Shown in pieces: positions 1-32,000 of a stretch of 32,000 nucleotides of DNA; position 1 is the stretch's first letter, and the number at the start of each line of letters is the position of its first letter. Source of the DNA: Flavobacteriaceae bacterium (lineage in GTDB: Bacteria > Bacteroidota > Bacteroidia > Flavobacteriales > Flavobacteriaceae). Both the position numbers and the translations under genes were made by a program. The notes beneath the pieces were generated by a model. That model worked only from the letters and a program-made list of their open reading frames with translations. It was not told the origin of the DNA and made no database searches. The stretch covers positions 870,001-902,000 of the forward strand of contig OZ245049.1 of the NCBI GenBank assembly GCA_965224465.1, written 5' to 3'.

Positions 1-23
1 AAAAAAATCAGCATTTTTGTACA

Positions 24-473
24 ATGCAGCAGCTTAATTTACCACCGTATAATCTGAACATCAAAAGTAGTGAAAATAAGCTGGTAATTTTTGATATCGT
101 TCGAAAAAAATACATCATACTCACACCAGAAGAATGGGTTCGACAACATTATATCCACTACTTGATTGAAGAAAAAAAATATCCAATTTCCTTAATAGCT
201 GTAGAAAAACAGCTCAAAGTCAATACCCGTATCAAACGTACAGATATCGTTATTTATAATACCCAAGGCACACCAGAAATTATTGTAGAGTGCAAAGCTC
301 CATCCATCAAAATATCTCAGCATGTTTTTGATCAAATAGCACGTTATAACATGGAATTAAAAGCTCCCTTTTTAATTGTAACTAATGGTTTATTACATTA
401 TTACTGCCGTCAAAACTTCGAAAAAAAATGTTATGAATTCTTAAGAGATATCCCTGAATTTAAAAAGAAATAA
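24..473 (+). CDS. Standalone HsdR N-terminal-domain-like (restriction-endonuclease-fold) small protein
   Basis: 149-aa ORF. The pattern LTPEEWVRQ...DIVIY...IVECKAP...FDQIARYN...IVTNG matches the short 'type I restriction enzyme HsdR N-terminal domain' family common in Flavobacteriia. Recognised by eye. Confidence 0.65.
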   Translation: MQQLNLPPYNLNIKSSENKLVIFDIVRKKYIILTPEEWVRQHYIHYLIEEKKYPISLIAVEKQLKVNTRIKRTDIVIYNTQGTPEIIVECKAPSIKISQHVFDQIARYNMELKAPFLIVTNGLLHYYCRQNFEKKCYEFLRDIPEFKKK

Positions 474-512
474 TCCTTGTCTTATTTAAGCAAACACTGC
501 TGAAATTTTACC

Positions 513-520
513 TACATTTG
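513..520 (+). promoter_or_regulatory. Candidate Bacteroidota -7 promoter element (TACATTTG = TAnnTTTG)
   Basis: Exact TAnnTTTG match 17 nt upstream of the ATG at 538. No well-spaced -33 TTTG seen. Confidence 0.3.
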
Positions 521-537
521 ACCAAAAATTATCCTAT

Positions 538-1530
538 ATGAACTTTGCCATTGTGATCTTAAACTGGAACGGAAAACAACTATTAGAACAATTTTTACCA
601 AGCATTATAGCCTATAGTGACCCTTCCTATTCAAGTATTTATGTGGCAGACAATGCCTCTACGGATGATTCTATTTTATTTATTAAAGAAACCTATCCGA
701 GTATTAAAATTATTGAGAACAATAGTAATGGTGGTTATGCCAAAGGTTATAATGATGCTCTAAAACATGTAGATGAAGAAATTTACGCCTTGGTAAATTC
801 TGATATCGAAGTCACTAAAAACTGGCTAGCTCCTATTAGAGAATTGTATATGACTCAAAATAAAACCGTAATTATACAGCCTAAAATACTAGATTTCAAA
901 CAAAAAGACCTCTTTGAATACGCAGGAGCAGCAGGTGGGTTTTTAGACAAGTATGGCTATCCATTTTGTAGAGGGCGTATTTTTAACAGTATAGAAAAAG
1001 ATCAAGGACAATACAACGACATTCTCCCCATTTTTTGGGCTTCTGGAGCTTGTTTTTTTATAAAAAAGGATGCTTTTAATGAGTTAAATGGTTTTGATGA
1101 AGCTTATTTTGCCCATCAAGAAGAGATCGATTTATGTTGGCGTGCTCAAAACTTAGGGATGGCTGTTGTATACAATGGACACTCCACAGTTTACCATGTT
1201 GGAGGAGCAACACTCAATGAGCTTAACCCTCAAAAAACATACTTAAATTTCCGTAATAGCTTATGTAATTTAGTGAAAAACACGCCTAAAAAAGGAATGT
1301 TCTTATTACTATTTACTAGATTAATGCTCGATGGAATTGCAGGAGTTAAATTTATGCTAGAATTAAAGCCTCGTCATACAATTGCCATTATCAAAGCACA
1401 TTTTGGTTTTTATTCCATGTTTTCTTCTATGCTAAAAAAACGAAATTCAACTTTAAAAAATGTCCCTTATTATAAAACCAAAAGTATTGTTTGGGATTAT
1501 TTCATAAAAGGAAAAAAAGAATTTAAATAG
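538..1530 (+). CDS. Glycosyltransferase family 2 protein
   Basis: 330-aa ORF. N-terminal IVILNWNG...DNASTDDS...GYAKGYN and later EEIDLCWR motifs are typical of GT2 rhamnosyltransferase-like enzymes. Confidence 0.8.
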   Translation: MNFAIVILNWNGKQLLEQFLPSIIAYSDPSYSSIYVADNASTDDSILFIKETYPSIKIIENNSNGGYAKGYNDALKHVDEEIYALVNSDIEVTKNWLAPIRELYMTQNKTVIIQPKILDFKQKDLFEYAGAAGGFLDKYGYPFCRGRIFNSIEKDQGQYNDILPIFWASGACFFIKKDAFNELNGFDEAYFAHQEEIDLCWRAQNLGMAVVYNGHSTVYHVGGATLNELNPQKTYLNFRNSLCNLVKNTPKKGMFLLLFTRLMLDGIAGVKFMLELKPRHTIAIIKAHFGFYSMFSSMLKKRNSTLKNVPYYKTKSIVWDYFIKGKKEFK

Positions 1531-1584
1531 GATTACACCAATAGTTATTAGCACATTATAGACGATTCAAAACAGCAAACAATA

Positions 1585-1718
1585 TGGAAATAGATCCACG
1601 TCAGCTTTCTTTTTAAAACCATCCTTAGTAGAACAAATTATAAAGCATTGTTCCCTTAAATTTTTTAACAAAGGAACTGAAATTTTAAGAGCAGAACAAT
1701 ATATAATATCAATTACAT
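1585..1718 (+). pseudogene. Remnant of a Crp/Fnr-type (cNMP-binding) regulator N-terminus
   Basis: ATG at 1585 stops after 10 codons. A shifted frame reads SLVEQIIKHCSLKFFNKGTEILRAEQYI, resembling the start of flavobacterial Crp/Fnr regulators (…GTEILREGQYVK…). Similarity ends where repeat copy A begins (~1719). Confidence 0.35.
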
Positions 1719-1860
1719 TCCAAACTGACCGATATAAAAATTTATTTTACGTTCTAGCGTTGTTAAAAAATAGAACGATAGCTAATATCCATCCATTTTC
1801 CGGCTAGCTAAAAAAATAATTCCATTTTTAAACCTTCACTTGGAAATGTATTTAATATAA
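1719..1860 (+). repeat. Copy A of a ~140-nt hairpin-rich intergenic repeat family
   Basis: Aligns by eye along its length with 18971..19122. Shared blocks are CCAAAnTGACCnATATAAA, TTTTACGTTCTAGCGTTGTTAAAAAAnAGAACGATAGCTAA and AATTCCATT...GGAAATGTATTT. Contains paired arms CGTTCT/AGAACG, TAGCTA/TAGCTA and TTCCA/TGGAA. Confidence 0.7.
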
Positions 1861-1936
1861 CACTCCCCTAGCATGGTTATCAATCATGCTGTAACCCGAA
1901 ATCGTTAAAAATTCATACGTCTATTATATGATTTTT

Positions 1937-2119
1937 TTAAGCTCTTTCCAAAAGGCCCCATCTACTTTTGCTAGCTTGAGTTTTTTTAAATAAACGTGCT
2001 GTGTTTACATACGTGGTTCTGTATTCCTGAGTACAAAACACTTTTGTCCATACACCTAATTTACTTAAATACATTTTTAAGTACTCATAACCGTTGTGTC
2101 GTAAGCGTACCGTATCCAT
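1937..2119 (-). CDS. Hypothetical small protein (60 aa), doubtful
   Basis: ATG-initiated ORF in otherwise non-coding DNA. No recognisable motif; could be a gene fragment or a chance ORF. Confidence 0.2.
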   Translation of the reverse strand: MDTVRLRHNGYEYLKMYLSKLGVWTKVFCTQEYRTTYVNTARLFKKTQASKSRWGLLERA

Positions 2120-2288
2120 AGCAATTATTATTTATATTCTTAGGATAAAACAGACCCCTAGTAAAATCCTTGCTTAATTCATACTTTTAAAAAGCAAAAA
2201 AAACAGGAATCCCCCTTTAGGATAAGCATGTAAACAAAATTAACCAGAATTAAAAACACAAGAATTCACGCGCATAACATTATTTTTA

Positions 2289-2296
2289 TATATTTG
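2289..2296 (+). promoter_or_regulatory. Candidate -7 promoter element (TATATTTG) upstream of the Hcp-like gene
   Basis: Exact TAnnTTTG match about 155 nt upstream of the ATG at 2452. No clear -33 element. Confidence 0.25.
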
Positions 2297-2451
2297 ACCT
2301 ACGATTAAAAACAGACACGCCCTAATAACAAGCACTCCCTACATTGTGAACTAGATGGATATACCATCAAGTTTGGAATTCTTATTGTGAGAATATTACG
2401 TATTACAAAACATTGACATACGCAAACAACTTAATAGAACAAAAAAATAAT

Positions 2452-3138
2452 ATGGTAAAAGCAATATTAATAATAGATGGAAAAGAAGTAAACGTACGTT
2501 GGTTTACTATCAAATTTAATCAAGGAGCAAATCCTAACGGCAGACCTTCTCAAATTCCAGTATTTGTAGGTTTTAAACTAATTATAGAAACTAGAAAAGA
2601 CCTAAACCTAGCTGAATGGTCCTTTTCCTCCAGACAAGCAAAGCAGATCATCTTACATATAAAACCAGTTATTATTGGAGGAAAAACAAGAAAAATATTT
2701 TTCTATGACTGCCATCTTGTAAATTGGAAAACCAATTTTTCTTCTACAGGTTCAGATCCAATGACGGAAACTTTAGAAATCACCTGTGCTGGTGTTGAAG
2801 ATTCTAACTCGTTTGGTGTGTATTCTGCATCTTGGAGAGTTACGTATCCAGCAATAGAGGTTGAAGCTACTACTCTAGAAGAAAACAATAAAGAAATCAC
2901 ACGTTATTATTTAACAAACCCAGAAGGCGAACGCATCGTAGATTATAATGAGGATGATATAATTATAGTAAACACGGAAACCCAAAATCGCATAGGAGAT
3001 GTTTTAACTATAAACTTAGACGATCCTGAGTATGATTTTGAATACAATGGAATTTTACTCATTAATGATTCTCTTGAAATTGTTATTCAAAATAATTTAG
3101 AACTAACAGAATTAAAAGTAGTTGAACAAAATAAATAA
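2452..3138 (+). CDS. Hcp/TssD-like tube-protein domain (aa 1-130) with a ~98-aa C-terminal extension
   Basis: Start placed at ATG 2452; the track ORF begins at an upstream TTG. MVKAILIIDGKEVNV..F.I.FNQ....NGRPS......GF.L.IE...D..LAEW......K.I.L.......GK...I.F.D..LV.W...F...G..PM.E.LEI follows the conserved-residue spacing of Bacteroidota TssD. Residues 131-228 have no counterpart in canonical ~130-aa TssD. Confidence 0.6.
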   Translation: MVKAILIIDGKEVNVRWFTIKFNQGANPNGRPSQIPVFVGFKLIIETRKDLNLAEWSFSSRQAKQIILHIKPVIIGGKTRKIFFYDCHLVNWKTNFSSTGSDPMTETLEITCAGVEDSNSFGVYSASWRVTYPAIEVEATTLEENNKEITRYYLTNPEGERIVDYNEDDIIIVNTETQNRIGDVLTINLDDPEYDFEYNGILLINDSLEIVIQNNLELTELKVVEQNK

Positions 3139-3877
3139 AGAGTAATGACTAAATTAAAAAAAACTGGTTTTAGAATAACATTTGAAGACGGTGAAACTAG
3201 GACTATATACTTACAACCTATTGCGAACAAAAAATGTTCTATTAGGTTTGAGGCAGATAAATCAGACATCATAAATGGTATATTTGGTTTCGATGAGATC
3301 CCTTATAACGACAAATCCCCTGAAAAAAGAACAAAAAAACTATCTGAAATTTGTTTCTCTGACATCCATAAATTAAAAGATGAATACATACCTATTACCG
3401 TAGAAGGTAAAGAATACTTAGCCCCGTGGATCAGTATCAGAAAAGACCAAACAATCACTTTGGATGTGATTCTGAAAATCAAAAAAGAAGAGGAATATCA
3501 AAGTATTGTTTTTGAAGAACATCCTGATTTTACGATAATACCTATAGATAAGAAAGGAACTAAAGTTGATTTAAAAAAAGCTAAAAAAATAAAAATAACC
3601 TGTAATAACACCAACCAAAAAACCGTTCAAATAAAAATAATAGCAGACGAAAAAGAGGCAGGAGCAATAAATTTTTGGTATCCAAAACCAAAAACTATTG
3701 ACCTAAAATGGTATTTCATTGAGCTAACAGGTAACGATAAAGACAATGATGATTTAAAACATAAAATAGACCGATCTAAATTAGAAGCATTACTAAAAAA
3801 AGGTTTAAACCCTGCCTTAATTGATGTTAACATTCTAAATAAAAATGCCGAAATAATTGACATGACCGAATATGCTA

Positions 3878-5003
3878 GCTGAATTCAAGTCACAAACGCA
3901 ACTTTTAGTTAAATAATAATTGTTCCATTACAAATATAGGGTTTTGATATTTATGTCTCTTCCTAGGTCTGTTATTTAATTTTGTTTCTACCTCTTTGAT
4001 TCTTTGATCTGTTAGGTTTGTAAAGTCACTTCCTTTGGCAAAATATTGTCTAATCAAACCATTTAAATTTTCGTTAGATCCTCTTTCCCAAGAGTGATAT
4101 GGATGCGCAAAAAAGTAATCAATACATAAATTTTCTGCAACCTGCTCATGGCCTGCAAATTCTTTTCCATTATCAGCTGTTATAGTATGTAGATAAGGCT
4201 TCCAGTCTTCTAATATTTCATTGATAGCTTTAGTGACAACAACTGCTTCTTTAGAGCTTACTTTTTTCATTTTAAGCATTCCAGAAGCTCTATCATTTAC
4301 GGTAAGTATGGCTTGATTATGGTTTTTACCTATGATTAAATCGACCTCTAAATCTCCAAATCGATTTCTTTGTTCAACAACTTCAGGGCGTTGTTCTATA
4401 CTAATACGATTCTTTATAACCCCTCTAGAATCCTTTGATGAGCCACGTTTTCTATATCTCCTTCCCTGTCTGCGAAGGTGTGTATGTAAATCACCATCAT
4501 TCCTCTTGTCTTCCCTAATATGCTGATATATACGCTCAATAGACACCGTTTCTTTACCTTGTTTTTTTAGGACACCAACTACTTGCTCAGGACTATAATC
4601 GTCTCGCAATAACAACTCTATTGCTTGTTGAATATCTTCTGTAAAGCGTTTTCTTTTAGGCTTTTCTTTATGACGTTTAGCATACTTTTTTTGGGCTAAT
4701 TCATGCTTGTAAACTCCATTTCTTTTGTCTGAATTACGCTTAATCTCTTTGCTAATAACAGACTTGTCTTTTCCTATAGCAGCTGCTATCTCAACCTGTT
4801 TATAACCTTGTTTTAACATGCAACAAATTGTGTATCTTTGCGCTTGGGTGATGTGTTTCATACAACTTCTTTTTTCGAGATTTGAGACCGTAAGATACAT
4901 ATCCATCAAGACAAGAAAGGTAGGTTTTCCTACTTTTCTGTTTTGAAAATATAACCATCATAGAATCAAATCGAAAAGTTGCGTTTATTAGTTGAATTTA
5001 AGA
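3878..5003 (-). mobile_element. IS30-family insertion sequence, copy 1 (1126 bp)
   Basis: About 99% identical (nine substitutions counted by eye) to 25446..26571. Imperfect ~27-bp terminal inverted repeats: 3880..3906 TGAATTCAAGTCACAAACGCAACTTTT versus the reverse complement of 4974..5000, TTAAATTCAACTAATAAACGCAACTTTT. Flanked by a 2-bp direct repeat TA (3876-3877 and 5004-5005). Confidence 0.9.
3905..4861 (-). CDS. IS30-family DDE transposase
   Basis: N-terminal HTH (QRYTICCMLKQGYKQVEIAAAIGKDKSVISKEIKRN). Catalytic core reads FGDLEVDLIIGK...ITADNGKEFAGH...FAHPYHSWERGSNENLNGLIRQYF...LNNRPRK, the classic IS30 signature. Start set at MKHITQAQ (ATG 4861); the track ORF extends to 4909. Confidence 0.9.
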   Translation of the reverse strand: MKHITQAQRYTICCMLKQGYKQVEIAAAIGKDKSVISKEIKRNSDKRNGVYKHELAQKKYAKRHKEKPKRKRFTEDIQQAIELLLRDDYSPEQVVGVLKKQGKETVSIERIYQHIREDKRNDGDLHTHLRRQGRRYRKRGSSKDSRGVIKNRISIEQRPEVVEQRNRFGDLEVDLIIGKNHNQAILTVNDRASGMLKMKKVSSKEAVVVTKAINEILEDWKPYLHTITADNGKEFAGHEQVAENLCIDYFFAHPYHSWERGSNENLNGLIRQYFAKGSDFTNLTDQRIKEVETKLNNRPRKRHKYQNPIFVMEQLLFN

Positions 5004-5478
5004 TATTAAATATTTTAAAAAAAGAAATATCATCAAAAAACAAGGAAGGTATACTTATATTGAAAGTGATAAAAAAGAATTATTTTCTGGAGCTGTACAA
5101 CAATTTTCAAAACCAGATCATAACATTGTAAACCTCTACATTACAAACCGTACATGTATAAATACAGATGAACTAAATAATGAAAATAAAACTTTTGATG
5201 CAGTTGCAGGTTTTTCTCCTGTCAATACAGGTGTTGCTTTTGGAATTTTAGAACCGAATGATCAAAAACTTTTACCAACCGCAGTTATGCACGAAATAAT
5301 GCATGCTTTAGGCTTAAAACACACATTTACGGAAGGTGAAGAGGGTGATTTAGGAAAAAAACATGTATTTAAACTAAAAAGCAGTACTAATTATATGGAC
5401 TATAAAAAAAGAAAGGAGTTTACTTGGAAATGGCAATGGGAGAAATTGCACAATTATTCACACTTAAAATAACCGATT

Positions 5479-6171
5479 ATGAAATTCTTATATTTTACTA
5501 TTAGTAGCATCTTATTTATTTCTTGTAGCTCTCTACCAAAGGAATATCTAACTACCAATAACAGTTGTTATTATAATGATCCTATTTTTAAAATCACAAA
5601 AGATGAAATGGTTTTTGACGTTAAAAAATATGGTAAAAAACTTGAAGAAGGTGATTTAGTTTTAGTTGATAATCCGAATTTTAAAAACTTATATTATCAA
5701 TGGGCAAAAGATAAAGACATAATGAACATACAAAGTAATAAAAACCTTCGTATTGACAAAAACATTGGTTTTTATCCAAATGGAAATATACAATATAGTA
5801 ATTTTGAATATGTTAATGGAGATACCAAAATAGGTAAAGAAACAGATTACAATCAACAAGGCAATATAACCAAAGTAATAGATTATGAAAAAGGCTATCA
5901 AATATGTTGGACAGAAGCTATTGAAATTGTAAAACAAATAGCTAAAAAAGATATCAAAAAATACAACGTCACTAGTTTTAATCTTCTGCGAAATAATATG
6001 AATGAATTTCCTGACCTAAAACCAGAATGGGAAATCACTTTGAACGGAAATGAAGAATATGAAGAAAAAAAATATTCTAAAAAAGGTAAAAAGATTTATA
6101 TTATTGATGGTATCACAGGGGGTTTAACAAATATAAAAGCGATTAGAATGATCTATCCTGGTATGGAGTAA
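5479..6171 (+). CDS. Secreted lipoprotein-like protein, array copy 1 (candidate immunity protein; variant A)
   Basis: 230 aa. Signal peptide with Cys (SSILFISC-SS). Starts 6 nt after the metallopeptidase stop. The central aa 52-125 are variable and MORN/YwqK-like (YPNGNIQYSNFEYVNGD...). The C-terminal TEAIEIVKQIAKKDIKKYNVTSF...EWEITLNG...KKIYIIDGITGGL resembles a PepSY fold pattern. Confidence 0.8.
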   Translation: MKFLYFTISSILFISCSSLPKEYLTTNNSCYYNDPIFKITKDEMVFDVKKYGKKLEEGDLVLVDNPNFKNLYYQWAKDKDIMNIQSNKNLRIDKNIGFYPNGNIQYSNFEYVNGDTKIGKETDYNQQGNITKVIDYEKGYQICWTEAIEIVKQIAKKDIKKYNVTSFNLLRNNMNEFPDLKPEWEITLNGNEEYEEKKYSKKGKKIYIIDGITGGLTNIKAIRMIYPGME

Positions 6172-6311
6172 TTACATATTTAAAAAAAAGAAATAGCATC
6201 AAAAAAACAAGGAAGGCATACTTATATTTAAAGTAATAAAAAAGAAAGGAGTTTACTTGGAAATGGCAATGGGAGAAATTGCACAATTATTCACACTTAA
6301 AATAACCGATT
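6172..6311 (+). pseudogene. Toxin-gene ghost 1 (5' ~65 nt joined to 3' ~70 nt of the toxin C-part; catalytic core absent)
   Basis: Aligns to ~5009..5078 and then directly to ~5411..5478. The junction lies in the microhomology ATAAAAAAGAA. About 333 nt, including HEIMHALGLKH, are missing. An in-frame TAA (TATATTTAA versus TATATTGAA) makes it non-coding. Confidence 0.8.
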
Positions 6312-7001
6312 ATGAAATTCTTATATTTTATTATTAGTAGTATCTTATTTATTTCTTGTAGCTCTCTACCAAAGGAATATCTAACTACCAATAACAGTTG
6401 TTATTATAATGATCCTATTTTTAAAATCACAAAAGATGAAATGGTTTTTGACGTTAAAAAGTATAAAGACACATTGGATAAAGGGCGTTTAGTTTTTACA
6501 AAACGTAATAATTTAAAAAATAATTTTCATAAATCTAAAGATGGAAGTATAACTTTTAAACAAACAAACAAGCGATTAAATATTCAAAGGACAATTGAAT
6601 ATGATAAAAAAGGCAATATATTATTATCTTACTTTAAGTATTTAAATGGTAGTTCGTATCTAAAAAAAGAAACATCCTATGACCAACAAGGCAATATAAC
6701 CAAAGTAATAGATTACGAAAAAGGCTATCAGATATGTTGGACAGAAGCTATTGAAATTGTAAAACAAATAGCTAAAAAAGACATTGAAAAATACAACGTC
6801 ACTAGTTTTAATCTTTTGCGAAACGATATGAATGAATTTCCTGACCTAAAACCAGAATGGGAAATCACTTTGAACGGAAATGAAGAATATGAAGAAAAAA
6901 AATATTCTAAAAAAGGTAAAAAGATTTATATTATTGACGGTAACACAGGGGATTTAACAAATATAAAAGCGATTAGAATGATCTATCCTGGTATGGAGTA
7001 A
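6312..7001 (+). CDS. Secreted lipoprotein-like protein, array copy 2 (variant B)
   Basis: 229 aa. The first 51 aa and last ~105 aa are near-identical to copy 1. The centre is unrelated in sequence (KDTLDKGRLVFTKRNNLKNNFHKSKDGSITFKQTNKRLNIQRTIEYDKKGNILLSYFKYLNGSSY). Confidence 0.8.
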   Translation: MKFLYFIISSILFISCSSLPKEYLTTNNSCYYNDPIFKITKDEMVFDVKKYKDTLDKGRLVFTKRNNLKNNFHKSKDGSITFKQTNKRLNIQRTIEYDKKGNILLSYFKYLNGSSYLKKETSYDQQGNITKVIDYEKGYQICWTEAIEIVKQIAKKDIEKYNVTSFNLLRNDMNEFPDLKPEWEITLNGNEEYEEKKYSKKGKKIYIIDGNTGDLTNIKAIRMIYPGME

Positions 7002-7140
7002 ATACATGTTTAAAAAAATAAATATCATCAAAAAAACAAGGAAGGCATACTTATATTTAAAGTAATAAAAAAGAAAGAAGTTTACTTGGAAATGGCAATG
7101 GGAGAAATTGCACAATTATTCACACTTAAAATAACCGATT
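7002..7140 (+). pseudogene. Toxin-gene ghost 2
   Basis: Same composition and same deletion junction as ghost 1. Confidence 0.8.
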
Positions 7141-7833
7141 ATGAAATTCTTATATTTTACTATTAGTAGCATCTTATTTATTTCTTGTAGCTCTCTACCA
7201 AAGGAATATCTAACTACCAATAGCAGTTGTTATTATAATGATCCTATTTTTAAAATCACAAAAGATGAAATGGTTTTTGATATTAAAAAATATGGTAAAA
7301 AACTTGAAGAAGGTGATTTAGTTTTAGTTGATAATCAGAATTTTAAAAATGAATATTATAAATGGAAAGGAGATAGTAAGATTACAAATAGCCAAATTAA
7401 CAAATCGTTAAATATCAAGAAACTTATAAAATATGACGAAAAAGGCAACATATTATTTTCTTACTTTAAGTATTTAAATGGTAGTACGTATCTAAAAAAT
7501 GAAACATCCTATGACCAACAAGGCAATATAACCAAAGTAATAGATTACGAAAAAGGCTATCAAATATGTTGGACAGAAGCTATTGAAATTGTAAAACAAA
7601 TAGCTAAAAAAGATATCAAAAAATACAACGTCACTAGTTTTAATCTTTTGCGAAACGATATGAATGAATTTCCTGACCTAAAACCAGAATGGGAAATCAC
7701 TTTAAACGGAAATGAAGAATATGAAGAAAAAAAATATTCTAAAAAAGGTAAAAAGATTTATATTATTGATGGTATCACAGGAAATTTAACAAATACAAAA
7801 GCGATTAGAATGATCTATCCTGGTATGGAGTAA
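7141..7833 (+). CDS. Secreted lipoprotein-like protein, array copy 3 (A/B chimera)
   Basis: 230 aa. The centre starts like copy 1 (GKKLEEGDLVLVDNQNFKN) and ends like copies 2/4 (KYDEKGNILFSYFKYLNGSTYLKNETSYDQQGN). Confidence 0.8.
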   Translation: MKFLYFTISSILFISCSSLPKEYLTTNSSCYYNDPIFKITKDEMVFDIKKYGKKLEEGDLVLVDNQNFKNEYYKWKGDSKITNSQINKSLNIKKLIKYDEKGNILFSYFKYLNGSTYLKNETSYDQQGNITKVIDYEKGYQICWTEAIEIVKQIAKKDIKKYNVTSFNLLRNDMNEFPDLKPEWEITLNGNEEYEEKKYSKKGKKIYIIDGITGNLTNTKAIRMIYPGME

Positions 7834-7972
7834 ATACATATTTAAAAAAATAAATATCATCAAAAAAACAAGGAAGGCATACTTATATTTAAAGTAATAA
7901 AAAAGAAAGAAGTTTACTTGGAAATGGCAATGGGAGAAATTGCACAATTATTCACACTTAAAATAACCGATT
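7834..7972 (+). pseudogene. Toxin-gene ghost 3
   Basis: Same composition and same deletion junction as ghosts 1 and 2. Confidence 0.8.
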
Positions 7973-8662
7973 ATGAAATTCTTATATTTTACTATTAGTA
8001 GCATCTTATTTATTTCTTGTAGCTCTCTACCAAAGGAATATCTAACTACCAATAGCAGTTGTTATTATAATGATCCTATTTTTAAAATCACAAAAGATGA
8101 AATGGTTTTTGACGTTAAAAAGTATAAAGACACATTGGATAAAGGGCGTTTAGTTTTTACAAAACGTAATAATTTAAAAAATAATTTTCATAAATCTAAA
8201 GATGGAAGTATAACTTTTAAACAAACAAACAAGCGATTAAATATTCAAAGGACAATTGAATATGATAAAAAAGGCAATATATTATTATCTTACTTTAAGT
8301 ATTTAAATGGTAGTTCGTATCTAAAAAAAGAAACAACCTATGACCAACAAGGCAATATAACCAAAGTAATAGATTACGAAAAAGGCTATCAAATATGTTG
8401 GACAGAAGCTATTGAAATTGTAAAACAAATAGCTAAAAAAGACATAAAAAAATACAACGTCACTAGTTTTAATCTTCTGCGAAATGATATGAATGAATTT
8501 CCTGACCTAAAACCAGAATGGGAAATCACTTTGAACGGAAATGAAGAATATGAAGAAAAAAAATATTCTAAAAAAGGTAAAAAGATTTATATTATTGATG
8601 GTATCACAGGAAATTTAACAAATATAAAAACCATTAGAATGATCTATCCTGGCATGGAGTAA
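7973..8662 (+). CDS. Secreted lipoprotein-like protein, array copy 4 (variant B)
   Basis: 229 aa. Differs from copy 2 at only a handful of residues (positions 7 and 28, ETS/ETT, DIE/DIK, GNTGD/GITGN, KAI/KTI). Confidence 0.8.
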   Translation: MKFLYFTISSILFISCSSLPKEYLTTNSSCYYNDPIFKITKDEMVFDVKKYKDTLDKGRLVFTKRNNLKNNFHKSKDGSITFKQTNKRLNIQRTIEYDKKGNILLSYFKYLNGSSYLKKETTYDQQGNITKVIDYEKGYQICWTEAIEIVKQIAKKDIKKYNVTSFNLLRNDMNEFPDLKPEWEITLNGNEEYEEKKYSKKGKKIYIIDGITGNLTNIKTIRMIYPGME

Positions 8663-8799
8663 ATACATGTTTACAATCACCAAAAATGTTCGTATAGTGT
8701 GTAGCCCCAAGAAGTAATACCGTGTTAAGCATGCTGCCTCAAAAGAGGAAACTATAGGATTTGCGTAGTGTAATAAAAGAGCTATCGAAAGTACCTCCA

Positions 8800-8848
8800 C
8801 TCTCTACCAAAAGAATATCTAACTATCAATAACAGTTGTTATTATAAT
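8800..8848 (+). pseudogene. 49-nt fragment of a fifth lipoprotein gene copy (codons ~17-33 only)
   Basis: CTCTCTACCAAAAGAATATCTAACTATCAATAACAGTTGTTATTATAAT matches the SLPKEYLTTNNSCYYN-coding segment of the array genes. There is no start codon or signal-peptide portion upstream. Confidence 0.7.
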
Positions 8849-8918
8849 TTTATTAATGCATGATAACGCTTTTAGAAATAATGAAACAAACTAAAAACAC
8901 TCATAAAAAAAACTTAAA

Positions 8919-9608
8919 ATGAAAAATAGATATAAAATAATAATTACGATAATTACCATAGCGATTATACTAATCTGTATTTTTGTATATGGATTGTTTA
9001 GATATGAATGGAATAACTATGCAATTGGTAAGACATATGAAATACAAGGAATATCTGATGTTATTGAAAAAGGTGATTTAATTATTTTCACAACAATAAA
9101 TCCTTATTTATTTATATCAAATGACGCAGGAAAAACATGGAGTATAAAAATGTTTAACCTCAATGAAGATGAAAATATTTTTAACGGCTTAGGTATAACA
9201 AAAGAAACAATCTCTTTTATTTCAAAAAAGAATTCAGATGGTGATACGTCTCCTCAATTTTTATATATAAGTACTGATAATGGTAGTAATTGGAGCAAAA
9301 AAAACATTGAGAAAATATTGTGTTTTAATAGAAACCTTTCGAATGAATCTGTTTCAATCAATAATGGGATTTTAGAGTGTTTTGACTTTGATAAAAATGT
9401 TACTCATTACTCTAATGATTATGGAAAAACATGGAAAGAAACCAACCAAAGAATAGGTGAATTAGAAAACATAAAATTTTCAAAAACAGCAAAAAACAAC
9501 ACTTATTTTGTTAGAAAATACAACAAGAAAACAAATGAATTCAACTCGTTATTTTCTATTAAAAAAGAGTTTGAAATTAATTTATTTGGAGATATTAGAT
9601 TTAAATGA
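8919..9608 (+). CDS. Membrane-anchored BNR/Asp-box repeat protein
   Basis: 229 aa. N-terminal TM helix (IIITIITIAIILICIFVYGLF). Three Asp-box-like motifs: SNDAGKTWS, STDNGSNWS, SNDYGKTWK. Confidence 0.6.
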   Translation: MKNRYKIIITIITIAIILICIFVYGLFRYEWNNYAIGKTYEIQGISDVIEKGDLIIFTTINPYLFISNDAGKTWSIKMFNLNEDENIFNGLGITKETISFISKKNSDGDTSPQFLYISTDNGSNWSKKNIEKILCFNRNLSNESVSINNGILECFDFDKNVTHYSNDYGKTWKETNQRIGELENIKFSKTAKNNTYFVRKYNKKTNEFNSLFSIKKEFEINLFGDIRFK

Positions 9609-9771
9609 TAAATATAAAGGCTCCATTAAAAGAACTTGATAAACCACTAAATTACATACCATCATGTTTAGGATTGTAATTGGAATAACAGACATTACAA
9701 CCTGTTTATAAGAGATTTACTAAAAAAAGCCCCTTATAATCAATTTAAAAATATAACTATTGAAAGAGCTA

Positions 9772-10392
9772 TTACAAAAAATCTGTATCCCCTTTTCCTT
9801 CTCTTAATATTTCAATTTCGTCTTGTGATAAATCAATAATAGTCGAAGCTTGATTTCCTCCATAGCCACCATCAATAATCACATCTACAATATCTCCCCA
9901 TTTTTCATTTATCAATTCTGGATCTGTCGTATACTCAATCACATCATCCTCGTCTCTAATAGAGGTAGAAACAATGGGATTCCCCAATGCTGCAACCAAG
10001 GTTCTAATAATTGCATTATCTGGTACACGAATCCCTACGGTTTTTCTATGTTTAAAGGCCTTGGGCAAACTATTACTAGCTGGCAATACAAAAGTATAAG
10101 GCCCAGGTAAGGCTTTCTTTAAAATTTTATATGTAGGTGTATCAATCTGTTTTACGTAATCAGATAAATTACTCAAATCGTGGCATATAAATGAAAAATT
10201 TGCTTTGTTTAATTTTATCCCTTTTAAACGCGCTACTTTTTCCATCGCCTTTGTATTGGTAATATCACAGCCCAATCCATATACTGTATCTGTAGGAAAA
10301 ATAATCAATCCTCCTTTTTTAAGAATTGTTACAATTTTCTCTATTTCACGTTCGTTTGGATTCTCTTCGTATATTTTAATAAATTTTGCCAT
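9772..10392 (-). CDS. tsaC: L-threonylcarbamoyladenylate synthase (YrdC/TsaC type)
   Basis: MAKFIKIY...GGLIIFPTDTVYGLGCD...LKGI...PGPYTFVLP...VGIRVPDN are YrdC-family hallmarks. Start set at ATG 10392; the track ORF extends to 10434. Confidence 0.8.
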   Translation of the reverse strand: MAKFIKIYEENPNEREIEKIVTILKKGGLIIFPTDTVYGLGCDITNTKAMEKVARLKGIKLNKANFSFICHDLSNLSDYVKQIDTPTYKILKKALPGPYTFVLPASNSLPKAFKHRKTVGIRVPDNAIIRTLVAALGNPIVSTSIRDEDDVIEYTTDPELINEKWGDIVDVIIDGGYGGNQASTIIDLSQDEIEILREGKGDTDFL

Positions 10393-10432
10393 GACTACCT
10401 GTAATTTAGTGCGAAAGTACAATATATTCAGC

Positions 10433-10462
10433 ATAAAAAAAAGCCTGCAAGAAGCAGGCTTT
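10433..10462 (-). terminator. Rho-independent terminator after the response-regulator gene
   Basis: Arms AAGCCTGC (10441-10448) and GCAGGCTT (10454-10461) with a 5-nt loop. On the minus strand the stem is followed by a U-run (plus-strand A-run 10435-10440). Confidence 0.6.
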
Positions 10463-10497
10463 ATGTGGTAGTTTTAGTGGTAAAATACAGCTGTAGT

Positions 10498-11199
10498 TTA
10501 ATTTTTATCAATCAGCCTAAACCCTTCTCCGTGTATATTTAAAATTTCTACATTTTCATCTAATTTCAAATACTTTCTTAGTTTCGCAATATACACATCC
10601 ATACTCCTAGAAGTAAAATAGTTATCGTCTCTCCATATTTTTGTCAAAGCCAACTCACGCGGCATTAAATCATTTTTATGCAAGGCTAACATTTTTAGAA
10701 GCTTATTCTCTTTTGGAGATAATTTTTGGTTAACACCATTATACACCAAGTGTCTTAATTTAGAATTAAATTCGAATCCTCCTATTACAAATTCAAACCG
10801 TTCCTCTTCGATATTATTCCCGACATGTTTTCGTTGAATAATTGCTTTAATTTTATACAAAAGCACTTCAGAATCAAATGGCTTATTCAAGTAATCATCT
10901 GCACCTGCCTGGTATCCTTTTAATACATCTTCTTTCATGGTCTTTGCCGTTAAAAAGATAATTGGGATTTCTGTATTGGTAGCTCTTATATCTTTTGCCA
11001 AAGAAAAACCATCTTTTCTAGGCATCATCACGTCTAAAATACAAATATCATACGTGTCGTTTTTAAACATAATAAGACCTTCTAAACCATCTTTTGCAAG
11101 GGTTACGTCATAATCATTTAAAGCTAAATAATCTTTTAATACGGTTCCAAAATTAGGATCGTCTTCTACTAATAAAATTCTGTTTTTACTCATAATCAA
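10498..11199 (-). CDS. OmpR/PhoB-type response regulator (receiver plus winged-helix)
   Basis: RILLVEDD...DICILDVMMP...FLTAK receiver motifs. C-terminal LSPKENKLLKMLA...YIAKLRKYL...IHGEGFRL winged helix. Confidence 0.85.
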   Translation of the reverse strand: MIMSKNRILLVEDDPNFGTVLKDYLALNDYDVTLAKDGLEGLIMFKNDTYDICILDVMMPRKDGFSLAKDIRATNTEIPIIFLTAKTMKEDVLKGYQAGADDYLNKPFDSEVLLYKIKAIIQRKHVGNNIEEERFEFVIGGFEFNSKLRHLVYNGVNQKLSPKENKLLKMLALHKNDLMPRELALTKIWRDDNYFTSRSMDVYIAKLRKYLKLDENVEILNIHGEGFRLIDKN

Positions 11200-11205
11200 T
11201 TCTTT

Positions 11206-12771
11206 TTATATTAACGGAATTTTCACAATAAGCGTACTTCCTTTTCCTTTTTCGCTCTCTACATGAATACTTCCTTGGTGTATCTCTACTATTTTTTTTA
11301 CATATGATAGTCCCAGTCCATGTCCTTTTACGTTATGAATATTTCCTGTTTCTTCTCTATAGAATTTTTCAAAGATGTTCTTTTGAACATTATGATTCAT
11401 TCCAATGCCTTTATCTTTTATTTTAATGATAATATACTTTGCCGTATTTTCTGTATACACATCAATACGAGGAGGATCTGGCGAATATTTAATGGCATTA
11501 TCCAACATATTTACTATAATATTAGTGAAATGAAATGGATTCCCCAAAAACTCAGTTAAAACAGCCTCTAAATGCAACTCAATCTTTCCATCACGTTCCT
11601 CTAATAGCAAGTGAATATGTGACATGGCATCATCTAATAAATCGTGCATATCCACAGCTTCCTTTGTAACATCCAATTGATTTTTCTCCAATTTAGAAAT
11701 CCGAAGCACATTTTCCACTTGAGCATGCATCCGTTTATTTTCCTCTCGAATCATTTTCACATAGCGTTGTACCTTTTCAGCATCACCAATTACCTTTGGA
11801 TTTTTTATAGCATCTAAAGCTAAATTAATGGTAGCTATCGGAGTTTTAAATTCGTGCGTCATATTATTGATGAAATCTGTTTTGATCTCCGAAATCTGTT
11901 TTTGTTTGATCAATTGATACAAGGCAGTGACAAAGGCTATTATAATTATCAGAATAAAAAATATAGACAACAACAAATTTCGTTGAATGGAGGAAACTAT
12001 ATATTGTTCTTTGGACGGAAAACTTACAAATAAATCATAATTGCTCTCCCCTTCGCTATTGGTAAACATAGATACTTGGTAACTCCTCCCTTTTTCCTTT
12101 CTAAAATAACCAGATTTAATTTTGGTGGCTAGTCCATTGTTATAAATTCCGTATTTAAAATCAGTTTCTATACCTCTATTTTTTAATTCCTTGTCTAATT
12201 CTAGACGCAGCTCCCTATTACTCACCCTTCTACTTATAGGCAAACGAGAAACTGTAACATCAATAACACTAAGGAATTCTGCCCTTTCAGAAGCATCAAA
12301 ACGCCCCACTTTTACAAATCGTTCTGTTGCAGTTTCTGTGATAAAATCACCATCAGTATGGACATGACTAAAAATAATGACTTCTTCTTTACTATAAATC
12401 TTTTTGAAATTTATGGAGTCATCTTCAAAAAAATCAGTCGGAATTTTATAATTTTCCTCCAAAATACTTCGAGAATATAAAAACCGTTGATTATTTACGG
12501 TATCGATTTGTTCAAAAACAAAATTTCTAATATCAGAAGGCTTGTATTTTTTTTTGGTTTCTACTAATTTAGAAAACCGCTTAAAGTACCCATCAAATTC
12601 ACGTTGCGTAATGTTTTGAGAAACATTTGCCAATGCAAAGATAACATCGCTAGAAAATTGTTTTTCTCGAATGTCTAATGTATTTTTAATCCAACTAACT
12701 TGCACAAAAATAATTCCGATCAAGGCAATACTCATTAGAAAACTAATCAGGAAAAATGTTTTTTTACCCAT
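11206..12771 (-). CDS. Sensor histidine kinase
   Basis: Two TM segments, H-box NMTHEFKTPIATI, and N/G boxes (NAIKYS, DKGIGM, GHGLGLSYV). Lies 6 nt upstream of the regulator gene. Confidence 0.85.
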   Translation of the reverse strand: MGKKTFFLISFLMSIALIGIIFVQVSWIKNTLDIREKQFSSDVIFALANVSQNITQREFDGYFKRFSKLVETKKKYKPSDIRNFVFEQIDTVNNQRFLYSRSILEENYKIPTDFFEDDSINFKKIYSKEEVIIFSHVHTDGDFITETATERFVKVGRFDASERAEFLSVIDVTVSRLPISRRVSNRELRLELDKELKNRGIETDFKYGIYNNGLATKIKSGYFRKEKGRSYQVSMFTNSEGESNYDLFVSFPSKEQYIVSSIQRNLLLSIFFILIIIIAFVTALYQLIKQKQISEIKTDFINNMTHEFKTPIATINLALDAIKNPKVIGDAEKVQRYVKMIREENKRMHAQVENVLRISKLEKNQLDVTKEAVDMHDLLDDAMSHIHLLLEERDGKIELHLEAVLTEFLGNPFHFTNIIVNMLDNAIKYSPDPPRIDVYTENTAKYIIIKIKDKGIGMNHNVQKNIFEKFYREETGNIHNVKGHGLGLSYVKKIVEIHQGSIHVESEKGKGSTLIVKIPLI

Positions 12772-12858
12772 GAAACAAATTTAATATTTTAACATCTACA
12801 TGCACTGTTTTTAACCAATATTAACACCGATTGACGTTCTTTAACAGTATTTTAAGAG

Positions 12859-13452
12859 CTATTTACTCCTTTTCAAACCTAACAGTATACCGTTTAAAGT
12901 AAGGACCTGTTCTTGTGTTGCCTTTAAATTATTATTTACAATAACAAAATTTGATTTTTCAATTCTAAGTTCATCAGACATTTGGCTATTCATCCGTGCT
13001 GTAATCTCTTTAATGGACATCCCATCACGGGCTTGAATTCGTTTTATTTTTTCCTTTTCTGTCGCAGTAACGGTAATTATAAAATCGCATAGTTTATAGC
13101 CTTCAGATTCAAGTAAGATTGCAGCTTCATACACAATATACCTACATTGTTGAGCCTTTATAAAATTTTTAAAATGGGCATGTAACCTCGGATGTGTGAT
13201 GCTGTTAAGTGCCGCTAATTTCTCTGGGTTATTAAAAACAATATTAGCAATAAACGGACGGTTTAATTGCTTGTCTTTATATGCTTCTTTTCCAAAAACT
13301 TTTTCCAATTCGCATTTAATATCTAGAGAAGTATTGATTAATAACCGTGCTTCTACATCTGCATTATAGGTCACAACACCTAGTTTCTCAAACATTTTAA
13401 GAACAGTTGTTTTCCCGCTTCCAATCCCTCCTGTTAAACCAATAACCATCAT
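12859..13452 (-). CDS. coaE: Dephospho-CoA kinase
   Basis: MVIGLTGGIGSGKTTV P-loop and overall CoaE-like length (197 aa). Confidence 0.85.
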   Translation of the reverse strand: MMVIGLTGGIGSGKTTVLKMFEKLGVVTYNADVEARLLINTSLDIKCELEKVFGKEAYKDKQLNRPFIANIVFNNPEKLAALNSITHPRLHAHFKNFIKAQQCRYIVYEAAILLESEGYKLCDFIITVTATEKEKIKRIQARDGMSIKEITARMNSQMSDELRIEKSNFVIVNNNLKATQEQVLTLNGILLGLKRSK

Positions 13453-14423
13453 TTTTTCTGAATTAAAAACTCTAACTTTCTCGGCTTAACTTCTACAGAA
13501 CGTAGCCATTTACTCTTACTTCGAACTACAGGGGTTAGATACAAGATAGTTCTATCTTTTAGGTACTCGTTATAATCAAAAACAACATCAAAAGAATTTT
13601 CATTAATCTTACTAAAATTAGAAATCGCAACTTGAAAAACAATCTCTATATTTTTAGGAAAAGTAGTGATTTTAACATGCGAAGGAGCGTTTATAATTTT
13701 CACAGGAATAGACCATTTACCCTCCGTTATTTTTTCGACCAATCCAGAAACAGCAACGTTGGTTACTCCATAGTTAATGGTAGTAATGGTTGGGTTTATT
13801 TGTAGGTCTACTACTGCATTAATATTTTCAAAAATATCTATTAGAAGTAACTTTTGAGTTGTAATTTTCTGAATAGTGTCTATGTATTTTTGAGGCCCTA
13901 TAATCAAAACACTATCTGGCTGTATTTTAATTCTACTCATTAAACTATAGCCCAATTTATAACTCGCATCTAGTTGTATTTGAATGGGAACTTTTTTTGA
14001 AATTGTAGCACCCAACTCAAAAAATATGGTATCGGTATTAAATCCTAATAATTCGGTACCTGAATCCAATTGATTTCCAATTTCTAATTGGTGATTTTTT
14101 AAAACAATAAAATGTTTATCTCCTCTTTTATAGATGGCATCCGTTAAATCCAACGCTACTTTTTTTGTAAAAATCTGATAGCTCATTAAATTAAAACCTG
14201 AAGATCTCAATACCACTTCTACGCGATCCAAAGGAGGTTCTTGAAGAATTTGTGTATTCGATAAGTTTTTATATTCAATTTTTATTTCTGCAATAGTACT
14301 ATAACTTTTAGACAGTTCTATTAAAAACCAAATGATAGTAGTGAGTACTAGGAACATAGAAAATATTCGTACGTTCCTGTCATTTTTCAAAAAGACCAAT
14401 GAGCTTACAACTTTTTTTTTCAC
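13449..14423 (-). CDS. YbbR-like domain-containing membrane protein
   Basis: 324 aa with an N-terminal TM anchor and repeated beta-rich modules. Its stop overlaps the coaE start by 4 nt, an arrangement I recall as conserved in Flavobacteriia. Confidence 0.5.
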   Translation of the reverse strand: MKKKVVSSLVFLKNDRNVRIFSMFLVLTTIIWFLIELSKSYSTIAEIKIEYKNLSNTQILQEPPLDRVEVVLRSSGFNLMSYQIFTKKVALDLTDAIYKRGDKHFIVLKNHQLEIGNQLDSGTELLGFNTDTIFFELGATISKKVPIQIQLDASYKLGYSLMSRIKIQPDSVLIIGPQKYIDTIQKITTQKLLLIDIFENINAVVDLQINPTITTINYGVTNVAVSGLVEKITEGKWSIPVKIINAPSHVKITTFPKNIEIVFQVAISNFSKINENSFDVVFDYNEYLKDRTILYLTPVVRSKSKWLRSVEVKPRKLEFLIQKK

Positions 14424-14466
14424 TTATTTTGATTTTAGATGGAATAAAATTACTTGTTAAATTTAC

Positions 14467-14535
14467 AAAAAAAAATTGTCTTAAAAGATTCCTAGCCAAT
14501 GCTTTCACATAAAACGGAATATCTTTTAAGACAAT
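14467..14535 (-). terminator. Long-stem terminator after yajC
   Basis: Perfect 15-bp arms ATTGTCTTAAAAGAT (14475-14489) and ATCTTTTAAGACAAT (14521-14535) with a 31-nt loop. On the minus strand the stem is followed by U9 (plus-strand A-run 14467-14475). Confidence 0.55.
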
Positions 14536-14556
14536 TTGTTCTAAAAATAGATATTT

Positions 14557-14877
14557 CTATTTTTTCTCTACAATTGGAGCATAAACTTTACTCATTTCCA
14601 TAGAAATGGCAGCACGGTCAAATTTAATTTTCCCTGCACCTGTTTCTATAATAACCGTATTATCATTTTCAACGATATCTAATATTTTTCCATGTATACC
14701 ACTAGTCATTACAACTTTCGCCCCTTTTTTAATGGTTTGTTGGAATTTTTTTTCGTTTTTTTGACGTTTCATTTGTGGGCGAATCATGAAGAAGTAGATT
14801 ACTACAAACATGAGTGCAAATGGTAACATTCCCATTAATCCACTTGTTTCTGCTGCTAAAGAAATTATTGTAAACAT
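14557..14877 (-). CDS. yajC: Preprotein translocase subunit YajC
   Basis: 106 aa. One TM segment followed by FFMIRPQMKRQK and then GGI.GKI-type motifs (SGIHGKILDI). Confidence 0.85.
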   Translation of the reverse strand: MFTIISLAAETSGLMGMLPFALMFVVIYFFMIRPQMKRQKNEKKFQQTIKKGAKVVMTSGIHGKILDIVENDNTVIIETGAGKIKFDRAAISMEMSKVYAPIVEKK

Positions 14878-14897
14878 TTATTATTTGAGTTTTTATA

Positions 14898-15374
14898 TTA
14901 CTTTTTTAGTGCCGTTTTCGGCTTTGGTGTCACAAATCCTTTAATGCGTACTACTTCCGTAGTTTTTTCCGCATTCGATTTTATTGTAATTGATTTGTTT
15001 TGTTTATTTGGTTTTCCTCTTGTATTAAATTTAAAAGTCAACTCAGCTGTATCCCCTGGTTTGATTGGTTTTTTAGGCCATGTAGGCACCGTACAACCAC
15101 AACTAGCTTTTGCAGATAAAATAACCAAATCAGACTTTCCTTTATTCGTAATTCTAAAGGTTCCTTCAACGATATCTCCTTCATCTACAGTCCCAAACTC
15201 ATACATACGCTGATCAAATTCGATAATAGGAATACCTTCACTTATTTTTACATCTCGAGCTTTGGCATTTGCTACATTTTCATTTTTCACTTTTGAAAGC
15301 GCAGATTGATGTTGACAAGAAACCAATAATACAACACTCATAAAGACTGTTATAGGGAAAATCCAATTTTTCAT
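14898..15374 (-). CDS. DUF1573 domain-containing protein
   Basis: Signal peptide plus F.FGTV.EGD...F.ITN.G...L.I....SCGCT.P.W...PI.PG pattern. Confidence 0.75.
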   Translation of the reverse strand: MKNWIFPITVFMSVVLLVSCQHQSALSKVKNENVANAKARDVKISEGIPIIEFDQRMYEFGTVDEGDIVEGTFRITNKGKSDLVILSAKASCGCTVPTWPKKPIKPGDTAELTFKFNTRGKPNKQNKSITIKSNAEKTTEVVRIKGFVTPKPKTALKK

Positions 15375-15398
15375 ATTTTTTTTGTAAAAATATAAAAA

Positions 15399-16337
15399 TT
15401 ATAACAATCCTCTCCCTATTTTATTAAGTCTTTTTGATTTATCAAATTCTTTTGCAATTTTATCTAAAACTCCATTGATAAAGAAACTACTCTTTTCTGT
15501 AGAATAATCTTTCGCAATCTCAATATATTCGTTAATAGTTACGCGTGTAGGAATGCTCGGGAATTTTAAAAATTCACAAATAGCCATTTTAATTAATATT
15601 AAATCTACATCTGCAATACGTTCCATATCCCAGTTAGGTGTTCTCTGGTCTACTTCTTCGCTTAGCATTCTATCATTTAGTACTGTTTTTCTAAATAAAT
15701 CAGATACATATTTTTTATCATCTTCATCCTTGTACAGACTTCCTATATAAATACCTTTTAAAGGAGTTAATTGATTCAATGTTTTTGAAACCCATGTATT
15801 TACAAACGGAATATCATCTACCCAACTAATGTTCTTGTCTTCAAAATAATCTGCAATTTTCTCATTTGGCGCCACTATTTCTTTAAACATACGAACAATA
15901 AAATCTTTGTCCAATTCAAAACTATCATTTTTATCGGCCATATAGGTCTTGTAAAAATCAGTTTCCTTTGTGTTTTTCCAAACAACTTTTACGTAGTCAC
16001 TATCCAAATACCAGTTATTCAACTTATGCTCATCAATATACAAAGCAAGAGAATTACTCTCGTTTAATAATTGAATCACTTTATTATTAATAAACTTTGG
16101 ATTGGGATTTAATTCTTCTTTAGTCGCAAGAAACTTTTTCTGAGAAGCGGATAAAAAATCACGTTCCATGTTTCTCACTTCAACCAACAAACTTAAAAGC
16201 AATACATACATGTCTTGCATTTTGTCTACACTTAGTTTCAATAGCTTTTCTTCTCTTATCAGGTCATCATTTTTGGATTGATGCATTGCGTATACAGATT
16301 GCATAACCTTTACTCGTATGTGGCGTCTATTAATCAT
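15399..16337 (-). CDS. nusB: Transcription antitermination factor NusB (long Bacteroidota form)
   Basis: MINRRHIRVKVMQSVYA N-terminus. C-terminal NusB core (DVDLILIKMAICEF...P..V.INEYIEIAK.YS...S..FINGVLDK). Confidence 0.8.
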   Translation of the reverse strand: MINRRHIRVKVMQSVYAMHQSKNDDLIREEKLLKLSVDKMQDMYVLLLSLLVEVRNMERDFLSASQKKFLATKEELNPNPKFINNKVIQLLNESNSLALYIDEHKLNNWYLDSDYVKVVWKNTKETDFYKTYMADKNDSFELDKDFIVRMFKEIVAPNEKIADYFEDKNISWVDDIPFVNTWVSKTLNQLTPLKGIYIGSLYKDEDDKKYVSDLFRKTVLNDRMLSEEVDQRTPNWDMERIADVDLILIKMAICEFLKFPSIPTRVTINEYIEIAKDYSTEKSSFFINGVLDKIAKEFDKSKRLNKIGRGLL

Positions 16338-16487
16338 CTAAAGAACTTTTTTAAACTAGTTGTTCGTTTTAATTTTTGGCAAAAGTACTATTATTTTTAA
16401 TAGAAGTAAATGTATTTTAAATTTTATTTGTTTTCTGATAAAACGCGTATATTCGTACTCTAAATAAATTGATACGCCTACTACTTA

Positions 16488-18242
16488 ATGAAAGCTCTAC
16501 AATACTTAAATAAATATTTCTACGCCTATAAATACCGTTTGTTACTCGGTCTCTTCATTACCGTTTGTTCCAAGTATTTATCACTCTTAATACCTCCGTT
16601 AATTCGGGAATCCATTGACATGGCAGATGCCTATCGCACTGGAACTATTACAGATTTATCTTTGGTAAAAAGCGATTTATTACACAATATATTTCTTATT
16701 ATTGGCGCTGCTCTTTTGGCAGGCGTTTTTACTTTTTTAATGAGACAGCTTATTATTGTTACTTCTAGGTTGATAGAATTTGATCTCAAAAACGAAATTT
16801 ACGATCAATATCAAAAACTAAGTGTCAACTTTTACAAGAAAAATAGAACGGGAGATTTAATGAACCGTATTAGTGAAGATGTAAGTAAAGTACGAATGTA
16901 TTTTGGTCCCGCTGTGATGTACAGCATAAATATGATCATCTTATTTATCGTAGCCATTATAAAAATGGTAGAGATAGACGTTGTACTAACTGGGTATACG
17001 CTACTTCCCCTTCCTCTCCTATCACTTTCTATTTACATTTTAAGCAGGGTTATAAATACACGAAGCACCGTTGTACAACAATACCTATCTAAACTTACAA
17101 CCAATGCTCAAGAAACTTTCTCTGGAATTAGCATCTTAAAGTCTTATGGGATAGAACAAAAATCTATTGAAGAATTTGTGATCCTTACAGATGAAACCAA
17201 ATCAAAAAATATTGATTTATTCAAGGCACAGGCATTGTTTTTTCCTTTAATGATATTATTAATAGGTTTAAGCAATATCCTTGTTATTTATATTGGTGGC
17301 TTGCGATATATTGCTGGTGAAATTAGTATAGGTGTAATTGCAGAATTTATTATGTACGTAAACATGCTCACATGGCCTGTTGCTGTTGTAGGATGGGTAA
17401 CATCAATTATTCAACAAGCAGAGGCTTCTCAAAAACGCATCAACGAATTTTTAAATCAAAGACCAGAGATAGAAAATACGGCTACCGAAAAACACCGTTT
17501 AAAAGGAGCTATCGAATTTAAGAATGTTAGCTTTACTTATGACGACACCAATATTACTGCCTTAAAAAACATCAACCTTAAAATTAACCCAGGACAAACA
17601 TTAGGGATTCTCGGAAAAACAGGGTCGGGTAAATCTACCTTAATCAATCTACTCACACGCAGCTATGATATTGACCATGGAACGATAACATTGGATAAGA
17701 TAGCAATCAAGGATGTGAACCTCAATTCTCTTAGAGAACAAATAGGAATGGTACCTCAAGACTCCTTTCTATTTTCCGATACCATCAAAACAAATATAAG
17801 TTTTGGATTAGAGAATGCTTCTATGGAACAAATAGAACAAGCTGCTAAAAACGCTTATATACATGATAATATTATTAAATTCAAGCATGGATACGATACA
17901 TTTATAGGGGAACGAGGAGTGACATTATCTGGCGGTCAAAAACAGCGAATCGCTATTGCAAGAGCGATCATTAAAAACCCCGAAATACTTATTTTTGACG
18001 ATTGTCTTTCAGCAGTAGACACCAAAACTGAAGAAATCATATTACGCAACTTATATACAGTTAGCCGACATAAAACGACCCTAATTGTAAGTCACAGGAT
18101 CTCTTCTTTAAAAAACGCTGACGTAATTATAGTATTAGATCAGGGTAATATACTACAGAAAGGAACTCATAATCAACTCGTAAACATAGATGGATACTAC
18201 AAAAACCTTTATGAACAACAACTTTTAGAAAAAGAAGAGTAA
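16488..18242 (+). CDS. ABC exporter, fused permease/ATPase (MsbA-like)
   Basis: 584 aa. Six-TM N-terminal half. Walker A GKTGSGKST, signature LSGGQKQR, Walker B ILIFDD. Confidence 0.85.
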   Translation: MKALQYLNKYFYAYKYRLLLGLFITVCSKYLSLLIPPLIRESIDMADAYRTGTITDLSLVKSDLLHNIFLIIGAALLAGVFTFLMRQLIIVTSRLIEFDLKNEIYDQYQKLSVNFYKKNRTGDLMNRISEDVSKVRMYFGPAVMYSINMIILFIVAIIKMVEIDVVLTGYTLLPLPLLSLSIYILSRVINTRSTVVQQYLSKLTTNAQETFSGISILKSYGIEQKSIEEFVILTDETKSKNIDLFKAQALFFPLMILLIGLSNILVIYIGGLRYIAGEISIGVIAEFIMYVNMLTWPVAVVGWVTSIIQQAEASQKRINEFLNQRPEIENTATEKHRLKGAIEFKNVSFTYDDTNITALKNINLKINPGQTLGILGKTGSGKSTLINLLTRSYDIDHGTITLDKIAIKDVNLNSLREQIGMVPQDSFLFSDTIKTNISFGLENASMEQIEQAAKNAYIHDNIIKFKHGYDTFIGERGVTLSGGQKQRIAIARAIIKNPEILIFDDCLSAVDTKTEEIILRNLYTVSRHKTTLIVSHRISSLKNADVIIVLDQGNILQKGTHNQLVNIDGYYKNLYEQQLLEKEE

Positions 18243-18258
18243 TTAAAAAATTTTTCGT

Positions 18259-18266
18259 TAGATTTG
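18259..18266 (+). promoter_or_regulatory. Candidate -7 promoter element (TAGATTTG)
   Basis: TAnnTTTG match 44 nt upstream of ATG 18311. It overlaps the GTG used by the ORF track, which favours the ATG as the true start. Confidence 0.35.
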
Positions 18267-18310
18267 TGATTCAATCTAACCTAATTGATTTATTTAATAG
18301 ACCTAATATT

Positions 18311-18688
18311 ATGAGCGAAAAAGAACATATAGAGCAAGAGGAGATTTTTTCTCAAGTTCTAAGAGCAGGAAGAAGAACTTACTTTTTTGATGTAAGAGCT
18401 ACCAAAGCTGATGATTATTACTTAACAGTTACTGAGAGTAAGAAATTTACTCATGATGATGGATCTTTCCATTACAAAAAACACAAAATATACTTATACA
18501 AAGAGGATTTTACTGAATTCAGAGAAATGCTAACAGCTGCTACTGATTTTATAGTAGACGAAAAAGGAACAGAAGTGATTTCTGAAAGGCATCAGAGAGA
18601 TTACAAGAAACAAACAGAAGGTGAAGAAGAAGTATTAGAAGTTCAAACAGCTACTAGCTTTACAGATGTAAGTTTCGACGACATTTAA
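18311..18688 (+). CDS. PUR-alpha-like DNA/RNA-binding protein (DUF3276)
   Basis: FSQVLRAGRRTYFFDVRATKADDYYLTVTESKK...HKIYLYKEDF is the characteristic DUF3276/PUR repeat pattern. Confidence 0.75.
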   Translation: MSEKEHIEQEEIFSQVLRAGRRTYFFDVRATKADDYYLTVTESKKFTHDDGSFHYKKHKIYLYKEDFTEFREMLTAATDFIVDEKGTEVISERHQRDYKKQTEGEEEVLEVQTATSFTDVSFDDI

Positions 18689-18714
18689 GAACGTTTTATT
18701 TAAAAAACTTTCAA

Positions 18715-18747
18715 AAAAGACTCTAACGTATATTGGAGTCTTTTTTA
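18715..18747 (+). terminator. Rho-independent terminator
   Basis: AAGACTC ... GAGTCTT stem followed by TTTTTT, 30 nt after the stop at 18688. Confidence 0.6.
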
Positions 18748-18871
18748 TGCCCATTATATTCCCCTTCTTTAAAAACAAGTCTTGAGATATACAGCATCTT
18801 AAAGAATACAAAGAACTGTTTTGATGCAGGAACCAAGTCTTCTTTTAAAATGGCTCTCCGCTATACCATTA

Positions 18872-18958
18872 CAATACAAATAGGTTGTTTTACGTTCTAG
18901 CGTTGTTAAAAAACAGAACGATAGCTAAGCTACCCTTACATGTATCAACTAGCTATAC
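18872..18958 (+). repeat. Copy B (partial, 5' two-thirds) of the hairpin-rich repeat family
   Basis: Contains TTTTACGTTCTAGCGTTGTTAAAAAACAGAACGATAGCTAAG...CTAGCTAT. Lacks the terminal TTCCATT/AATGGAA module. Abuts copy C. Confidence 0.65.
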
Positions 18959-18970
18959 TACCAATTAAAA

Positions 18971-19122
18971 TCCAAAATGACCTATATAAATAGTTTGTTT
19001 TACGTGCTAGCGTTGTTGAAAAACAGAACGATAGCTAAGGCCATCCTTAGATGTATCACCTAGCTAAAACAAAAAACAATTCCATTCCTAAACCGTCAAT
19101 GGAAATGTATTTGGTGATATAG
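18971..19122 (+). repeat. Copy C (full length) of the hairpin-rich repeat family
   Basis: Collinear with copy A (1719..1860). Three arm pairs: CG(T/C)... AGAACG, TAGCTAAG/CCTAGCTA, TTCCATT/AATGGAA. Confidence 0.7.
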
Positions 19123-19169
19123 ACATTTAAAACACGTTCCTTCTAAGCCTTGCACCCTAGGCGCTGCAA

Positions 19170-19206
19170 CAAAAAAAAACCAAACTCATGAAACACAAGT
19201 TTGGTT
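19170..19206 (-). terminator. Rho-independent terminator after sucC
   Basis: ACCAAACT (19179-19186) and AGTTTGGT (19198-19205). On the minus strand the stem is followed by U9 (plus-strand A9 at 19171-19179). Confidence 0.65.
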
Positions 19207-19229
19207 CTTTTAAAAAGTATATTATTTTT

Positions 19230-20426
19230 TTATTTCGACAGTACTTCTTGTACTTTATCCGCTGCTTCTTGGAATTCCGTTGCAGAAATTAAATCCACAC
19301 CACTTTTATCCAATAATTCTTTTGCTTCCACAGCATTGGTACCTTGTAAACGCACAATAATAGGCACTTTAATAGCGTCTCCCATGTTTTTAAAGGCATC
19401 TATAACCCCTTGGGCAACACGATCACAACGCACAATACCACCAAATATATTCACAAGAATAGCTTTGACACCTTGATCTCTCAAGATCAATCTAAAAGCC
19501 AATTCTACACGTTTTGCATCTGCAGTACCTCCAACATCTAAAAAGTTAGCTGGTTCACCTCCAGATTGTTTGATTAAATCCATCGTACTCATTGCCAATC
19601 CAGCACCGTTTACCATACATCCAACATTTCCATCCAAATCCACATAGTTCAACCCTGCTTCGTTTGCTTCTACTTCAATTGGATTTTCCTCACGTAAATC
19701 ACGCAAAGCAGCCAAATCTTTATGACGGAATAGCGCACTATCATCTAAAGATACTTTTGCATCTACAGCTAAAATTTTATCATCCGATGTTTTTAACACA
19801 GGATTAATTTCAAACAATGAAGAGTCCGATTTTACATAAGCAGTATACAACGACGTTACAAACTTCACCATCTCTTTCATTGCCCCACCAGATAAGCCAA
19901 GGTTAAAAGCTATTTTACGTGCTTGAAAAGGCAACAATCCTAATAAAGGATCAATCTCTTCTGTAAAAATCAAATGCGGAGTATTCTCAGCTACTGCCTC
20001 AATATCCATACCGCCTTCGGTAGAATACATGATCATATTTTTACTCGTAGAACGGTTTAACAATACAGACATGTAATATTCCTCTGGCTCATTATCACCA
20101 GGATAATAAACATCTTCTGCAACTAAAACTTGGTTTACAAATTTCCCTTCTGGAGGTGTTTGCGGAGTAATCAGCGTCATTCCAATAATATCATTAGAAA
20201 TAGATGCAATTTCATCTAGGCTCTTCGCCAATTTAACACCACCACCTTTTCCACGCCCACCTGCATGTATTTGAGCTTTTACAACCCACCATTCAGTACC
20301 TGTATCTTTCGTTAATTGTTTTGCAGCTGCTACCGCTTTTTCTGAACTGTCAGCAACAATTCCGCGTTGGATACGAACGCCAAAACTATTCAGCAATTCT
20401 TTTCCTTGATATTCGTGTAAATTCAT
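19230..20426 (-). CDS. sucC: Succinate--CoA ligase (ADP-forming) beta subunit
   Basis: MNLHEYQGKELL...VVKAQIHAGGRGKGGGVK...NIFGGIVRCD canonical SucC motifs; 398 aa. Confidence 0.95.
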   Translation of the reverse strand: MNLHEYQGKELLNSFGVRIQRGIVADSSEKAVAAAKQLTKDTGTEWWVVKAQIHAGGRGKGGGVKLAKSLDEIASISNDIIGMTLITPQTPPEGKFVNQVLVAEDVYYPGDNEPEEYYMSVLLNRSTSKNMIMYSTEGGMDIEAVAENTPHLIFTEEIDPLLGLLPFQARKIAFNLGLSGGAMKEMVKFVTSLYTAYVKSDSSLFEINPVLKTSDDKILAVDAKVSLDDSALFRHKDLAALRDLREENPIEVEANEAGLNYVDLDGNVGCMVNGAGLAMSTMDLIKQSGGEPANFLDVGGTADAKRVELAFRLILRDQGVKAILVNIFGGIVRCDRVAQGVIDAFKNMGDAIKVPIIVRLQGTNAVEAKELLDKSGVDLISATEFQEAADKVQEVLSK

Positions 20427-20453
20427 TTAGAGTCAATTTTGCTTTTATAAACA

Positions 20454-20461
20454 CAAATGTA
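20454..20461 (-). promoter_or_regulatory. Candidate -7 promoter element for sucC (TACATTTG on the minus strand)
   Basis: Plus-strand CAAATGTA, 28 nt upstream of the sucC ATG. A second identical motif lies at 20515-20522. Confidence 0.3.
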
Positions 20462-20609
20462 ACAATCCTAACGTAAAGTTTAATTTTTTTTTGAAAAACT
20501 TATCATAATTGTAACAAATGTACTTTTTAACAGTCTTTAATGTGATTTAACAATTAATTATGAACGCAACCATCGTTTACTTAATAATTTTACATAAAAA
20601 CAAACACCT

Positions 20610-23021
20610 ATGAAATGTTTCATGTTCATAACATCATTATTATCAGTAATTTCAATACACGGACAGCATTTAACAAAGAAATCGATACATGCCGAACGTA
20701 TTCAAGAATCTCCTAAGATAGATGGTGTTTTAAACGAAGCTTTTTGGCTGGGTGCAGATCAAGCAAAAGACTTTGTAATGTTTAAACCAGGAGATGGAAA
20801 TCCAGAAACGGATAAAAAGACAGTCGTAAAAATCGCCTATGATGATGATGCCATCTATTTTGGAGCTATTATGTACGATCCAGATCCTAGTAGCATTCCA
20901 ACACAAGAAACCACTAGAGACAACATTGGAATTGCCGATTTTTTCCTTCTGAGCATCAACCCAAATAATGACGGACAAAACGATACTGAATTTTTAGTAA
21001 CCAGCGCAGGAACACAAGGAGATGCCAAACTGACTTCAAATGGTGAAGATTGGAGTTGGAATGCTGTTTGGGAAAGTGCCATACAAATAAATGATGATAG
21101 TTGGGTTGTGGAATTAAAGATCCCCTATTCTGCACTACGATTCTCTAACACAAATATAGCGACATGGGGATTAAATATGCATCGTCGTATCCAAAGTACA
21201 AATCAGCAATTTGTATGGAACTACATCGACAGAAGCTCTAGTTTATTCACCCAATTTTCGGGAGAAATAACTGGGATTTCGAATATAAAACCACCCATAC
21301 GCCTTAGTTTTTCTCCTTACGCCTCTATTACAAGCATCTCGTTTGATGGAGAAGACAACTTGAATTATAGCGTGGGAATGGATTTAAAATACGGAATAAA
21401 TGAAAGTTTTACGCTAGATGCCATTCTAATTCCAGATTTTGGGCAAACTGCTTTTGATGATGTAGTTTTGAATTTAGGCCCTTTTGAGCAACGCTACTCA
21501 GAACAACGATCCTTCTTTACAGAAGGAACAGAACTATTTGAAAAAGGAAAATTATTTTACTCTCGACGCATAGGAAACAGACCTACTGGATATTCCGAGA
21601 CTAAAGACCTCGTAAAAGACAATGAAACAATAGACAACCCAAACAAGGTAGATATGTTGAATGCAATCAAAATTTCTGGGCGCACCAAAGGAAATCTAGG
21701 AATAGGCATCTTCAATGCTATTACAGAGAAAACCTATGCTACAATCACTAATTCAGACACAAAACAGGTTCGGAAAATACTTACAGAACCATTCACCAAT
21801 TACAATGTACTTGTCCTAGATCAACAATTTAACAAAACGTCCTCTGTCTCTTTTGTAAATACAAATGTAACTAGAGAAGGCCATTTTAGAGATGCCAATG
21901 TATCCGGACTCCTCTTTAATATACGCAACAAAAAAAACACACACTATATTAATGGAAGCATAAAAATGAGTGCAATTCGTGAAAACAAAGCTACAACTAC
22001 GGGATTATACACAAATTTAAGTATCGGAAAATCTAGCGGAAACCATCAATACAAACTCGGAGGTACAAAAGTAAATAGTAAGTACAAAATAAACGACCTA
22101 GGATATAACCGTCAAAATAATTATAAACGCTTCTATGGAAACTATACCTATAGAATTTTCAAACCCAAAGGAAAATTTGATAATTATGGAATTAACATTT
22201 GGGGAAACCTCAACTATTTAGACAAACCAGACGTATATACCTCTAGTAGAATTGGAGCTAATTTTTGGGGTAACACTAGCAAACGTACCAATATAGGAGC
22301 AAATATTAACCTTAGCCCTGGAAAACAAAAAGATTATTACGAGCCTAGAACAGGTGATTTTTCACGTTTTTTTAAACAAAACGGAACGGGTCGCATCAAT
22401 TCTTGGTTCTCCTCGGATTATAGAAAAAAGTTTGCATTTGACATCAATGGAGGCTATTTCCACCGATTCTCTAATGATGGTAAAAGTTTCTGGATAGGAA
22501 TATCTCCTAGATATCGTTTTTCAGACAAATTTCAAGTAACCTACGGTTTTGACTTCGATAAAAACTTAGCGAAGAAGGCTTGGGCAACAACATTAGAAAA
22601 CAACACCATCATTTTCGGAATTCGAGATTCAAAAACAGTAGTAAACAGCATTTCCAGTGCATACAATTTTAGTGTGAAATCTGGTTTAAACCTTACCTTT
22701 AGACATTATTGGTCTCCTGTAACTTATCAACCCGTATTCTACACCCTTAACAGTCAAGGATTGTTGGATAAAAACAACTATTCAGAAGATTTAGATATCA
22801 ATTATAATAGTTGGAATTTTGATTTGAGCTATTCTTGGGAATTTGCCCCCGGGAGTCGATTTTACGCCATTTATAGAAATTCCTTATTTAAAAGAGACGA
22901 TTTAGCCGATTTAAATTTTGAGGAAAATTTAAAAAACGTATTCAATGAACCCCTCAAAAATATGGTTTCCTTAAAGTTTATTTATTACCTAGACTATAAT
23001 AAGGCAAAAAACTGGTTGTAG
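20610..23021 (+). CDS. DUF5916 / CBM9-like domain outer-membrane protein
   Basis: 803 aa. Signal peptide. N-terminal IDGVLNE.FW..A....DF....P..G...... KTVVKIAYDDDAIYFGA pattern of CBM9-like modules. Beta-rich C-terminus with alternating aromatic residues. Confidence 0.65.
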   Translation: MKCFMFITSLLSVISIHGQHLTKKSIHAERIQESPKIDGVLNEAFWLGADQAKDFVMFKPGDGNPETDKKTVVKIAYDDDAIYFGAIMYDPDPSSIPTQETTRDNIGIADFFLLSINPNNDGQNDTEFLVTSAGTQGDAKLTSNGEDWSWNAVWESAIQINDDSWVVELKIPYSALRFSNTNIATWGLNMHRRIQSTNQQFVWNYIDRSSSLFTQFSGEITGISNIKPPIRLSFSPYASITSISFDGEDNLNYSVGMDLKYGINESFTLDAILIPDFGQTAFDDVVLNLGPFEQRYSEQRSFFTEGTELFEKGKLFYSRRIGNRPTGYSETKDLVKDNETIDNPNKVDMLNAIKISGRTKGNLGIGIFNAITEKTYATITNSDTKQVRKILTEPFTNYNVLVLDQQFNKTSSVSFVNTNVTREGHFRDANVSGLLFNIRNKKNTHYINGSIKMSAIRENKATTTGLYTNLSIGKSSGNHQYKLGGTKVNSKYKINDLGYNRQNNYKRFYGNYTYRIFKPKGKFDNYGINIWGNLNYLDKPDVYTSSRIGANFWGNTSKRTNIGANINLSPGKQKDYYEPRTGDFSRFFKQNGTGRINSWFSSDYRKKFAFDINGGYFHRFSNDGKSFWIGISPRYRFSDKFQVTYGFDFDKNLAKKAWATTLENNTIIFGIRDSKTVVNSISSAYNFSVKSGLNLTFRHYWSPVTYQPVFYTLNSQGLLDKNNYSEDLDINYNSWNFDLSYSWEFAPGSRFYAIYRNSLFKRDDLADLNFEENLKNVFNEPLKNMVSLKFIYYLDYNKAKNWL

Positions 23022-23060
23022 AAAACCTTAAAATGAGTACTTTCGTTTTTTTTGAATGAT

Positions 23061-23723
23061 ATGATAAAAGCAAGCAATATACATAAGTTTTATGGTGATT
23101 TAGAAGTCCTTAAAGGAGTGGATTTACACATCAAAAAAGGAGAAATAGTTGCCATTGTAGGCCCTTCTGGAGCAGGGAAAACAACCCTATTACAGATATT
23201 AGGAACCTTGGATAAACCAAGCCCTCGGATAAGATCCACCGTAAAATTAAACAGAAAAAACATACTAAACCTCAGCGACAGACACCTTTCTGCATTTAGA
23301 AACAGTCACATTGGTTTTATTTTTCAGTTTCATCAGTTATTGCCCGAATTTACAGCTTTAGAAAATGTCTGTATCCCCGCTTTTATTGCTAATAAATCAA
23401 AAAAAGAAGCGGAAGAAAAAGCATTAGAATTATTAAAATTCTTAGGACTATCACATCGTTTACATCACAAACCTAGTGAATTATCTGGAGGAGAACAACA
23501 ACGTGTAGCCGTTGCCAGAGCTTTGGTAAATAACCCCGAAGTAATTTTTGCTGATGAACCTAGCGGTAACTTAGACACAGATGCTGCAAAAAATTTACAC
23601 GAATTATTTTTTACGCTTCGCGATACCTTTGGACAAACATTTGTGATTGTTACCCATAACCAGGCTTTGGCAGCAATGGCAGACAGAAAACTAGTAATGA
23701 AAGACGGCTTAATCATCAGGTAA
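23061..23723 (+). CDS. ABC transporter ATP-binding protein (LolD/FtsE-like)
   Basis: Walker [10 protein letters not shown], signature [15 protein letters not shown], Walker [13 protein letters not shown]. Start placed at ATG 23061. Confidence 0.8.
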
Positions 23724-23725
23724 AC

Positions 23726-24481
23726 ATGGATACCACACCAAGAATTGGAATTTTAAGTGCCATGCACGATGAAATTGACGCATTGTTAAAACAATTAAAA
23801 GACGTACAAAAAACAACCAAAGGACAACGCAGCTACTATACAGGAACCTTGTTTAACAAAAAAGTTGTATTGGTATTTTCTAGATGGGGAAAAGTTGCAT
23901 CTACCATGACTACTACCCAACTTATAAATGATTATAACTTAACAGAACTCATCTTCACAGGTGTTGCTGGTGGTTTACAAAATGATTTGAATATTGGAGA
24001 TATCATTGTTGGAGGAGATTTATTCCAACATGATTTGGATGCCAGTCCCCTATTCCCGAAATTTCACATCCCTTTATTAAATAAGGCTGGAATTACCACA
24101 GCTTTCAGTGAGAAATTACTAAAAGCAACAGCAGAGTTTCTACAAGACTTTAAACGTCATATAGATCCTAGTACTATTACTACTTTTAAGTTGGAACAAG
24201 TAAAAGCTCGTATAGGAACTATTTTAAGTGGGGATCAATTTATTTCTAGCAGTACTAAGATCAGTGAATTATTAAGTGATATTCCCCAAGCACAATGTGT
24301 AGAAATGGAAGGAGCTGCCGTAGCACAAGTATGCTATGAATACGACATTCCTTTTTCTATTATCAGAACCATTTCTGACAAAGCAAATGACAATGCAATG
24401 ATTGATTTTCCGAAATTCGCAAAAAAAGTTGCAAGTCTATATGCTGCTGGGATTTTAGAAATTTATTTTGGAATGGAATAA
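23726..24481 (+). CDS. mtnN: 5'-methylthioadenosine/S-adenosylhomocysteine nucleosidase
   Basis: IGILSAMHDEI...FTGVAGG...VEMEGAAVAQVC...IRTISDKA are PNP/UDP-1 family MTA/SAH nucleosidase motifs. Confidence 0.8.
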   Translation: MDTTPRIGILSAMHDEIDALLKQLKDVQKTTKGQRSYYTGTLFNKKVVLVFSRWGKVASTMTTTQLINDYNLTELIFTGVAGGLQNDLNIGDIIVGGDLFQHDLDASPLFPKFHIPLLNKAGITTAFSEKLLKATAEFLQDFKRHIDPSTITTFKLEQVKARIGTILSGDQFISSSTKISELLSDIPQAQCVEMEGAAVAQVCYEYDIPFSIIRTISDKANDNAMIDFPKFAKKVASLYAAGILEIYFGME

Positions 24482-24545
24482 ACAGATAAAACAACAAACT
24501 CTTTATTCGTAGTGTACAAAGAGCTTGTTTAATAAATTATTGTTT

Positions 24546-25070
24546 TTACTCGTACCGCAATTCTTCCGTAAATTCAACCCAAAAAGTAGCACCAATATAA
24601 TAATCATCAAAACCATCTTGTAGATTTACACTTTTCCCAACAATTATTTTATCACACTCCCATTTTTGTATCTCCAAATTAACGGGCCATTCCACAATTC
24701 CATCCACAGCATCTGGATGATTGACAGGACTAAATGGACTTTGATTGTTATAATCATCATAATGACGGATAAGGACTGGACAATCATCTTCTATTAAAAA
24801 AACAAGAATTCTATCTAACGAATATTCCTCCTCAGGATCATTATCATTCATTCCCTCTGGACTGGATGATTTTAAAAACAAGGTGTCTTGGGATTTTTTC
24901 CATTGCCATAAGCACATGCAATAGTCGCTTCCCGGTGCTTGAGTCTTCCACTTAGTAGTAATACCCAAATCATGTACATTACATGGTTTTAAAATTGGAT
25001 CTTCACTATTACTTTTATTACAACCAACAAAAAGCAACACCAATACATAAACTATAAACCTAATTTTCAT
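24546..25070 (-). CDS. Hypothetical lipoprotein (174 aa)
   Basis: Start set at MKIRFIVYVLVLLFVGC-NKS (ATG 25070). Cys- and Trp-rich with no recognised family. The longer track ORF upstream is a T9SS C-terminal-domain remnant fused in frame. Confidence 0.5.
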   Translation of the reverse strand: MKIRFIVYVLVLLFVGCNKSNSEDPILKPCNVHDLGITTKWKTQAPGSDYCMCLWQWKKSQDTLFLKSSSPEGMNDNDPEEEYSLDRILVFLIEDDCPVLIRHYDDYNNQSPFSPVNHPDAVDGIVEWPVNLEIQKWECDKIIVGKSVNLQDGFDDYYIGATFWVEFTEELRYE

Positions 25071-25445
25071 GACGTAGTATTTTTTCGAGTGTACTTTTCC
25101 CTCTTTAGTTATCAAATTAATCTGATACAATCCATTTTTTAATCCACTTAACAATTCCTTATTACTGGTTGCATTATTAATCTTCTGAGTACTTAATTTC
25201 GTTACTTCACTCGTGCGTATATTTACTGCTGTCCAAATTCATGAACTAATACTTTTTTCGATGAATACTTATCTTCAACAACTAATGTATATTTACCCCT
25301 TTGAGCAAAAGCTTCATAACCACTAATACCTCCGTTTACATATATTTTATAATTCGCTTGTTTATCATAAAATGAAGTTGGCCAAGTACTTTTAGTTCTA
25401 TAGTCATTTAGATTTGTAAAATGATAAAGACTATTTTTAAATACA

Positions 25446-26571
25446 GCTGAATTCAAGTCACAAACGCAACTTTTAGTTAAATAATAATTGTTCCATTACA
25501 AATATAGGGTTTTCGTATTTATGTCTCTTCCTAGGTCTGTTATTTAATTTTGTTTCTACCTCTTTGATTCTTTGATCTGTTAGGTTTGTAAAGTCACTTC
25601 CTTTGGCAAAATATTGTCTAATCAAACCATTTAAATTTTCGTTAGATCCTCTTTCCCAAGAGTGATATGGATGCGCAAAAAAGTAATCAATACATAAATT
25701 TTCTGCAACCTGCTCATGGCCTGCAAATTCTTTTCCATTATCAGCTGTTATAGTATGTAGATAAGGCTTCCAGTCTTCTAATATTTCATTGATAGCTTTG
25801 GTGACAACAACTGCTTCTTTAGAGCTTACTTTTTTCATTTTAAGCATTCCAGAAGCTCTATCATTTACGGTAAGTATGGCTTGATTATGGTTTTTACCTA
25901 TGATTAAATCGACCTCTAAATCTCCAAATCGATTTCTTTGTTCAACAACTTCAGGTCGTTGTTCTATACTAATGCGATTCTTTATAACCCCTCTAGAATC
26001 CTTTGATGAGCCACGTTTTCTATATCTCCTTCCCTGTCTGCGAAGGTGTGTATGTAAATCACCATCATTCCTCTTGTCTTCCCTAATATGCTGATATATA
26101 CGCTCAATAGACACCGTTTCTTTACCTTGTTTTTTTAGGATACCAACTACTTGCTCAGGACTATAATCGTCTCGCAATAACAATTCTATTGCTTGTTGAA
26201 TATCTTCTGTAAAGCGTTTTCTTTTAGGCTTTTCTTTATGACGTTTAGCATACTTTTTTTGGGCTAATTCATGCTTGTAAACTCCATTTCTTTTGTCTGA
26301 ATTACGCTTAATCTCTTTGCTAATAACAGACTTGTCTTTTCCTATAGCAGCTGCTATCTCAACCTGTTTATAACCTTGTTTTAACATGCAGCAAATTGTG
26401 TATCTTTGTGCTTGGGTGATGTGTTTCATACAACTTCTTTTTTCGAGATTTGAGACCGTAAGATACATATCCATCAAGACAAGAAAGGTAGGTTTTCCTA
26501 CTTTTCTGTTTTGAAAATATAACCATCATAGAATCAAATCGAAAAGTTGCGTTTATTAGTTGAATTTAAGA
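25446..26571 (-). mobile_element. IS30-family insertion sequence, copy 2 (1126 bp)
   Basis: Same orientation as copy 1 and ~99% identical to it. Flanked by a 2-bp direct repeat CA (25444-25445 and 26572-26573). Confidence 0.9.
25473..26429 (-). CDS. IS30-family DDE transposase
   Basis: Differs from the copy-1 protein at two residues (V/I in VVG(V/I)LKKQG; Q/E in KY(Q/E)NPIF). Confidence 0.9.
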   Translation of the reverse strand: MKHITQAQRYTICCMLKQGYKQVEIAAAIGKDKSVISKEIKRNSDKRNGVYKHELAQKKYAKRHKEKPKRKRFTEDIQQAIELLLRDDYSPEQVVGILKKQGKETVSIERIYQHIREDKRNDGDLHTHLRRQGRRYRKRGSSKDSRGVIKNRISIEQRPEVVEQRNRFGDLEVDLIIGKNHNQAILTVNDRASGMLKMKKVSSKEAVVVTKAINEILEDWKPYLHTITADNGKEFAGHEQVAENLCIDYFFAHPYHSWERGSNENLNGLIRQYFAKGSDFTNLTDQRIKEVETKLNNRPRKRHKYENPIFVMEQLLFN

Positions 26572-26884
26572 CATCAAAACCTACCCCTTTAATTAAAGTA
26601 TCATATGTATTAAAATGATTATTCAATAAAACAATCATTTTTTCAAAATGAGACTTATAATTTGAAGTGGAAAGCCCTATACCGTCATCCTTAGTAATAA
26701 AAATAATTTTAACTTTTAGAGGAATTATTTCATTCAAATAATTAGTTGAATATAACGAATAAGATTTTGTCCCCATTAATTCTTTGGAAGGAGGAAAATA
26801 CTCCTCAACCACACCGCATCTAAAAGGCTTATTATCAGAATGTGGAAATAAATCTTTTCCGTTGTTTATTTGACTAAAAACGGA

Positions 26885-26920
26885 CAAACAAACAAACAAA
26901 CAAACAAACAAACAAACAAA
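26885..26920. repeat. Tetranucleotide tract (CAAA)9, read as (TTTG)9 on the coding strand
   Basis: Nine perfect units counted directly. The tract lies between the ATG codons and the rest of the signal-peptide coding region of the metzincin pseudogene. Confidence 0.95.
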
Positions 26921-27042
26921 CTCATGTAATTTTTCTTCATAGTATCTATACTTAAATGTTAATTATAACTACTAAAGAAACTGTAACTTTTGGAGATTTT
27001 AAATATACAACTAATTTAGTAAGTGTATAAAAACAATTAAAA

Positions 27043-27185
27043 GGCGCTGCCGTAGCACAAGTGTGTTCTGAATACAAGATTCCGTTTTCTCTTATCAGAA
27101 CCATTTTTTATAAAGCAAATGACAATGCGATATTAGATTGCCCAAAACTTGACAAAGAGGCGACTCTTTTATATGTCGTAACCTA
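27043..27185 (+). pseudogene. Displaced, diverged copy of the mtnN 3' end (47 codons)
   Basis: Reads GAAVAQVCSEYKIPFSLIRTIFYKANDNAILDCPKLDKEATLLYVVT*. The corresponding part of intact mtnN (24311..24481) reads GAAVAQVCYEYDIPFSIIRTISDKANDNAMIDFPKFAKKVASLYAAG.... There is no upstream coding continuation. Confidence 0.75.
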
Positions 27186-27221
27186 GGAGACATGATAAAA
27201 GGAAAGTATTTAGAACGTTCA

Positions 27222-27253
27222 TTTGGTGATGTTTTAAGGATTACATATATTTG
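27222..27253 (+). promoter_or_regulatory. Candidate Bacteroidota promoter (-33 TTTG, -7 TATATTTG)
   Basis: TTTG at 27222-27225 and TATATTTG at 27246-27253, 20 nt apart. The -7 element is 30 nt upstream of ATG 27283. Confidence 0.45.
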
Positions 27254-27282
27254 AGCAGCTAGTAAAAGTAAAAACCCAATTT

Positions 27283-29244
27283 ATGCAATTTAAGCATCCC
27301 GAGATTCTATACGCCTTATTTTTTTTAATCATCCCTATAATTGTTCATTTATTTCAATTACAGCGATTTAAAAAAACGCCTTTTACCAATGTACAGTTTC
27401 TTAAAAAGCTACAGCAACAATCCAGAAAGAGTTCCCAAATAAAGAAATGGTTGCTTTTAACCATGCGTCTAGCTGCATTCACTTTTTTAATCATTGCCTT
27501 TGCGCAACCATTTAGATCAAATTTTTCAAAAAGCACACTACATCACACTGTAATATACCTAGACAATTCCTATAGTATGCAAGCCTTGGGAGATGAAGGA
27601 GAACTGCTTAAAAGAGCGGTACAAGACTTATTAAAATCACTCCCTAAAAACGAGTTCGTATCCTTTATTTCAAACGATAATAGTTACAAAGACGTATCGT
27701 ATACCGAGCTCAAAAAAATACTTCTCAGTCTCAACTACAGCCATCAGCAATTGGATTTTAAAACATTGTTATTAAAAATAGGTCAACTAACACGTAAAAA
27801 AGACAGCTATCTAATTAATATCCTTCTTATTTCCGATTTTCAAGCAAACAAAAAATTTAACTGGAGTTACTTAAATACCAACAAAAGGTTTTCTTATAAA
27901 TGCGTGCAACTAAGTCCAAAAAGCACGAACAACACTTCCATAGACAGTGTTTTTATAGACAAAAAAACAGCCTCTAAAATCCAACTAGGGATTATTGTAC
28001 GCCAACAAAAACAAAACAGTGAAACTACAGTTTCGCTTTACAATGGCACACGATTGATTGGAAAAACAAATGTAACCTTTAAAAAAGAACACCGTAAAAA
28101 AGTAATTTTCCCCATTGCATTTGACACTGATTTTAAAGGTCATGTACACGTTAATGATCCTGCATTGACTTTTGATAACTCCTTTTATTTCAACATCAAT
28201 AAACCAGAAAAAATCAACATTCTAAGTATTGGAAAAAAATCAAATTTCTTATCTCGAATTTTTACCAAGGATGAGTTTATATTTAAGGAATACAACCTAC
28301 AAAGCTTAGCATACAATAGTATCAACGAGCAACACACCATTATTTTAAACGAACTTGAGTCCATTCCTAAACAATTGGTTCAGCCCTTAACCGATTTTAT
28401 AAAAAAAGGAGGAAGTCTCAGTATCATCCCCGCCGACAATATCAAGATAGACTCCTATACTTATTTACTGCAACAGTTAGGACTAGGAAATATAGAAAGC
28501 ACAAAAAAACAAGAATTAAAAATAACAGATATTAACTATGGGCATCCCCTTCTTAGAGATGTTTTTAAAAAGAGGGTTCCCAATTTTCAATACCCAAAAA
28601 CCATCCAACTATACAAGCGTATTGGTAAAAAAGGAATAGAAATTTTAGGTTTAGAAAATAAGACTCCCTTTTTTGAATCCTTTTCGTTAAAGGCTGGCAA
28701 CATCTATTTTTGTAGTACTTCCTTAAATGAGCACACTAGTAATTTTCAGCAATCATCACTTATCGTTCCCTTATTTTACAATATAGGACGACAAAGTTTT
28801 AGCATTCCAAAATTGTATTACACACTGGGAAACAAAAAAGACACTAAAATAAGTATTGCTTTGCAACTAAACAGTAATGAAATTTTAAGTCTCACTCATA
28901 AAAAAGAAGCCTTTATTCCATTACAACAGCGTTTCCCTAAAAAAGTAAGCCTTCAACTTGATAACAAACCCACTTATAGCGGGCATTACACTTTAAAATC
29001 TCCCGTTCGTAAGTATGGAAGACTCGCTTTTAACCATGCAGCAAGAGAAAGTATTTTAAATTATACCTCCCTAGAATCCTTAGAACACAAACCTAAAAAC
29101 ACACATCTAAGCACAAACATAACAACTGTAAACCAACAACTTAAAGAAAACCAAAAAATCAATTGGCTTTTTAAATGGTTTTTAGCATTATCCGTAGTAT
29201 TTTTGTTTTTTGAAATGCTTATCCTAAAATATTTCAAATTATGA
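27283..29244 (+). CDS. BatA-like (aerotolerance N-terminal double-TM domain) membrane protein
   Basis: MQFKHPEILYALFFLIIPIIVHLFQLQRFKK..F. N-terminus is typical of the BatA/TIGR02226-type domain. C-terminal TM helix. 653 aa. Confidence 0.65.
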   Translation: MQFKHPEILYALFFLIIPIIVHLFQLQRFKKTPFTNVQFLKKLQQQSRKSSQIKKWLLLTMRLAAFTFLIIAFAQPFRSNFSKSTLHHTVIYLDNSYSMQALGDEGELLKRAVQDLLKSLPKNEFVSFISNDNSYKDVSYTELKKILLSLNYSHQQLDFKTLLLKIGQLTRKKDSYLINILLISDFQANKKFNWSYLNTNKRFSYKCVQLSPKSTNNTSIDSVFIDKKTASKIQLGIIVRQQKQNSETTVSLYNGTRLIGKTNVTFKKEHRKKVIFPIAFDTDFKGHVHVNDPALTFDNSFYFNINKPEKINILSIGKKSNFLSRIFTKDEFIFKEYNLQSLAYNSINEQHTIILNELESIPKQLVQPLTDFIKKGGSLSIIPADNIKIDSYTYLLQQLGLGNIESTKKQELKITDINYGHPLLRDVFKKRVPNFQYPKTIQLYKRIGKKGIEILGLENKTPFFESFSLKAGNIYFCSTSLNEHTSNFQQSSLIVPLFYNIGRQSFSIPKLYYTLGNKKDTKISIALQLNSNEILSLTHKKEAFIPLQQRFPKKVSLQLDNKPTYSGHYTLKSPVRKYGRLAFNHAARESILNYTSLESLEHKPKNTHLSTNITTVNQQLKENQKINWLFKWFLALSVVFLFFEMLILKYFKL

Positions 29245-30491
29245 GAATTATTCTACAAAATTCAAAAATTATTGACAAATCAAGTCCTTTTAATGGTCAA
29301 GTTAAAGATGTTTTAGTCGAAAACGGAGTGATTTCTGCTATTCAAGACAGCATCAAAACAAGTCCTGAGGATACCATTATAAATTTAGAAAATCTACATA
29401 TTTCACAAGGATGGTTTGATTCAAGTGTCTGTTTTGGAGAACCTGGATTTGAAGACAGAGAAACCATAGAAAATGGGTTAAAAACAGCGGCAAAAAGTGG
29501 ATTTACACACATTGCTTTAAACCCCAATAGCAGTCCTGTAATTGACACTAAATCTTCCGTCTCATTTTTGATTTCAAAAGCACAGCAGTCTGCAACACGT
29601 TTATACCCTATAGGAGCCTTTACCAAACAATCGGAAGGAAAAAATATGGCAGAAATGTACGACATGCAAAACTCTGGTGCAGTGGCATTTGGTGATTATA
29701 AAAAATCAATTCAGAATGCCAACCTCCTAAAAATAGGACTTTTATACACACAGAATTTTGACGGACTTATTTTAAGTTATCCGCAAGATGATAGCATTGC
29801 TCAAAATGGACTTGTAAACGAAGGCATTAATAGTACAAAATACGGATTAAAAGGAATCCCTGCTATGGCAGAAGCGTTGCAAGTAAGACGTGATTTATTT
29901 TTATTAGAATACACCAAAGGAAAATTACATATCCCTACTATAAGCACTCAAATAGCCGTCCAACTTATTAGAGAAGCCAAACAAAAAGGACTCGATATAA
30001 GTTGCAGTGTAAGCGCACACCACTTGTGTATTACAGATGATGAATTACAGCATTTTGACAGCCGTACAAAAGTAAGACCTCCCTTGAGAACTCAGACAGA
30101 TATTGATGCACTGATCCAAGGATTAAAAGATGGCACCATAGATATGATTACCAGTGATCATCAACCAATTACTATTGAAGATAAAAAAGTAGAATTTCAA
30201 AACGCAAAATACGGAACAATAGGTCTCGAAAGTATATTTGGCGCTTTAAATACTGTTTTGGATATTGTTTTAATTATAGAAAAACTAACGGCTACATCGC
30301 GTTTTTCTATACAAACACAAAGCATTGATATAGGCAACAAAGCGGACCTTACACTTTTTAGCCCATCTCCTAGTTGGATCTTTACAAAGAAAAACATTAT
30401 TTCTACATCTAAAAATTCGATTTTTTTAAATAAAAAATTAAAAGGGTTGGTCTATGGTGTGCTTGCAAATGGACTATTAGTCCAAAATTAA
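29241..30491 (+). CDS. Dihydroorotase-family (amidohydrolase) protein
   Basis: 416 aa. Overlaps the preceding stop by 4 nt (ATGA). GWFD...GFEDRETI...TSDHQP pattern of Bacteroidota PyrC-like proteins. Catalytic competence not assessed. Confidence 0.65.
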   Translation: MRIILQNSKIIDKSSPFNGQVKDVLVENGVISAIQDSIKTSPEDTIINLENLHISQGWFDSSVCFGEPGFEDRETIENGLKTAAKSGFTHIALNPNSSPVIDTKSSVSFLISKAQQSATRLYPIGAFTKQSEGKNMAEMYDMQNSGAVAFGDYKKSIQNANLLKIGLLYTQNFDGLILSYPQDDSIAQNGLVNEGINSTKYGLKGIPAMAEALQVRRDLFLLEYTKGKLHIPTISTQIAVQLIREAKQKGLDISCSVSAHHLCITDDELQHFDSRTKVRPPLRTQTDIDALIQGLKDGTIDMITSDHQPITIEDKKVEFQNAKYGTIGLESIFGALNTVLDIVLIIEKLTATSRFSIQTQSIDIGNKADLTLFSPSPSWIFTKKNIISTSKNSIFLNKKLKGLVYGVLANGLLVQN

Positions 30492-30533
30492 AATTGTATA
30501 TTAACTGCTTAAACTAACTTAATAAAAACGATC

Positions 30534-30860
30534 ATGAATACACAAAACGTCGAAGAAGGAAAAACCATCGCAATCATTAGCTATTTAACCTGGATTGGAA
30601 CACTGATTGCTTTTTTTATGAACAATTCTAAAAAGAACAGCTTCGCTTCTTTTCACATACGCCAAATGATAGGTCTTATTGTTTTACAATTCGGTGTTAG
30701 TCTTATAGGAAATCTTGTTGGTTTAGGCATGGTTGAATGGGCCATTCATCTATTTCTACTTATTCTCTGGGGTTATGGTTTTATTGGATGTATTAATGGA
30801 AAAGAGAAGAAAATACCATTGCTAGGTGATCTATTCCAAGATTGGTTCAAAGGAATCTAA
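30534..30860 (+). CDS. Small integral membrane protein (DUF4870-like)
   Basis: 108 aa. GKTIAIISYLTWIGTLIAFFMN...FHIRQ motif and three predicted TM helices. Confidence 0.5.
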   Translation: MNTQNVEEGKTIAIISYLTWIGTLIAFFMNNSKKNSFASFHIRQMIGLIVLQFGVSLIGNLVGLGMVEWAIHLFLLILWGYGFIGCINGKEKKIPLLGDLFQDWFKGI

Positions 30861-30888
30861 AAAATTAACAGATAAATACTATTTTTGA

Positions 30889-30915
30889 AGTCGCACCTAC
30901 TGTGCGACTTTTTTA
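30889..30915 (+). terminator. Rho-independent terminator
   Basis: AGTCGCAC (30889-30896), loop CTACT, GTGCGACT (30902-30909), followed by TTTTTT. Confidence 0.7.
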
Positions 30916-30924
30916 CATATAATT

Positions 30925-31581
30925 ATGAGCAAATTAGCATTAGAATATATAGTACGAGAACCTAAAGTGAAGGTTAAAAACCAACCTCTATTATTTATGT
31001 TTCATGGATATGGGAGTAACGAACAGGATTTGTTTTCCTTCGCCGATGAGTTGCCGGACGAATTATTAATTATAAGTGCACAAGCTCCAATGTTTTTAGG
31101 AATGGGAGCTTACGCTTGGTACACCATCCATTTTGACAGTGCTGACGGTAAATTTTCTGACATTCCAGAAGCCATAAAAGCACGAGAACTTATAGGAACA
31201 TTTATCAGTCAAATTCAAGAGCAATACAATTGCGCCCCTAAAAACACTTTTTTATTTGGATTTAGTCAAGGAACTATCTTGGGTTATTCCATTGCATTGA
31301 ATTATCCAGAAAAGATAAAAAACATTATTGCTTTAAGCGGGCATATCAACACCGATTTACTACCTGAAGATATAGAAACAAAAAACTATGAACATCTAGA
31401 TTTCTTTATTTCACATGGGAGTGTAGACCAAGTAATACCTGTAACATGGGCAAATAAAGCTCCTGCATTTTTAAAACAATTAAACATCAAACATTCCTAT
31501 AAAGAATACCCTGTAGGACACGGCATAGCACCACAAAATTTTCATGATTTAAAACAATGGATCATAGACAGGTTGAATTAA
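30925..31581 (+). CDS. Alpha/beta hydrolase, phospholipase/carboxylesterase family
   Basis: 218 aa. HGYGSNEQD, nucleophile elbow GFSQG, late HG..D and GHGI motifs. Confidence 0.75.
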   Translation: MSKLALEYIVREPKVKVKNQPLLFMFHGYGSNEQDLFSFADELPDELLIISAQAPMFLGMGAYAWYTIHFDSADGKFSDIPEAIKARELIGTFISQIQEQYNCAPKNTFLFGFSQGTILGYSIALNYPEKIKNIIALSGHINTDLLPEDIETKNYEHLDFFISHGSVDQVIPVTWANKAPAFLKQLNIKHSYKEYPVGHGIAPQNFHDLKQWIIDRLN

Positions 31582-31633
31582 AAACAAGGGATTTAGAGCG
31601 CTAAACCTCTGATTAATAAATTACAAAAAAAAA

Positions 31634-31664
31634 TTGGGGCAACCATAGAAACAATGTATCTTTG
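31634..31664 (+). promoter_or_regulatory. Candidate promoter (-33 TTG, -7 TATCTTTG) for the cyclophilin gene
   Basis: TTG at 31634-31636 and TATCTTTG at 31657-31664, 20 nt apart. The -7 element is 19 nt upstream of ATG 31684. The region also forms a GGGGCAA/TTGCCCC hairpin. Confidence 0.4.
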
Positions 31665-31683
31665 CCCCACAAAAACGAGAACA

Positions 31684-32000
31684 ATGAACAACGGATTATA
31701 CGCAAAATTTAACACCTCTAAAGGTGCTATTATAGTAAACTTAGAATTTGAAAAGACTCCTGGAACAGTTGGTAACTTTGTTGCTTTAGCTGAAGGAAAC
31801 ATGGAAAACAAGGTTAAGGAGCAAGGAACTCCTTTTTATGACGGTTTAAATTTTCACAGAGTAATCGCTGACTTTATGATCCAAGGTGGATGTCCACAAG
31901 GATCTGGAATGGGAGACCCTGGTTATAAATTTGCTGATGAATTTCACGCTGATTTAAAACACAACCGTCCTGGAATTTTATCAATGGCCAACTCTGGACC
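31684..32000 (+). CDS. Peptidyl-prolyl cis-trans isomerase, cyclophilin type (5' partial, runs off the window)
   Basis: Own translation gives [38 protein letters not shown]...[31 protein letters not shown]...GILSMANSG, canonical cyclophilin motifs. It is absent from the ORF track because no stop lies within the window. Confidence 0.9.

Follow-up and report, generated by a model that had tools for sequence, protein, structure and literature searches.

The Tpe/Tpi pairs, which include the C-terminal metallopeptidase of VgrG2b with PA0261 (P. aeruginosa H2-T6SS) and Tpe1/Tpi1 of A. baylyi, consist of a zinc metallopeptidase that travels on a structural component of the T6SS and is active in the prey periplasm, and an immunity protein encoded directly downstream (PMC6899460). 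Tpi is exposed to the periplasm and neutralizes the toxin by direct binding; in some species it is an outer-membrane lipoprotein, and its conserved cysteines require disulfide formation (PMC6899460). Fusions of Hcp and toxin, termed evolved Hcp, have been described for Bacteroidales GA2 loci (PMC4714493), and that paper cites earlier work on such proteins in other bacteria. Minor Hcps of Bacteroidales, such as those of the B. fragilis Hcp1-Hcp2 and Bte1 system, co-segregate with and recognize cognate effectors; heterohexameric Hcp rings, with no extra domain, are credited with this recognition (PMC13213661).

The locus described here lies in a window of 32 kb, i.e., the whole stretch of DNA analyzed, and consists of a specialized Hcp carrier, a zinc-protease toxin whose gene an insertion sequence (IS) has disrupted, and four tandem lipoprotein genes, which most likely confer immunity. 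It is probably an auxiliary effector module ("weapon cassette") of a Bacteroidota-type T6SS-iii that is now partly decayed. Tpe/Tpi, including VgrG2b-PA0261, set a precedent for pairing a metallopeptidase of the T6SS with immunity in the envelope: here too, a zinc metallopeptidase occurs with a T6SS structural carrier and a downstream envelope lipoprotein with conserved cysteines, although the immunity function is putative. Yet, the carrier is an Hcp (fused or docked) of a T6SS-iii instead of a VgrG of a T6SS-i, and the immunity proteins are unrelated in sequence.

The effector is a single gene on the forward strand (3145..5472) split by an IS30-family element (3877..5003, 1127 bp, reverse strand), as recognized by its transposase (3905..4909, reverse strand; NCBIfam transpos_IS30, 1.2e-86) and its 25-nt inverted repeats at 3882–3906 and 4974–4998 (88%). 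A second copy at about 25445..26571 is ~99% identical, with a shared span of exactly 3877..5003, and many IS30 copies are present on the source contig (5.24 Mb). The 5′ part (3145..3876) encodes an N-terminal tag, an Ig-like β-sandwich and the first portion of the metzincin catalytic domain. Its ORF (3145..3882, 245 aa) terminates at a TGA created by the IS junction and aligns with residues 1–244 of intact homologs. The 3′ part (5005..5472, forward strand, starting at 5002 or 5005) carries the zinc site and a putative Met-turn, as indicated by invariant residues and fold matches. Cutting out 3877..5004 restores a frame of 399 aa, and cutting out 3880..5001 restores one of 401 aa; both joins align end to end with intact homologs. 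Intact orthologs occur, for example, in Pseudotamlana agarivorans I2M19 and Tenacibaculum discolor DSM 18842. The earlier note had proposed a repaired protein of 399 aa that contains HExxHxxGxxH and lacks an N-terminal hydrophobic signal, and each of these points holds. Indeed, MHEIMHALGLKHTF begins at 5287, the zinc site HEIMHALGLKH occupies 5290–5322, the putative Met-turn NYMDY occupies 5389–5403, and no hydrophobic signal or signal peptide was found at the N-terminus of the repaired protein (MTKLKKTGFRITFEDGE...).

The assignment to the metzincins, also made in that note, is corroborated by several lines of evidence. His342, Glu343, His346, His352, Met377 and Asp378 are invariant among 54 effector homologs. 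The AF2 model of the repaired effector has a pLDDT of 90.2; a Foldseek search with it gave Ig-like matches for the N-terminal part and, for the effector, ADAM33 and acutolysin, i.e., M12B catalytic domains of ADAM and snake-venom proteinases (E 4e-5 to 1e-4, probability 1.0). These adamalysin/ADAM matches have TM(target) values of 0.52–0.57 and identities of 11–16%, at which fold similarity is uninformative on the substrate. Weak astacin, reprolysin and M10 profile matches were also obtained, including an astacin match with E 0.0085 (profile against PDB sequences). Together, alignment and model support an adamalysin-like metzincin fold for the predicted catalytic domain. VgrG2b-Cter, in contrast, is thermolysin-like and uses a Glu as an additional zinc ligand (PMC6899460); with its HExxHxxGxxH motif, Met-turn and adamalysin-like fold, the effector would thus belong to a different clan, and no VgrG2b structure occurs among the 50 Foldseek matches listed for it.

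The gene upstream (2452..3138, forward strand) encodes a 228-aa protein whose designation as TssD/Hcp is borne out by Pfam TssD (PF17642; E 1.4e-22, 80.3 bits against a cut-off of 25.8 bits, model positions 3–117 of 128), and it is best described as a specialized ("minor") Hcp/TssD of a Bacteroidota T6SS-iii. The TssD domain (aa 2–116, about 2455–2799) is followed by a C-terminal domain (CTD) of ~100 aa (aa ~127–228, about 2830–3135) that has no Pfam match. A phmmer search of 1.84 billion representatives placed CTD homologs in 112 clusters, mostly proteins of ~228–240 aa in which the CTD follows TssD at the very end of the chain. Between loci, the CTDs are 41–59% identical, whereas the TssD domains are only ~25–30% identical.

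The effector ATG at 3145 lies 6 nt past the stop of the Hcp gene, and the effector begins with a conserved tag of ~25–28 aa (3145..3228, forward strand; MTKLKKTGFRITFEDGETRTIYLQPIAN; FRITFEDGETR), a predicted β-hairpin with AF2 strands at residues 8–12 and 18–22. The Hcp CTD is always followed directly by a gene that opens with this tag, which sits in this position on at least three different effector bodies. The motif F-x-[IV]-[TS]-F-[ED]-D-G has 12 matches in all fetched DNA, 11 of them with a CTD motif no more than 500 nt upstream. The tag is absent among TssD-fused effector homologs, in which the fusion joint falls at effector residue ~29. Judging from this co-occurrence, CTD and tag may dock with each other and thereby stand in for a covalent link: the CTD of a specialized Hcp tube subunit would bind the β-hairpin tag of the next gene's product and so do non-covalently what a TssD-effector fusion does in most relatives. 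Those relatives are themselves evolved Hcps, with an N-terminal TssD, a C-terminal toxin and then an immunity gene; however, the toxins named in PMC4714493 are nucleases or deaminases and none is a metzincin, and the window and about a dozen other loci use two genes, an Hcp-CTD and an N-terminally tagged effector. As with the minor Hcps of PMC13213661, a specialized Hcp paralog of low similarity stands beside its cognate cargo, and effector cassettes move with their Hcp; the discrete ~100-aa CTD co-occurring with a short effector tag is different, and term searches of that paper turned up no such arrangement.

The T6SS reading of the module is well supported by comparative genomics. Fifty-eight effector homologs were found, mostly TssD fusions of ~500 aa, and PF17642 is present in 33 of the 54 that were aligned. 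In a census of 42 full-length homologs from other, species-representative genomes, TssD lies in the same ORF in 28 and just upstream in 4, and VgrG lies directly upstream in a further 4; 1–6 genes of the lipoprotein family follow directly 3′ in 33, and an adjacent lipoprotein gene is missing at 9. The suggestion of a contact-dependent toxin/immunity module is thereby strengthened, as most peptidase homologs are fused to TssD or stand behind VgrG. T6SS core genes adjoin related modules, with TssC (804 bits) and ClpV in two loci (L061 and L049), and effector and lipoprotein have neighboring locus tags in Flavivirga, Mariniflexile and one MAG.

Four paralogous genes encoding a signal peptide plus Cys follow the effector, as originally described. 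On the forward strand, lipoprotein 1 (5479..6171, 230 aa, central cassette allele A) starts 6 nt past the effector stop and is followed by lipoproteins 2 (6312..7001, 229 aa, allele B), 3 (7141..7833, 230 aa, allele C) and 4 (7973..8662, 229 aa, allele B). All begin with MKFLYF(T/I)ISSILFISC, and Cys16 is invariant throughout the family (42 of 42 members), as are Cys30 and Cys143; an invariant lipobox Cys and two further invariant Cys suggest that the proteins sit in the envelope. The AF2 model of lipoprotein 1 (pLDDT 84.8) comprises a seven-strand β-hairpin repeat region (aa 60–135) and an α/β C-domain (aa 144–222). Within the array, the proteins vary only in the central cassette, and the flanks are 94–100% identical. 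In the central region, lipoproteins 2 and 4 share 100% DNA identity, whereas lipoprotein 2 shares 45–60% with 1 and 3; the middle of lipoprotein 3 is 69% identical to a protein from another sample (P0062) versus 58–59% to its array neighbors. Central-cassette alleles are common to different genomes.

The array is made of repeated units of an effector relic and a lipoprotein gene. Spacer 1 (6172..6311, forward strand) is what an internal deletion has left of the 3′ half of the effector gene: it is homologous to about 5010–5078 joined to about 5412–5478 and still contains the stop codon of the effector and the ribosome-binding region of the lipoprotein gene; the relic is repeated at 7002–7140 and 7834–7972. 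The last ~70 bp of the relic match 5409–5478 exactly, the first ~65 bp match 5010–5078 at ~88% identity, and repeat homology stops about 10 bp past the lipoprotein 4 stop. Rapidithrix (L039) and L033 show the same succession of relic and lipoprotein gene. Rhs/CdiA orphan modules and Bacteroidales orphan-immunity arrays are built of tandem units that each pair a 3′ toxin relic with an immunity gene, and in polymorphic toxin systems immunity genes outnumber and outlive toxins and allelic cassettes are common to several genomes. The window array resembles them in its tandem units, in its shared alleles and in putative immunity genes that are more numerous than the toxin and have outlasted it, but its relics of only ~140 bp hold no toxin domain and so could not be swapped in to form new toxins, and the variation lies inside the putative immunity gene, between homogenized flanks.

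It is unlikely that, within a T6SS module, the lipoproteins instead serve as chaperones, secretion adaptors or similar accessory factors, or are delivered as cargo together with the toxin, and that immunity is either dispensable or provided by genes at another site. Such roles would fit the lack of homology to any known immunity family and the nine effector genes without an adjacent lipoprotein gene. However, the Sec/lipoprotein signal would direct the proteins to the envelope and not to the cytoplasm, where the T6SS is loaded, and the position 6 nt downstream, tandem amplification, orphan copies with effector relics, and hypervariable cassette are standard signatures of polymorphic-toxin immunity. 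Moreover, all four genes are intact despite toxin loss, and the source contig has two further paralogs and no other detectable effector of the peptidase family.

The conserved C-terminal ~100 aa of the lipoproteins had been read as PepSY, for which no profile match at threshold was obtained; MORN/YwqK profiles gave sub-threshold MORN_2 matches only. The window lipoproteins have no Pfam match, the family of 46 proteins has no Pfam domain, and no member exceeds a Pfam gathering score; PepSY (5 of 42 members, best E 0.0032) and MORN_2 (8 of 42, best E 0.0058) are its two commonest weak Pfam matches. A lipoprotein profile had no match among PDB sequences at E ≤ 10, and Foldseek returned nothing significant (E ≥ 0.016, TM ≤ 0.3), its PepSY-like and BLIP-like matches, including DUF2874, having E 0.05–0.3 and TM ≤ 0.3; across Pfam, PDB profile and Foldseek searches, no known immunity or inhibitor family was matched significantly. 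The predicted C-domain, a helix on a four-stranded sheet, does resemble PepSY (PF03413) and BLIP-like folds, and the predicted middle, a single-layer β-hairpin repeat, resembles MORN/YwqK-type repeats. A PepSY fold is not established, and hence neither is inhibition of the peptidase by PepSY. The weak PepSY-like signals also bear on another improbable explanation, in which the metzincin is a virulence or feeding protease, T6SS-delivered or released, that targets eukaryotic cells or extracellular protein, and the lipoproteins are self-protective inhibitors similar to TIMP or pro-peptides. The closest structural matches of the metzincin are proteinases that cut extracellular matrix, several hosts of the family live in association with fish or invertebrates (Tenacibaculum, Aquimarina), and a Listeria metzincin paired with an inhibitor-like lipoprotein has a non-competitive role (PMC8235301). 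The structural matches, however, are at the low identities given above, eukaryote-only effectors are not normally accompanied by dedicated neighboring lipoproteins that have been amplified and have diversified into alleles, and arrays of up to six copies with effector relics fit interbacterial arms races.

The locus lies within a low-GC islet with IS activity, at the end of which a membrane-anchored BNR/Asp-box repeat protein is encoded (8919..9608, forward strand; Pfam Sortilin-Vps10 38.4 bits, BNR 34.1 bits). Its match to the T6SS immunity family Tli3 (27.3 bits, cut-off 27) covers only 36 aa and no homolog stands beside the effector in 60 related loci; it is possibly another orphan immunity-like gene. 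The 32-kb window contains no T6SS core gene, as the earlier note stated; the remainder is housekeeping, and the source contig (5,241,564 bp) is not among the best 120 of 6163 matches of a TssC search. The lack of core genes in the window and the islet might suggest that the Hcp-like gene stems from a phage-tail remnant or from a contractile injection system other than a T6SS, and that the peptidase beside it is unrelated cargo, but that origin is very improbable: PF17642 models the TssD of the Bacteroidota T6SS, the N-domains of fused homologs match solved Bacteroidota Hcp structures (E 1.7e-19 to 1e-8), related modules adjoin TssC, ClpV and VgrG, and the window has no phage genes.

In the intact form of the T6SS-iii effector module, the Hcp tube would carry the signal-less, two-part toxin, which joins an Ig-like domain to a zinc endopeptidase of the adamalysin-like metzincin type, into a neighboring cell, where it would act in the periplasm. 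The four lipoproteins would serve as immunity proteins on the periplasmic side, binding the peptidase and blocking it. The hypervariable central β-hairpin cassette may set which effector allele each lipoprotein neutralizes, so that the array, as we propose, would serve as a repertoire directed at variants, both self and non-self. In the source genome, a recently active IS30 element split the catalytic domain, and the toxin is thus not made; with the effector a pseudogene, the locus would be functional at most as a carrier Hcp and an immunity array, and the module is no weapon in this strain. The toxin/immunity family is uncharacterized yet widespread in marine Flavobacteriaceae, and the remaining array would protect the strain against kin that still fire the peptidase toxin.

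The module consists of an Hcp/TssD gene (2452..3138, + strand, 228 aa), an effector gene whose 5′ ORF (3145..3882, + strand, 245 aa) starts 6 nt past the Hcp ORF, and four paralogous lipoprotein genes, lip1–lip4 (5479..6171, 6312..7001, 7141..7833, and 7973..8662, all + strand), each coding for an N-terminal signal peptide plus Cys. The effector reading frame continues past an IS element to 5472 and contains MHEIMHALGLKHTF. The ORF map and the raw sequence agree with the gene layout described in the earlier note. The G+C content is 25–28% over 5–10 kb of the window versus 31–37% elsewhere. This low-GC islet is flanked by a GT2 glycosyltransferase (538..1530) and Sua5/YrdC (9772..10434) and is closed by a BNR/Asp-box protein (8919..9608, + strand), a single-pass membrane protein with Sortilin-Vps10-like repeats. 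The Hcp–effector–lipoprotein–BNR block is consistent with an acquired islet, and the remainder of the window is occupied by housekeeping genes, including those for GT2, Sua5, a two-component system, CoaE, YajC, NusB, ABC transporters, and SucC. The BNR protein gave a borderline match to the Pfam family Tli3 (T6SS immunity) that covers only 36 aa (27.3 bits against a cut-off of 27), and no homolog of it adjoins the effector in 60 related loci from other genomes.

As already stated in the earlier note, the annotation of the 32-kb window contains no core gene of a type VI secretion system (tssB/C/E/F/G/K, vgrG, or clpV). A search with a TssC query returned 6163 matches, and the source contig is absent from the best 120 of these, listed down to ~82% identity; any TssC of the source is therefore either less similar to the query than those proteins or absent. 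The ~920 bp 5′ of the Hcp gene (1531–2451) hold no convincing ORF. Two candidates there, a cNMP-binding remnant (1562..1804, + strand) and a tyrosine-integrase remnant (1937..2119 or, as an open stretch, 1940..2131, − strand), were dropped, as neither had a Pfam match at E ≤ 1, and a link of the module to recombinase-associated immunity islands was dropped along with the integrase reading. An Rfam search of the whole window, including this stretch and the GC-richer stretch after lip4, found no RNA family.

The effector gene is split by an IS30-family element (3877–5003) with 25-nt terminal inverted repeats (3882–3906 and 4974–4998). Its transposase (3905..4909, − strand) matches the IS30 model NF033563 of NCBIfam (1.2e-86) as well as Pfam HTH_38, and the features of the IS30 family are present, namely, a DDE transposase with an N-terminal HTH, terminal inverted repeats, and multiple copies. 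The stop codon (TGA) of the effector 5′ ORF sits at the edge of the element bounded by the inverted repeats. A second copy (about 25445..26571; transposase 25473..26477, − strand) shares exactly the segment 3877..5003, and the two differ at about 10 of 1127 bp (~99% identity). The transposase protein cluster contains many other variants from the source contig, indicating that the IS is expanding in the source genome. No target-site duplication could be clearly defined at either copy; AG and A-rich bases are common to both junctions. Excision of 3877..5004 yields an effector of 399 aa, and excision of 3880..5001 yields one of 401 aa. Since both repaired proteins can be aligned over their full length with intact homologs and show no second lesion, the insertion looks like a simple event, and the ~99% identity of the copies suggests, without proving, that it was recent. 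The element lies inside the catalytic domain, and the window effector is therefore a pseudogene. The module of this strain is a decayed copy, with a dead toxin and intact putative immunity genes.

The repaired effector has 58 homologs in a collection of 5.8 billion proteins, most of them ~500 aa long with an N-terminal TssD domain; a Pfam scan detected TssD in 33 of the 54 homologs that were aligned. Its zinc motif, HEIMHALGLKH, conforms to HExxHxxGxxH. Within the alignment, His342, Glu343, His346, and His352 are invariant, and Gly349 is conserved in at least 90% of the sequences. Met377 and Asp378 (NYMDY) are likewise invariant, and Met377, located 25 aa past His352, is a candidate for the Met-turn. 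The N-terminus of the effector is hydrophilic and carries no Sec or Tat signal. The AlphaFold2 model has a pLDDT of 90.2 and a pTM of 0.88. Foldseek searches matched the C-terminal half to the catalytic domains of adamalysin, ADAM, and snake-venom proteins (ADAM33, ADAM8, acutolysin, and atrolysin; E 4e-5 to 1e-3, probability 1.0, target TM-scores of 0.45–0.57) and the N-terminal part to Ig-like structures. In addition, the family profile matched astacin among the PDB sequences (E 0.0085). The invariant motif and the adamalysin-like fold bear out the metzincin call of the earlier note. A search of curated peptidase profiles gave weak matches to Astacin (11 of the 54 members), M66 (six), M43 (five), and Reprolysin_4 and Reprolysin_5 (three each), and the effector did not reach the gathering threshold of the Pfam families M10, M12A, M12B, M43, or M66, its own best peptidase match being M10 (14.6 bits against a cut-off of 24). 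As no curated peptidase family was matched above threshold, the effector is assigned to the metzincin clan, MA(M), at the clan level only, and neither its family nor that of the lipoproteins is covered by a Pfam or NCBIfam model.

The genomic context of this family was analyzed by scanning one genome per GTDB species, which yielded the 60 loci. HMMs were built for TssD, the effector body, and the lipoprotein, every ORF in these loci was annotated, and the context census was drawn from 42 full-length effector genes. The effector lies in the same ORF as TssD in 28 of the 42, and TssD is located immediately upstream in four; the gap in the window is 6 nt. The remaining 10 have neither a fused nor an adjacent TssD; four of them (loci L005, L006, L007, and L013, from Aquimarina and relatives) stand directly behind a VgrG gene (Phage_base_V and Phage_GPD) that ends 2–3 nt ahead of the effector. 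These VgrG-adjacent effectors possess an ~85-aa N-terminal extension, MSDIAQNDINYYAKNINTYAG..., and lack both TssD and the conserved N-terminus containing FRITFEDGE (hereafter, the tag). One to six genes of the lipoprotein family directly follow the effector in 33 of the 42 cases. T6SS core genes occur close to related modules (a few kb at most): locus L061 has TssC (804 bits) together with a protein from the same cluster as the ClpV that is found at locus L049. These TssD fusions, the adjacency to VgrG or TssD, and the lipoprotein genes that follow amount to strong guilt-by-fusion and guilt-by-association, so that a role of the peptidase as an effector of T6SS-iii, the Bacteroidota-type system, with the lipoprotein as its partner is strongly supported at the level of sequence. 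The toxin/immunity reading of the earlier note is thus well founded in comparative genomics.

The carrier itself was also called correctly in the earlier note: the 228-aa protein matches Pfam TssD (PF17642) with an E-value of 1.4e-22 and 80.3 bits (cut-off 25.8), the match spanning residues 2–116 of Hcp and positions 3–117 of the 128 in the model. Its additional C-terminal domain (CTD, residues ~127–228) has no Pfam match. A phmmer search with the CTD against 1.84 billion representatives returned 112 clusters, in which most proteins are ~228–240 aa long and the CTD forms the last ~100 residues, behind TssD. The CTD sequences share 41–59% identity across loci, even where the TssD domains in front of them are as little as 24–30% identical; judged from this conservation, the CTD looks like a module grafted onto diverse Hcps.

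The distribution of the CTD corresponds to the way in which the effector is joined to Hcp. The junction between TssD and the effector body in the fused homologs falls near effector residue 29, and these proteins lack both the CTD and the first 28 effector residues. Separate genes are found in the window and in the intact module of Pseudotamlana agarivorans (L011); there, the CTD is present on Hcp, and the effector begins with MTKLKKTGFRITFEDGETRT. This tag, ~25 aa long with the consensus M-x-K-x-T/G-F-R-I-T-F-E-D-G-E-T-R, contains a β-hairpin in the AlphaFold2 model (predicted at residues 8–22). In the fetched loci, the gene directly downstream of each CTD-bearing Hcp was inspected. Without exception, the well-conserved CTDs are followed by an ORF that begins with the tag, at a spacing that ranges from a short overlap to 6 nt, and the three most divergent CTDs (28–43% identity; L044, L045, and L049) are followed by correspondingly divergent N-termini. 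The tag occurs on at least three unrelated bodies, namely, the metzincin, a 276-aa protein of Tenacibaculum discolor, and HExxH proteins of about 533–545 aa resembling M10/M43. The latter represent a second putative family of tagged effectors (L054–L057, L061, L064, and L065), whose M10/M43-like HExxH region is matched in Pfam with an E-value of ~2e-4. Conversely, the motif F-x-[IV]-[TS]-F-[ED]-D-G occurs 12 times in the six-frame translations of all fetched DNA, and a CTD motif lies within 500 nt upstream in 11 of these, the exception being a frameshifted copy in Lacinutrix. An independent metagenome scan, a small sample, yielded three further Hcp-CTD loci, all of which fit the rule. From this co-occurrence in sequence, we infer that the CTD and the tag may form a non-covalent docking pair that functionally substitutes for fusion. 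Any toxin body bearing the tag would then be loaded onto the tube by a CTD-bearing Hcp.

The hosts of the effector family are mostly Flavobacteriaceae (Aquimarina, Tenacibaculum, Flavivirga, Mariniflexile, Lacinutrix, Pseudotamlana, Flavobacterium, and Aequorivita), and further hosts are Rapidithrix, Saccharicrinis, and Capnocytophaga. In T. discolor DSM 18842 (L001/L016, RCCS01000006.1), two divergently transcribed Hcp modules lie back to back, with a type II CRISPR-Cas9 locus at a distance of about 3 kb. The first comprises a TssD-fused metzincin and a lipoprotein, and the second comprises an Hcp-CTD, the tagged 276-aa protein, and two small ORFs. At L056 and L057, repeated 3′ relics of the tagged M10/M43-like gene are present behind that gene.

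The lipoprotein family has 46 members, none of which contains a Pfam domain. Many of them share contigs with effector homologs under adjacent locus tags, as in Flavivirga (A8C32_05235 and 05240), Mariniflexile (ACFFU9_07980 and 07985), and a metagenome-assembled genome (L3J23_01785 and 01780). The signal peptide is MKFLYFTISSILFIS-C16, the lipobox having been judged by inspection. In 42 sequences, Cys16 of the lipobox and Ser18 are invariant, as are Cys30 and Cys143, a pattern that fits envelope proteins with a putative disulfide bond. The AlphaFold2 model (pLDDT 84.8) consists of seven consecutive β-hairpin strands (residues 60–135) and a C-terminal α/β domain (residues 144–222) with the order helix–helix–β–β–helix–β–β.

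The earlier note had placed these proteins near PepSY and MORN. Membership in PepSY is not borne out by sequence, since the window lipoproteins have no match in Pfam (E ≤ 1) or NCBIfam, and the MORN profile search was equally negative for them. Across the 42 family members, MORN_2 (eight members, weak, best E 0.0058) and PepSY (PF03413; five members, all sub-threshold, best E 0.0032) are the two most frequent weak Pfam matches. Their coincidence with the two families named in the earlier note is suggestive, with no statistical significance. The family profile retrieved nothing from the PDB sequences at E ≤ 10, and a whole-chain Foldseek search gave nothing below an E-value of 0.016, the best matches being the single-layer sheets of OspA. 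PepSY-like structures of DUF2874 (PDB 4hbr, 4ipb, and 4k61) and a BLIP-like structure (4fr9) were among the non-significant matches (E 0.05–0.3, TM-scores of 0.17–0.31).

The four lipoprotein genes are arranged as tandem units of ~830 bp. Within the array, DNA identity amounts to 91–100% in the spacers and at both ends of the genes (the first ~150 nt and the final ~330 nt), and to 45–60% in the central ~200 nt, which code for the first hairpins (residues ~51–120). Three central alleles are present, lip1, lip3, and one common to lip2 and lip4, with 58–59% identity to one another. Each is closer to a protein from another sample than to the other alleles of the array: lip2/lip4 to P0066 (77% identity), lip3 to P0062 (69%), and lip1 to P0065 (62%). 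The flanks of the lipoproteins are 94–100% identical within the array and 67–85% identical to outsiders. These values indicate that the flanks have been homogenized and that the middle is an old trans-specific polymorphism, which is the sequence pattern expected of a putative specificity determinant.

The three spacers (6172–6311, 7002–7140, and 7834–7972) are internally deleted relics of the 3′ half of the effector gene; in each, ~65 bp homologous to 5010–5078 are joined to the terminal ~70 bp of the gene with the stop codon. At its left edge (about 5010), in an A/T-rich stretch, the repeat unit comes within ~7 bp of the IS junction. The same alternation of relics and lipoprotein genes is found at L033 and in Rapidithrix thailandica (L039, 11365–14935), where four lipoprotein genes alternate with effector 3′ relics of ~170 bp. 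Tenacibaculum sp. SDUM215027 (L019, 5930–10175) has six lipoprotein copies, two of them frameshifted. This array of relics and lipoproteins has the architecture of the orphan cassettes in polymorphic toxin systems. Two diverged paralogs of the lipoproteins (P0071 and P0086, 51–53% identity) are encoded on the source contig outside the window, and no second effector of the metzincin family was detected on that contig. With the toxin of the window dead, the ratio of immunity genes to toxins is thus six to zero.

An auxiliary T6SS-iii module is the best-supported model for these genes. The Hcp would serve as carrier, the metzincin would be a toxin acting in the periplasm of the prey, a site of action suggested by the envelope location of its lipoprotein partner, and the lipoprotein would confer immunity through direct binding. 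The closest functional precedent is Tpe/Tpi (VgrG2b-Cter/PA0261): VgrG2b-Cter is a periplasmic T6SS metallopeptidase neutralized by complex formation with PA0261, a periplasm-exposed, disulfide-dependent immunity protein, and the Tpi immunity protein is an outer-membrane lipoprotein in Enterobacteriaceae (PMC6899460). However, VgrG2b is thermolysin-like and uses a Glu as the additional zinc ligand (PMC6899460), whereas the peptidase of the module falls outside that family, having a His as the third ligand in HExxHxxGxxH and fold matches to adamalysins rather than to VgrG2b or thermolysin-like enzymes. A looser analogue is the pair of a metzincin and a TIMP-like lipoprotein of phage origin in Listeria (PMC8235301). 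On the delivery side, evolved Hcp fusions are known from the GA2 loci of Bacteroidales (PMC4714493). In Bacteroides fragilis, minor Hcps recognize effectors encoded beside them, and a term search of that article (PMC13213661) found neither an added domain nor a tag there, whereas a CTD and a tag are present here. A full-text literature search found no description of a metzincin T6SS effector or of this lipoprotein family; within the literature searched, this appears to be the first candidate for a T6SS toxin with a metzincin fold.

Jointly, we tentatively propose, as a possibility that falls just short of probable, that the CTD and the tag constitute a portable, non-covalent system for addressing T6SS-iii cargo and that the lipoproteins form a new class of metzincin inhibitors, with the central hairpin cassette encoding allele specificity. 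For the source strain itself, the upshot is modest, as its weapon is dead and the shield genes alone are intact. The locus reveals a putative effector/immunity family that is widespread among marine Flavobacteriaceae, such as fish-associated Tenacibaculum and sponge- and algae-associated Aquimarina. To our knowledge, T6SS-iii effectors outside human-gut Bacteroidales are almost uncharacterized. The lipoprotein array, with its homogenized flanks and trans-specific hypervariable cassette, is a tractable system for studying the evolution of immunity specificity, and the occurrence of one toxin body in three delivery formats (TssD-fused, putatively docked through CTD and tag, and VgrG-adjacent) is a natural experiment in the matching of cargo to tube. 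How T6SS-iii cargo is directed to Hcp is a further question for which the locus supplies a testable lead. In Proteobacteria, effectors are predicted by MIX, FIX, and Rhs-type markers; if the docking proposal is true, the tag would do the same for unknown effectors in Flavobacteriia and could be used as a query for finding new ones.

Follow-up and report, generated by a model that had tools for sequence, protein, structure and literature searches.

Organization of the Locus

The analyzed stretch of 32,000 nucleotides (the window) carries, on its plus strand, a gene for an Hcp/TssD tube protein of the Bacteroidota type (positions 2413–3138; Pfam PF17642, TssD, E = 1.3e-22), which is followed directly by an effector gene and by four paralogous genes of a putative immunity protein. 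The effector gene is in two parts. Its N-terminal part (3145–3876, plus strand, 245 codons) is interrupted by an IS30-family element on the minus strand (3877–5003; NCBIfam NF033563, E = 1e-86), which has its transposase gene at 3905–4909 (minus strand) and its inverted repeats at 3882–3906 and 4974–4998, and the ends of which we set by alignment with a second copy of the element near 25.4–26.6 kb. The C-terminal domain follows at 5004–5472 (plus strand). When joined, the N- and C-terminal parts aligned over their full length with homologues of 370–530 amino acids. The original prediction had treated the toxin gene as full-length; it is in fact split by the insertion at about 3877–5003, and this insertion inactivates the strain's own effector.

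Linkage or fusion to a TssD/Hcp protein of the PF17642 type, by which a type VI secretion system (T6SS) of the Bacteroidota type (T6SSiii) is recognized, was found both in the window, where the Hcp gene is adjacent to the effector gene, and in about half of the effector homologues, in which an Hcp domain is fused to the effector. The pairing of effector and immunity gene was conserved in about 30 loci of Flavobacteriaceae, 13 of which contained arrays, and in nearly all related loci the gene immediately after the effector was a homologue of the first immunity paralogue. The locus appears to encode a type VI secretion effector that is linked to Hcp and ends in a metzincin-like domain, followed by putative lipoprotein immunity paralogues. 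Export of the effector by T6SS and its neutralization by the adjacent protein are suggested by the pairing in the approximately 30 loci and by the lipoprotein signal of the partner. Searches of Pfam and NCBIfam returned no significant family for the N-terminal part of the effector, its C-terminal part, or the immunity protein, and a search of PDB sequences with the immunity profile gave only matches to SecA at chance level. The toxin family is previously undescribed, whereas the type of locus, an array of orphan immunity genes with effector remnants, is already known. A scan of metagenomes with the immunity profile returned only five loci. No close relative of the genome of the window was found, each protein of the window being alone in its 90% identity cluster.

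The C-Terminal Domain of the Effector Resembles Metzincins

The C-terminal domain contains the sequence HEIMHALGLKH (codons at 5290–5322), which conforms to the zinc motif of metzincins, HExxHxxGxxH, and, 25 residues past the third His, an invariant Met within NYMDY. Residues H97, E98, H101, H107, M132, and D133 were invariant over 44 effector homologues, and G104 was retained in 90% or more of these sequences. Among N-domain homologues having C-terminal sequence, 49 of 50 contained HExxH, and most had a KWQW tail; the only one devoid of HExxH, P0094, is apparently truncated. An AF2 model of the domain (pLDDT 82) gave, in a Foldseek search of PDB, top matches that were all metzincins, though weak (best E = 0.07, TM 0.47), and a PDB profile search gave a match to astacin (E = 0.02). 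The HExxHxxGxxH motif and the Met are features that the domain shares with astacin, adamalysin, fragilysin, and archaemetzincin; in contrast to these proteins, it is small (~155 aa), its sequence scores are sub-threshold (Pfam, E = 0.003–0.1), and its fold matches are weak. Owing to the sub-threshold scores and weak fold matches, the membership of this domain in metzincins is plausible but not established.

The Spacers of the Array Are Two-Part Remnants of the Toxin Gene

BLAST searches against the window and local alignments revealed that each of the three spacers between the immunity genes (6172–6311, 7002–7140, and 7834–7972, all on the plus strand), which we refer to as ghosts 1, 2, and 3, is composed of two arms derived from the toxin gene. 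The left arms matched the toxin from position 5005, 5010, or 5014 to position 5079, with 91.5–92.5% identity over 67–71 nt (E = 6e-20), and the right arms matched the 74 nt of positions 5405–5478, with 100% identity in the case of spacer 1 and 98.6% in the case of spacers 2 and 3 (E = 2e-38 to 5e-36). In ghost 1, the left arm extends from 6171/6176 to 6246 and the right arm from 6238 to 6311. The spacers had no further matches anywhere in the 32-kb window. The source of the left arm (5005–5079, plus strand) ends in the 9-nt sequence AAAAAAGAA (5071–5079), and the source of the right arm (5405–5478, plus strand) begins with the second copy of the same sequence (5405–5413) and includes the last 22 toxin codons and the 6 nt that separate them from the immunity start codon. 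This 9-mer, in which the arms overlap, is among the longest direct repeats within the 3′ part of the toxin gene, and each ghost retains one copy of it. A repeat at both parental ends with a single copy at the junction is the hallmark of deletion between short direct repeats. Clearly, the spacers originate from the 3′ part of the toxin gene, match both of its segments without the intervening core, and lost that core in the way that had been predicted. The loss, put originally at about 333 nt with the HEIMHALGLKH codons included, equals 334 nt when counted between the AAAAAAGAA 9-mers and 333 nt when counted between the ATAAAAAA 8-mers (5069 and 5402), and the codons of the motif indeed fall within the missing stretch.

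The position of the junction was identical in all three ghosts, as had been expected of a common origin, and all three differed from the toxin gene in the same way: by T>C in GGTATAC, by G>T creating TAA, by G>A in GTGATAA, and by one extra A in the A-run. The in-frame TAA that had been noted earlier is real in the frame of the left arm, and in the frame of the right arm there are two consecutive TAA codons just before the junction. With stop codons in both relevant frames and a frameshift, the ghosts are untranslatable. The right arm was better conserved than the left one (0–1 versus 5–6 differences).

The Immunity Genes Have Nearly Identical Flanks and Divergent Centers

All four immunity genes, located on the plus strand, have intact reading frames. 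Paralogue 1 (5479–6171, 230 aa), which starts with a lipoprotein-type signal ending in Cys, has a center of type A, and paralogue 2 (6312–7001, 229 aa) has a center of type B. The center of paralogue 3 (7141–7833, 230 aa) is a mosaic of an A-like, a unique, and a B-like segment, and that of paralogue 4 (7973–8662, 229 aa) is of type B and identical to that of copy 2. A short flank starting with ATACATGTTTA (8663–8675, plus strand) is common to all four units and forms a tandem-duplication junction with the toxin at about 5014–5017, in TTTA. Farther downstream, a 49-nt fragment of the 5′ part of the immunity gene (8800–8848, plus strand; 96% identical; repeat family D3; 8801–8848 by tblastn) is probably a leftover of a fifth unit. 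The stretch 8663–8810 is unique within the window, and its folding showed no structure (z = +0.7).

The flanks of the units (about 600 nt, with the ghosts inside) were 93–100% identical between units, whereas the centers of the immunity genes were only 52–60% identical at the DNA level and about 40% identical as proteins, which is no closer than to the centers from other genera. Nearly identical flanks combined with divergent centers indicate that the array is old or mosaic, and that its flanks are under concerted evolution; by this comparison, a simple recent amplification does not account for it. In the C-terminal region of the immunity proteins, 5–8 synonymous differences were accompanied by 2–4 non-synonymous ones (pN/pS about 0.1–0.15). 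The identity of the deletion junction and of the duplication junction (toxin ~5017) supports one common origin of each of them in all three ghosts. Of the proposal that the unit was deleted first and amplified only then, the single origin of the junction stands; the order of events is one that later homogenization would mimic (flanks 93–100% identical).

Tandem repeats of about 830 nt are error-prone in assembly, and a mis-assembled or collapsed repeat could yield chimeric spacers. Such an artefact is hardly credible here, as the units can be told apart by their very different centers and by scattered unit-specific substitutions, four of four immunity reading frames are intact, the source contig has 5.24 Mb, and an analogous structure is present in an independent assembly, that of locus L015 described below.

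Another way to build such an array is by sequential displacement, in which older effector–immunity alleles are pushed downstream by horizontally acquired ones, with the ghosts as leftovers of the displaced effectors. This model has been published for T6SS arrays of Vibrio cholerae, where orphan immunity genes with effector 3′ ends were shifted downstream (Kirchberger et al. 2017, PMC5361080). The window resembles those arrays in the presence of a T6SS effector, of several immunity genes, of effector 3′ pieces upstream of the downstream immunity genes, and of recombination mosaics: it has a Hcp gene (PF17642), an effector, four immunity paralogues, and three effector remnants. The centers of the immunity genes, as divergent from each other as from those of other genera, would also fit displacement, and so would the orphan toxin fragments of L015, which diverged while functional (pS 0.21–0.26, pN/pS 0.16–0.27). 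By the criterion given in PMC5361080, however, displaced array members should be closer to alleles of other genomes than to each other, and this was not the case for whole genes and flanks. Whole-gene identity among the four paralogues was 78–97% (78–100% with flanks) as compared to at most 65% to other genomes, and whole paralogues were 61% or less alike to those of any other genome; only the centers were as little as 40% alike. Moreover, the right arm is 99–100% identical to the resident toxin, and the duplication junction, the deletion junction, and the flanks of the units are identical or nearly so, which independent illegitimate insertions would not give. Unlike the V. cholerae arrays, the window has members that are all paralogues of one immunity family, with homogenized flanks and identical duplication junctions, and its system is a Bacteroidota-type T6SS with a Hcp-linked effector. 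One immunity family, homogenized flanks, and identical junctions point to tandem duplication in place and unequal crossing-over rather than to successive illegitimate insertions. We therefore consider displacement of whole alleles rather unlikely. Import of the central segments alone by homologous recombination is possible, and it is compatible with an origin of the ghosts as relics.

Similar Remnants Arose Independently in a Related Locus

Toxin 3′ remnants were also found ahead of immunity copies in other arrays of Flavobacteriaceae. They comprised 30–66 nt in L008, L012, L013, L018, and L021, about 190 nt in L025, and about 340 nt in L015, and about half of the arrays kept the last 45–70 nt of the toxin gene. 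A short deletion between ATGCA(C/T) repeats appears to have eliminated the HExxH motif of L025. The loci of further effector homologues (L026–L033) contained no new ghosts. The search for related units with an intact toxin 3′ part, which had been proposed as a check, was positive in the case of L015, a locus of a metagenomic genome, which holds intact toxin 3′ fragments of 113 codons. Between these fragments and the main toxin, and among the fragments themselves, most differences were synonymous (pS 0.21–0.26, pN/pS 0.16–0.27). This indicates that the fragments were functional as they diverged, and the simplest explanation is that they did so in other strains.

Locus L015 also has a two-part ghost, with its junction in CAAAAAAC(A), at A-runs of Lys-Lys codons. 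One of its breakpoints falls at the equivalent YIE[RS]xKK site, and the other is no more than three codons away from the right-hand site of the window. Common descent of the ghosts of the two loci was considered and rejected: the boundaries of the units differ (17 versus 4 codons ahead of YIE), there is an offset of about three codons between the right breakpoints, each ghost is 92–100% identical to its own toxin, and the two toxins are only 37% identical to each other. Judging from these differences, the two-part ghost of L015 was formed independently of those of the window.

The use of the same two breakpoints in two genomes with toxins of 37% identity, together with the retention of the toxin tail, could reflect selection instead of neutral decay. 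Orphan toxin fragments may be costly or risky, the A-run microhomologies on either side of the catalytic core would make their removal fast and repeatable, and the tail would be kept as a 5′ leader needed by the immunity gene as its translation start context. The independent, nearly equivalent core deletion in L015, the apparent removal of HExxH in L025, and the toxin's last 30–66 nt ahead of immunity copies in the five loci listed above agree with this, as does the conservation of the right arm (99–100% versus about 92% for the left arm). The stronger conservation of the right arm is in keeping with a functional leader; the differences are few, however, and gene conversion spreading from the 5′ end of the immunity gene would explain it equally well. 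Removal of the core is not obligatory, as L015 keeps intact 113-codon fragments, and the spacers of the arrays of L002, L004, L005, L022, and L028 contain no toxin tail. Additionally, the junction repeats are among the longest available, so that their recurrent use is expected mechanically.

Nor did we find a promoter-like signal in the ghosts. A scan of positions 4900–9000 for sigma-70 promoters and terminators gave counts at the shuffled expectation, with none in the ghosts, and the Bacteroidota −7 motif TAnnTTTG was not found in them either; an internal promoter was dropped as a candidate on these grounds. An Rfam scan of positions 2000–10000 at a permissive E gave no match, and the ghost therefore corresponds to no known RNA element. 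Selected detoxification with retention of a leader seems to us a rather unlikely explanation.

The Arms Are Poorly Suited for Cassette Exchange

The original prediction had proposed that the arms are retained as homology arms, by which the cassettes could undergo recombination with the full-length toxin gene and exchange the immunity gene behind it. Recombination of orphan modules is real in Rhs loci, and the homology between the arms and the toxin gene is evident. In the Salmonella Rhs case, however, in which such recombination was shown experimentally, 522 bp at 95% identity were used (Koskiniemi et al. 2014, PMC3967940), whereas the left arm of the ghosts is about 92% identical to the toxin, with a longest exact block of 15–16 nt. 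With a crossover in the left arm, the toxin core and the first immunity gene would be lost and nothing would be swapped. The right arm is just the start of exact blocks of 93–145 nt that continue into the immunity gene, and contributes nothing as an arm; all of the real homology resides in the immunity genes. The toxin gene has already been disrupted by the IS element. As the same HExxH C-terminal domain occurs across the N-domain homologues, there is also no cassette-type toxin polymorphism that the exchange could serve. We consider this function of the arms very unlikely.

The comparison with orphan toxin–immunity cassettes was, nevertheless, apt. As in rhs-CT/rhsI and cdiA-CT/cdiI orphans, for which toxin fragments devoid of start and export signals downstream of the main gene are each followed by their own immunity gene, the three fragments of the window lie downstream with immunity genes of their own, and the founder unit of the window had its start at the toxin-domain boundary. 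In Rhs/CDI orphans, the toxin domain is intact, homology to the main gene extends over hundreds of bases, and recombination can reactivate the fragment; in contrast, the fragments of the window lack the catalytic core, contain stop codons, and have only about 70 nt of upstream homology (left arm of 67–75 nt, ~92%). An intact toxin domain of the kind that could be reactivated is present in the 113-codon fragments of L015. Furthermore, the effector family has no constant N-terminal region joined to unrelated exchangeable C-terminal toxins, and thus differs from Rhs/CDI in showing no exchange of unrelated C-terminal domains. A C-terminal displacement model has been put forward by Jackson et al. 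(2009), as cited in PMC5361080.

Discussion

We propose, with a probability of about 0.7 and on the basis of sequence comparisons, that the ghosts are non-functional relics of orphan units, each composed of a toxin domain and an immunity gene, in a T6SS effector–immunity array. Ordinary decay of duplicated toxin–immunity units is the most likely account of them. A segment that begins with the toxin domain (~5017) and ends 13 nt beyond the stop codon of the immunity gene has become a tandem repeat, with its junction in the TTTA microhomology. The repeated copy lacks about 334 nt, the whole catalytic core, between two 9-nt direct repeats that represent A-rich Lys-Lys codons; this stretch was probably lost in a single RecA-independent event, either replication slippage or microhomology-mediated end joining. 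The deletion is like ordinary deletions between short direct repeats, and is unusual only in its recurrence at the equivalent Lys-Lys A-runs in L015. The junction may have reached the three units through unequal crossing-over, gene conversion, or both, and the same processes would keep the flank of about 600 nt nearly identical, while the immunity centers, which probably contact the toxin, stay very different. The right arm may have persisted because the immunity gene has it as its natural 5′ leader, and the left arm would be a neutral leftover. The function of the locus would then reside in the immunity paralogues, which could provide multi-allele protection, and not in the ghosts, which are themselves probably functionless.

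A more elaborate scheme, to which we give little credence, would make the removal of the core a recurrent selected step. The conserved Lys-Lys A-runs around the catalytic domain would serve as a built-in pair of breakpoints that turns orphan cassettes into harmless units of a leader and an immunity gene, with the toxin tail as an expression leader, and the homogenized flanks would allow for shuffling or import of the hypervariable centers, creating an immunity library against toxin alleles that circulate in the population.

As the ghosts are probably functionless, what they offer is insight into an evolutionary mechanism and not new biology. Read as relics, they make this locus a base-by-base record of the growth and decay of an immunity array in an effector family for which there is no Pfam or NCBIfam model: tandem duplication at the boundary of the toxin domain, subsequent loss of the core between short repeats, homogenization of the flanks, and divergence of the centers. 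As the window and L015 together show, ghosts of this kind can form more than once. After the IS insertion, the strain seems to have been left "immunity only" with respect to this weapon, with four immunity variants kept under purifying selection, and the locus thus offers a testable example of the defensive retention of orphan immunity genes.

Toxin Remnants in the Immunity Array

The spacers preceding immunity copies 2, 3 and 4 (6172–6311, 7002–7140 and 7834–7972) had been predicted to be toxin-gene ghosts deprived of the catalytic core, which BLAST and local alignments bore out far beyond chance. The left arms of the ghosts matched the toxin from 5005, 5010 or 5014 to 5079 with 91.5–92.5% identity over 67–71 nt (E 6e-20), and the right arms matched 5405–5478 with 98.6–100% identity over 74 nt (E 5e-36 to 2e-38). 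Where they overlap, both matches contain AAAAAAGAA, which the toxin has at 5071–5079 and 5405–5413, and the 334 nt absent from the ghosts hold all invariant residues of the toxin domain (G70, H97, E98, H101, H107, M132 and D133). The junction, three substitutions relative to the toxin and one extra A are common to all three ghosts. With TAA in the left-arm frame and TAA TAA directly before the junction in the right-arm frame, they are untranslatable. A second shared junction opens each ghost: the 11–13 nt next to the immunity stop codon on its 3' side, ATACATGTTTA, also present after immunity copy 4 (8663–8675), meet toxin position ~5014–5017, with TTTA as the microhomology at this join.

The alignments show that the original prediction was right to derive the ghosts from the toxin 3' part through one microhomology deletion, and to describe cassette-like units. 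A single origin of the junction also stands. The proposed order, deletion and then amplification, is not proven by the shared junction: the same picture would result if the flanks had exchanged sequence by gene conversion or unequal crossing-over. The longest direct repeat of the toxin 3' part is a 12-mer, TAAAAAAAGAAA, at 5016–5027 and 5403–5414; a deletion between its copies would drop the whole left arm and keep the 70-nt tail only, the state observed in several Tenacibaculum arrays.

The ghosts had no Rfam family match and no Bacteroidota −7 motif, and promoter-like and terminator-like sites were not above the shuffled expectation, with none inside the ghosts. The array is probably co-transcribed.

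The Effector Gene and Its Product

The Hcp/TssD gene (2413–3138; Pfam PF17642, E 1e-22) is followed by an effector N-terminal ORF (3145–3882) with no family match, by a 1.13-kb IS30-family element (~3877–5003) with 25-nt inverted repeats and a minus-strand transposase (NCBIfam NF033563, E 1e-86), and by the toxin frame (5002–5472), which is open and encodes HEIMHALGLKH, but has no start codon. The ends of the element were set by a second, ~99% identical copy near 25.4–26.6 kb (25437–26570). The joined translations of 3145–3879 and 5002–5472 aligned over 92–100% of length to Flavobacteriaceae proteins of 370–545 aa, about half of which carry an Hcp domain fused directly to the effector. The IS is therefore a simple insertion in one effector gene, at ~codon 245. 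What had been taken for the toxin gene is an IS-disrupted gene, and the resident effector is already inactivated. The Hcp ORF in the window is 241 aa long; its TssD domain is limited to residues 15–129, and its C-terminal ~110 residues had no family match.

The IS splits the effector at the border of the N-terminal part and the toxin domain, and no clear target-site duplication was seen. Only ~14 nt separate its right end from the tandem-duplication junction opening every ghost (toxin ~5017), a proximity with a chance of roughly 2–3% for a 1.2-kb gene. The A/T-rich sequence there, or the domain boundary, could be a hotspot shared by both.

In the toxin part, HExxHxxGxxH is invariant and a conserved Met lies within NYMDY. 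Sequence matches to metzincin families covered the motif region only and were below threshold; the best PDB matches of the AlphaFold model (pLDDT 82) were metzincins only, all weak (archaemetzincin, E 0.07, TM 0.47). Across ~30 loci from Flavivirga, Aquimarina, Tenacibaculum, Mariniflexile, Lacinutrix, Pseudotamlana and uncultured Flavobacteriaceae, the gene directly 3' of the effector homologue almost always encodes a homologue of the 230-aa lipoprotein. Given this linkage, together with the association with Hcp and the lipoprotein signal, we infer a periplasm-acting T6SS effector paired with its immunity protein.

Hypervariable Centres between Homogenised Flanks

The four immunity ORFs (5479–6171, 6312–7001, 7141–7833 and 7973–8662; 229–230 aa each) all start with a hydrophobic signal that has a Cys at its end. 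In the alignment of the four units, the first ~220 nt (right arm and immunity 5' end) and the last ~330 nt were 93–100% identical, and the ghosts lie within this homogenised flank. The centres of ~240 nt (5620–5860, 6450–6690, 7280–7520 and 8110–8350; codons ~48–125) shared only 52–60% identity between types: those of copies 2 and 4 are identical, copy 1 has another type, and copy 3 is mosaic and includes a segment that no other copy has. Likewise, protein residues 1–47 and 126–230 were 96–100% identical among copies and at most 65% identical to other genomes, whereas residues 48–125 shared 40% identity between types, with other genera equally close. This suggests that the centres are specificity-determining cassettes kept distinct amid concerted evolution of the remainder, and the array is no simple recent amplification. 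Each pair of copies differed in the C-terminal region by 5–8 synonymous and 2–4 non-synonymous changes, so all four genes look functional.

Unit 4 is followed by a unique, GC-richer stretch of 124 nt (8676–8799) and a 49-nt fragment of the immunity gene 5' region (8800–8848, 96% identical), which together resemble what is left of a fifth unit broken by foreign DNA. Directly after the array, a 229-aa ORF with BNR/Asp-box repeats (8919–9608) weakly matches the T6SS immunity family Tli3 (PF24316, E 5e-6) and could represent an orphan immunity gene from a different family.

The ghost arms had been proposed to serve as homology arms for recombination with the full-length toxin gene, swapping immunity. 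This function is not supported. The longest exact block between left arm and toxin is at most 16 nt, compared with 522 bp at 95% identity in demonstrated Rhs orphan recombination (PMC3967940), and the right arm is the mere start of 93–145-nt exact blocks extending into the immunity gene. If the toxin crossed over with a ghost left arm, the catalytic core would be lost together with the first immunity gene; a crossover in the right arm or the immunity genes alters copy number only. The IS has already put the resident effector out of action. A HMMER full-library search with the effector N-terminal part gave ~50 homologues that extend into the C-terminal part, and virtually all of them carry one and the same HExxH domain. 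Unrelated toxin domains are not exchanged in this family. Four of the homologues (P0092, P0093, P0097 and P0109) have 370–420 residues past the N-terminal domain and terminate, beyond the metzincin domain, in a C-terminal extension of another kind that is rich in Lys and Tyr; they may be fusions with an additional domain.

Ghosts in Related Loci

At least two immunity copies were present in 13 related loci. The last 30–66 nt of the local toxin gene were found in spacers of L008, L012, L013, L018 and L021 (in L021, 54 nt at 100% identity), L024 has a degenerate toxin fragment past its second immunity copy, and no toxin remnant was detected in spacers of L002, L004, L005, L022 and L028. The ~190-nt L025 spacer fragment starts shortly upstream of the HExxH site, and HExxH itself appears to be gone. 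Flanked by two immunity copies, it reads …LLPVMHGLRLEH… (499–663), as if HExxH had been removed through a small deletion between two ATGCA(C/T) repeats; if so, this is another independent catalytic-site loss in an orphan unit.

In L015, the most informative of these loci (an uncultured Flavobacteriaceae; toxin 37% identical to that of the window), two units and a truncated third have an intact ~340-nt toxin 3' sequence, and two others carry a two-part ghost: AAATAGGCAGTTATATAGAG(C/T)GCAGCAAAAAAC (…IGSYIERSKK) fused directly to AAAAAACACACTTACAAATGG… (KKHTYKWQW…stop), with the junction in the 8–9-nt repeat CAAAAAAC(A) and 312 nt absent. L015 and the window have their left breakpoint in common, at the conserved YIE[RS]xKK site. 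Their right breakpoints are ~3 codons apart, their left unit boundaries differ, and each ghost matches its own genome's toxin; we therefore concluded from the sequences that these ghosts have separate origins. The junction repeats of both genomes rank among the longest direct repeats of their segments, so the recurrence has a simple mechanical explanation; selection behind the recurrent breakpoints is possible.

The intact L015 fragments differed from the main toxin and one another mainly by synonymous changes (pS 0.21–0.26, pN/pS 0.16–0.27). They diverged while purifying selection acted on them, the simplest scenario being functional alleles in other places; recombinational import therefore also adds to this family's arrays. 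Two of these orphan fragments (12516–12853 and 15762–16103) have intact frames of 113 codons. Amino-acid changes cluster in the loop just before HExxH (LNTEGHIDPK, LDPNGNIAPK, LNAEGHIEHK), a candidate immunity-contact site.

Relation to Known Orphan Immunity Systems

V. cholerae T6SS clusters contain orphan immunity arrays, in which effector 3' ends moved downstream with old immunity genes (PMC5361080). The window locus works likewise and resembles Rhs/CDI orphan modules. It lacks several defining features of reactivatable modules: an intact toxin domain, long homology and C-terminal polymorphism. The displacement model does not match its identical junctions and homogenised flanks, which point to duplication in place and to unequal crossing-over; import of central immunity segments is possible. 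The ghosts most plausibly represent decay products within the poly-immunity array of a hitherto unnamed T6SS effector–immunity family of Flavobacteriaceae. Three features are of greater interest: immunity centres that are hypervariable amid homogenised flanks, an equivalent ghost that recurred independently in L015, and the IS hit that left an immunity-only locus.

What the first reader, a model, noticed from the sequence alone, without database searches (positions are those of the whole stretch)
5632..8344. Mosaic hypervariable cassette (aa 52-125) inside otherwise near-identical lipoprotein paralogues
Seen: the four proteins are almost identical over aa 1-51 and from QQGNITKVIDYEKG to the end, but their centres fall into distinct types. 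Copy 1 is type A. Copies 2 and 4 are type B, near-identical to each other. Copy 3 starts as A (GKKLEEGDLVLVDNQNFKN) and finishes as B-like (KYDEKGNILFSYFKYLNGSTYLKNETSYDQQGN). The order is A-B-A/B-B. Variable segments are roughly 5632..5853, 6465..6683, 7294..7515 and 8126..8344. Inference: an A-B pair was duplicated and then underwent gene conversion or crossover within the centre. A sharply bounded diversified segment on a constant scaffold suggests a specificity determinant, for example recognition of different toxin alleles, while the PepSY-like module stays constant.
Basis: partly seen in the sequence, partly recalled or inferred. Interest (0 to 1): 0.65.

Follow-up and report, generated by a model that had tools for sequence, protein, structure and literature searches.

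The report
Mosaic immunity-gene array beside broken toxin
Four tandem copies of a lipoprotein that probably protects against a secreted bacterial protease toxin keep near-identical ends by recombining with each other, while their middles are old, conserved, interchangeable cassettes; this pattern is real but already known from other toxin-immunity gene arrays.

Summary
The four genes (5479..6171, 6312..7001, 7141..7833, 7973..8662) are 96-99% identical at both ends. In the centre (aa 52-125), A and B types are only 55% identical.

They are tandem immunity-lipoprotein paralogues of an Hcp-linked type VI secretion zinc-metallopeptidase toxin. An IS30-family element splits that toxin gene. Each spacer is an internally deleted remnant of the toxin's 3' end.

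The centre is not fast-evolving.
- Synonymous sites between types are saturated (dS >1, against 0.04-0.15 in the flanks).
- dN/dS is below 1.
- Each sub-cassette type recurs in other organisms under strong purifying selection (omega 0.12-0.18).

Copy 3 reads as A | a third type C | B-like, not a simple A x B recombinant. Flank sites do not support an A-B pair duplication.

The same constant-flank, divergent-centre pattern occurs in arrays of other marine Flavobacteriaceae. Remote relatives show the C-terminal domain is PepSY and the centre is MORN_2-like.

Toxin sequence tracks the PepSY domain, not the centre, so the specificity role stays plausible but unsupported.

The closest precedent is recombination through conserved blocks in T7SS immunity arrays (EsaG, TipC). 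I rate this a new member of a known kind.

The parts
2413..3138 (+). Hcp (TssD) gene with a C-terminal extension of about 110 aa. This is the type VI secretion carrier for the toxin.
   Evidence: Pfam PF17642 TssD, E = 1.3e-22, aa 15-129. Hcp lies upstream of, or is fused to, the toxin in relatives: 13 of 22 toxins carry TssD.
3145..3882 (+). N-terminal 245 aa of the toxin gene, cut off by the IS insertion.
   Evidence: tblastn shows this part contiguous with the metallopeptidase part in a single ORF of 374-536 aa in more than 25 other loci.
3882..4998 (-). IS30-family insertion sequence (transposase 3905..4909) that splits the toxin gene.
   Evidence: NCBIfam transpos_IS30, E = 1.2e-86. 25-nt terminal inverted repeats at 3882-3906 and 4974-4998. 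A second copy, 99% identical, lies at 25445..26578.
5002..5472 (+). C-terminal metzincin-like zinc-metallopeptidase domain of the toxin. The HEIMHALGLKH motif is at 5290..5322.
   Evidence: Reading frame. The HExxHxxGxxH motif and a Met in NYMDY are invariant across 22 relatives. Weak astacin/matrixin/met-zincin hits fall below Pfam cut-offs.
5479..6171 (+). Immunity lipoprotein copy 1. Its centre, 5632..5853, is type A.
   Evidence: Its right sub-cassette is 84% nt identical to metagenomic P0007.
6172..6311 (+). Spacer 1-2. It is a toxin 3'-end remnant (matching 5005-5081 plus about 5410-5478) with about 330 bp deleted, including the catalytic motif.
   Evidence: Direct-repeat families D1, D4 and D5. 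Alignments.
6312..7001 (+). Immunity lipoprotein copy 2. Its centre, 6465..6683, is type B.
   Evidence: Its middle sub-cassette is 88% nt identical to metagenomic P0008, whose flanks are only 61-76% identical.
7002..7140 (+). Spacer 2-3, carrying the same deleted toxin remnant.
7141..7833 (+). Immunity lipoprotein copy 3. Its centre, 7294..7515, is mosaic: 7294..7349 type A, 7350..7429 type C, 7430..7515 B-like.
   Evidence: Mismatch counts. MaxChi p < 5e-5. The type C middle is 84% nt identical to P0004.
7834..7972 (+). Spacer 3-4, carrying the same deleted toxin remnant.
7973..8662 (+). Immunity lipoprotein copy 4. Its centre, 8126..8344, is type B and differs from copy 2 at 1 of 219 positions.
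   Evidence: The c2-c4 centre is more alike than their flanks (1/219 against 15/471, Fisher p = 0.028).
8800..8848 (+). 49-nt fragment of a fifth copy (codons about 18-33), left at the decayed end of the array.
   Evidence: Repeat family D3, 96% identity. blastn.

Best explanation
What the locus is. It is a type VI secretion effector-immunity locus of a marine Flavobacteriaceae-type genome. The gene order is Hcp, then a metzincin-like zinc-metallopeptidase toxin (now split by an IS30-family element), then a tandem array of four immunity lipoprotein paralogues. A fragment of a fifth copy follows.

Protein architecture. Each protein has a lipoprotein signal (Cys16) and a short conserved N-terminal segment. 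The centre is a sheet of MORN_2-like beta-hairpins (aa about 58-135), and the C-terminus is a PepSY-type domain.

How the array formed. The repeat unit (about 831 bp) was generated by duplicating the toxin C-terminal part together with the immunity gene. About 330 bp of catalytic core were then deleted from the toxin remnant, and the resulting unit was amplified.

How the mosaic arises. Homologous recombination between copies (gene conversion or unequal crossing-over) runs through two long homology blocks. One block is the spacer plus the first 153 nt of the gene. The other is the last 318 nt. This keeps the blocks 96-99% identical. The centre is too diverged to be converted piecemeal. It persists as discrete old cassette types (A, B, C). 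These are conserved within type, shared with other species, and occasionally swapped whole (c2 and c4) or in part (the left 56 nt of c3, from c1).

Likely function (inferred). The PepSY domain is the common metallopeptidase-binding module. The variable face of the beta-sheet adds contacts that tune which toxin variants each copy neutralises. This would resemble the TipC and colicin-Im style of recognition.
For: Shown:
- Locus identity and conserved synteny, Hcp-toxin-(1 to 8) immunity genes, in 30+ loci.
- The spacers are deleted toxin remnants.
- Flank against centre identity and breakpoints.
- Centre dS 1.1-1.2, against flank dS 0.04-0.15, with omega < 1.
- All three possible 2|2 site partitions occur in the flanks, which indicates exchange among copies.
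- The c2-c4 centre is more alike than their flanks.
- Cassette sub-types recur in other organisms at 84-88% nt identity, while those genes' flanks are 61-79% identical to the window copies. Within-type omega is 0.12-0.18, and cassette dS is lower than flank dS.
- The same constant-flank, divergent-centre pattern appears in independent arrays: L008, L013, L015, L016 by the set criterion, L001 and L017 by eye. In L002 and L012 the C-terminal tail is an additional swappable module.
- PepSY and MORN_2 hits fall at the matching positions in relatives.
- The AF2 model is confident (pLDDT 84.7) and shows 7 beta-strands followed by an alpha/beta domain.

Published precedent: tandem immunity paralogues recombining through conserved 5' and 3' blocks, with the variable beta face binding the toxin (PMC9484751). 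Immunity arrays with effector remnants are also described (PMC5361080).
Against: - The specificity role of the centre is not supported by co-variation. Toxin C-terminal domain distances track the PepSY domain (Mantel r = 0.63-0.64), not the centre sub-segments (r = 0.13-0.32). The partial Mantel, centre given C1, is r = 0.08, p = 0.14.
- Toxins that are 86% identical (L033 and L034) are followed by C-type and B-type centres. A toxin only 38% identical to the window's (L038) is followed by an A-type right cassette.
- It is unknown which member of an array is cognate to its toxin, and centre distances are near saturation. The test therefore has low power.
- The window proteins themselves have no Pfam hit. 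Foldseek with the isolated C-domain found nothing.
- No binding or protection data exist.
- The order of duplication, deletion and conversion events cannot be resolved from one genome.
Confidence: 0.6

Rival explanations
1. Neutral by-product. The centre is only a structural stalk or spacer with no role in toxin recognition. Old paralogues had their conserved ends homogenised by gene conversion. The centre stays divergent merely because it is too dissimilar to recombine. Copies are kept for dosage, or have simply not decayed yet.
For: There is no co-variation of the centre with the adjacent toxin, whereas the PepSY domain does co-vary. The homogenised block boundaries coincide with the family-wide conserved blocks. 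dN/dS is below 1 everywhere except a 15-codon stretch.
Against: All four copies are intact despite saturated synonymous divergence in the centre. Each type is under strong purifying selection between organisms (omega 0.12-0.18). The same types persist across genera, and several types are kept side by side in many arrays. This is not expected for redundant spacers. The centre is confidently folded, with one conserved and one variable sheet face.
Confidence: 0.27
2. A recent A-B gene pair was duplicated to A-B-A-B. A crossover or conversion between A and B then occurred inside the centre of copy 3.
For: The centre order reads A, B, A-start, B, and c2 and c4 centres are 99.5% identical. In another array (L012) two centre types recur in the same order (3965 and 5696, then 7910 and 8946), which could be a duplicated pair.
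Against: Informative sites in flanks and spacers favour 12|34 (5 sites) over 13|24 (2 sites). Spacers before c3 and c4 are alike and differ from the one before c2. The middle 80 nt of the c3 centre match neither A nor B (35/80 and 34/80 mismatches). They match a type-C relative at 84% instead, and that relative also has a B-like right part.
Confidence: 0.1
3. In-place hypermutation or an arms race. The centre diverged after a recent duplication through positive selection, or through a targeted mutator such as a diversity-generating retroelement.
For: Only aa 52-66 show omega of about 1.9-2.0 between A and B, based on very few sites.
Against: Synonymous sites in the centre are saturated while the flanks are at dS 0.04-0.15. 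Cassette types are conserved in other organisms. No cassette-like donor copy lies elsewhere in the window. The search for a reverse transcriptase was not exhaustive: only selected ORFs were scanned against Pfam.
Confidence: 0.03

Closest known systems
Tandem T7SS immunity paralogues EsaG (Staphylococcus aureus) and TipC (Streptococcus), which recombine through conserved homology blocks (Garrett et al. 2022, PMC9484751)
   Same: Both have strings of non-identical immunity genes next to a polymorphic toxin. Both have blocks of high nucleotide identity at the 5' and 3' ends (tipC) flanking a divergent region, statistically supported recombination between paralogues, and variable copy number between genomes. 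In TipC the variable region is a beta-sheet face that binds the toxin.
   Different: The secretion system differs (Bacteroidota-type T6SS with Hcp, not T7SS). So do the phylum, the toxin (metzincin-like peptidase) and the immunity fold (lipoprotein with MORN_2-like hairpins plus PepSY). Here the variable block exists as discrete trans-specific cassette types that are themselves split into sub-cassettes, and the spacers are toxin remnants.
Orphan immunity gene arrays with effector 3' remnants in Vibrio cholerae T6SS clusters (Kirchberger et al. 2017, PMC5361080), and acquired interbacterial defence arrays of Bacteroidales (PMC12247911)
   Same: Arrays of immunity genes lie downstream of a T6SS effector. 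Pieces of effector 3' ends sit between immunity genes. The presumed benefit is protection against neighbours' toxin variants.
   Different: In Vibrio the array members are unrelated immunity families added by successive displacement. Here all members are paralogues of one family with homogenised ends. No recombinase of the rAID type is present in the part examined.
Colicin DNase-immunity (Im) dual recognition. This comparison rests on my own knowledge; the idea is cited in PMC9484751.
   Same: A conserved part of the immunity protein supplies common binding energy, and a variable part sets specificity. Divergence concentrates at the interface.
   Different: The folds are unrelated, the genes are plasmid-borne single genes rather than a chromosomal tandem array, and for the present family the contact surfaces are unknown.
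PepSY domains of M4 peptidase propeptides and YpeB (Pfam PF03413)
   Same: The C-terminal domain of distant family members matches PepSY. PepSY is associated with inhibition of metallopeptidases, which fits an immunity protein for a zinc-peptidase toxin.
   Different: The window proteins do not reach any Pfam threshold. The toxin is metzincin-like rather than M4. Structural similarity to YpeB is weak (E = 6e-3) and is lost when the domain is searched alone.

Membership tests
T6SS effector-immunity locus with immunity array (polymorphic toxin system) | The immunity gene lies directly downstream of the toxin gene, on the same strand | tested here: met
   c1 starts 7 nt after the toxin stop. The same arrangement is found in 30+ loci.
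T6SS effector-immunity locus with immunity array (polymorphic toxin system) | Physical link of the toxin to a T6SS carrier (Hcp, VgrG or PAAR) | tested here: met
   A TssD/Hcp gene lies immediately upstream (E = 1.3e-22). 13 of 22 homologous toxins have Hcp fused at the N-terminus. The family profile matches Bacteroidales TssD structures.
T6SS effector-immunity locus with immunity array (polymorphic toxin system) | The immunity protein binds and neutralises the cognate toxin | not testable with these tools
   This needs co-expression, competition or binding experiments. Only toxin-PepSY distance co-variation was obtained (r = 0.63-0.64).
T6SS effector-immunity locus with immunity array (polymorphic toxin system) | Effector remnants between orphan immunity genes | tested here: met
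   All three spacers equal the toxin 3' end with one shared internal deletion.
Homology-block recombination among tandem immunity paralogues (EsaG/TipC type) | Non-identical tandem paralogues with conserved nucleotide blocks flanking a divergent region | tested here: met
   Flanks are 96-99% identical against 55-71% in the centre.
Homology-block recombination among tandem immunity paralogues (EsaG/TipC type) | Statistically supported recombination between paralogues | tested here: met
   MaxChi p < 5e-5. Segment-wise Fisher tests give 8e-11 and 3e-9. Incompatible site partitions occur in the flanks. GARD and RDP were not run.
Homology-block recombination among tandem immunity paralogues (EsaG/TipC type) | Copy-number change and chimeras among closely related strains | not tested
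   Only between-species variation was seen, 1 to 8 copies. No conspecific genomes were available.
PepSY domain (PF03413) | The profile HMM match reaches the gathering score | tested here: inconclusive
   The window copies give no hit at E <= 0.1. 10 of 53 family members hit PepSY at the homologous position. Two are above the cut-off: P0103 at 27.3 bits and P0095 at 27.8 bits, against 24.
PepSY domain (PF03413) | Helix packed on a small antiparallel sheet, similar to solved PepSY structures | tested here: inconclusive
   The predicted elements H144-161, E166-171, E183-189, E204-210 and E216-222 fit this description. The whole-protein Foldseek top hit is the YpeB C-terminal domain, E = 6e-3, TM 0.23. 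The isolated domain gave nothing below E = 0.5.
MORN_2 / YwqK-like repeats (PF07661) | Profile match to the repeat in the central region | tested here: inconclusive
   There is no hit in the window copies. 3 of 53 relatives hit it. Two of those hits (P0124 aa 118-135, P0133 aa 88-101) lie in the centre of ordinary-length members. The model shows seven consecutive beta-hairpin strands, and OspA-like single-layer sheets are among the Foldseek hits.
Metzincin zinc metallopeptidase (toxin) | An HExxHxxGxxH zinc-binding motif plus a downstream conserved Met | tested here: met
   HEIMHALGLKH lies at 5290..5322. H, E, H, G, H and a Met in NYMDY are invariant in 22 relatives. Calling that Met the Met-turn is an inference.
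Metzincin zinc metallopeptidase (toxin) | A significant profile match to a curated metzincin family | tested here: not met
   Only sub-threshold hits were found, to Astacin, Peptidase_M10, Reprolysin and DUF4953 (E 5e-4 to 0.1).
Programmed cassette variation (pilin-type silent cassettes or a diversity-generating retroelement) | Silent donor cassettes, or a reverse transcriptase with a template repeat nearby | tested here: not met
   tblastn of the three centre types finds only the four genes in the 32 kb window. No reverse transcriptase turned up among the ORFs scanned, but only selected ORFs were scanned.

The most novel reading that the evidence does not exclude
The beta-hairpin centre is a combinatorial specificity code. 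Three or more sub-cassettes (left, middle, right) each exist as a few ancient alleles kept by balancing selection across genera. Recombination within arrays, through the constant blocks, reshuffles them. A genome thereby carries a small 'repertoire' of immunity proteins that share one PepSY inhibitory plug but read different exosites of variant metallopeptidase toxins. This would be an innate, gene-conversion-driven analogue of antigen-receptor diversification for interbacterial defence.
Probability: 0.2. Interest if true: 0.6.

Novelty: new member of a known kind. Interest (0 to 1): 0.4.

Why it matters
This work defines an uncharacterised toxin-immunity family. The toxin is an Hcp-borne metzincin-like peptidase. 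The immunity protein is a lipoprotein with a MORN_2-like sheet and a PepSY domain. The family is small (106 cluster representatives among 1.84 billion). Every relative with a named source organism is a Flavobacteriaceae/Flavobacteriales genome, most of them from marine genera. It shows that the 'constant homology blocks plus variable core' mode of immunity-array evolution, described for Gram-positive T7SS, also operates in Bacteroidota T6SS loci.

The discrete, conserved, trans-specific cassettes give a clean experimental handle. Swapping about 74 residues between otherwise identical proteins would test directly whether, and how, immunity specificity is encoded apart from the inhibitory domain. 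The finding does not reveal a new kind of system.

Tried and rejected
- Pfam and NCBIfam scans of the window lipoproteins found nothing usable.
- A PDB sequence-profile search with the family found no hit.
- Foldseek of the whole model gave only weak hits to YpeB and OspA. Foldseek of the isolated C-domain model gave nothing below E = 0.5. The PepSY fold could therefore not be confirmed structurally.
- Exact look-ups of the two other paralogues from the same genome (P0013, P0028) failed. Other loci of the source genome, and possible donors of the type C cassette, could not be examined. The genome itself was not among the genome-contig hits.
- The mirror-tree (Mantel) test for centre-toxin co-variation gave no support, but its power is low.
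- Visual inspection for an association between toxin loop types and centre types found no one-to-one mapping.
- A search for a Bacteroidota -7 promoter motif (TAnnTTTG) in the spacers found none, only a relaxed TATATTTA.
- Rfam found no RNA family in the window.
- In-place positive selection was rejected because dS is saturated and omega is below 1.
- An assembly artefact was rejected because the copies carry distinct substitutions and lie on a 5.24 Mb contig.


Full report
**1. Observation**

Four intact ORFs of 229-230 aa lie head to tail at 5479..6171 (c1), 6312..7001 (c2), 7141..7833 (c3) and 7973..8662 (c4). The start-to-start period is 829-833 bp.

In protein and nucleotide alignments the copies are almost identical over aa 1-51 and aa 126-230. 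They diverge sharply in between.
- Flank nucleotide identity is 96-99%.
- Centre identity is 55% for c1-c2 and c1-c4, 67% for c1-c3, 70-71% for c2-c3 and c3-c4, and 99.5% for c2-c4.
- The variable block is alignment columns 154-375.
- For c1-c2 there are 98/219 mismatches in the centre against 14/471 in the flanks (Fisher p = 1e-41).

**2. Copy 3**

Relative to c1 (type A) and c2 (type B), c3 falls into three zones.

| Columns | Window coordinates | Mismatches to c1 | Mismatches to c2 |
|---|---|---|---|
| 154-209 | 7294..7349 | 1/56 | 24/56 |
| 210-289 | 7350..7429 | 35/80 | 34/80 |
| 290-375 | 7430..7515 | 38/86 | 6/86 |

A maximum chi-square scan over A/B-informative sites gives chi2 = 42.5, with permutation p < 5e-5. 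Segment-wise Fisher tests give 8e-11 and 3e-9.

**3. What the locus is**

The genes upstream of the array read as follows.
- 2413..3138 encodes an Hcp/TssD protein (PF17642, E = 1.3e-22).
- 3145..3882 and 5002..5472 are the two halves of one toxin gene.
- An IS30-family element separates those halves. Its transposase is 3905..4909 (NCBIfam E = 1.2e-86), and its 25-nt inverted repeats are at 3882-3906 and 4974-4998.

In more than 25 loci from other Flavobacteriaceae the two halves form one continuous ORF of 374-536 aa. That ORF is directly followed by one to eight homologues of the lipoprotein. In 13 of 22 of these toxins an Hcp domain is fused at the N-terminus.

The toxin's C-terminal domain carries HEIMHALGLKH. 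H, E, H, G, H and a downstream Met are invariant in the family. Curated metzincin families are hit only below threshold.

The gene order, the Hcp link and the conserved pairing identify the lipoproteins as the toxin's immunity proteins.

The three spacers (6172..6311, 7002..7140, 7834..7972) are the toxin's 3' end with one shared internal deletion of about 330 bp. The deletion removes the catalytic motif. A 49-nt piece of a fifth copy lies at 8800..8848.

**4. Protein architecture**

The family is small. There are 46 clusters in the 5.8-billion-protein set, and 106 representatives at E <= 1e-3 among 1.84 billion. Every relative with a named source organism is a Flavobacteriaceae/Flavobacteriales genome, most of them from marine genera.

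The window copies have no Pfam or NCBIfam hit.

Among 53 family members scanned:
- 10 match PepSY (PF03413) at the C-terminal domain, two of them above the gathering score.
- 3 match MORN_2 (PF07661). For two of these (P0124, P0133) the match lies in the centre.

An AlphaFold2 model built on 42 sequences is confident (pLDDT 84.7; above 90 through most of the centre). It shows:
- a helix at 48-57;
- seven consecutive beta-strands at 60-135;
- an alpha/beta domain at 144-222.

Foldseek gives only weak hits to the YpeB PepSY-repeat domain (E = 6e-3) and to OspA single-layer sheets. The C-domain modelled alone finds nothing.

Cys16 (the lipobox Cys), Cys30 and Cys143 are invariant in the closer family.

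**5. The centre is old, not fast**

Nei-Gojobori estimates:
- Centre, A against B: dS = 1.23 and dN = 0.60, so omega is about 0.5.
- Flanks: dS = 0.04-0.15, omega = 0.06-0.43.
- Only aa 52-66 have omega near 2, and that rests on about 4 synonymous differences.

Synonymous saturation in the centre rules out recent in-place diversification.

Each sub-cassette has a close counterpart in another organism.

| Sub-cassette | Counterpart | nt identity of the cassette | nt identity of that gene's flanks to the window copies |
|---|---|---|---|
| B middle (aa 67-97) | metagenomic P0008 | 88% | 61-76% |
| C middle | P0004 | 84% | 69-87% |
| A right (aa 98-125) | P0007 | 84% | 63-77% |

Within type, omega is 0.12-0.18. 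In all three gene pairs the cassette dS (0.41-0.78) is lower than dS of the C-terminal flank segments (0.96-1.55). The N-terminal flank dS is also higher in two of the pairs, and equal in c1-P0007 (0.75 against 0.77).

The centre therefore consists of discrete, conserved, trans-specific modules, and 'hypervariable' is a misnomer.

P0004 combines a C-type middle with a B-like right part, just as c3 does. So the C|B-like junction of c3 need not be a recent crossover. The simplest reading is a C-type gene whose left 56 nt were recently converted by c1.

**6. Exchange among the copies**

Outside the centre, parsimony-informative sites support all three possible partitions: 12|34 at five sites, 13|24 at two and 14|23 at two. 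This is incompatible with a single tree.

The c2 and c4 centres differ at 1/219 positions, although their flanks differ at 15/471 (p = 0.028). This points to a recent whole-cassette conversion.

**7. The pattern is a family property**

Pairs with at most 10% protein distance in the PepSY core but at least 40% in the centre occur within arrays of L008 (Tenacibaculum), L013 (Aquimarina longa), L015 and L016 (Aquimarina). They also occur between loci of related genomes. L001 and L017 show the same pattern by eye.

In L002 and L012 the last 45 or so residues form a further module that assorts independently of the centre. In L012 each of three centre types occurs twice, each time with a different tail. 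The adjacent pairs 3965/5696 and 7910/8946 share their tail, whereas the adjacent pair 6451/7148 does not.

Across the family, centre types recur across genera.

The boundaries of the homogenised blocks coincide with the family-wide conserved blocks. This is what is expected if those blocks are the substrates for homologous recombination.

**8. Does the centre set toxin specificity?**

I took 25 toxin-immunity pairs and compared pairwise distances.
- Toxin C-terminal domain distances correlate with the PepSY domain (Mantel r = 0.64 and 0.63 for its two halves).
- They correlate only weakly with the centre sub-segments (r = 0.13-0.32).
- The partial correlation of toxin with centre, given the PepSY core, is 0.08 (p = 0.14). 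The converse is 0.58 (p = 0.0005).

The centre lies physically between the toxin gene and the PepSY region, so linkage does not explain this.

The toxins of L033 and L034 are 86% identical but are followed by C-type and B-type centres. The L038 toxin is 38% identical to the window's, yet it is followed by an A-type right cassette.

These results favour the PepSY domain as the toxin-tracking module and give no support to the centre as the determinant. Two caveats apply:
- Centre distances are near saturation.
- It is unknown which array member is cognate to the toxin.

Four observations argue that the types differ functionally:
- several intact types are retained per array;
- the types are ancient;
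- each type is under purifying selection;
- one sheet face is variable.

Toxin-variant recognition is the most natural function, by analogy with TipC (PMC9484751). I treat it as an inference, at roughly 40% belief.

**9. Comparison with what is known**

Garrett et al. [quoted passage not shown] Those genes recombine through conserved blocks, which in tipC lie at the 5' and 3' ends. The variable concave beta face of TipC binds the toxin.

Kirchberger et al. 2017 describe T6SS immunity arrays with effector remnants.

The present array combines both features in a new, uncharacterised family and a different secretion-system lineage. It adds the observation of sub-cassette types shared across genera. 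It is a new member of a known kind.

**10. Verdict**

- The mosaic and the recombination are real.
- The pair-duplication history is not supported.
- The 'hypervariable' label is not supported either.
- The specificity role is untested and is not backed by co-variation.

Interest is moderate (0.4).

Noticed in passing
window 3882..4998 and 25445..26578: There are two copies of the same IS30-family element, 99% identical over 1134 bp. One interrupts the toxin gene between its N-terminal part and the metallopeptidase domain. The toxin is therefore inactivated while all immunity copies stay intact.
   Followed up: partly
window 6172..6311, 7002..7140, 7834..7972 (compare 5005..5081 and about 5410..5478): Every spacer is the toxin's 3' end with the same internal deletion of about 330 bp. 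The deletion lies between two A-rich direct repeats (ATAAAAAAGAA and ATAAAAAAAGAA) and removes the HExxH motif. One deletion event therefore preceded amplification of the unit, or the spacers were homogenised later.
   Followed up: partly
window 8663..8918: After copy 4 the spacer homology stops within about 12 nt. An unrelated, more G+C-rich stretch of about 125 nt follows (8674..8799), then a 49-nt fragment of a fifth immunity gene (8800..8848). The origin of the G+C-rich stretch is unknown; it has no repeat in the window or in the fetched loci.
   Followed up: partly
window 8919..9608: A 229-aa membrane-anchored BNR/Asp-box protein lies here, with a borderline match to the T6SS Tli3 immunity family (PF24316, E = 4.9e-6, 27.3 bits against a cut-off of 27). 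It may be a further orphan immunity gene of another family at the end of the array.
   Followed up: no
window 2413..3138: The Hcp/TssD protein has a C-terminal extension of about 110 aa beyond the Hcp domain. In many relatives Hcp is instead fused directly to the toxin, giving proteins of about 460-536 aa.
   Followed up: partly
proteins P0095, P0099, P0120 (753-760 aa): Long proteins carry the immunity-like module at their C-terminus. It matches family profile positions 4-173 in P0095 and 7-172 in P0099, but only positions 52-161 in P0120. P0095, the only one scanned, has an N-terminal PAAR motif and a C-terminal PepSY hit. They could be toxin-immunity read-through calls or genuine fusions.
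   Followed up: no
loci L002 (5121..9372) and L012 (3965..9668): In these longer arrays the last 45 or so residues of the immunity protein come in two or more types that assort independently of the centre. In L012 each centre type appears twice, each time with a different tail.
   Followed up: partly
window about 5424..5478 and the same stretch in each spacer: An ATG-initiated frame, MAMGEIAQLF..., overlaps the toxin's conserved WKWQW-encoding 3' end. In several relatives (L012, L016-L018, L027, L033, L034) this frame runs in-frame into the immunity gene, so gene callers extend the protein. In the window it is out of frame by one base. It is probably a by-product of toxin coding constraint.
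   Followed up: no
window 5223..5230 (the stretch at 5054..5061 in copy 1's upstream toxin sequence) against 6223, 7052 and 7884: The three spacers read TATATTTA where the intact toxin sequence upstream of copy 1 reads TATATTGA. This creates a relaxed match to the Bacteroidota -7 promoter motif (TAnnTTTG). No canonical motif is present, so the significance is unknown.
   Followed up: partly
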